64,000 nucleotides of DNA, taken from assembly GCA_904063045.1 (NCBI GenBank), contig CAJFCJ010000001.1:1984001-2048000 (forward strand), read 5' to 3'. The notes beneath the pieces are model-generated. The model was not told the origin of the DNA. It saw only the letters and a program-made list of their open reading frames with translations, and did not search any database. Positions 1 through 64,000 of this stretch are shown here, piece by piece. How positions within the stretch are numbered: the stretch's first letter is position 1; each line of letters opens with the position of its first letter. The stretch is from Dimorphilus gyrociliatus. Taxonomy: Eukaryota > Animalia > Annelida. A program made the translations under genes and the position numbers.

Positions 1-3000
1 CGTACGCGCCTATTTTGTCAGGCTAGCTGCTTGTGTAACTACTGGGTTAGCAAAACACACACTTTCCACCTCTTTCACTTACCTAGCCACTAATTTAATG
101 TCGAAACCGATTTCTCCATCTTTCAATCCCTCCAACTCCAAACGAACGCGCAAAACTCTATGCTCAAATGCAGGCACTCGATGAATATTTAATTTACGGC
201 GGTCTAAAGTGAACGGTCCAGAGCGAGCAGGCAGTTTCTGATCTTTAGATGTCGTTGGTAATTCTACAACTATCTCCTTTTTCAAGTTTTTTACTGTCAC
301 TTCTCTGGGAGTGGCACTTTCTGAGTTTTCATCGCATTGAAAGAGTGTTAAAGATGAAACAGAACCATCTAGCTGTTTGGGAAGAAAATCAATAGAGCAG
401 TCTTAAATAAACAAACTTACTAGTCTCGAGTAGGGATTTGACTCGTAATAAACGAGATGCGCCTGCAAACATGAGGACCGCCCAAAAGAGAAGGTCGACG
501 TTGGTGGCAAAAAAAAGGCGGAATGATCAGTCGCTCGCACTACGTTTGGCAATACTGCGTAGCGGCCTGCTAGTGTCGACAACGACGCCGTCTGTCGTCC
601 GACTGCCGCTTCCCCTGGAGTGCGCAGCATCACGTCGGCGTTAAGCAAAGCGCCTTCCAACAATTTTGTAGCCTCTTCAATCACAACTGTTTTATTCGTT
701 GATGACAATACATTTGAGGCAGCTACCAGTGATTCCGCAATGATACCATCCTCTAACTTATTACTTCCGGCAGCCAAACGGTACAGCTCAGTTGTTGTCC
801 TCTCTAAAACTCGCAGCGTAAGGGCGGCGCTCTCTTCTCTAAGACCATTCGTTGTCGTTTCCGCTAGAGCGGTTGCGGTCTGCTTTAATTCGAACTGCGT
901 ACGGCAAGGTAATTTGTCGAGGGTGCTGACGAGCTGGTGACGCGTGTCGGTGGCGTCAGTTTGTCGGCGGTTCAATGCTGTGGCTACTAACTGCGCGTAA
1001 GAACGCACAGCCAATCTATCCCCTTTAGATACTAATGAAACCAAATGATTATCGGTCGCAATAGCTTCTATTTTTTTTTCACTTTTCGAAACATTAATAG
1101 AAATTTGACAAATGTACGTTTTAGCACCGTTGTCGTCCATAATTGAGGGATGCAATCTGTTTAATCCTGTGAAGAAAAGAAAATCTGTAATAAGTTCAAC
1201 TATAAAAATGTGTTCACTCTTCTTTCAAAGAGTAACGCCAAGTAAAATGTCGATGCACGCAACCGACAGCCAACAATCAATCACAATACATTATCAACAC
1301 CCAAACACGCACAAGGGAAATCAATAATTATAGAAACTTTACCGGCCGGCAGTTGAAAAGCGATACTCTGATCCAATCCTTGATAAACTGGAACAGTGAC
1401 TTCATTATTTTCGGACGAAGTGTAGCTTAAACCATAGTGAAGTGGATAGTCCTAAAAAGTTTAATCGGAAGCTTTTAAATTGGAACGATCGACTAAAGAC
1501 TTTTAATTACCTCATCCTTCCAACCAGTGCAATGTAAGATAAACCAAGTTTCCATTTCCACCCCAGAATCCTTATCCAATTTACAAATTCCAAGCATTGG
1601 ACTATCGTTGACCTTTAAATAAAATAGTGCTGATCCTTTTCTTCCAGTAGACCTTTCCGAAATAGAAACTTCCACGAGATATTCGTCATCTGGTTTTAAA
1701 AAGTTCTCCTTTATTACTAACAATTTTCCCCGTAAGCCAGTAGTTGTGTGATCGTTTCTTATATTTATTTGCAACTTTCTCTTCCGTAGAACGTGCTCTT
1801 TAATAATGACAGGTTTGTGATCGTCCACTGCACCATCTCCGGGAGGCGAACCTTCTTCCGGTAACGGTTCCGGTTCTGGTCGTTGCCCATCAGTCGGTAA
1901 TTCTTCAGGTCTTCTCCTTCCGCTAGGTCTCTCCTTGATATTAGGAATTTTAAATTCTGACCAGGAGGAAATGGTAGTTTGTTCATTGGCTTTATTATAA
2001 TCCACAGTTGTGGCTGTCGTGAAATCTAAAATATTGGAGAGACAATGTAACATTTGTACTAATTTTAACCTAATATACCTTCTCGGCCAGGGGCTTTAGT
2101 CGTATTACTTCCGTTGCTTGATTCCGTCGTCTGATTGCCGTGTTCGTAGTTAAAATATGACGAGCCATCTGCTAGGATACATCTAGATTGATCGTCAACT
2201 AAAATAGGCTTTTTTCCTGACGGAACTTCAAATAGATTCCATTCGTAGACAACATTGTCAATATTTTCGTGGTTGGCCACCAAAACCAGACGATCGTTGG
2301 CGTTGATTTGCGGCGACAGACAACTCTGGCACTTAATGTAAACATCAATATTTCCACTCGACACAAATCGAATGACTTGCGAATTCCAGGTCGAACGTCG
2401 ACCATATTTAGAGATTGTTACATTTAATACAAACTCAGAGGTATTCGAATGGAAGAGAGAGCCATTCAAGTTTAAAACTTCATTACCAAAAGAATTTATA
2501 TCCACTTTACTATCAATGAAGCAGCCAGCAGCTAAATCGTTTAATGAATAGCAACTCCATTTGAAAGTTAATGAGCCATTCAATTCATCAGGATCGTAAG
2601 AATCAGAGGAGTCAATAATAATTGTTTCATTTCTATTAAAATCACGTCTTGTACCTCCTTTAATATTTGAAATTAATTTACTCGGTACTATTTGACGAAA
2701 TGTTCTAGCCCGACTGACAATAATTGTGTCATTCAGTGAAACGTGTAAATCAAAAGTGTAATTGCCGTAATTTAAACAACCGGGTGGCAATATTAAATCT
2801 TTTTCTTTCAAAAGATTGTTCGATATACATCCAATGTCGACGGCTGTGCCACTCGTCGCGTTGCAAACACTCCACGAGAATTTAGCCACTTCAGATATTG
2901 AACAGTTTATGCTTACTCGAGTTTCGATAATCAATTCTTTAGAGCGCGCAACCTAAATCCGAAAACGAAATGCCTGTCACTAACATTCCCTCTCGTTTTT

Positions 3001-6000
3001 ATAAACAAAAAACAGCTAACATATGTTATAACTAATTATCATTTAGTTTACCTTAGAATTCGTTAAACCTAAAACCTTTACTTCGGGCAAAAGGCAATGT
3101 TCCCGTGTAACGAAAACGTCAACTGATGTTGTTACTTCGCCGAGAGGATTTCTCGCAATCACAGATACAACGTACTTCTTTTCTCTGCATACAAAACAAG
3201 CGCAGCTTAATAGACAGAAAGGGAAAAAAAGAGAATTACTCACTCATTGAATATTCTCCACACTTCTCGCGAAGTAGTTGTTAAATTATCCGAACTGTCG
3301 CCAAAATTCCAAACATATTGCACATCGGAACCCTAACATATAAAATATATGCAACTAGGCCAAACAATTTAACAATCTTTATAATACTTACAAAATAATG
3401 CCAAGCAACAAAAGAAATTTTCTCGCCGACTATTTTAGCAGTATTTTGCAGTCTTATGGTTAAGTCAGTTGATATTCTAGCCATAACACGTACTCGGAAG
3501 GGATCTGAGGTCACGCTTCCAAAATCATTCGTTGCTTTTGCGACAACCAGATGCCTAAGTGTACGAAAATAATGTTAAAAAGAGAAATTGATGGAAAACA
3601 AAGGCTTACTCATTGGGTGTGTTATAAATAAACGTAAAAAGTGGTATTGCCGTCAGCTGCTCAGTAGCTCCTCCATTTACATTCCAGCTGTAGTACTTCA
3701 CCAAAGTCTTATCTGAAGGTGGTCTAGTTTCAACTTCAAATCGAACCAATTCACCAATCGGTACAACGTTAGGTCCAGTTAGTTGTATTCCTATAAGCCT
3801 CTTTTGTACTCTAATGACTACAGTTTCTGTAATAATACCAACAAGATTTTGAGCGGTAACAGTAACTTGATAAATGCCCGTTGTTTCGTATACATGACTC
3901 GATACACTTCCTAAGAAAAATTTAATTAATTAATCGAATTGCATATTATATACGAAATATAATTTTCCTATTATTTACCCTCATCAACTTTCCCATCTTG
4001 CCAATCTATTGTATAGGAGACGTTCGATCCCCTTGCAACGGATGCCCTTATCCAGGTAGCATTACCTAAGAGCACAGTTTTACTGTTTACATCGACCGTT
4101 AGTTGTTCCGGCTCTCTCTGCACTTTAATAGTACCTTTCAGCATCGCGCTTCCAAGTTGATTGCTAGCGTTTATCGATACGGAATAAACGCCGGCTGTGT
4201 GTATATTGCCGTTAATGTCGTCACTCAACTGTATATAAAAATTATTTTAATTTACCTTTATAATAGAAATGGCGAATTTGTGCTGTAAGGAAGTAGTCAT
4301 TATCAATAACTGGAAGAGTTACTGATTGATTATCTCCAAAATTCACTAGAATCCTAACATCCGTACCCGATTGCATAATTACTTGAAATTGGACTGGATC
4401 AGATACACCTGACACAGAAGGATCAATAGAATCTCGAAATGGTATTCCAATTACAGTGTCATTTCCTTCCAGAAAATGAATGCTGACATATGCTTCAACA
4501 TTCTTTATAGGATCCATCATAACTACCTTATATGGTAAACTGCGACAAACTCCCTTCAGTTGCAACCGACTGGTTACACAGACTTTTATTTCGTAAGCTC
4601 CTGTAAGTTGATATACTTTTCGGACAGTACTCGATGTGGCATTGCCAAATATATCGTCTGCCCCTGTTAAATCATTCATATCCCATTCGAAAGCCAAATC
4701 CTTCCCCGAGCCCACAGTAGCTGTAACTTGTATTCCTAATTCACGATCGATGTACAAGTCAGATGGAACGGCTTGTAAGCTAATATTGCCAATAGCTTCC
4801 TCTACAGTTGCTGTTGTGCTAATCCAAGTTCTGTCAACAAGATTCGATACAAATGCACGTACCCCGAAAGTTCCAACATTTTTATACTGGTGTCTGACAA
4901 AATAGGTAAAAGATGAGTCTTCGCCTAATCCCAAACCCCTTGTGGAGTTGAGTGAAAACGAGTCCTTTTTCAATTTTGTGTCGTCACCAAAATTCATATT
5001 TAATGTGAAATTGTTTGTCCCTTTTATAATTAGTGTAAATAGAGACATCTGACCAAGAACGACAGGTTCCACACGCAAGCGTACGCTATTAATAGGATAT
5101 TGAACCTGCACAATTCGCTCTAGCACCCGCTGGCTTACATCATTTTTAACAATTACTGTAATAGCATGAGGACCCTTCGTTTGAAAAACTGCCGTCATTT
5201 TGTTTCTAGAGGTCCATGGGAAACTGACAGTGCCTATAGTCCACTTATATAGTAAATCAGTAGCAAATTCGGCCAGAACCACATAAGTAAAATTGACGGT
5301 TTCCGACGAATTAATTGACAAGGCTGACGGACCTTTTAAATCCGCTTTACCTATTGGTTCTTGAATATGTACTAAACTCTGGACCATTTTTATCTTTGAT
5401 CCTTTAAATTCTGCTGTCACTTGATAAATTCCTGGTTTTTTATAACTATGTTGAAATTGAATATCTGTACTAAACATAAGTTCCTGTTTTTCTCCGTCCC
5501 CATATGAAACAAGTATATTAGATTTTGGGATTATCAAAAGCCTAAAACTAACAGGTTTTCCAACCACTTCGAACGCCTTGTGTGCCAAACAAGGAGTGTC
5601 TAACACAGGATGAATAGGACAACCGGTCGAAGATACAACTTTACTCACTTTGTTAGATGCCTGAAGCGAAACATTTGCGGTTGACCGATCAGGTAAAATA
5701 ACCGGCTGAAAGAGAGGTGACTTTGACGTTGTAGTTTTGTTATTATAAGTCCACTCATACTTCGCATCATTGCGCCAAAGAAGATTTGCTTTGGACGCCC
5801 TAGGGCAATCTTCGTTTAATTGACCATTAAATATAGCCGCGAATATGTTGAAATAGCCGCTTGTTAAAGCATTTACAACAGCTACTTGAATGTCATCTGG
5901 TATAGTATCTTCAACTTCAACATATAATACTTGAGTTTTTGTTGATACATGATTAAAAACAGTAACTTCTACACTATGAGTTCCCGATTTAAGAAAAATA

Positions 6001-8729
6001 TGCGAAATTTTGGCCGTTCCATTTGTGATTTTTCGAGATTCGTGGAAAATCCATCCATTGGTCGCAGCTTTAACCATAGGAGAAGTTCCTTCTAAAATTT
6101 TCACGAGCAGACTAAACCCGTTGAATCCGGATGCCACTACAAAGTGAGAAGGATGAACGGTTAGTCCAGCAACTGAGTCCTGAATTTCTACGATCGACGA
6201 TACAGTTGCTCTAGAGACTTTATTTGAGATTTTCACTGAAATTTTGTAGTGACTGGCCTCAGAGTAGGATAAACGGCGCCTAGAGATTTTTCCAAAAACA
6301 CTGCTATCGATCAGCGTCTTACCATTTCCAAAATCCCATTCGAACGTCAAATCTGTGCCAGTCGTCACGCTCGCGGTAACAGTTATGTAGGAGTCCACTA
6401 AAGCATATCGTGTGGGAGAAAGTAGCAACTTTGGATTGGCAACCGGTTCTTCAATTTTCACGCTAATCTCAGCCAATTGTCGACTCACTCCGTTAGATGC
6501 AATACATTTGATGAGGACCACTCGAGCCCAGTTTGGTGTCCAAGACAATTTAGGGTTAGAATTACTTGTGAAAGAGTAGATTATTTCATTATCCAAAGTT
6601 AGTATTTTCCATTCAAATTTTACTCTTGAAAGATCTTTATATCCGTTGGAAATGCGTGCTTGAAAAATTGAAGCTCTTCCCAAAGCTATATAATTTTCAC
6701 CATCTATACGCACTGGCGGTAGCTTACTCTCGATAATTAAGTCTCGGTCGACCGTAATATTAACGTCAGCGACGAATGGAGAATAGAAGAGAAGCCTCGG
6801 TCGATATTTTCCTGCCGTCGAATAACGCAATTCGATTGTTTTCCGTAAATGGCAAGTCCGAGTATAATTAGATTGCGAATGCCGGAGGTCGCTAGACGTC
6901 AGCTTGATTGAAGATCCATCTCCCGAATCGATAACAAGAGACGCTCCCTCGATTGACGCCGTATAGATGTCGAACGCTAAGTGTACGGTCGAATTAACGG
7001 AGTGGACGGACGAAGGAGCCGTTAGGGAAACGTTGACCACTTGACGCTCTAAAGCCATCTGTGAATAATCGATAAGCATTTACACGCAATCGATAATCAT
7101 CATTACACATACGCTAATGCGTCACCGTAGTTGAAAAAAAAGGGAAAAAAACTAGCGGACGATTAATCAAATTACACAATGCAGCTCCATACCGCAAATT
7201 AACATCAGACTATTGATCGCAAACGATATATGATATCGATTTCTTAGAAGTGCACACAATCCCAACAACGAACATTAGGCGGATAAGCATCTAAACGCAT
7301 ATGAATTGGCACTTACCAACGATAAGGCTGAGTGCACGAGTAGTTCGCCAGAGCGCACCTCAACTCTTACGTTATATTCACCGATCCGAGGAGGAGAGAA
7401 CGCCTACGAGGAAAATAATTTATTATGTTAAATTATCAGGGAAAGGTCATAAGCTTACTAGACGGTCAGTCAAGCATCTCGAGCAGTTTGTCGATCGAAT
7501 TTCTTTTCCATTTATTCTCCAAATCCAGTTCAGGTTACGGCCTGTGTCGGCATCCGCTTCTAGGATCAAACTCTCTCCAACAAGAGCGGTGGCAACATTT
7601 TCTACGGGTGAACACGATGTGGCTGTCTTGTTGGCTAAATCCAAATCGACAATAGATAAATAATGTGTCTTAAATGAGAAATTAGCCTTTGAACGAAGTT
7701 CTGAAAGCTCCGTACGGGCGAGCAAGTCTGGAAAAAAAGGCGGACGAATGAGAAAAGCTTCATTAAGGCGGCGTGATTGATCACTAACCGACGCTCAGCT
7801 GCCCACAAGATGGGGCGTCGAACGTTATAGCCGTTTGCGGTGTAGCGACTATCCTACTTCCGTTTCCCGCAACTTGTCCGCAAGATCTCCATTGCCATGA
7901 TAGCTGAATTATTCGCCAACCGCTGGCAGAATCGTCAGGCAGTCCATCTTCGATTTCTCTCTCAAAGCCCACTAGGATAGCGAATGCTTTATCACCGCTA
8001 GATGGCGCTATGTTTATTCGAGAAAGGCGTGGTAGGCGAACGGTGTAGAGGGCGGCGGTGCCGCCGCAGGGTAGGGACAAGCCGACTTGAAGCGGACATC
8101 TGGCGAAAACGTGCCCAATCAAACGTTATCGGTAAAACAAGCACTTAAACATCGTTCGTTTTAAAACTGCGCGGCCGAGCCGGGGGCCTGCCAGTCAAGA
8201 CAAACACATACAGTAAACATACCGTCAATTGTATGCACACACGCACCGACACTAATGTAAACAAACCTCTCACTACACGTTTTGACGTCCGACGAACCGT
8301 TCCAACGGCGGCAAGAGCAACGGTTATCAGAGCCTACTAGGACGTATGTGAAACTGTATGACAAGGAAAATATTCATAAGAGCTCTCAACAATAAACGAA
8401 ACCTACTTCTTTTGTGTGCAATCTTGAAAACATTCTATCAACTGGCTTGCGTTCGAAACGTTCGTGCCGTCAGCGAATTCCGATACGTTCACACATCCAA
8501 TATGCCAGGCGGCTGTCAAAGAATATTTCGTCAAATTAACTTTAGATGCTTTAAGACTTTTATTAACGTCTAGCCTACGGGCTAGAAACATTTTCTTGCT
8601 CCATCCAACACGATTTATATCCGATCTATAACATTACTTACCACTTTTGTTGCTATATTCCTTTTCTGTACATTCAACAGAATGAAAAGCTAGTAGCAGA
8701 ATCAGCTGACATACGCGAATTAACGCCAT
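1..8729 (-). CDS. Polycystin-1 (PKD1)-like receptor, multi-exon, 3' part runs off left edge: signal peptide, WSC domain, many PKD/Ig-like repeats, REJ module, start of GAIN region
   Basis: ATG at 8729 gives signal peptide MALIRVCQLILLLAFHSVEC. Spliced exons give WSC pattern WHIGC...ECFQDCTQKNFTYVLVGSDNRCSC (intron 8354-8406). PKD motifs WDFGNG, YGDG, NFGDD, WNFGD lie in ORF 4242-7079 and the ~3245-3330 exon. REJ-like SDSYDPD and FKWSC in 2065-2934. GAIN-like VTVKNLKKEIVVELP in 79-300. Exon boundaries in 7700-8260 not fully resolved. Confidence 0.88.
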
Positions 8730-8969
8730 TGTAGACATCAATCGGGAAACGCGCGCCACAAATTCATTTTATACGTTCATCATCTGCAACTTAATGCGAC
8801 AGTCAATATAATTCATATAGTTCGCAGCTCGGAAGTAGTTCGGCTGTTATTATTACGCTGTGTTTGTAATAGCAGAGGTCGTAACTGCAGTACGATAGAT
8901 GGCGCGCATAAATTAAAAAAACATAAATTTTGTATTAAAAAATAAACATTAATCAACGAAAAGTTTTCA

Positions 8970-9459
8970 TTAAAAAAGATATTTGATGATAAAAACTGAT
9001 GTTAAAACTGTTAATACAGTAGATAACTTGGAAGCCGACGTGTATGTTGCCGAATTGCATCCTTCTCCGGAGCACGTATATATACAAGCTCGATAAGTAC
9101 GATCGTGATCAGGATAAGTAACATATTGACACTGATTTCCCATTCCTCTTGACGAACAAAATCTTGTGGTTCCAACTACACCACCCCAAACTCCCGTGGT
9201 TTTTAAGCAGTATGCGGCAGCATCCACTTTACATTCCGTAGGTTTTATCAACAGCTCATCTTTGTGAGCATGATCAAAAAATTCTTTGCAATCTGGATCC
9301 TTAGCTGAATCACACTGATAGCAATTCAATGATTCTCCTAAAAATAAAGTAATGTTGTTAAGTAAAACGAATTTTGCTTTTTTACAATTCGAAAAAGAAC
9401 TTACCTATAATAGCCAAAGATAAAAAAAGTAATAACGAATATAAAGATTTAGTGTCCAT
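8970..9459 (-). CDS. Ly6/uPAR three-finger protein, secreted and probably GPI-anchored (invertebrate Ly6 / scoloptoxin-05-like)
   Basis: Exon 1 9405-9459 is a signal peptide (MDTKSLYSLLLFLSLAII); intron 9338-9404. Exon 2 reads LNCYQC...CLKTTG...RFCSS...YRACIYTCSGEGCN, then a hydrophobic C-terminal tail. Confidence 0.9.
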
Positions 9460-9943
9460 TGTTTAAAAGCAGGCAGTTTGATTCTTACATACTAATTGTT
9501 TTATATCTGGATACAGGTAGTTCTTTCACCTGAGAATTAGTACCGGAAGTTAGTATGGTTACGATCCGAAAAATATATTTTCTCTCTAAACTTAACATAC
9601 TTTACTCTTCACGTATTTATAAAATCATTTATATTGTAAACAAATGAAAAAAAAAGTTTCTTAGATTTCCAGGTACAATAATTCTTATAAGAAAAAGTTA
9701 AAAATAATGAGGTTCCAGTTCAGTTCCAAATCTGAAGAAGCGCGCTGTATGATTCATTAGCGGCGTTCTTTGTCTAAAAAAATTCACTTTTACCGTCCCA
9801 GAGAGTGTCCAGTCAGGGTTTAGCGCTTGGATCGGTTACCTCGAACGAGTTATCTCATCTTACCCTAATCAGAAGAGAATCTTCACAACTTTTATCCACG
9901 ATTTTACCAGGAATAAATTTTAAATCAAGGTTTTAACATAAAG

Positions 9944-12464
9944 ATGACTATAGATGATGAGCAACCCAGATCGGATGGAGAAACGCAAGAAATGCAAGAA
10001 ACTGAAATGGAATCAGAAATAGGTACAGGTACGGCAACAGAAAATGGAAAAAAGCATTCTCCGTCACCTGAGGAAGCAAAAAAAGCTCTTACATCCAAAG
10101 AAGTAGATCAACAAGCTCAAGGCAAGTTTCCTTTAAATAGTAAAGTGATGAAAATTAATCCTATGACTATCATACTGTTGTTACATAGAAGGTGAAGAAA
10201 TGAATCTCTTGAAAACTAATGGTACGATGGTGGAAATGGATGAAGAAAAGGGAGAGAATGGAGCTGACAATAGTCGAATAAAGATAGTTACCAGCGAAAA
10301 AAAGAAAAAACAAAGAAAGTGTTTATTCATCGGAATCGTCGTAATATTAGTCATAATTACAGCTGCCCTAATTGGAATGCTGGCCCACCACTATACTACA
10401 ACATATAAGAAACTTCGTCTTGCAGTCCTATTCCAGGACAACATGGTTCTTCAACGAGAACCTCAGAGGGCAAGAATATGGGGCTATGGACCGTCGAGTC
10501 CAAAAAACCAGTCGATTTTCGTACAGTTAAAGAACAAAACAGGTCACATTGTTCAAAGCCAAACAACACAAACGGTTAAGACTGGTAACGAATATATTTG
10601 GTCTATATATTTGGAACCGATGAACAAAGGTGGACCATACATGATTGAAGTTCAATTGGAAGGTTTCAAAGAGGAGGTTTTAAAAATAAAAAATATTCTC
10701 TTTGGTGACGTTTGGATATGTGCTGGCGACGAAAATATGCAGTACACGCTACATAAGGTACGTAGGGAATTGGAACGCATTACAATTTTGTGTGCAATAA
10801 TGTTTATTATCGACAGATGGGAAATGAATACGATGTTTTAATGTTAGCTAAACGGGCCTTACATTTACGGTTATTTTCTCTGTCTTCACTAAGATCTCGT
10901 GTACCACTCTCTGACATAAGAGATGTTGAAATACCCTGGTCATTACCAACAAAAGGTACTATCCACGTCTTGAGACTAGACAATATAATTATTTGTTTTC
11001 CGTACATTAACTTTTAGATGCATTATTTGGACAAGAACCGCTACCAGGCCAAATTGGATCACATTTTAGCTCTTTGTGCTTTAACTTTGGTAGGAAACTG
11101 TATCATGAATTAAACGTCCCAATTGGACTCATTTCATCAACGTTCGCCCATTCTAAAATCGAAGAGTGGAGTAGTACTGACTCAGCTAAAGAGTGTAATG
11201 AAGATTCTTTCAGGTTTGTATAAAAGTAGATTTTATTGGAATTTTACAAAACACAAACCTTGTATAACGCCTGCATTTAACATTTATAGAAACAGCCACA
11301 CTAGTACCGTCTGGAATTCCATGATTAATCCACTGAAGATGCAAACCTTCAAAGGAATGATCTTTTATCAAGGTAAAGTACTAATGCTATAAATCACCCT
11401 ATTCGCTTAGATTCATGACCTTTATTGCTTCCAGGAAGCAAAGATGCAATAGAAAGCACTTATGGACCAACATACGAATGTCTTTTCAAACAATTTATTA
11501 CATCCGTTAAATCGGAGACAGATGCTTCTGTTGGCTTCATTCAAGTATGTTACCCGTAAAATTTGCTTCTTGACCCTTCATTAATCAATTATTACACAGC
11601 TTCCTGGGGCAGCTAATAAATATTTATACCACTACACTAATATTAGATGGCTACAGACGTCATCTTTCGGTTACGTTCCAAATAAACTCATGTCAGATAG
11701 TTTTATGGTTTCAGCTATTGACTTGCCAGCGTATAAACAATCAAATCCCAGGTAAAATAAATAAACAGTTAATGTAATTCAGCAATCTCTCATTAAAGTA
11801 CTTCTTTCTCAACAGTTTTTTTGTCAATACAACGGACGTGCTGAGTGATAGATTAGTGTTGTCTGTACTCTATCATTCGTATCAATGGCAAAACGGAGCA
11901 AACTTGACTCCATATCCTATTGATATTCAGACCATTGGGAAGAATCTTCAAATAACTTTTCAATCGAACTATGAAAGTAACCCAGAAAGCATTGACGCGT
12001 TTGAGGTATTAATTATGCTTATTTGTCAGCTATATATCACACTTAAAACAATGTTTTGCAGATATGTTGCACTCCAAAGAATTTCACAGATCCTTGCCCT
12101 GAGTTTGGAAAAACTGGAGAAACCACGGGCGGATTTGTAAAATGGTTACCCGCACTTCTAGTCGAATCTCAAGCTCCATTCTTAAAATTGGGTGTTGATA
12201 GAGATTCCTGTTCACTGTAAGTACTTGAATATTTTTCTCTGCCTCCTATAATTGAAGTTTTTCTCTCTCCTTAGTGATAAGAAACTACACGGTATCCGAT
12301 ACGCGTGGAATGCCCAACCTTGCGATTTTGAAAAATGCGCTATCTACGGTGAATCTAACAAACTACCTACTGGACCTTTTTTGTATCCGAATCTAGATGA
12401 AAACCAGATAAGGAAAAGAATAATTATTAATCGCTTGTTTTCAAACTCAACAAAAGGAGTTTAA
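9944..12464 (+). CDS. Sialate O-acetylesterase (SIAE)-like SGNH-fold protein with N-terminal cytosolic region and one TM helix; catalytic motifs degenerate
   Basis: SIAE-family motifs LFQDNMVLQRE..RARIWGYG, ILFGDVWIC, FGRKLYHELNVPIGLI, IFYQG, GIRYAWNAQPC..CAIY..LPTGPF across about 9 exons. TM segment CLFIGIVVILVIITAALIGMLA. Confidence 0.85.
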
Positions 12465-12533
12465 CTTTGAATTAGTGAATACTATGGCTTTAGTTGTCGT
12501 TTTTGTTTATTTATGTCGTTTTTGTATTATTTA

Positions 12534-13507
12534 CTATGCGTAAACGTTCCAAATGCTGATATTGCCGTCTTTTGAACCAAGATATATCAGATTGCTTTGA
12601 GAAATAGAGACACTTTGTATACTTTCAGTATGATAAGATAGAACAGCTAATTGCTTTCCCGATTTAGCCCCATAAACCCTTCCCTGACCATCCCATCCGC
12701 CTGTTACAAATATTCGACTGTCATTTCGAAATTTAATACAATTAAAACCGCTTCCAGTTGCCTCTATATTTTTTAAAACATTTAATTTCTTTTCTTGAAG
12801 GGACCACAAAATCAGATTGTTTTCAGCGCTTCCCGATACTCCTCTACTCAATTCTGCCGAATAACCTATGCACATAACCGGCTCAGTGAAGAGACTATGA
12901 TGAAAATCTTCTGTATCTCGATCCCAAAGAGATATACCCCCATCTTCATACCCTACTAGTACTTGAGGATAATCCATTTTTGAGAAGGCAACCATAGACA
13001 TGCACATTCCATATTTTTTCCCCGGCTTTAGGGTAAAGAGTTCTGATTTATCTTGTGGATCGATGATTTTAATCAACGATTTTTCATCAAAAGGAATTAT
13101 TAATACTTGACGATCAGTTATTTTTATGTCGATTAACGGACAGAAACCAATAAACTCCGTTACCAATGAACCTACAACAGTTCACTATGTCAATATATAA
13201 ACGAACAATCTCAAAGAGAGTACAAACCTATTAATTTAAAATTGTCATCCCAAAAGCTAACTACCCCATCTCTTCCCTGAGTAGCAAAACCCCCGTGCAT
13301 TAGGCAGATGACGGATAATATTCCCTTTCCATTATGAATTTTATGAGTGCTCGTTTTTCGCTTAGTTTTCATATCCCATATTGTTAATTCTCCTTTCTCC
13401 GACCCAGATAAGATATATTCAGTCTCATTTTGATAAATGGTTAAACACGTTATAGGTGCTTGCCCACTTCTCAAAATAAAAGCTGGATCTGGTGGGGGTA
13501 AAGACAT
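12534..13507 (-). CDS. GNB1L: WD40 protein, G-protein beta-like protein 1 (GNB1L/Asa1 family)
   Basis: N-terminus MSLPPPDPAFILR matches the recalled family start PPPDPxFVLR. WD repeats include IFVTGGWDG and GSKDGNISIW. One intron near 13170-13225. Confidence 0.85.
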
Positions 13508-13814
13508 TTGCTTTCAATTATCGCTCTTTTTTTAAGTCTGTTACGTGTCCTAAACGCCAATGAGAGGTCTAGTTTAGTTGCTTCCAATACCTATATATAT
13601 CTACAATTATATAAGTATTTATGAAAGTTATAACGTCAATAAACAAAGTCTAGAAAATTTGTTAATGATATAGATGGTGTAAAATAGAACTAAACACCGG
13701 TATTGAGTTAACCAGTTTTCACAAATTCATGACGAAAACTTAGGATATAAAAGTTTAAAATTTATTTAATTGATCAATAATTTGGATATTTTCAAAATAT
13801 GTAATAGTTTTTTT

Positions 13815-16619
13815 TTACCACGAATTAAACCATTCTTTTACAATACGATTTCGTTCAGTGGTATCTTTTACATTTAATACATTTTCAATTTTTTTTTCGG
13901 TTTGCTTTACAGGTCTTTTTCTTTCCTGTGAACAAAAGTTGTAGAAAAATTTTAAATCTTAATGCTAAACTCGCCTGGTCTCCATTACCACTATTCTTAC
14001 AGCTTAAAAGCTGAGATAGTGAGTCGTTGTTTGTTCTTTTTCGTGACATAAGAAACTTTCGGCCAGTTGAAGGAGGTATTTGAAAAGGCTTTAGGGATTG
14101 ATTAGGTGTTTCTGTAACTATTGCAGATTTTTTTTGCGGTGTTACGGATCCTGGTGAAATGGCGGTTGGTTCAATGATGGATGGGAATGAATCATCAGAA
14201 TCTGAAATATGAGTAACATTCCTTTCTCCACAAATACCTGCTCTTGATTCGTCAATATTTTTCTCTGAACAAACTTTTTTGGGGGACTCTATTCGAGAAA
14301 CAACATTTTCTTCCTCTTCGGAGGTTTCTTTATTATCCTTACTTTCGGTTGCTCTCATACTTGTCTCGTTTACTTCTAAGGTCTGTTTTTCACTCACCGA
14401 ACTATTCTTTTCTTGACTAGTCGAACCATCTGATGAGTCAGTAGTATCTGTTTCATCATCTTCATTAATTTCTTGTGGTGTTTTCCGAGACTCTTGACTA
14501 CCATCGTCTGTTATACAGGAGAAATGCTCTTGAGCATCGAAAAATATATCCCCTTGGGAATCTGTTCCTCCTTGGCTTGCCATTTCTTTCGATGGTGCTT
14601 TTTTAGTAGACTTTTGAGTTGATTCGTCTTCAGTTATACAGCTCATTTGTGTAAGTTGATTTTCTTTCTCTGTATATATTTCGGCTGGTGTATAAAATTC
14701 AGAATCTTCAACTGTTTTCGGGGAATGAGTCGGTTTCTTTATTAAAACCCTAGGCTCATCAAAGTCATCGTCAGTCAAATATTTAACAAGTTCGGAAGAT
14801 AGAGTCTTTGACGAATTTACAACGTTTTTAGATTTGTTCACTGACTCGAAGGATTCAGAGTCCTGAGTAATTTTACTCTCAGAGTTGTTAATTTCATCAG
14901 AATTTTGAGCTGAATCGCATGTTCCCCGTTGTCCGTGATCTTGACTTGACTCGTATTCTGATTGAGTATTCTTTGAACTTTTTCCGGAATTATCTACGCT
15001 TATGGCTTCGTTGTCATGACTATCTGTTTTATCTTCAATACTTTGAGTTTGTCTACCTTCAATGGAGCGATTTATGTCTTTATTAAAAGTTGATAAATCA
15101 TTACCATTCTTGTTAGCTTGCTTCATCTTTTCAAGTCGATCATTTTCTTCTTGTTCCACATGTTTCCATTGAGTAGAATGAATAGCACTGTCTGACTCCT
15201 CAATCACTCTGACAGGATTATTTGGGGCTGTTTGAAAATTATCATCTGACACTGATAGGCTATTAAGCCGACGACGCTCTTCTTCATATATCTCTTTATG
15301 TTTTTCCTTGCAGCTTTTACTGGATTCTTCTATCAGCTTATCATGATTTCCACAATCTGTAAAATTTTAGTAAAAAACATTTAAAGGATATCAATTGAAA
15401 ACTTGTAATTGAATGATAACCTTTATTTTCAGCCTGACTATCGGCTGCAATTGGAGACATATTCAATGTTAAAGGGTATGGTTGTGTGAATGCTTGAGTA
15501 GAAGTGTGAGGTTGAGAGGAGTTTACTGGTTCCACATCAACAATTATCTCTATATTTTCCCCCGATTTATCTTCTTCATTTTGAGTTGTAACATCTTGGC
15601 TTAGTCTTATTCTTTTATAATTTGGTGATTTCAATTGCGATGTACTCAGACGTTTGGAGGGAGATGTATTATATTCGTAGTCTTGAGATTTTGACTGATC
15701 AAGCGCACCAACAAGATTTGACAATGATTTCATTGATGTATCAACATAAGTCACAGATTGTGAAGGATTTTCACTGCATCTTCTATTACTTACGAAAACC
15801 CGGTATTTTTCATTCGTCCTCATAAATTCTTTCACACGCTCTCTTGTATCCCCAGTTAATCCAAGGCATTGGAGGCTAATTGTGTTCTGTGGTGAAGATT
15901 CTCCATATTGTTTAAGTTTTGCAATTCTACGATGTATTTCAAATTCTTCCATTTTTTTCTTACATACTTGAGATCTATTAAATTGCTTTCATTTTATAAT
16001 ATTAACTAAATTAAATAAGAGCTACCCACATATAAACAGCATTATCGCACGTAATCATTTCACATGTCTCATCAGCAAACCACCTGATCTTTTGTAGCTC
16101 AAGAACGAAATGATTTCTCAGATAACCCATCGTTTTTATCTGGTTGAACAAAGTGAAATAAATCTCCATAAAGTATTATTATTTCAAAACACACCTTTTC
16201 TGATCCAGGTTGAAGTATCTTTAATTTTCTAATTTGAATTGTCATGTTATTCTTTAAACAATATCTATCCTCAATGTCTGCGGTATCATCCGGCTTTGGA
16301 TCTAGGCTAAATAAATTCATTATTTAAAATAAAGTATAACAAATTTCAAAAACTTACAAAATATCCGCTGATTCTATATCTTGCACAGATATTATAGCTT
16401 CAATTATTGTATATCCATCACTTATCTCCATAATTACATTTTTGTCTACACATTGAAACTGAGTGGATAAAAATTTCTTTCTTTTAGCTAGTAATTTTAA
16501 AATTCATATGTTCTTACTCGCAATACTCGTGCTAGGTCGCCAGATGCATGATCGTCTTCTTTTGAAAAATCGATCTGGTCTATTAATTTGCTGATCCAAT
16601 TTTTGACTTTGACCCGCAT
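13815..16619 (-). CDS. Protein with N-terminal TPP1/Est3-like OB fold and a long disordered S/T/E/K-rich tail (putative telomere protein TPP1/ACD-like)
   Basis: Spliced N-terminus MRVKVKNWISKLID...ARVLR/FQCVDKNVIMEISDGYTIIEAIISVQDIE...NHFVLELQKIRWF resembles the TPP1 OB pattern (PWIxxL; SDGxxxIxAxL; FxLxV). Large exons are ORFs 15341-15952 and 13885-15252. Last exon follows a GC-AG intron and ends ...RIVKEWFNSW* at 13815. Confidence 0.65.
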
Positions 16620-16947
16620 CTTTATAAGACCTCTAAAAGAATATAAAAGTAATTATTACCAAAAAAATATAGAATGAAATATCGCCATGATTTTAGCCAA
16701 TGAAGAATCAGTTTACATAAAAAAACCGGAAACGGAAATATATTTTACGAAACTTTTCGAACGAACAAATTTAGTGGAATAATAAAGTTTTATTTACAAT
16801 CGTGTTATTCCTATTTATTCGCTATTGTACCTAAGATAACTAAAGCAATCAAACGAATTTTTATTATCGACGAGTGAAGACAATTACAAAGAATTTTAAT
16901 TTTCAAGTTTTTGTTTGAATTATTCACATTTTTCGGTTATTACTCCA

Positions 16948-19299
16948 TTATCGCTTTTTCTTCTTTTTATTCTTGATCAATTCGGCAACCTTATATACTT
17001 TAAATGGATCCAATTTTTGTTTCTGAAACGAACTCAACTAATTGAAACCAAAATATAGCTAAGTACAAGTTATACCTTTGACGAAACCTTGCCAGAATTT
17101 GATTTATTATCTTTTTTTCTTTTTCGATTTCCTTTTTGAAAGTTTCGTAATGTTGGTGGCACTAAAAATGATAACATCTATAGTACAGACTCTATAATAA
17201 GATAAAGAATTACCTATATAATCTGGAACATTTTTCATGTGCTGCTGACTCTTTACGGTATGTAAGGCTTTGTCGTGTCTCAACAATTGTAAATCTCTTG
17301 GATTATCTTCAAAATATGCCTGTTGAAATATAAGACAAATGTATTAGAACGAAAGATCTTATTTAGTTGTCATCTACCTTCAATTTTTCAGAATTCAACA
17401 ATTCGTTTTTAATTTCTTTCAATCTGGCTTCTCGTATAGCCACTTTTGTTACAGATCTCATTGCGTCCTAAAAGAGTTATTAAACTTTATAATAACTATG
17501 AAATGAATGCTAAAGTTACAATTATTAACCCTTGCTCTATAACGGAAACCTTCAATTTCTTTCATTTTGAATTGATAAGGCTTGAACACACTTTCGCCAT
17601 CAGCTGCAACAAACGATAATGTTATATCATCATATTCATTCTGATATATCAAAAGAATAAACTAACGATGAGTTTCCTTTAAAGTCTCTTCAACTTTTTC
17701 TAATAGTTCATTCTCTTTAACGCTTACAAATGATAAAGCAGTTCCTTGATTTTCAACTCTAGCTGTTCGCCCCACTCGATGCACGTAAGATTCCACATTT
17801 ACCGGAAAGTCAAAATTTATGACATTCGACACAAATTGAAAGTCGATACCCCGGGACACTCCACTTTCCTTATCACGTTTTCGTTTAGTTTTTTGAGCCG
17901 CTGGATCAAAAAGTGCATTTTCATCCGCAGCAATAATATAGTCATATAGACCTTCATTAAACTGATTAACAATATGAGTTCTATATTTAAAAATAAAAAA
18001 TTCTCCTATAAGTTGCTTTTAAACAATTAGTTATCCGTTTTATACCTAGAATTTACAGGTAATTCAGAATTCAGAACACAGCATATTATTCCAAATTGTT
18101 CCAAAAATAATTTCAATCTGAAAAATGTAAGTGTTGAAATGTCAAATTCTATTAATTTAACTAGTAAATTTAATAGATTATATATACCTGTAACATCGAA
18201 ATACAGAATTAACAAAAATAATCGTTTTTCCTCTCACTAATCCTAGCTTTAACAAAGAGTATATAAGAACAAATTTGTCTTCCTCTTCACACTTTATATG
18301 ATATTGTGTTAATTGCGATGAAGACGGTAATTGCGATTCTTCTAATTTAAGTATAACAGGATTTGATAGAATTAGTTTTTTCAACGACTTTACTTCATCA
18401 CTAAGTGTTGCTGACATAAGAAATGCTTGAAAAATTTGAGGTAGGAAGCTGTAATAAAATGAATTACATTTAATATTAAACGTATTAAGAAAATTACCTC
18501 AATAAAGATTTCATGTCAGATTCAAAACCAAAGGAAAATACTAGATCAGCTTCATCAACAACTAAATATTCTAGCGAACTTTTTAGAGTTATATTTTTCG
18601 CCTGTTATAATATTTTTTGATAAATTTGGGTTCAAAAATAATTAGTTATTTATATCTTACTTGTAGATGAGCAAGAATTCTACTCGGTGTCGAAACGATA
18701 ATATCCGGTTTCTCTTTCAACAATGGTCTTTGAAAAATAATTAAATATCTTAGTATGGGATAATTAAGAAGCTATCACTATAAATTAATACTTTTGTTGA
18801 TCCAAGGGAATTCGGGTAGATATGTCAAGACATCTTACGCTTCTGGAGCAACATCGACAAAGATCTTGGATATTTTTGAAAGCTTGATTGCATAATTCAC
18901 GGCTTGGAGTTATAATTAAAGCTCTGACGCTTTGTTCGCTAGCTGACTGTTTCGATTTATATAAAGGATAGAAAGTTGAATTTATACGATTGCCTCGGTC
19001 ATACCTTTTTATTATCCAAAATTTTTTGAATGACAGGTATGGCATAACCCCCAGTTTTACCTGAACCAGTTCTAGCTCTCGCCAAAATATCTTTACCATC
19101 TAAAGCTAAAGGAATAGCTTTTTCTTGAATTAAGGTGGGCTTAGACCATCCTAACAAAGCTATGGCCTGAAGATGCAGACACGAGTGTTTAAATGCGTAT
19201 ATTATCGCTCTCTTAAATATAACTTACTTTCAAGATACGATCGTCCAGACCCATTTCGTCAAAATCAACGATTTCATCATTACAATCGTCATCCGCCAT
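16948..19299 (-). CDS. DDX56: DEAD-box RNA helicase DDX56/Dbp9
   Basis: [24 protein letters not shown]; [29 protein letters not shown]; VVDEAD; [32 protein letters not shown]; [28 protein letters not shown]; IEGFRYRA; Lys-rich C-terminus. Confidence 0.93.
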
Positions 19300-19639
19300 T
19301 ATTTCAAGATAAAATGATATTATTATCCGATCGTTTTAGAAATGAAAATACGCATGCACATCTATTCCAATAGAGAAATGTGCGTTTTACGATATTAAGT
19401 TAATGATAGAGAAACGATTAATTTTGAAATCGATTTGCTATAAATTTATAAGAAAATCGAGTAAGTTTTTCAAATCGATTATTTTTCGATTCCGGAAATG
19501 ATCATTTAGCAATCGCAAGTGCTTGATAATATTTAAAAGTTATATTATAGACATTTGTTAACTAAACCCTTTATAAACTCCCCTTTTTAACAGTAAAAAA
19601 TTTTAGAACAGTCACTAGTAATGAAATATAAAAATGAAA

Positions 19640-22072
19640 CTATTGAAAAACAAGATAATAAATAACAATTCCAGATAATTTAGAAAGGAGAAAATTAAGA
19701 AAATTGAATGGTACGCTGTTAATTCCTCCATTCCCGAAAGCGCAATCACCTGGTACGTTGAATCCCCAGAACTTTCTTAACCCACCAAGAATATTTCCCA
19801 CTGAATGAAGAAAGATAAAAGTAATTAAAATACAATTTAAAAAAAGCACTTATTTTGTTAATTTGCACATTTTGTTCTAGATTCTTGAAGTTTATTCATT
19901 CTAGCTGCTTCCATTAACCCCACTTCATCTACGACGTCACCCTCATACTTAATATCTCTAACACATATACTCTTTGTATCGTGCTCATTTTTTCTTTTAT
20001 ATCCTTTCATACACGCACAACTAAATAAGAGCAATTGCTTATGACAAATTATATTCTTTATCTTATTATTTACATATACAGACAAATAACTTCCAAGAGT
20101 ATTTACACATCTTTCAGCATTTTCCATATCGCACGAATGTAAACCTTCATAGCACTCATCAAAATCTGCATTATAGATGTATATAGTATCTAAAACAATA
20201 TTAAATTACAAGTTTAATTAAAAAAGAAACCTACCAACGCATAATTTCAATTCGGAATTAAATACGTATCCTTTGTGAAATGCTTCACAATCGCAGCTAA
20301 CATTTATTTTATTTCTAATTAAATCCTTAATAGAACAAGAAATAGAAAGCAGTTGAAGAAAAACCTTAAATGATTATTTTGTGTAGTTTGTCATATTCAC
20401 CTCAAAATTAACATTGTTGAGCATGTCTGCATGACATTTTTTATTACCGTATTCTAAACACCAGGCACTTTTATTTGTATATGGCAAATCAGTTCGTCTC
20501 TATGGAAATAGAATTAGGACAGAGAGATAGTAAATATACAGAATGTTGAGTGAATTTTCCTGTTCTATATACCCTTAAATAATATTCGCTATTCGAAGTT
20601 CGTCGAGGCGGATAAAAGCATTCGTTATCAGTAGCATCGGGCAGTTGTACAAAGGGACAGCAGGGGTCTGCAATTTTATTCGAATTTCCGATATATATAT
20701 ACATATATACATATATATGTTTTGTATATTGACCTGGACAGAAACTAAACATTGCACAAGAGAAATTCTGATCTTGATAGGTTCTTGTAGGTGAATATTT
20801 CTTCTTACCATGCAAGCCTTCAGCCTCATAAGTACAAGAGTCCCAATAGTCATTCATCAAAATATTATCCTTTCGCATGGTCCACCAACACATAAAGTAT
20901 TGCGCTGTTTGCTATACAAACTAAGAGAATTAATGCCAAAAAATATAAATGTTGTTGTAAACTATTACTCGATACATGTATAGTTCATCGTGATCGGTAA
21001 AAGGAAAGTCGTACAAGTTAGATCTTAATACATTCTGCATCATTCTATCCTGATGATGGCTGACAACTCTACGAGTATAAATATCTTTAAGAACATTGGA
21101 AATAATACTGGATGTACCCTCTGTCCACTTTTTAGCCTAAGAAAATTTATAAACAATTTTAAAACCTTAATTATAGAAAATTAGAAAATAATAAAAAAAA
21201 TAATGCACTTACATGGTAGGCCAAAGCTAGTATACACGTAAATGCACTGTGAGTGCATTGTCTAGCTAAGTAAGGATGTAAATATTTCAAGTATGGTTTC
21301 GGAAATCTTTGCATAAATGTCTTTTGTATTTTAGCATTTAATTAATCGATTTTTTACAATTTCATTAAATTATTACAAACTGTTTTAGGTTTCGGTGGAT
21401 GTTTTGATCTAACAATTTTCAATAATAATCTAATTAAACCAAAAGAATACGTTCTCTGGTCAGTTCCAAAGTATTTGTGCATCCAGATAAAATATCCAAT
21501 GTCCTATTTGAAATCTAAGGCAATGATGGAACTACTTAAAGTTAAAAATATTTTCAATTTTATACTGTTAAGACTTTTTTTATTTCTTTCTTCTTAGTAT
21601 TGGCATTATCGCTTTCCTTAGCGTACTTTAGTTTATCATAAATATCTGTGGTATATATATAAATAACTCATTAATTACTATTTTTCTATTATATACATAT
21701 ATATATATATATGGAAAATTGCTTTAACCTGGATATATCGGAGACGGAGGCGGTATACCACTCATACGTTGTAGAAGAATATCCACGAATTTAGAATAAC
21801 CTAAATCTATTCTAAAAATAATTTCAAGCCTATATTAGGTAGGAAGCAGAGAAAGATTTAATAAATCTACTAAACAAGTATTTCTCGGGATATTTTGCGG
21901 CTAATTTAGTAAGTTGAAGAAATTTTATAGCTAATACTTCTAAAAAACTTCGATCTTCCATCTTTATAGGGTTTTTAGTTGCATATAATCGATCAGTAGT
22001 TTGACTTTGTATTCTAGTAATTAAACAAACAATTAAAAATACATTAATCAGAAAAAACCACGAATAATTCAT
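19640..22072 (-). CDS. Secreted or membrane-associated protein with an uncharacterised Cys-rich region, EGF-like and calcium-binding EGF domains
   Basis: Signal peptide MNYSWFFLINVFLIVCLITRIQS at 22072. Phase-consistent exons give ...QTAQYFMCWWT...FSCAMFSFCP...DPCCP..., then CDCEAFHKGYVFNSELKLC, then cbEGF [35 protein letters not shown], and a hydrophobic C-terminus. Some exon joins are uncertain. Confidence 0.7.
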
Positions 22073-23436
22073 TTTATGGAGAAATTATAAATTTTAAATA
22101 AGAGCTTAACGTATAAACTGTAAATTTAATTTAATTCTTAGAAAAATTTATTCCCAAAAGATGGCGTTTCTGTTTAATATTTTTGCAATTACGTAACGTT
22201 TTATTAATTAAAGATAAGGAAAAAATTATCTTTTTTATTTACAGCTTTTTAAGTTATGCAATATATCTGTTTAATTAATGTTTTTATTCCACTTAGAGGT
22301 ATATTTGGGTTGTTAGGATTACGTAATATTTAATATGATTAGATAAAAGGAATTATGAATGTAATAATCTGTTTTAATGAAACTTTGATGTATTCATTCC
22401 CAGTATCAATTGTAAAGAACAAATAATTGTTCCTCTTTCTCTATGTGATCGCAATATTCAGTGATGCAATCTACTACGAACAAATGACTAGAAATTATAC
22501 TCCAAAGCTAATAATCACTTCATTTCATAAGAGCTTTCAGTTGATAATATTTTATGACTTCCTTGGTATTTTCTTGTTTCCTTTGCTTTTCTTTTCTACT
22601 AAAGTCTTTGAATTGCTGTAAAAATATTTAAATAAACGATTTTCCAGTAAATCTACGGTTTCATTATAAAATTCAGTAGAAAGTGTATCTCAAAATTTAT
22701 TTTGGCCATAGAAAGATAAGCCAAACGAAGCCGTATAACACAGGGGATCATGTCCGTAAAAAATGGCAAACTGTTTACCAAGCGACTTTAAAGCTTTCCT
22801 TGTAAATTTTCTTCTAAGGTCTAAAGTAAACCGAGAAATATTATACCTAATTAATTACGTGGTACATAATTAGTCTATTTTACAGTTTGATATTTGAATG
22901 AATGTTTAGCAAAGTCAAAACAGTATCTTTCGCAATTTTGTCTTATATACTGACCGAATTGAAATAGATGTTTGTAAATCTCTTTATATTTCATTAATAT
23001 TTGCAATATTTATCATACTTCTTATTAATGAAAAATGAGAGGTTGTTTTTTGTCCTTTGCTTTAGTAATAGACTATAATAGATGAGCCACCGCTATTAGA
23101 TAGTAAATATATAAAATATCATATCCTTCAAAGAACAAAATCTAGTTCTTTGTAAATTTGCTGTTGTAGTTTCAGTAGAAGATAATAACTTTGAGATGGT
23201 TCTTTAATTATAGAACCGTTTAATTCTGAATAAGATAACTCAGAAAAATAATGTTCATTGTGTCTATTTCCTTTTATTATTAAAATTAATTGAAATTTCA
23301 TCAGTCAAAGAATCAGAATATGATAAAGATTGCATAGAATTGGAATTTTAAGGATACTTGTTCTGAATTTAACAGTATAAGAGATAGACTTACTAAAAAA
23401 TATAATTTTTTAAAGACATGTTAGAACTCTGGTGCA

Positions 23437-26464
<3,028 letters not shown>

Positions 26465-28146
26465 TTATTTACTAAAATCTAAAAAGTAGAAAGCATATTG
26501 TAATGATCTGTAATTGAATACTACAATATATTACAGGGCATTTATCGATAAATCTACGATATTTATATGTTACACTTGTTACATCGTGTAAGGCCAATTA
26601 AAAACCTCTGGCAGTCTTTTTATTAATGCTATTTTTCATCGACAGGTAATAAATTATTTTATACTACTCTATTAATTTTCCTTTTAAAAATATCTTTTTT
26701 TTGCAATATAGGTTAAATTAGATCAAAGTCGGTGCAGATGTTAAAACTTGCGTCAATAAACCTCAAAATCAGCCAGAGCAGAGTTACGTCATATGTAATT
26801 TCAATTAAGAATTTATCAGATCTATCTTTTTTCGAAAGAATGTAATAATTAGAAATAGATAATCTTTCTGCAATACAATCGTCATAACTTGATTCAGGAA
26901 ACTATTGTTGTTAAATATCAGAATTAAGATCCTATACGAGTAATATACAATTGACAGTCTATATTCATAAATCAAAGAGATGGTAAGGGCATGAAATGTT
27001 TTTAAATGACTTCTCAGTACACAGAGAGACTAGACAAAAAAGGTTTACTTTATTTTTATACTCATCTACTCAATACTAGGAGTAGTTGCCAAAAGAAAAG
27101 TTGTATAATTGTGATATAACTTGTCTTTAATATGTCTTTTTTCCTAGAATCCTAAAAATAGTCTGTCGTCTCCTAAGAGTCAGATGCAGTGTAACCTTGA
27201 AATTTTACTAAACCTTCTTAGATAGCTCTTTAAATATCAATAAATACACAATATTTTATTAATCTATACGTATAAAATCTTGAAAGATGACCTTGCACGA
27301 ATATATAGTTAGCCTGAGAGTAACAGTGGCCTTTTTATATAAATAATCTATGAAATCAACTCAGCATACAAATTTATACCTTCCTATCTTTATTATCTGA
27401 ATAAGTTTGATATACAGTGCATACTAGTAGAAATAAATAGTACATATTATAATTATTAATTCTCTAAGTAGTACCCGTAATACCGAAAGTCCTTTATCTT
27501 GGTAACTTTATGGATTATATTATCCAAAATATGAATCTTTTATTATATAAAAACAACACTTAACATATTAGTTCAACCATCAGACTAAATTTAAAAATAT
27601 AGTAGTCAATATTTTGATTAAGAACATGTTTACGTTTAGTAATTGTTTACGAGTCGAATGTGTTTTTCTCTTATGTGATATATATCTTAACTTCAATAAC
27701 AACTATTTGCCTAAAATCGAGGAGAATATCTTCGCTCTAGATTTCTTTCAACTTTCCAAATGAAAGTATAAATATAATAACCCTTTTATTGTATAAAAGT
27801 TTACGCTTGAATCCCTAGTTTGACAAGTATTAAGAAATCAAATATTTCACATTCAAACAATAATATTATTGGGATACAAAGAAAATAAATTACGTTCTTT
27901 AATGAATGAACAAGCGTGTGAAGTGTGTTTGTATTTCTTTTTAAAATATTCTATTATTTTGTGTTTTAAAAAAAATGTTCTTTTTTTTGCTCACCTTAAA
28001 GGGAATAGAATGTTAAAAGAAAAGCCGCTGTCTTTGAAGAGTAGAAACGTTCAGTGATCTTAAAAAACTGACGTTGAATAAAACTTTGAATTCGTATTCG
28101 TATTGAAAAGTTGATTTTGAAGTGTTCATTCAAAGTTCTTTTAACT

Positions 28147-28156
28147 GTGACGTCAC
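28147..28156. promoter_or_regulatory. Palindromic CRE/ATF-type element GTGACGTCAC in the likely NT5C2 upstream promoter / non-coding exon region
   Basis: Perfect palindrome in a locally GC-richer patch. A minus-strand GTGAGC donor near 27990-27996 lies downstream; the first coding exon of NT5C2 is preceded by an acceptor near 26475. Confidence 0.35.
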
Positions 28157-29706
28157 TTTTTACTTGATTTTTTTTTTTTAAAGCTTTGTATTCATACGCG
28201 CAAATGGTTCTAAGTAGGTGGCGTTTTCGCCCGCTTCGTGGAGCCATCTGTATTGGCCTATTTAATTTAATATATTAAACTATAAGGCCATTTGAATAAA
28301 ATTTCTAATATAGTACACCTCACACTATTCATATATCCACCTTGAACGTGTCCTTGTTATTTTTATCAATACACTGTAAGAAATACCATTTTTTTCTTCG
28401 TGTACTCCCTTTTTGTAATAAATACTGTCGTGCAGTAATATATTAGTTTACATTCTTAAGATTAAACCACTTTTTATTTTAAATATTATATTTTATTAAT
28501 GATAAGTCATATGAAGAAATATTCTGAACTAGCGGTACTTTATTATATGATTAGTAAATGAATTAAGTCCATCATAAAGTATTAATTATAATTTTAAATT
28601 GTTATTTTTCGTATAGAGGATAATACCCGCGTAAAATGAGATAAAAAGGCATATATGTATCTCAATTATCTCCCGCTTTTTAATCATTTTTTCAATTTTG
28701 TAAGATTTATAGGCCTTCAAAAAAAACTACAACAGCTGTTGTATATTCTTTTTAACGTTATTCCAAAAAAAAGGTAAATAATCATAATAACTGGAAGAGA
28801 GAATTTGACATCTAGCACAATTATAACTCAGCTATAATTATGATTCTTTACCTTTCACCTAGATGTTATCCATCTTTTATCATTTATTACGCCCATTCGA
28901 AAGAATAAGTGTCTGTAACAAGAATAACATTCTTAAATATTATAAAGTTGACCTTCGTAAAATTATCGTATTTCCAGAATGTTTTATTAAACAATACTTT
29001 TAAATAATAGTTTATTAAAAATATGAAAACGTTATTTTTCTTTATTCGATGAATACGGTGAAAAAGACTCTATTATTTGATATTCGGTATCGTAAATAAT
29101 ATAATTATACATATGAAAAAATTAATGCACCTTTCTAAGAGGTACTGTCGTTATATTACTTTCTATAGAAAATATGTATTTTTTATTAGTTAACTGGAAA
29201 AAGAAATATTAAAATGAAGCAATAAATCATAATGTCTAAAGTAACTAGATCATTCATATTATATGAACGGGTATTAACTACTGGTTATCAGCTGCCTGTT
29301 TGCTGAGCATAACTTGATAAAAGATTTATAATGACAGGACTGAAAAACAACAAACGAACAAACCATTAATTAAGATAAATTTAAATATTTAAAAAAATTA
29401 AAAATTAATTATCTCTCTAATTCATTGTTGAATGTTTTTTTTCAAGAATAAATTAAATTATCGAGATTATAAACGGCACACGAGAGTGTAGAAAAGTATT
29501 AAGTTCAACAACCGAATTTTAGTACCAGTACGTTTTTAGGTCCGTATTTTAGCCTTCCCATCTTTGAAAGTCATAAATATTCATGAGGCCGTTGGCCAAT
29601 TAGCGATCCTAAACCATTTCGATAGATATTTCATTGACCTTCACCCTAATAACTAAACAACGACGTCGAAAGTGTTTATCGACTTATTCAGAAGATTCAA
29701 ATAGTC

Positions 29707-30422
29707 ATGTTGAGAAATGTTCAGTCCAAATTAAGACCAATTTTGGGTCCCAATAGTCCAGCTCTTTCGCAGGCTTTTTATCACAAAAAAGTAATATTTT
29801 ACGTTAAGATTGTAGTAAAATTGAAAATCATGCTTTTTCGCATTTCTCTATTATAGGTTATTGATCATTACGAGAACCCTAGAAATGTTGGGTCTCTAGA
29901 CAAGAAAAAAACTAGCGTTGGAACTGGTTTAGTAGGTGCTCCGGCTTGTGGCGATGTGATGAAATTACAAGTATATTTTATGAATAACAGTAATGTCCCA
30001 AATAATGGACTCTGTTTATAGATCGAAGTCGATGCAAATGGAAAAATCGTTGATGCCAAATTTAAAACTTTTGGATGCGGGTCAGCAATAGCTTCAAGTT
30101 CTTTAGCGACTGAATGGGTCAAAGGGAAAAATGTCAGTATATTACATATGAAAAGTATTGCGTGTAATTGACTAAAAAAAAATGATTCTTTTACGTTGCA
30201 GATTAATGAGGCAGGAGAGATTAAGAACTCTGATATTGCAAAAGAACTAAGTCTACCTCCGGTGAAACTTCACTGCTCTAGTAAGATCAACAGCATAGAG
30301 AAAGATATTTTTGATTACTATTCTAATTAATCTCTTTTATTACAGTGCTTGCTGAAGATGCTATAAAGGCAGCTTTAAAGGATTATAAGACGAAGAATGA
30401 GAAAGAAGCAGTTCGAAATTGA
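29707..30422 (+). CDS. ISCU: Mitochondrial Fe-S cluster scaffold protein IscU
   Basis: Transit peptide, then YHKK/VIDHYENPRNVGSLDK..VGTGLVGAPACGDVMKLQ/I..FKTFGCGSAIASSSLATEWVKGK..ELSLPPVKLHCS/MLAEDAIKAALKDY; 5 exons. Confidence 0.97.
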
Positions 30423-30942
30423 TTGACTTTAATAACATACATTTTGTAAATATGTTTAAGTGTCATTTTACCAACAATAAAACGGAAAGATAAATTTTCA
30501 CGGAGTAAGCAATTAATGATTATTCCATTATTAACGAGAGAATCATTTAATGTTTAACTGAGGAAATTCTCTTTGTTTCCATTACAATATCGACAGGCAA
30601 TCGACTTAAGACTATAGAAAGGTGAACGGAAAAGAGCAGAAGAGTATTTTTAGGTGATAATGACGTCAATACTTTTTTAGTCGCCAATAATGCTTTGCAT
30701 AGTGTGACATTAGCATTCAGTATTTCTCACTTGTTTCCAATTTTAGACAAAAATAGATGAAACAGAAATTTCATTGGTCAACAAGCGCGTATATTCTGTA
30801 TTCAATTTTATAAACTTTCCTAAAATTTTCGTATTGATATGATATAAGAAATATAATAACACAACATTTATACATGATATATAAAAATATGTACATGATA
30901 AATATAGCCGATAAATGGCTTTGTAAAAAAGCTAGCTGTTCT

Positions 30943-37687
<6,745 letters not shown>

Positions 37688-38789
37688 TTGTTTAGCGATT
37701 GTAGAAAATCTTGTTTTTGTTGCCTAAAGAATTGTACGAAAAAAATCAGTATCGTATTTGTCTTAAAATATCGTTCGTTTTGTTCTGATGCAATTTATAC
37801 TTATCAATATGAGAGAACATATTATCTTCCTAAAAGTTATTGATAAAAAGCTTTATGTTGGACTTTGTTTTTCACCTGGGTAAATTATATATACCCAGCG
37901 TATTAAAATTTTTGTATCTTTGTTTTTTTTTTTGGCCTAGGATTATTAAGTATAAATACTAAATTCACTTTTGCCGTTTTCTAACTTGGAGGTTCGTTTA
38001 TCAGTAAAAATTCCTCGCATAAATGAATTTGTTTAATTATTTTCTTTTGGGTCTTCATTTCCGTTTACTATTAAACTTAATAGATACCTTATAAACTCTA
38101 TATTAGGTTTGATAACTCGATATTTTACAATTCCCCTCATTTAATTAGCTATTTATAGCAATGGATATTATATGGTAGCTAGCTGTTCTTTGCACATAAA
38201 ATGCTCGCGGAAGCTCTTCAGAGTCTCTTGCCTAAAGGGATTAATATTTGATTAATTGTTACGTTATCTTAACTGAAGTGTAATAGTGGGAAGTTACGAT
38301 GTAATATGTAATTGCCACATATGTAAGTTTTCTCGCTTAATCAAAACGAAAAAAAGCCACAAACAACTTTCTGGAGACAAATATTTTCATTGTATAGAAA
38401 TAATGCGATAGGTATAAAGATTTTCATTCGGTGTTTGCTTAAGGCAAAGATTAATGAATGAGAAAGTGATTTTACTCCCTTAAAGAGATAATTTCAGACA
38501 GAAAATATATTTTTAACGTCATTTTCAAATTAACATACTAAATGTCAGCAACAAAAAATCTGATTATTTTAACATAAAAATAGCTATCAGATTCGCTATA
38601 TACAAGATTTAAGGACAGAAAGATTTTGTTTTAAAATGTACAGAAAAGTAATATTCAAAAAAATCAGTAAACAAGTATTTTGAAGCATAAAGAGATAAAA
38701 AAAACGAAGTGAGAAATTAAAAAAAGAAAGCTTTAGAAGAAATTAAAAAAAGTGTCATTTCTCTTAAATTTTCAGTTCGAAAGAAACTT

Positions 38790-40936
38790 TTAAAATACCC
38801 TTTTCCTTTTGGTGAGCTTTTTATACACATATGGGAATTTTTTTGGAGCAACCCACCCTCTCTTTTTAGCTTCCAATTTTTTTAGTTTCTTCTTTTTAAA
38901 GTCTCTTTTTTTAGCTATATCACTATCAATTTCACTATCAGATGCATTTTGGCTTTCTTCAACCTGTGGTGTTTCGTCTCTTAAAAAGGTTGATAATAGC
39001 TCTTCACCGCATTTTGTAGAAACTTCTTCACCCAACTTTTCTCTAACTTCAAATTCATTTGATTTAGATGATATGGAATTAAGTTTTAGAGCTGTTTTTA
39101 AACCGAAACGATCTCCGAAATGCGAAGTAAACAATTTATATAATTCAAAAACTGATGTAAAGGGTGAGTTTTTTGGAGCAGAATTCAAGAGTGGTGAATA
39201 TCTAGCATTCGTTAGTTTTCCATTATTCAATCTCAATACACGATTTTCGTATATTACAGTAGCCGCTTCCTGTCAGAAATGCAATTAACTAGCTAATAAA
39301 AATATTTTATTCAATAATACAAACCAATACAGCTGTATCTAGGTAAGAGAATTGTAAAATATCACTTTGGCTAATTAAACTCTCTTTAATATTCTCCATC
39401 TGAGATAAATAACGTCTAAATCGACATAATAGGAGATCTTCCATAGCCTGAGGGAGATATTTATTTATATTTTGAATATAATTTAAAAAATAGCTATACC
39501 TGTACTCCTAAAGCTATGAGCAATTTTATCGTTGAATAATGCACATATAAAGGAACGGTAAAGTCATCAAGGATATTTGTTATTCTTTCATTGACAATAA
39601 CTTTCTTCTCGGGAAAATATTCTTCACAATATCTGCAAATTAAATATGAATTTTTTACAACTATCACTTAAAGAGGAAAAAGGAAGTGTCTTACGTAATT
39701 ATTTTTGCCAGGACCAGAATAGCGAATTCCTGAGAATACTGAGTATTATTATTAATTTCTGTTCTACCAAAAACAGAATCAGCTGCGATATTAATGAAAA
39801 CTTCAGCCTAAAAACGTATAGGAAAGCGTAAGTAAAATATTTAGACATACAATATAGTTAAATATTAAATGATATATACTATTGGTTGAGGCTGAATGAA
39901 TAGAAATTTGTTGCATAGCAACGAATTTATAAGATGAAAGATTCTACTTCGAAGCAGATCATTTTCGGAATATTGAGAAATCTATAAATATTGAAAATAA
40001 AAATTAAACAGTAGTGGATATAAGAATTATGTTCAAATACCGTTTGCTTGACTAAAGTACTAAAATAAGGTATAAGTGGTGCAAGATTTCGATTCGTTTG
40101 CAGATCTTTGCAAACAGCCTTTTATATGAATAAAAATTATTATTAATAATTCATTTTGATTCACGGAACTTATTACCTCAAATAGACCTTCAGAATCAGA
40201 ATACAAAATCTGAACGATTTGTTGATAATACTGATAATAATGATTTCCCTTATTTTTAGAAGGTTTTACATCGATCTTTTGCTTTAATTCCACCCAGCGT
40301 TCTGTTAAAATATTTCTCCAATAAGTTATATCGAATTAAGATTAATTCATACACTTGGAGTTTATTCTGAGATATAGCTAGAATAAAAATAAAGATAATT
40401 GATTACCTTGCAAATTACTTGATGCTGGTTCTTCGACGGAACTAACAGATTCTATGACAGAAGTTAGGTTTACTTCAGTTTCCTTTGAGAAGAATAGATT
40501 CCCATCAAATGTTTGAGCAAATTCTAAATCATCATGAGGTTCATGTCCTAGAATGGGCTGAAGGAAGAATAAATCTTTTTATATTTCTGATGTTTATATC
40601 AATAGTTTGCTTACTTCAATGTTCATAACTTTTAAGGCTTTGTTGAAATGTTCGCCAGTTAGCTTGCCAGAACGTTCGTGTCTCATATATTGAGCAGCCG
40701 TCTATAAACATTAAAATATATCATAGTCGATTAATTTGCTTTAAGATGTTTAAATTATAATTTTCTACTTTTAAAACTTCTTGTAATCTGTAGGTAACAT
40801 CTATGGCTAAACTTGATAATAAATCTTTTGATAATGTGTCGAAACCAGACGACTCCGCAAACAATCGTACAGTTCTTCTAGGAATTATTGCATATCTTTG
40901 TTCACTTTCATCGCCTTTGTCAGAGCGCTCATCCAT
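38790..40936 (-). CDS. TAF6L: TAF6-like histone-fold/HEAT protein (TAF6L-like, SAGA subunit)
   Basis: QRYAIIPRRTVRLFAESSGF..LAIDVTYRLQEVLK/TAAQYMRHERSGKLTGEHFNKAL..PILGH; LFFSKETEVNL; HYYQYYQQIVQIL; TAF6_C-like LLRSRIFHLINSLLCNKFLFIQP. TAF6L versus TAF6 is judged from recalled N-terminal similarity. Confidence 0.75.
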
Positions 40937-41690
40937 AATGATTATTTTTTAAAAGAATTGAAATTAAGCCTTAGTATCCACCTAAAGAGAAAATTCGCCG
41001 ATTGTATTTTTCCTATATTATCGTTCAGTTTATGAAAATTATTTTCGTACTTTCTGTTAATATATATTTCATGGAGAAAAAAATAAAATTGTTACTTTTA
41101 ATATTATTTAAACAGATTGATACGAAAAAATTAAATTAGATTAGCTTTCAAAAATTTTAAAACAAGGAAGAGTAACGAACCTTTAATGAAAGTTTTACTC
41201 TTACTTCCATCCTCATCGACATCTTAAAGTTATTTTATTTTTCTTCCGTTTCAAGTATTTGCACTTGCGCAGTTCAGTAAAAAGTTTACACAAATGACTT
41301 CTAGATACTTATCTATGGTAATGGTTTCTTTTAATTTATAATTTATAAGCTAAAGATATTAAATATCCTTGAAATAGTAACTTGGTATAAGAGAAAAAAA
41401 TTAGCTAAATTAAATGGTAAAACGAACTATAAGCTTTTAAAAATCTTAACAAAAGGTTAACAAAACTGCAACAGCTATTCACAAGAACTGTTCATTATTG
41501 CTATAAATCTTATTTTCTATTAAATGTAACATTTTTGTTGCTATTTCATTAAATTGATGGTATTATGCAATAACTTTGGGTCGGCAGTTCAAAACCGCTA
41601 TAAAATGCAATATTACCAGTTTTTACGAATATTCTCTGTACATTTTGCGACAAACTCCACTTTTTTGCGCTTATTAAAATTAGCTTGACA

Positions 41691-43496
41691 ATGAATTCTG
41701 AAGAAAATGAAAATTACCAAAGCTGTGTAAGTTTTCCATATAAAAAAGTAGAGTGCTAGTTTTGTTCTTTAACTTTTATTCAATATATATAGATAGAAGA
41801 CGATGATAGTGAGCTAAGTATGGTAAGAAAGAATTCAAAAAAATTAACGAAAATATGCTAGGCCGAGTTTTTATGCCAATTGATACTTTTTAATTCTTTA
41901 CCTAAACTGTATTTTACAGGCTTCTCATGCAGTAGCGGAAGGCCTACAGTGTTATGGGTATGTTTATAATGTAAATTTGTATTGCAGTTCTTTTATAAAT
42001 CTTTCAAATATCGACAATAGACAAAGGTTTGAACAAATCTTACAAAAGTTTGAAAAGAATTTTTCTACGCTAAATGGCGATGAAAAGAAATTTTTTGTTG
42101 ACTTTAAAAATCATCTAAGAACTGTTAGTAAAGAAATTTTATTCAACTAAATAATCAGCTCTTTTTGCCTTTTCTTTAACTAATCAACTTTAATAGGTAA
42201 GAGATTGCGCAAAAGTCAATTCGGAATATTACACTCTGGTCTTAGATTACGTTTATAATGATGAAGAGAGTCTGGAATTTGTAAGGAAATAATCAAGTTT
42301 ATTTGTTGATGTTGAATTTCAGCATTGTCTTGTTTTATTGCAGTTCAAATATGACTTTTCTCGTTATAACTATGTTCTAAAATTAATTGCCCGTGATTGG
42401 TCGGAGAATTATAGATTTGAAAGAGAAGAGTGGTTTAATCCTATTATTAATGAATTATCCGAGGCTTTTGATAGGAATGATAGAGAAAATGTTAAAGTTT
42501 TATGCATTGGAGATGAGCTTTTAAGGTAATTTATTCATAGTTGTTATATAATCAATCCTAAAAATGCTTATCTTTTATATATACATGAACTTTATATTTT
42601 TATTAGGTTAGCTCTGGAAATTAGTAGAAAAGGCTTTCTAGTAGAAGGTGTTATGGAAGACATTTTGAAAATAAGTGTGATTTCTCAAATGAACAAATTG
42701 TATGTATTTGATCCATAGTTTATTAATCGTTCGCTTTACATTTCAAGTTGTCGTTTTAGAACTGATAAAAATGTCTTTTGCATCTATCCATTTATTAATG
42801 ATTGGAATAATTTACTGACGGATTTTGGACAGGTATTATTCAATAATATTTTCAAGGATATGTACTTTATGCCTGTATTACATCATTCTATAGATCAAGC
42901 CGATTAGATTTCCTGATACAACTTTTGAAACTGAAGGAAGTACCATCGTCGACGATGATTATCTCAAAGATGAGCCAAGCGTTATTGCAGCAAGATTTTT
43001 GGCTGATTATGCACCAACCGTAAGCCAAGGTACGGTAGGAAAAATTTTTCATTTCATTTACTTTTAAAATACAAAATATTCTCTTATCCGATTGTAGAAA
43101 AAGTAGACGCTGCTACTACATGTGGATATTTTAACTTATCAAAGAACGTTCCTTTGCTAATATCAACTATTCATCATATTTTAAAACCTGGTGGCGTTTG
43201 GATTAACAACGGTCCCCTCAACAATGATTACGACCCAGATTATCAAGCAAATTCTGAAAGTGCACATATGGATTATGATGAAGTTAAATCTGCATTAACA
43301 AAGCAAGGTTTTGAGATATTGGTAAATATTAAAAATTAGTTCGCTTTATTAAAAAGGCTAGTTGGATGTATCATTTTTACAGCACTTTAACAATGAAAAT
43401 AGTTCAACATTTTGCTACAATCAATACGTAACAACGAACGAATCGTATGAAATGCTATTTTTTACTGTAAAGAAGAGTTTATCAAGTGTCATGTAA
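41691..43496 (+). CDS. Carnosine N-methyltransferase (CARNMT1/N2227)-like protein with degenerate SAM-binding motif
   Basis: LIARDWSENYRFEREEWFNPIINEL; RLALEISRKGF; IYPFINDWNN; IRFPD; TIHHILKPGGVWINNGPL; YDEVKSALTKQGFEIL. These align by eye with CARNMT1 blocks RDWS, RLAWEI, YPWI, FPD and LKPGGIWINLGPL. Confidence 0.8.
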
Positions 43497-43722
43497 ACTC
43501 TTAATGAAGATAGATAGATAAAAAGAAAGAGTAATTAGTTAGTTAATTATTGTTCATTTCTTTTAAAGAGTATACATAGATACATGCAAAATGGCAAAAA
43601 TAAAAATAAATATAATATATAACTAGTTATATAAATATATGTAAATAAATACACGGGATCAGCACGCAGGGAACAAAAAACGTCAAATTAAAGATAAATT
43701 TCAGGGAGGAATTTTCATGTTT

Positions 43723-45682
43723 TCATGCGTTCTCACCTGCCATCTCTTCGGCGTTAAGCAATTCTATTTCATCCTCTCCACGATAATATGCTTTGTTAGG
43801 GCGACTATTTGATTGTCCTATTACATCTTCTAATGTATTTATCGTTGGCTTATTACAAGTTTCTTGCAAAAAGAACACTCCTATACCAGCTATGAGACAA
43901 AGAATGAAATACAGTAACCATTGAGGTGAGTTTTTCTGATGATATTTCTATAAAAATTTAATAATTAAATTATAAATATCTTATACTATTTTCTTACAAT
44001 TGTTGGCATAAGAGGTGCAATCATTCCACCAATTCTGGCAGCAACTGAACACAATCCCATCAAGTTACTTCTGACTATTGTAGGAAACAATTCGGCTGAA
44101 TATATGTAAGCTATGCAAAATGAACCAGATATCATCAATTTTCCAATTGTTGCAAGGCCAAACGTGGTCCAATTAGATATGTTATTATACGTAAGAAAAA
44201 ATAAGACGAATGATGAAACTGCGGAAATTATTAATGCTGCAGCTAATAATATTTTTCTGCCCAATCTAAAATAATAATTAAAATATATATAGTTGAATAG
44301 TTTTCCAATATTTTTTTACCTGTCAAGAAGAAGATAAACGAGTACGTATGCAGGAAGTTCAATTAAGCCTCCAAGACCTTCGTTAATGTAAATGTTTGGA
44401 CTAAAATTACCAGAGCCCATGGATAATCCATAATATACCAAACTATTTACAAACCAATTAAAGACAAGAATTAGAAAATGTGTTCTTAACTTTCCTATTT
44501 TTAGGGCAGTTAGAATATTTATAGATTTTTTATTATTAGTTTCTGGTTTCTAAAGAGAAGTATAATTTATTATATTAATTTTAAAAGAACATATACAAAC
44601 TTTTAATTTAATAGGAGCTACTTTTTTCCCATTTCTTCTTGCAATAACTTCCATAACGTTTTCGGCGTCTTCTACACGGCCACATGATAATAGCCATCGT
44701 GGACTTTCCAATAGTTTTCTAGATATTTAACAAAAAATTACGACTAAGCATAGTTGAATAATCTTATCAACAACAAAAAAATTAAAAGATTAACTTTGTT
44801 CAACCTACATGTAAAAGTAAACAGATAAAAATAGTCCTGGTAAACCAGTTATGATTATAAGTAACCTCCAGTTGTATATAAAATATCCAATAAACCCAAA
44901 AATGGATATTCCTACTGCAAAGGCTGCCTAAAATAAAAAAAATCAATAGATGATGAGTATTTTTCTTTTATTATCTTACTGCACAGAGCACTCCTAAAGA
45001 ACCCCTAATTCCTGAACCAACCGATTCTGTTAATACTACAAACGAAACTAAAATAGCACCGCCGATGAATACACCATTAAAAAATCTAAAATTGGAATTA
45101 ATACGTTATGCTAATAAATTTTGCCAAGATATCGAAAGCGAAGGAAATAAGAAAACCAACCTGCATACTGCATACATATAATAATTGAAACTTAGCGCTG
45201 CGGAATAGAGGAATAATGAACTTAGTATATTGACTAGTAACATTATCAATCTTCTGCCATATTTGTCAGAGAGAAAGCCGAATATTAAACATCCTGCCAT
45301 CAATCCTCCCATATATATTGATCCTGACATTTCAATTTTGTACCTATTTGAACAGACCAAACTCCACTATAAAAAGTTAGAATTAATAACAAACTTATTA
45401 AAGTTGATCATCTACCTAATTTAAACATATATATACCTCATGAGCAATAGTTGTATAAAATTCTCCTGGAAAAGTATATTTATTGCAAGTTTGATTGCAA
45501 GGCTGATGAATGTTTTTAAGATTTGGTTCGATACAAGCAAAATGCTCTGGCTTAGCTCCGACAAGCACATGTTGAAGTGTATTAAAAGCGCAAAACATAT
45601 GCAAGAACATTGTCATGAAAAACAACTTTTTTTGGCCTTTGCCAAATTCTCCTGTCTCTTTGAAAGCTTCTTCCAAATCCAT
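43723..45682 (-). CDS. SLC22-family MFS organic cation/solute transporter (SLC22A15-like)
   Basis: MDLEEAFKETGEFGKGQ; GCLIFGFLSDKYGRR; ESPRWLLSCGR; YIYSAELFPTIVRSNLMGLCSVAARIGGMIAP; C-terminal LQETCNKPTINTLED. Confidence 0.92.
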
Positions 45683-47405
45683 TGTTATTGCTGAACGATA
45701 AACAGAGTGTTTATGTCAGTTCGTGGCAGTTTTTTTATTTCCGCTTCCTTGATGGCGGGAAAAATTGGAGGCCTGAAACTATTCAATTTTTTGTATTGCC
45801 ATATTAAAATATGGCAAATTGATTCAAAACTATTAATCGAATTGTGATGTTATCTAATTTTCTAACAAAAAGTGTATGGGTATTAACACAGCTAAGCGTT
45901 TTAGTGAAATTAGAATTAATAATTGGTAATAGCACCTTATCAGTTCTTTCCTTTAATTTGATGATTATCAATGATTCTGACACATTTTTAATTAGAACTG
46001 CCAAAACATTAAAAGGCAATATTTAAAGTTATAAAGATATTTCACTTCTAATCATTTGTATTTGATGATTTTCATTGTTATTTTCGTATTTATTTTAAAT
46101 ATTTGTGAATAGTATATCAATTTCTAAAATATATTTCTCTTTAGAAAAATTCATATATTACAAGCGAAAAAAATAATAATTACTTGTATATATTTAAATT
46201 CAATGACAAAAAACATTTTTCATAGAGGTTAATTGAAGGTCGTTTTCGGTAAGATGCAGATTGATATCGAGTCCCGATAGAACAACATCAGCTGGACAGA
46301 GCTTGTCTTTGAAATAAATGTAAGATTGTTTTTTATTGTTTGAAAATATTTGGTAGTATTCTGATTTTTTAGGAAAATGTCTTCACTAGTTTATATTAGA
46401 TACTATGTAGGAAATTTTTTTTGTTAATTTTTTCTATCAACTCCCATAATACAGTCGTTGTGGGAATAATTTCCTTTAAGAGAATATTTAATTCGAGTAA
46501 GATGCACAAGGTAATGCATTTTCGATTGTGATTTAGCTTATATTAATTTAATTATTTATCTTAAGAGGGAATATTTAGATAGATATAACATTTTCTAATT
46601 GCTATTCCTACTCAATCAATAATATAATTAAAAAAAAATCAATTCTGATCTCTTTTTTAACCTTGCCATAAAGAAATTAGTATAAAATGTTATTAAATAT
46701 ATGTCCAAAAGACCTTCAATCTGGACTTGTTATTATTTGTTAATTTATCCTTGTACATGTATTGGTATACATATGTTTACAATTACTAGATTTATATAAA
46801 CACATAAAAAAATCCCCCCCAGCAATTCGTCAACAATTTAGAGCCAAAATACGATATAAAGTTTGCAACAGTATAAAACATATTGCCAAAAGAAAAAACT
46901 ACTATACGTATAGTTTTTGTCTTAAGTTGTTAATTCACTTTTCTCGTTCAACTAGATACTCTTACTAATTACTCTTTTCTATATAACTCTTTGTTATTTT
47001 TTTATCACCGCTACTTCCATAGAATTTTGGCTGCTATGCCCAGTACATCACAAAAAATTGAATTCGACCTATAATCTTTTCACTATTGAAGTGTTCTATA
47101 GTTCCTTTCTTATAGCTTTCATGATAAATAGATTTGATTTTTTTTCTATAGCAATATGTTGATATCTATATTTTCTCTAACAAAATTTCATCGATTACAA
47201 TTTATTATCTTTCTGTTTAGCATGTCTTTGTTTTTATGTAAACTATAGACTTTTGTATTTGTCTTTTCTCTTATAGGCTTAAATCTGTTAAAGTCTAGTC
47301 CAATGGTTATCTATTTATAAATTATATTGAAAAAATTTCCTACTCTTCTTTTGCAAGCATATCTTTTTTTTTCATGTTTAAAGAGGAAGGAAGAATATCG
47401 TGAAA

Positions 47406-50400
47406 ATGCTTAGGTTACAACGGCACGTCACAAGATTGGGATTCAACAGATATAACCAATCGAGGAGACCCTTATCAAATGTAGCGGACTACAAGAAAGT
47501 CAACAAACTATTGGTAGCTAATAGAGGGGAAATAGCTATTAGAGTTTTCAGAGCATGCACGGAAATGGATATAAGAACTGTGGCCATATATTCAGAACAA
47601 GATATGCAACATATGCATAGGCTAAAGGCTGATGAATCGTATCTTATCGGAAAAGGGCTACCGCCCGTTCAGGCCTATTTAAATATACCAGAAATTATAC
47701 AAACTGCCCTAGAGAATGATGTTGATGCTATACATCCAGGTTATGGCTTTCTATCGGAAAGGCATGATTTCGCCCAAGCTTGTCTTGATGCTGGTATTAC
47801 ATTTATTGGTCCAAAACCAGACTCTATGAGAAGAATGGGTGATAAAGTTGTAGCCAGAGAAACAGCTATTCAAGCTGGTGTACAGGTTGTTCCTGGCACA
47901 CCTGGCCCGGTTAGAAGTGCGGAGGAGGCATATGAATTTTGTAAGGAAGTTGGCATGCCAGTTATTTTTAAGGCAGCTTATGGAGGAGGTGGTAGAGGAA
48001 TGAGAAAAGTATCCACATTGGATGAGGTAAAAGAAGCTTTCGAAAGAGCTTCTTCAGAAGCTTTATCAGCCTTTGGTAATGGAGACTTATTCTTGGAAAA
48101 ATTCATTGAAAGACCAAGGCATATTGAAGTACAGGTTTTGGGAGATAAGTACGGAGATGTTGTCCATCTCTACGAAAGAGATTGTTCAGTTCAGAGAAGA
48201 CATCAAAAGGTTTGTACAATATATTATACAGTATCTATTATATGTACACTGTCACATAGAATTTTAGCTTTCGAATACCCCATCGTTGAATCAGTAGCAT
48301 TACATAGGCGTACACGCCCTAGTAACTTGTCACTTATCAATACACTTGGGAAAGAGAATATTATTCCCAATATATGTTCATTTAGAGTGTAAATAGAATG
48401 AAAACAAAAGAATAATAGAATATAAAATCCTCTTTACCCTTGACAAAATAAGTACAAATATGATTACCTTGGGTGACCTTGAGATATTGATTAGTTTTCT
48501 CCTACTCTAATAAAACATTTGTTAACCATACAAAAGAATAGAGGGGAAGGAGGGAGAAAGCCTTCCTTTCCTACTTTAGGGGAAATATATAAATAGTTTT
48601 TACATATTTTCTCTCTAATTAACTGTTTAACGATCTTGTTATTATTTTTTTAACCGTGTGAAGGATGTTCTAGAAACTGGAACAATTGAAATATAATTTA
48701 CATTCCGTTTACAAAGATATTGTTTTCAACTATTGAAACAAAAACAAACAATTAATTTTATTAGTATATAGAGTTAAAGGACAAGGAGATATTCTCTCGG
48801 TTGTCAACAAAGAAAACCTTAAAGCCTATTTTCATCATATAAAGAGAAGATAGAAATCAATATTAGATATTTATCATATCATTTAGGGTGTATATTTTTC
48901 AATAAAGAAATTATCATATACGTGAGATAAGAAATAAATGAAAAAGCTCAAAGTTTCGCGTTATCAGAATCAAAGGTTATAAAATTTTCAAAGATAACTT
49001 AATTGATAATAAAAAATGAAATTACTAAAAGTATTTTAAAGGCTTATCATCCGTTGAAAATTCCGATAATTACATTTGTATTAGTTAAATAAAATACAAA
49101 TAGTAAAAATATGTTTATAGGAGGAAAAAGAAATCAATTTATCATTACTGAAAACGGATGAATCTATTTTTAGCATTCTTGGTGTTTTTATCTCCCTTCT
49201 TTTTTTTTATCGAACAAAATTATAAATGTTTATGATGGGAAATACGTGAAAAAATTTTTTAACTGGGTTGTTTAACGTTCGAAACTCCGAAAAATGTTCT
49301 TTTATTCTTTTTCGGAAATGTTCTTTTTAATCCTTTTTTGTTTATTCTATTCTGTTTTCCTTATTATTTAATAGCCTAATTCTTTCCACCCTGTGTAATA
49401 TATTCAATTTATAAATTGACTCTTGTCTTTTGAATTATTCAGGTGGTAGAGATTGCCCCAGCACCAGAATTAGATCCTATTCTTAGGGAAAAGATGCTGA
49501 GCGACGCCGTTAAACTTTGTAAACATGTTGGCTATGAAAATGCTGGTACTGTAGAATTCTTGTTGGACGAACGTGGAAACTATTATTTCATTGAAGTTAA
49601 TGCTAGATTACAAGTAGAACATACGGTTACTGAGGAAGTTACAGGAAGAGATCTTGTATACTCTCAAATAAGATTGGCGGAAGGAAGATCCTTAAAAGAT
49701 TTAAATTTGACTCCTGAACAAATCCAAGTTAATGGCTGTGCCATACAATGTCGTATGACAACAGAAGATCCGGCAAGAAGTTTTCAACCAGATACAGGAC
49801 GAATTGAAGTATTTAGAAGTGGCGAAGGTATGGGTATAAGATTGGATAGTGCAAGTGCTTTTGCTGGAGCAATTATATCACCCTATTATGATTCTTTATT
49901 GGTTAAAGTTATCGCACACGCAAGAGATCACGAGCATGCTTGTGCTAAAATGGAAAGAGTTTTAAGAGAATTCCGTATTAGAGGAGTGAAAACAAACGTA
50001 CCCTTCCTTTTAAACGTCTTAAGACACAAGAAATTCTTATCTGGTGTTGTAGACACTTACTTTATCGATGAAAATCCCCAACTCTTCCAGTTTACACCAT
50101 CACAAAACAGAGCTCAAAAACTTCTGAAGTATATGGGTGAAGTAATGGTGAATGGTCCCATGACACCTCTAGCAACTGATATACCTCCATCTAAAATTCA
50201 ACCTACTTTACCTCATCTACCTTTCAGTAAGTTTTTACAATAGTTAAAAGTTTCATTTATGACGATAGGAGTAGTGAAATACTTAATTAATTTAGCAATA
50301 GAAATCTATTACGTTTTCCTCTTCTTGTTTTTTAATTTCTAAATTATATCATTAAAAACAACAACATAGATTTAAACAAGCAAAAAGGTAAGAGTTCCTT

Positions 50401-53062
50401 TTAAATGAAACCAACTAGATTGCATAGATTAAAACCATATGCTATCCATTTGATTAATATAACGTGTATATATTATATATTAATAATATATAATATAGCT
50501 TAACGAAAAATGTAAAGCATGGTATCGCTTATAAAAAGATCATAGATCTTGAAGAAGTACAGTTTTTATTAGTTAGGTGATGGATAATAATAACTAAAAC
50601 TTTAACAAACTTCTTTATAAGAGCTTTTATTGATTAATTGTTATTCACTTTTTATAAGTTAAGGTACTAGAGGTTTCTAGGTAATGGTGTCGGTCAATAG
50701 TATTTATCCTTCAAATTTATACAATGTCAAGTGAAAGTCATTCCGTGCTATTCTGAAACGTAAATATTGTTTTTGGCAATAACGTATATTTAATACTAAC
50801 CGAAAAAAAGATTATTTTATCTTTTTTTTCTTTATTTGTATTTGAAAATAATATAATATCAATGCTATTTAAAACTTCTTTTTGACATTGAAATAACATT
50901 GACAGATAGCAACAGACCTAGGGGATGGAAAGACGTTTTGAATGAAAAAGGGCCAGAGGGCTTTGCTAAAGAAATCCGTAAAAATAAGGGTCTCTTATTA
51001 ACTGATACTACATTCAGAGATGCCCATCAATCACTTCTAGCCACAAGAGTCAGAACTTATGATTTAAAGAAAATTGCTCCTTTCGTCTCACATAATATGG
51101 CTGGCCTATTCAGTTTGGAAAACTGGGGTGGAGCAACATTCGATGTAGCTTACAGATTTTTACACGAGGATCCATGGGAACGTTTGGAAACTTTAAGGAA
51201 ATTAATACCCAACATTCCATTTCAAATGTTGTTTAGGGGAGCCAATGCTGTTGGTTATACCAACTATCCCGATAATGTCCTTACTAAATTCTGTGAATTA
51301 GCTGTTAAAAGTGGAATGGATATTTTTAGGGTTTTCGACTCTTTGAACTACTTGCCAAATTTAGTTGTTGGTATGGATGTCGTTGGAAAGGCTGGAGGTG
51401 TTGTAGAAGCGGCCATATCATACACAGGAGATGTCTCCAATCCTGAAAAGAAAAAATATGATTTAAAATACTACACTGACTTAGTTGATGAACTCGTTAA
51501 AGGTTCGTATCATTTTTATCTTAGGAAATTATCTTTTTTTATTCTCACGCTCTCTTCCTACAACAGCCGGACTTCATATCCTTTGCATCAAAGATATGGC
51601 AGGATTACTGAGACCACAAGCTGCTAGTATGCTAATCGACGCTATCAGACAAAAACATCCAGATATTCCAATACACGTTCACACTCATGACACTTCTGGA
51701 GCTGGAGTTGCTGCCATGCTCTCAGCCGCAAAGGCCGGAGCTGATATCGTTGATTCGGCAGTCGACTCAATGTCTGGTATGACATCTCAACCTTCAATGG
51801 GCGCTCTAGTTGCCTCTATTGAGAGAACTCCTCTAGAAACCTCTGTAGACCCCAAAGATATAAACCAATATTCCACCTACTGGGAGCAAACTAGACAATT
51901 ATACGGACCCTTTGAATGTACTGTTTCGATGAAGAGCGGAAATTCTGATATATATGAAAATGAAATTCCTGGTGGTCAATATACCAACTTGCAGTTCCAA
52001 GCTTACACTTTAGGCTTACTAGATCAATTTGAAGAAGTTAAGAAAATGTACAAAGAAGCTAATTTACTAATGGGAGATATTGTTAAAGTAACGCCATCAA
52101 GTAAAATCGTTGGAGATTTGGCCCAATTTATGGTCCAAAACAAATTATCTCCCAAGGATGTTTTGGACAAGGCTGATGAATTGAGCTTCCCACAAAGTGT
52201 TATTGAATATATGAGTGGAATGATTGGTATTCCACCAGGTGGATTCCCAGAACCTCTAAGAAGCAAGATCTTAAAGGGAAAACCAAAATCTGATGGTAGA
52301 ACAGGAGATAAACTCGAACCAGTTGATTTCGAAAAATTACAGAAAGAGCTGGAAGAAAAGCACGACAGACCTATGTCAGAGAAAGATGTTGTCAGCTCCG
52401 CTCTCTATCCTAAAGTATTCGATGATTACGTTGAATTTAATTCTAAGTACGGACCTGTTGATAAGCTTGATACCAGAATGTTCCTCACAGGACCCGATAT
52501 AGCTCAAGAACTTGATGTAAATATAAAAATATACCTTATTCGCATTCTAATCAAAAATATTCTATTGATATATATAATCATTTTATAACAGATCGAAATC
52601 GAAAAAGGTAAAACTCTACACTTGAAGACATTGGCTACCAGTGATTTAAGGGATAACGGACAAAGAGAGGTCTTTTTCGAGTTAAACGGTCAGTTGAGAA
52701 CAGTATACGTAAAGGATAAGGAAGCCATGAAGGAGATTCATGAACATCCAAAAGCTTCAAAGGGTCAGAAAGGTAATATATAATTAATAAATTTGTTAAT
52801 AGTGACAAAACAACCACTGTTTGTTCATCTTTTACTTTTAATAATTTAAGGTTCTATTGGAGCTCCTATGCCTGGCGAAGTAATAGATATTAGAGTGGAT
52901 GTGGGAGACACCGTTGAAAAGGGTCAACCCTTAGTAGTTCTCTCTGCCATGAAAATGGAAATGGTCGTGAACGCTCCAATTGGAGGAAAAGTGAAATCAG
53001 TTGCAGCTCAAAAGGGTCTGAAACTTTTGGGTGAGGATCTGTTGGTTGAAATTGAAGAATAA
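47406..53062 (+). CDS. PC: Pyruvate carboxylase, mitochondrial
   Basis: [20 protein letters not shown]; [10 protein letters not shown]; [19 protein letters not shown]; [21 protein letters not shown]; [10 protein letters not shown]; HVHTHDTSG; biotinyl motif SAMKMEM. Confidence 0.98.
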
Positions 53063-53428
53063 TCATGGCATCTTCTGTTTGGATATATTAATGTTTTGGG
53101 TATAGATAGAAAACATATTTAATTTTGACAATATCGTGTTCTCCTCTGTTCATCAAATAGAAACTGTAGAGATTATGTAATAACAGAAATGAGAGAATAT
53201 GATATAGTATAATACGAATTTAAGACAAGATATATTTCAATGCTAAAATAATACAAAACCGATATTTTGCGTGTAGAGAAATTCTATTATTTTATTTTTG
53301 CATAACTCGGCGCTTCTTAAATATTATCTAATAATTCATTAAGATCGTCTTAAACTATAAAGAATCCTTTTTCAAGGTTCAATATAAATGAACACAAGTG
53401 AATGAGTAACTAGAACATCCTGGAAACA

Positions 53429-54851
<1,423 letters not shown>

Positions 54852-55061
54852 TATTTAAAAAAATACAAATTTTTCTTCAATAATAATTCGCTTCAATATG
54901 GCGTCTATGGCAAAATTGTCCGAAATCAAAACAGCATTCCACTTTCAACTTGGAGAAAACTGGTAAAAGATTACACATTTTAAACAAGCCATTGTTCAAC
55001 TTTTCATTTTGACGACACTACTCTTTGTCACACGAATCTACATCAATTGAATTTTATAGAA
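54852..55061. promoter_or_regulatory. Bidirectional promoter between KAT8 and MYCBPAP exon A
   Basis: Divergent ATGs at 54851 (-) and 55062 (+), 210 bp apart; YY1-like AATATGGCG near 54896. Confidence 0.45.
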
Positions 55062-55119
55062 ATGAGTTCTCGTCACGGAACTAAAACAAAAGCCGAGAAA
55101 GGGAGACCTAAATCATCTG
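55062..55119 (+). other. MYCBPAP candidate first exon A (MSSRHGTKTKAEKGRPKSS)
   Basis: ATG 55062; 58 nt (19 codons + 1); donor G|GTGAGC; phase 1 fits acceptor TTAG|AT at 61119/61120. Confidence 0.75.
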
Positions 55120-58100
55120 GTGAGCGGTTTATTAAATATTTTTGAGCGATTTTACAGGGTTTTGATGCAAGTTTAAAATTTTTAATCGTCTGGAATCTTC
55201 TCAACCAAGCGATAAGACATAAAGAACAAAGATAATGTATCTTAGTGCCAAATATGAGTTTGTAAATTATTTAATTGCCCCATAAAATCCATAATATTTT
55301 CCAATAGATGGGGCCTTTTTTAATATTTGTTTACATTGGCAACTATGGATTAAAGAAAAGATTATTGACTAAACTACTAAAGTCTGTTTGATTAGCGCTT
55401 AGATAATGGTAACTGCACGGCCTAACTATGAAGCACCTAGGTTATACGTAAATTTGATTTCTAACGCAAATATTGAATCGAGGAAATAAATTAATTTTTA
55501 ATATTTTAAAGCTTCAATTAAACAGCATATCAAATAAATATAACAAATAGTCTCCTAAATTTCGAAACATGAGCTACACTTTTTAAAAGAAAAGATAAGA
55601 TCTCAAAAACTAATAACTAAATTCTTTAACACTATTTCTTTTATCAATAATTACTGAAAATTTTAATAAAATTAACAGTATTATATCTATCGATTGAATG
55701 CTCATTTCTTTTTTGATAAATTCTGAACAAATTATCAATTAAATTGAAATTTTTAGAAAAATACTAGATATGCGCCTAATGTCTTGTATAACCATCCTTT
55801 CGTTGTCATGCGAACATGAATTATTAGACTATAGATGGCGGCACAGTGCTGAGTTCTTCTTTCATGGTAATTTACTTCGGATGAATATTTACATTTGAAT
55901 ACTTATGTACATAAGTTATCTTTTTTAATTTAATTATTTGAGTACAAAGTGACATACCGTTCAATTAATCTGTTAATTACAATTTTTTTGAAATTATTCT
56001 CTATAGAAACTAAAATTTATGAATAATATTTGAATCGTACCTTTATGAAATTAAAGATGAGCGTCTTTTGATAATTATCCTTTTCATGGGGAAAATTCTT
56101 TTACATTTTAGTCAATGTCACTCGACTAATTCTATCAAGAGAGTTTAAGTGAAACTAGAGGGAAAGAGACTCCTTTTTCAATGATCGATAGGAATGCAAT
56201 TGAACAGAGAGGTTTCGACAAAAACTCGTTTTCTTTTAGTTTGCCATTCCTGTTTCCATTAGCTTACTCACTGTTAATGGCTGGCGTATCTTTTATTAAT
56301 GCAACATACACTATTACTATTTGCTTCACAAAAAGATCCTGAAGCTGTTCAATTCAGACATTCACTTTTTATAACCAAACAGAGTAAATTGTCAGGTCAA
56401 AATAGATGTTGTATATAAAATAAGACAATATACAAGCTACATCCAAAAAATTGGATAGCTATACTACTTTGTGATAAACTTTTCAAGTTACCTGTGTAGA
56501 GTTTCGTCAAATTTTTGACAAAGGCTAACTTTAAAATATTGGTTAATCAATAAAGCTAAGGTAGCAGCTTGTTAAATCGTTTTTAAATGGCTATATTATA
56601 ATTATTGACTGGTAACGAAAGAATATTTTTCACCTCTGAGCAACTATCCGAGAGCGTTGATTAATACATCTACGCTATCGGATTGTAAAATGCTCTTGGA
56701 TTTAAGAAAAAGTGCTCGAAAGGCGGCTTTCATTAGTAAGTTTTTCTATTAATATTCGTTTAATATCCGTTATAGCACTCTTTATTGCTATTAAACACAT
56801 TCAATCTAAAGCAATAGTCAACAGTTAGGGTAATTTTCACGCCTTTCATCTGTAATTTTATCACCGACTCGCTTATTTAGATCACTCAGAAAACTTTATG
56901 CTAACGTTTAAGTGAAATCAAGAAAATAAGCATTTAAGTTAGACTTAATTAAACTGTCTAATACTTCTCTTGTAGTGGAGTAAAGAGTTTGGTATTGATT
57001 TTTACTATCGTTTCGTAAATTTAATCCGTAATTAGAAATTATTTTCTCACTCCTTTTTCAACAACTACAATCTCAGTAAAATTTGTGAAAGAAGGAATAT
57101 TATAGAAGTTATGCAGCATTTACAGATTCCAAATAGGGAATTTGGTGGTTCACCATCTATAAATAGACGAAAAGCAAGTGGAGGCTCAAGTTTAAGAACT
57201 CCCGAATCAATTAAAAGCAGGAGTGAACGGAAGTATTCAACCGTTCGTGAGTTTATAAGATTTTTTTGCCTATTAATTTCTTCAATTTCGCTTAACAATT
57301 TTATAAGGTAACAAACTAAGCATATCATTTTTTTCATGTTGATTAATATCTTATCAAGTACTTTCATGCGTTTATCCTATTCTTTCGAAAGTTTTTCCGA
57401 GGCTTAAATGTGAAATAATTGATATTATCATACTAAATTATTCAATGGAGTTTTAGGTGTAGAAAAGCATTAATCAATAGAAGCGATTTGTTTAAATAAT
57501 GAATATTTTTAGAGACGAAAACTGTTAAAATTACACCAATCTTTCTAGATTTACAGTCTTTTATAGAGATACTAAAAATGAGCTATTCTATATAATTTAG
57601 TATACAGCATATACAGTATATATGTATATACTGTATATATATATATATACTGCAACAATTGCAATAAACATTTTTCAGCTCAATGAAAGATAATCAAAGG
57701 CAATGCCATATTGTTTCATCAATTTAAATTCATTTAACATTTATATAACTAAAAAACAACATTTTAATACCCCTTAAATCATAAACGTGATAGAAGAATT
57801 GAGATCGCGACTTTACCTGATCGTATTGTTTTCCTAATCGTAAATCAATGCTTGAACAACGAAGACCCTTATTCGTTTATCGAAAATCTCATTGCATTTT
57901 CGCATCAATATCCTTTTTTATTATTTTATTATGTTATTCGGTACCTCAGAAAAGAGATAGCTACAGAACGTGAGAGATAGACGAACAAGTTATACATATC
58001 AGTATATGTATATATAAATATATTGTCAGCTGTATAATTAACTTAAGCTTCTTCTTCGCTATACCGTTAAGATGATCAGAACAAGAAAGAGGAGTAACAC

Positions 58101-60473
58101 TCAAGCTCCTAAATCACAAGAATCGGTATTGGATTTAAATTCATCTTCTGGATCAGCGATAGATGGCGGAAGAAGTAGTAAATACGCAAACCGATATGGT
58201 CGAATCCGAGGCAATTTAACTACTTTAAACGCTTTTAGTAGGTTATTCATTTGTATAAAAATGTTGTGAATCAATAGGTCTTTAGTAGAATTCAAAAGAA
58301 ATTTATAAGAAAAGTACCTAAATTGCTATCATTATATAATAAAAAGTCAAGGAATAGTATATATTGCGAGAACGCAGCATTTTCATTTTATCTAATCACT
58401 TTTATAGTTTTAAATATTGAAGTAAAACAGTAATATATCTTAAATTTAATACATTTATATAGTAATATTGTACATTATTTTTTAATAGTACTTTTAAAGG
58501 AATGTTTATAGAAAAAAAGATAACTCATACCTTTTAATTTAAATACAACGTAAATATTCTATACTTTCAGTTGAAATTCATGATATTCAATGATAAGAAA
58601 AATAATATATGGGAATTGTTTAATATTTACAAAAGAGGTCACTTATTGTACAGTTGTCTCTAGTTTAAATTTGCAATTGATTCGTATCATGTTAATTCTT
58701 TGATCCTAACTTATTATTTGCTCTCGTTTTGGAAATCAATCCTAACTGATATAGTATACACTTACTGAATAATTATAAATGAATTTTATCCTCTCATTTT
58801 ATAATCCTCTCACTTACACGTTCGGTGATAAAATCATATAAAAAATATATGATATTCATACCGCTTCAAGTTTTAATTAATCAAATTTGATTTTTTGAAA
58901 ATATTCTTTTGGTTCCGTGTGCGAAGAGTTTAAATTAAAAACTGAATTCAAGTAGACAAAATTATTGTGGGAGTATAACAGGAAATTCTCCTATGAGACC
59001 GCGAAGAATTGTTCAAATAGTATAAATTCAGCCCTGAGGATATAAGTCGCCCATTAGGGGATAATGAACCAATATAGCGCAAAGAAGAGTTAAAGAAAGC
59101 ACGTTTTCAAATTGGTCGTGTTTGTTTTCTCCTGTAAATATTTGTTTGAGATTTGTATAGTTAAAGAACGTTCAAGTAGTTGGACTCTGATCTTCTATCT
59201 TGCCGGTAATATGTCTAGGAGTTCAACTGCATCAGGCGGTCGGAAATGGACGGCTTTAAAAAGAAAGACAATGGTTACTTCCGCCTTAGGCAGTAAGTTT
59301 CTTAGAGATTTTATTTGTATTTATTTTTTGTAAGGTCTTTCGATAAGTTTTGAAAAAGCAGGCATACTAAAAAACTATTAATTTCTACGATAATGGTAAT
59401 ATAGAGAACGTAACTTAAAGGATTGGCAATATTAATAGATTATTCATTATTCTTTTATCAAAGATTATTCAGCGAAAGATAAAAATATTATATTATTAAA
59501 GAATATTCGAAAGAAAGAACATTTTTTAAAAAACACAACAATGAATATTTATTACTTTTTACCAAGTATAAAACTTATATTTACCCAATTGAACTTTTAA
59601 ACTTTCCCTTTTAAAACTTTGAGGAAAGTAAGAATTAATTATTACTTTTATTGCTTTTAATCCGTTAAAAAAATATTATAAATGATAAAAAGCGCCCTCT
59701 TTCTACTAAAAAAATAAAAAATGTTAGTTTTTATTAGAATGCGGCGCCATCTAGGATATATGGGTTATTTTATGTATAACAAAGAATATTTTAATAATTT
59801 AATTAAGATAACACGATAACAGTAATTTAACTACCAGCTTTATTATGATTATTACTATTATCATTCTTTTTATGTTATTTCACAAGACTATATTTGTTAG
59901 AAATTTTTGTCGGTTATACATAAGCACTTATACAGTATTATAAATGAAATAAGGAAGCTCATCAACTAGTAATACCTTCTCAAGATAATCTTATCAAATA
60001 TTCAAATTTATCAAGAATTTTAATATCGGAATACATTTCTTTACTTTTGTTGAAAATCGACAACAACAACAATGAATAGTCGACGCGGTTCGATCGACGC
60101 TGTTCATGGACGATCGAGTAGTAAAATATTAGAGCGAATACGTCTACATACCGATTCATCTAGATCAGATTCGGATATGCAGAGAAAATCTTCAAGAGTA
60201 TCATTTGATACTAGAAAATCTTCAATATTATCAGGTTTTTTGTCTTAGTTATCTATAATAATACCTCGTCTCCTACCGTGTATACACTGGTAACAAAAGA
60301 CGAACAAGAAATGAAGAAAGAACGTTTTCTTATTTGTCCAAATATCTCTTTGGCACTAGATAAACATATATTAATCGGTTTTTTTTTGTAATACAAGCGT
60401 CTTGTGGTTGAACGGTAAGCACTTTGTAACAACAAATGAACATAATATAAGGAACAGCTAAATAATATATATT

Positions 60474-60533
<60 letters not shown>

Positions 60534-63500
60534 TATGCATATACATACCATATTTTATCATTCCTTTAAGATCTATTTGAGAAATTCTCGGATCAATTTG
60601 TTAAAGTAAAGTAAACTAATCAACGTGTAACATTCCTTCTGACTTGTTTCAGCAAAGCGATTAGATAATGGCGCCTCTAGCGATTGTAGCAATTTACTGA
60701 ACTTGATTCTGTCTTGAAACTTCAGTCGGGAATTTTTAAATAAATCATAGTTGTGCAAATAGCCGCGTGGGATTAACTAAATTTGTATCAAACGCCTTTT
60801 GTTGGCTGAATGTCGATTATTATCTTTAGATCTTTCATTGCGTTAGCATATCATATCTGAAATAATACTGTTAATTCCTTTTCTTCTACTTTCTCTTTGA
60901 TACGTGCGTCAAAATTGTTCCCCTTGGATTTATGCAGAAAGAACACGTATCGGCGTTGGCAAACAGGAGGAGGAGTGTTCAAATAAGAAGAGGAAGTGTT
61001 TTAATTCCACACGGTTCTCTTGTTCCAAAGAAACATTTTTTAGACTATTTTAAGAATAATAATATTTAAATGTGTATATCTTCCTAAGCTTGTGCTAATC
61101 AAAAAATTGTGTATTTTAGATAAGCTAAGGAAAAAGCCGGGAACTCCTGATAAAACTACTACACCTGGAACGGAAGCTAATGCCGAAGAGGAAAAGAAAG
61201 TTATTGTGAATGAAGAAATACTTCGTCTTGCAATAAAACACGAAGATCTCGTTAAGTTGAGGAAGGAAGAGAAGACTCCTGAGCCCACTCAACCACTCAG
61301 AGAAATATCAATAAGAAGGGAGCGTCCTGAAAAAGAATGGAAGAAACCACCTTCTAAGAGGTAATATTGAAGTTATAAGACTGTTAGCTTTATCACTGAT
61401 CTTTCTGTAATTGAACAGAATTGCTGTTGCTAAGGAGGCACCGAATGACGCTCCCCTTCGTCCTTATAATTTAAAAGGTTTTTTCTTTCATCTTATTATT
61501 GTATATTATTTATTCTTTAAATTATTTCCTTCTCTTCATATTTTTAATTAATAATTTATCGTGTCCTTTAACATATACATTAGACGGCGCCGGCCCTAGA
61601 TTTGATCATTTTGGGAGAATAGTGCCCCATAGTATTCTTGGAGATGCGTATACGTATCAAAGGAATGCAATTGAAACTGGCCAATGGCCTAATGGGGCTG
61701 TAATTGAATATCCAGTACAAGAAATGAAAGTTAAGAATGAGAAGAAAAGGGAGAGAAAGATAGCTTTTGAGGAAGAGGAACATAAAGCCCTAGAAAATTG
61801 GGAGAAAAAAATGAGAGAAAGGAGAAGGCAACAAGGATATTTATCTAGTAAGTTTCTTTCATAGATTAAAGGTTTTTATTTGTTTGAGAACGTGCCATAT
61901 TTGAAGTATTTCATATAGATTTCCTCAATAATCGCATTTTCATATATTTTATAATTATCTACTAGATTCGTTTAATTTACTTCATTAAATGAAAAGAATA
62001 AGAAATCAATAACTTTATTATGTATCATTGGGTATTAATTTAGAGATTAAAAACAATAAAATTAACACATCGCCATTGGCTATTAATAGTAATAATTAAT
62101 ATCCTCTAAAGGGAACAAAGAATCGATGCTTAAATATTCATAATTTTCATTCTATTTGGTTATAATGCACAAAATAGTAAATTCCTCCTGCTATAAATGC
62201 TGATTTACATTAAAACCGCTTTTTTTTTTACTGGTTATAATTCAAACAACTTTATTTCTCTGCGAAATATTTATACGTGATTTATCACAAATTAAGTAGT
62301 ATCAAACAAAGACTTATGCATTTCAAAGTTTTTTTCAAGTTATTTTACTCTGCTTTTATCATTACTTTAAAATAAACAGTAGCCCTATATTTATAATAAA
62401 TAGATATTTCTTTTTATCAATAATTATTAACTCTTTTAAAGAGTTTCTATCATGTAATTATTATAAGAATTATTGTCTTTTAGAATTACTTAACAAGAAA
62501 CCGGAAAATCTAGTAATGAATCAAGCTGATGGATATAAAAAGACCCAAGAACGTAGGGATATTATTGATAAAGCTCTTCCTCTTGTTGAAGATGGAAAAG
62601 GATGTACGTCTATAGAGAAAATTAAGTTCAGACTTTTTAATAAAATAAAGAATTTATTTTTATTTAGATCGTTATAAAAGCGAATTTTGGAATCAACACG
62701 AATGGTTTGGTGGAGAGGAGACGGGAATATTGTAAGAAAAAGATACAATTCATACTACGTCTATATCCAAGTTAAATTTTTTTTAGTGCCGCCTTATCGG
62801 AATCCCAAAAAGGAAATCACCAGCCGATAGAAAAGGTTGGAGTTCCTCGTACTGTAATGAGAGAGAAGGGTATAGATCCTCTACTACCGCCTTCAACTCC
62901 TAGTTCAAAACCTTGGCATCAAACTCAATATTTGAAAAAACGTCAAGAACAGTTGGCGGAACTAGTTCGAGAAATCGATCCATATGATCCGGTATATTTC
63001 TTTTTTTTTTTATACAATTTTTCATTCATAAACTCGTTTTAATTCTGTGCAATTAGCAATTTCAAACTTTGGAAGTAATTGGCTCTAATAAGCCGGTTGA
63101 GATCGATAGACTAGAACTGAAAAGTAGGGAAACAACTTTTACTAGATCCGAAAACCAAATGGGCGATATAGGCGATATTTTGACCGAGTCTGTATTCAAA
63201 TTCATAATAAATTGTTTATTTTACAGTTATTATACTGTAAATATCTGCTTTATAGCGATCCTCTAGCGGGAATACCAGATATCCCAGCACCTGTTCAAGG
63301 ACCTTCTATCGTTATAGAAGGTAAACAGTTAGACTGGGAGGGAGATAGTCACTCAAAGTCTGATGAGACTGCATTAGTGGCAAGAGTTGTCTTTGAATGT
63401 ATTTCTGGAGAGAGGAAAACGGAAATGTTCCAAGTAAAAAACAATGGATCAACAGCTATTTACTACAATTGGAACGTAAGTTTAGCAAATAACTCAGCTG

Positions 63501-64000
63501 TTTTCTATCAATATGCAAAAAGTATTAATTTATATTTTTAATTATAAAGAAAATTGAAAAATCAAATCCATTTGATCAAGTTAATCGGAAGATTCAAAGA
63601 TTTTATTTTAATACAAATGGAGGTAACCTATATTTTCTACAAAATAGTAAACTATAATTCAAATATATCTATGAATTTCAGGAGTTATTTTGCCAGGAGA
63701 TACCAAAAGATTCCCTATCGTATTTAAATCTAGCAATTACGGTATCTTCTCAGAGACTTGGCAGTTTCATACCCATCCTGTTGTGGCGTCAGGAGCAAGT
63801 ATTTTTGTAACTTTGAAAGGAGTCGCCCTTCAGGTTGACAAGTATGAAAAAGAGAGAAAGGACTTAGAGATTATGCTTACGCACAAAGAAGCTGAAGAAA
63901 CTGTTGGAATGATTTTAGAGAGTATTTTAAATGGAGTTAGAACACCAGAGAGGCCAGCGACGCCTATAGACGCGTACTTGACTGAAGCAGAGGAGTTTAA
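55062..64000 (+). CDS. MYCBPAP: MYCBP-associated protein (MYCBPAP/AMAP-1-like, ciliary/flagellar), runs off right edge; multiple candidate first exons splice to common exon at 61120
   Basis: Common exons give DGAGPRFDHFGRIVPHSILG; HKALENWEKKMRERRRQQGYLS; RDIIDKALP; SEFWNQ; LEVIG; VQGPSIVIEG; NNGSTAIYYNW; RFYFNTNGGVILPGDTKRFPIVFKSSNYGIFSETWQFHTHP; VTLKGVALQ. These match recalled MYCBPAP blocks. Confidence 0.85.
56690..56735 (+). other. MYCBPAP candidate first exon B (MLLDLRKSARKAAFI)
   Basis: ATG 56690; 46 nt (15 codons + 1); consensus donor A|GTAAGT; phase 1. Confidence 0.55.
57111..57246 (+). other. MYCBPAP candidate first exon C (MQHLQIPNREFGGSPSINRRKASGGSSLRTPESIKSRSERKYSTV)
   Basis: ATG 57111; 136 nt (45 codons + 1); donor C|GTGAGT; phase 1; locally GC-richer than flanks. 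Confidence 0.7.
58072..58237 (+). other. MYCBPAP candidate first exon D (MIRTRKRSNTQAPKSQESVLDLNSSSGSAIDGGRSSKYANRYGRIRGNLTTLNAF)
   Basis: ATG 58072; 166 nt (55 codons + 1); donor A|GTAGGT; phase 1. Confidence 0.65.
59211..59292 (+). other. MYCBPAP candidate first exon E (MSRSSTASGGRKWTALKRKTMVTSALG)
   Basis: ATG 59211; 82 nt (27 codons + 1); consensus donor A|GTAAGT; phase 1. Confidence 0.7.
60072..60234 (+). other. MYCBPAP candidate first exon F (MNSRRGSIDAVHGRSSSKILERIRLHTDSSRSDSDMQRKSSRVSFDTRKSSILS)
   Basis: ATG 60072; 163 nt (54 codons + 1); donor CAG|GTTTTT. The same AG|GTTTTT donor type is used by an internal MYCBPAP exon near 61478. Phase 1. Confidence 0.65.
60476..60530. repeat. 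(TA)n microsatellite
   Basis: About 27 uninterrupted TA units. Confidence 0.95.
60932..61013 (+). other. MYCBPAP candidate first exon G (MQKEHVSALANRRRSVQIRRGSVLIPH)
   Basis: ATG 60932; 82 nt (27 codons + 1); weak donor G|GTTCTC; phase 1; would leave a 106-nt intron to 61120. The CAG at 60935-60937 could also act as an acceptor. Confidence 0.5.

What the first reader, a model, noticed from the sequence alone, without database searches (positions are those of the whole stretch)
55062..61120. Array of at least 7 mutually exclusive coding first exons feeding one MYCBPAP body
Seen: in a genome of ~55-nt introns, the gap between exon A and the common exon is 6,000 nt. It is punctuated by GC-richer islands, each beginning with ATG and ending at a phase-1 donor: 55062-55119 GTGAGC, 56690-56735 GTAAGT, 57111-57246 GTGAGT, 58072-58237 GTAGGT, 59211-59292 GTAAGT, 60072-60234 GTTTTT, 60932-61013 GTTCTC. 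Every exon length is 3n+1, and all fit the single acceptor TTAG|AT at 61119/61120. Each frame closes soon after its donor if unspliced. The peptides are not copies of each other. Inference: a variable-exon/constant-region architecture, like clustered protocadherins or UGT1A, driven by promoter choice and producing many N-terminal isoforms of a ciliary protein. I know of no such array reported for MYCBPAP.
Basis: partly seen in the sequence, partly recalled or inferred. Interest (0 to 1): 0.92.

Follow-up and report, generated by a model that had tools for sequence, protein, structure and literature searches.

The report
Seven alternative first exons of MYCBPAP
A cilia gene (MYCBPAP) in this small-intron animal genome has seven conserved alternative protein-coding first exons that give different, kinase-site-rich N-termini; the same layout already sits unremarked in database gene models of brachiopods, molluscs, ribbon worms and sea urchins.

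Summary
All seven islands start with ATG, are 3n+1 long, are followed by GT, and fit the single acceptor at 61119/61120. The downstream body is a MYCBPAP gene (Pfam PF14646).

Spliced contigs of one public RNA run join exons A, D and E to 61120, and A appears to be the major form. No F or G junction was seen.

A diverged relative's genome keeps all seven exons at identical lengths, with ATGs and no indels. Pooled pN/pS is 0.13, while the flanks are almost unalignable. So all seven are real coding exons.

Exon A is the ancestral N-terminus. RefSeq isoforms of brachiopod, molluscs, nemertean and sea urchin show 3-7 N-termini joined at the same phase-1 codon. In the Lingula genome, four such exons lie in tandem upstream of the common exon.

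The likeness to protocadherin/UGT1A is topological only. The exons are not paralogues, share no upstream motif, and D is also spliced into an extended E exon.

B-G carry 10 conserved [RK][RK]x[ST] sites, against 2 expected. This is a new member of a known kind, of moderate interest. The scan also noted these phosphosites separately (s1-083267).

The parts
55062..55119 (+). First exon A, the ancestral and apparently major N-terminus (MSSRHGTKTKAEKGRPKSS, plus 1 nt)
   Evidence: The loose end before 61119 in an X2 contig equals 55089-55118. It is 17/19 aa identical in the relative. It is homologous to the 19-aa MSSKL..K.DRP+SS exon of amphioxus, coral, molluscs, Lingula, Lineus and urchin (z about 6).
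56690..56735 (+). First exon B (MLLDLRKSARKAAFI)
   Evidence: 14/15 aa are kept in the relative, 8 of 10 differences are at third positions, and the GTAAGT donor is kept. A conserved block lies at 56537-56612, 80-150 nt upstream.
57111..57246 (+). First exon C (45 aa, with RKAS and RKYS sites)
   Evidence: 39/45 aa are kept, pN is 0.06 and pS 0.59, and the GTGAGT donor is kept. There is no RNA test.
58072..58237 (+). First exon D (55 aa, with an RKRS site)
   Evidence: An RNA joint links 58237 to 61120 with GT..AG at depth 21. A second joint links 58237 to 58571. 43/55 aa are kept, pN 0.13 and pS 0.63. A conserved block lies at 57792-57894 upstream.
59211..59292 (+). First exon E (27 aa, with RKWT and KRKT sites)
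   Evidence: An RNA joint links 59292 to 61120 at depth 49. 27/27 aa are kept despite 10 synonymous changes. In the relative the donor reads ATAGGT, with a phase-1 GT 15 nt further on.
60072..60234 (+). First exon F (54 aa, with RRGS and two RKSS sites)
   Evidence: 46/54 aa are kept, pN 0.08 and pS 0.44, and CAG|GT is kept. The same GTTTTT donor type is RNA-confirmed at body intron 61478. No F junction appeared in X2.
60932..61013 (+). First exon G (27 aa, with RRRS and RRGS sites)
   Evidence: 25/27 aa are kept, pN 0.05 and pS 0.52, and ACG|GT is kept. An X2 contig ends exactly at 61013, but no joint is listed. A conserved block lies at 60746-60883 upstream.
61120..61360 (+). First common exon, with one shared phase-1 acceptor (tttag|AT) that encodes x-KLRKKPGTPDK...
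   Evidence: Joints from D and E and the exon A loose end all land here. The main body contig starts here. The AG|ATAA acceptor is kept in the relative. The junction is the same as in other phyla.
61419..64000 (+). MYCBPAP body exons: 61419-61477, 61584-61847, 62484-62603, 62668-62731, 62787-62991, 63057-63187, 63256-63475, 63550-63622, and 63682 onward. The gene runs off the window.
   Evidence: All introns are seen as GT..AG joints in X2, and several also in X1. Pfam PF14646 matches down to 3e-31.
58571..59292 (+). Extended E exon, used as an internal exon after D in some transcripts
   Evidence: X2 contig 4 carries 30 nt of the D end, then 58571-59292, then 29 nt of the common exon. Reading from the D ATG stops 7 codons after the joint. 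The acceptor region is not alignable in the relative.
59014..59190 (+). Conserved non-coding block just upstream of E: candidate promoter or 5'UTR, with TATA-like GGATATAAG and CCAAT
   Evidence: It is 93% identical over 177 nt without gaps, which is more than the coding exons. It is transcribed in X2.
60746..60883 (+). Conserved non-coding block upstream of G: candidate promoter
   Evidence: 91% identical over 138 nt without gaps.
56537..56612 (+). Conserved non-coding block upstream of B: candidate promoter
   Evidence: 91% identical over 76 nt.
57792..57894 (+). Conserved non-coding block upstream of D: candidate promoter
   Evidence: 83% identical over 103 nt.
55314..55388 (+). Conserved intronic block with TGTTTAC and TTGGCAAC. 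From memory these resemble forkhead and RFX half-sites. It is a candidate ciliary enhancer.
   Evidence: 84% identity, with the core 55327-55360 nearly identical. The motif assignment was not tested.
59254..59584 (-). Intron of an antisense transcript that overlaps E to G
   Evidence: A CT..AC joint links 59253 and 59585 in the X2 contig that runs unspliced over 59585-61013. Its splice sites are not conserved in the relative.

Best explanation
The 6-kb first intron of this MYCBPAP gene holds six further first exons, B to G. With exon A they form a tandem array of seven alternative, ATG-initiated coding first exons. Each ends in phase 1 and is spliced to the single acceptor at 61120. The products share one MYCBPAP body, a central-apparatus C2a protein of motile cilia, and differ in an N-terminal peptide of 15-55 residues. 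Exon A lies next to the divergent upstream gene, is the ancestral N-terminus, and appears to be the major form in the one run available. Exons B to G are most likely driven by their own internal promoters, marked by the conserved blocks upstream of B, D, E and G. Their basic, Ser-rich tails carry conserved [RK][RK]x[ST] sites, so they probably place different basophilic-kinase (PKA-type) inputs on the protein in different ciliated cell types or stages. The array is ancient: the same junction and layout occur in brachiopod, mollusc, nemertean and sea-urchin genes.

What is shown: the exon structure, coding constraint on all seven exons, splicing of A, D and E to 61120, and the cross-phylum layout. 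What is inferred: use of B, C, F and G, one promoter per exon, and the kinase function.
For: Structure. Gene identity.

RNA. X2 contigs give GT..AG joints 58237->61120 and 59292->61120. A loose end at 61119 equals exon A at 55089-55118. The body contig begins at 61120, as expected at a branch point. X2 depth is 0 in the 636-nt body intron but 10-49 over 58000-61013, so the array is transcribed in its own right.

Selection. Against the relative's contig L001, all seven exons have the same length, the same ATG and no indels. Differences by codon position are 31/15/91. Pooled pN/pS is 0.13, while flanks are 37-57% identical. GT is kept at 6 of 7 donors and the acceptor is kept.

Candidate promoters: conserved blocks upstream of B, D, E and G.

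Deep conservation. Exon A matches the 19-aa first exon of other phyla. RefSeq isoforms show 3-7 N-termini per species, all joined at x|K[LQF]K with x = D/N/H. In Lingula, four such exons lie in tandem over 11.8 kb upstream of the common exon, each running from ATG to a phase-1 GT.

Kinase motif: 10 [RK][RK]x[ST] sites in B-G against 2.1 +/- 1.4 in shuffles (0 of 2000 shuffles reached 10), and all are kept in the relative.
Against: No junction read exists for B or C because they were untested. None was found for F or G in the single RNA run. There the F-G stretch is covered by an unspliced contig that carries a minus-strand-type intron, so it is probably antisense RNA.

There are no TSS data, so promoter choice is not demonstrated. 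The D donor is also spliced to 58571, so D and E are not strictly exclusive at the RNA level.

The E donor GT is not kept in the relative. The F and G donors are far from consensus, although the GTTTTT type is used elsewhere in the gene.

Only one relative and one informative RNA run were available. Contig depths are a poor measure of isoform ratios.
Confidence: 0.8

Rival explanations
1. Only A, D and E are MYCBPAP first exons. B, C, F and G are conserved for another reason: stand-alone small ORFs (micropeptides), or exons of other transcripts such as the antisense RNA.
For: No junction was seen for F or G in X2, and B and C are untested. An antisense, spliced RNA covers F and G. The unspliced ORFs would give peptides of 20-66 aa.
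Against: All four end at a conserved GT exactly in phase 1. Conservation drops right after the donor; in C, for example, 39/45 aa are kept before it and about 10/20 after it. Their composition and RRxS motifs match D and E, and match the alternative N-termini of other phyla. Substitutions follow the plus-strand codon phase.
Confidence: 0.08
2. There is one promoter at A, or only a few promoters. The islands are selected by splicing rather than by their own promoters, as internal or 5'UTR exons of long transcripts.
For: The D donor is spliced to an acceptor at 58571, and the resulting exon contains E. In the clam Mercenaria, some RefSeq forms place a cassette between the A-type exon and the common exon.
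Against: A phase-1 exon of length 3n+1 spliced after another phase-1 exon breaks the frame; D followed by the extended E exon stops after 7 codons. No conserved acceptor precedes any island: the AG before the D ATG and the 58571 acceptor are both absent in the relative. Each island keeps its own ATG. Strongly conserved blocks sit just upstream of B, D, E and G.
Confidence: 0.08
3. This is a protocadherin-like choice system, in which insulator-type sites and antisense transcription select one first exon per cell.
For: TAGATGGCG, which from memory resembles the invertebrate CTCF core and also YY1, is enriched in the window: 25 matches at up to 1 mismatch against 6 expected. Sites at 55832(+), 59745(-), 59693(-) and 60668(-) are kept in the relative inside otherwise unalignable DNA. 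An antisense RNA crosses E to G.
Against: The sites have no fixed position relative to the exons. No motif is shared upstream of the exons. The exons are not paralogues. The antisense splice sites are not conserved. The factor that binds the motif is unknown, and there are no single-cell data.
Confidence: 0.07
4. The islands are chance ORFs in an AT-rich intron.
Against: Identical lengths, the third-position bias and pN/pS of 0.13 in a relative with pS of about 0.57. RNA junctions for D and E. The other ORFs in the gap are hydrophobic, and the one inspected (56181-56342) is frame-broken in the relative.
Confidence: 0.01

Closest known systems
RefSeq/GenBank MYCBPAP isoform sets of other invertebrates: Lingula anatina, Magallana gigas, Crassostrea virginica, Mytilus edulis, Pecten maximus, Mizuhopecten yessoensis, Mercenaria mercenaria, Haliotis rufescens, Patella vulgata, Lineus longissimus, Strongylocentrotus purpuratus
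   Same: They show 3-7 distinct N-termini per species in the sampled models. All are joined at the same split codon (D/N/H) before K[LQF]K..TP[ED]K. One of them is the 19-aa A-type exon, and many others carry RRxS sites. In Lingula the four exons lie in tandem with the A-type most distal, each running from ATG to a phase-1 GT.
   Different: Those are automatic gene models. I found no paper that describes the array. Only exon A aligns significantly across phyla; B-G give z of 2-5 only. Here the array is packed into 6 kb of a compact genome, and all seven exons are backed by selection in a relative.
UGT1A and clustered protocadherin variable-exon / constant-exon loci (from established knowledge)
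   Same: A tandem series of first exons, each spliced to the first common exon, gives proteins with variable N-terminal parts and a constant remainder.
   Different: In those loci the variable exons are large paralogous copies encoding a whole domain or ectodomain. Protocadherin promoters also share a conserved element. Here the exons are short (15-55 aa), unrelated to each other and share no upstream motif. Stochastic choice is untested.
Drosophila hydra, a testis-expressed gene with nine alternative first exons (PMC1904467; title and abstract only)
   Same: Many alternative first exons in one gene.
   Different: hydra is described as a recently evolved gene. This array is ancient and sits in a conserved ciliary gene.
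Vertebrate MYCBPAP, a C2a projection protein of the ciliary central apparatus that binds MYCBP (PMC13345628)
   Same: The same protein family (PF14646), with an N-terminus homologous to exon A plus the common exon.
   Different: That paper does not mention isoforms, N-terminal variants, PKA or phosphorylation. Whether vertebrates keep any of the array was not tested here.

Membership tests
MYCBPAP gene (Pfam PF14646) | Match to the family profile above the curated cut-off | tested here: met
   Exon translations score 26-109 bits against a cut-off of 24.5, with the best E-value 3e-31. 359 homologues were found in the representative search.
MYCBPAP gene (Pfam PF14646) | Canonical N-terminal exon (MSxxLxxKxxKxRPxSS) followed by KLxxxxGTP[DE]K | tested here: met
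   Exon A plus the common exon reads MSSRHGTKTKAEKGRPKSS|DKLRKKPGTPDK. It aligns to scallop, clam and Lineus with z of 5.6-6.5.
Gene with alternative coding first exons | Two or more ATG-initiated first exons joined to one common acceptor in transcripts | tested here: met
   A, D and E are joined to 61120 in X2 contigs.
Gene with alternative coding first exons | Every listed exon is joined to the common acceptor | tested here: inconclusive
   F and G show no joint in the one RNA run. Phase-1 donors and coding constraint are conserved for all four.
Gene with alternative coding first exons | The exons are translated, as shown by purifying selection in frame | tested here: met
   Pooled pN/pS is 0.13, no indels, and 91 of 137 differences are at third positions.
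Gene with alternative coding first exons | A separate transcription start for each first exon | not testable with these tools
   No CAGE or 5'-end data are available. The indirect evidence is the conserved blocks upstream of B, D, E and G, and array coverage in X2 alongside zero coverage of a body intron.
Protocadherin/UGT1A-type variable-exon cluster | Variable exons are tandem paralogues encoding the same domain | tested here: not met
   There are no direct repeats among the exons. Pairwise peptide z-scores are below 2 except B-D at 3.5.
Protocadherin/UGT1A-type variable-exon cluster | A shared conserved promoter element upstream of each variable exon | tested here: not met
   No 8-mer is shared by more than 3 of the 7 upstream regions, fewer than in random sets. 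The TAGATGGCG sites are not positioned consistently.
Protocadherin/UGT1A-type variable-exon cluster | Each variable exon is spliced directly to the first constant exon, with one per transcript | tested here: inconclusive
   This holds for A, D and E. However, D is also spliced to 58571, giving an exon that contains E.
Basophilic-kinase (PKA-type) substrate region | Enrichment and conservation of [RK][RK]x[ST] | tested here: met
   10 sites in 229 aa against 2.1 +/- 1.4 in shuffles. All are kept in the relative, and they recur in other phyla.
Basophilic-kinase (PKA-type) substrate region | Actual phosphorylation by PKA | not testable with these tools
   This needs phosphoproteomics or an in vitro kinase assay.

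The most novel reading that the evidence does not exclude
The alternative N-termini form a bilaterian-wide regulatory module. Each ciliated cell type, or sperm, would install a MYCBPAP isoform with its own set of PKA-type phosphosites on the C2a projection. There it sits next to MYCBP, a protein known from the literature to bind AKAPs, so cAMP or other second messengers could tune ciliary beating differently in each cell type. Vertebrates may have lost most of the array.
Probability: 0.3. Interest if true: 0.75.

Novelty: new member of a known kind. Interest (0 to 1): 0.55.

Why it matters
[quoted passage not shown] MYCBPAP is an essential C2a component that binds MYCBP (PMC13345628). If the array works as proposed, an ancient, selectable set of N-terminal tails rich in basophilic-kinase sites gives a concrete, testable handle on cell-type-specific control of ciliary beating in invertebrates.

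For annotation, the result shows that all seven short exons in this compact genome are real. It also shows that the many 'isoform X' models in other phyla reflect one conserved gene architecture rather than noise.

Tried and rejected
B and C therefore have no RNA test, and runs X3-X6 were never laid.

Two metagenome scans found no further relatives. One used the 105-aa exon and one used a 27-nt invariant core of the block upstream of E.

The look-ups of P0022 and P0061 gave no third species with usable flanks. L007 is the same species as L001, and L005 is only 1.7 kb.

Rfam found nothing in 54000-62500 except sub-threshold mir-297 hits on the TA repeat.

Orthology of B-G to particular mollusc or urchin N-termini was not significant, with z of 2-5. 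Resemblances seen by eye, such as the D tail RIRGNLTTLNAF|N against oyster LRGSVHTLQVLSRL|N, are only leads.

I rejected additional hidden first exons, coding potential in ORF 56181-56342 (a 1-nt gap in the relative), and trans-spliced leaders as the source of the loose ends (the foreign parts are 148 nt or longer).

The best named body homologue is from the annelid Owenia.


Full report
**1. The observation**

The seven islands are A 55062-55119, B 56690-56735, C 57111-57246, D 58072-58237, E 59211-59292, F 60072-60234 and G 60932-61013.

- Each begins with ATG.
- The lengths are 58, 46, 136, 166, 82, 163 and 82 nt, all 3n+1.
- Each is followed by GT.
- Each frame closes 12-63 nt downstream if read through.
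- Joined to the acceptor tttag|AT at 61119/61120, each opens into x-KLRKKPGTPDK...

The islands are GC-richer (0.37-0.46) than the DNA between them, which is about 0.20-0.30. The downstream exons match Pfam PF14646 (MYCBPAP), with the best E-value 3e-31. Body introns measure 55-106 nt plus one of 636 nt, so a 6,000-nt first intron stands out.

**2. Transcript evidence**

Only two runs were offered in the first search. X2 is RNA in practice: its contigs splice out all nine body introns at GT..AG. In X2:

- The D donor is joined to 61120 (58237->61120, depth 21).
- The E donor is joined to 61120 (59292->61120, depth 49).
- A contig ending at 61119 carries 30 foreign letters that are exactly exon A at 55089-55118.
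- The main body contig (depth 866) starts at 61120, as expected where several upstream paths converge.

A therefore appears to be the major form, with D and E minor, although contig depth is a rough measure. X2 depth is zero inside the 636-nt body intron but 10-49 over 58000-61013. The array is thus transcribed in its own right and is not seen merely as pre-mRNA or DNA carry-over.

There are three complications.

- The D donor is also joined to an acceptor at 58571. The resulting 722-nt exon runs through E to its donor. Read from the D ATG, this form stops after 7 more codons.
- The stretch 59585-61013, which holds F and G, is covered by one unspliced contig joined to 59253 across a CT..AC gap. 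That is a minus-strand intron, so this coverage is probably antisense RNA. The contig ends exactly at the G donor, but no F or G junction is listed.
- B and C lay outside the stretch laid.

**3. Comparative evidence**

A search with the unspliced C ORF found one 69-aa homologue. It lies on a 30.5-kb Logan contig of another organism, L001, with the same neighbours on both sides: a pyruvate carboxylase, a MYST acetyltransferase on the other strand, and MYCBPAP downstream.

Alignable parts are about 70-88% identical, and most of the interval is barely alignable. Against that background:

- All seven exons have exactly the same length in L001, keep the ATG and have no indel.
- Differences by codon position are 31, 15 and 91.
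- Amino-acid identity is 17/19, 14/15, 39/45, 43/55, 27/27, 46/54 and 25/27.
- Pooled pN is 0.074 and pS is 0.567, a ratio of 0.13.

The donor GT is kept at six exons and the acceptor is kept. At E the relative reads ATAGGT in two independent runs, with a phase-1 GT 15 nt further on. A scan for further conserved ATG-to-phase-1-donor segments found nothing convincing, so the array has seven members here.

The F donor GTTTTT is not a weakness in this genome. The RNA-confirmed body donor at 61478 is aag|GTTTTT.

**4. Regulatory anatomy (inferred)**

Blocks of 83-93% identity, more conserved than the coding exons, lie just upstream of four exons:

- B: 56537-56612.
- D: 57792-57894.
- E: 59014-59190, with TATA-like and CCAAT-like strings.
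- G: 60746-60883.

Other conserved blocks lie at 55314-55388, 56736-56878 and 58648-57757 is not one of them; the third is 58648-58757. I read the four upstream blocks as promoters or 5'UTRs of the internal first exons, but there are no TSS data.

No island has a conserved acceptor in front of it. A 3n+1 exon cannot be inserted after another phase-1 exon without breaking the frame. Together these points argue for first-exon rather than cassette use.

**5. What it resembles and what it is not**

The exons are not copies of each other. There are no direct repeats, and peptide z-scores are below 2 except B-D at 3.5. No 8-mer is shared by more than 3 of the 7 upstream regions, fewer than in random sets.

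The protocadherin/UGT1A comparison therefore holds for topology only: tandem first exons feeding one constant body. The defining features of those clusters, paralogous variable exons and a shared promoter element, were tested and are not met.

**6. The array is ancient and already present in databases**

Full-length homologues show that exon A is the ancestral N-terminus. Amphioxus, coral, molluscs, Lingula, Lineus and sea urchin all start with a 19-aa exon MS.KL..K..K.RP+SS, followed by D-KL....

RefSeq and GenBank models hold 3-7 different N-termini per species among the members listed, in oysters, mussel, scallops, hard clam, abalone, limpet, Lingula, Lineus and sea urchin. All are joined at the same split codon, D, N or H depending on the last base of the first exon, exactly as here. 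Many carry RRxS-type sites.

I checked one genome directly. In Lingula anatina the four N-termini are single exons in tandem at 10001, 14896, 16141 and 18876 of locus L008. Each runs from ATG to a phase-1 GT, and the common exon lies at about 21820. The A-type exon is the most distal, as in the window.

I found no paper describing this in the held library. MYCBPAP papers deal with its role in the C2a projection, and one recent study does not mention isoforms, PKA or phosphorylation.

**7. Likely function**

B-G are basic and Ser-rich (R 14%, S 18%). They hold 10 [RK][RK]x[ST] sites against 2.1 +/- 1.4 in within-exon shuffles; none of 2000 shuffles reached 10. All ten sites are kept in the relative. 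This agrees with the scan's separate note s1-083267.

MYCBPAP binds MYCBP in the C2a projection (PMC13345628). From general knowledge, MYCBP/FAP174 is an AKAP-binding protein. The most economical reading is that alternative promoters give different ciliated cells, or sperm, MYCBPAP isoforms with different kinase inputs. This step is inference.

**8. Verdict**

Promoter choice, strict exclusivity and the protocadherin analogy are not established.

This is a new, well-supported member of a known kind: a multi-promoter gene with alternative coding first exons. The added, apparently unpublished point is that the architecture is conserved across bilaterian phyla in a central-apparatus gene.

Noticed in passing
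window 7999, 8896, 55832, 58160 (+), 59745 (-); near-matches at 55305 and 59693(-); related imperfect site near 60668(-): TAGATGGCG is enriched in the window: 25 matches at up to 1 mismatch against 6.0 expected, and no shuffle reached 25. Three of the five exact copies lie in the array. Sites 55832, 59745, 59693 and 60668 are kept in the relative inside otherwise unalignable DNA. Plus-strand sites lie in the 5' half and minus-strand sites in the 3' half. From memory the motif resembles the invertebrate CTCF core and YY1. The binding factor was not tested.
   Followed up: partly
window 55327-55360: A nearly invariant intronic block, TTTGTTTACATTGGCAACTATGGATTAAAGAAAAG. From memory it combines a forkhead-like TGTTTAC with an RFX half-site-like GGCAAC, as expected for a motile-cilia gene enhancer.
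   Followed up: no
window 59253-61013, minus strand: An antisense, spliced RNA (CT..AC gap 59254-59584) covers exons E to G in run X2. Its splice sites are not conserved in the relative.
   Followed up: partly
window 58006, 58394, 59536, 59865: X2 contigs break here into 148-255 nt of sequence found nowhere in the window. Only 59865 has a splice-like dinucleotide, a minus-strand acceptor. These may be chimeric contigs, strain differences or distant exons.
   Followed up: partly
window 55394-55409 and 60656-60671: The 16-nt string AGCGNTTAGATAATGG occurs twice, just after A and just before G. Both copies are conserved in the relative.
   Followed up: no
window 59014-59190 and 60746-60883: These non-coding blocks are more conserved (93% and 91%, no gaps) than the coding exons beside them. 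The first is transcribed and contains a conserved 8-codon uORF-like segment at 59064-59088.
   Followed up: partly
L001 12351-12366 (the relative's exon E donor): The relative has ATAGGT where the window has GTAAGT, confirmed in a second run (L003). A phase-1 AAG|GTTCAT lies 15 nt downstream and would add 5 residues.
   Followed up: yes
window about 54500-54860, minus strand: The upstream neighbour is a MYST-type histone acetyltransferase, by its orthologue in L001 (Tudor-knot, zf-MYST, MOZ_SAS). Its start lies about 200 nt from the exon A ATG, so A probably uses a bidirectional promoter.
   Followed up: no
window 62501-63999 (run X1): A marine metatranscriptome holds correctly spliced MYCBPAP body contigs 90-99% identical to the window. 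A close relative therefore lives in that sample. Its contigs do not reach the first exons.
   Followed up: no
window 60440-60550 and 57608-57658: These are long TA microsatellites. The first gives sub-threshold mir-297 Rfam hits on both strands (artefact). The second tripped the read laying filter.
   Followed up: yes
P0381, P0382 (Mercenaria mercenaria isoforms X12, X10): In the clam, some models insert a short cassette between the A-type first exon and the common exon. The locus can therefore also hold phase-1/phase-1 internal exons in other species.
   Followed up: no
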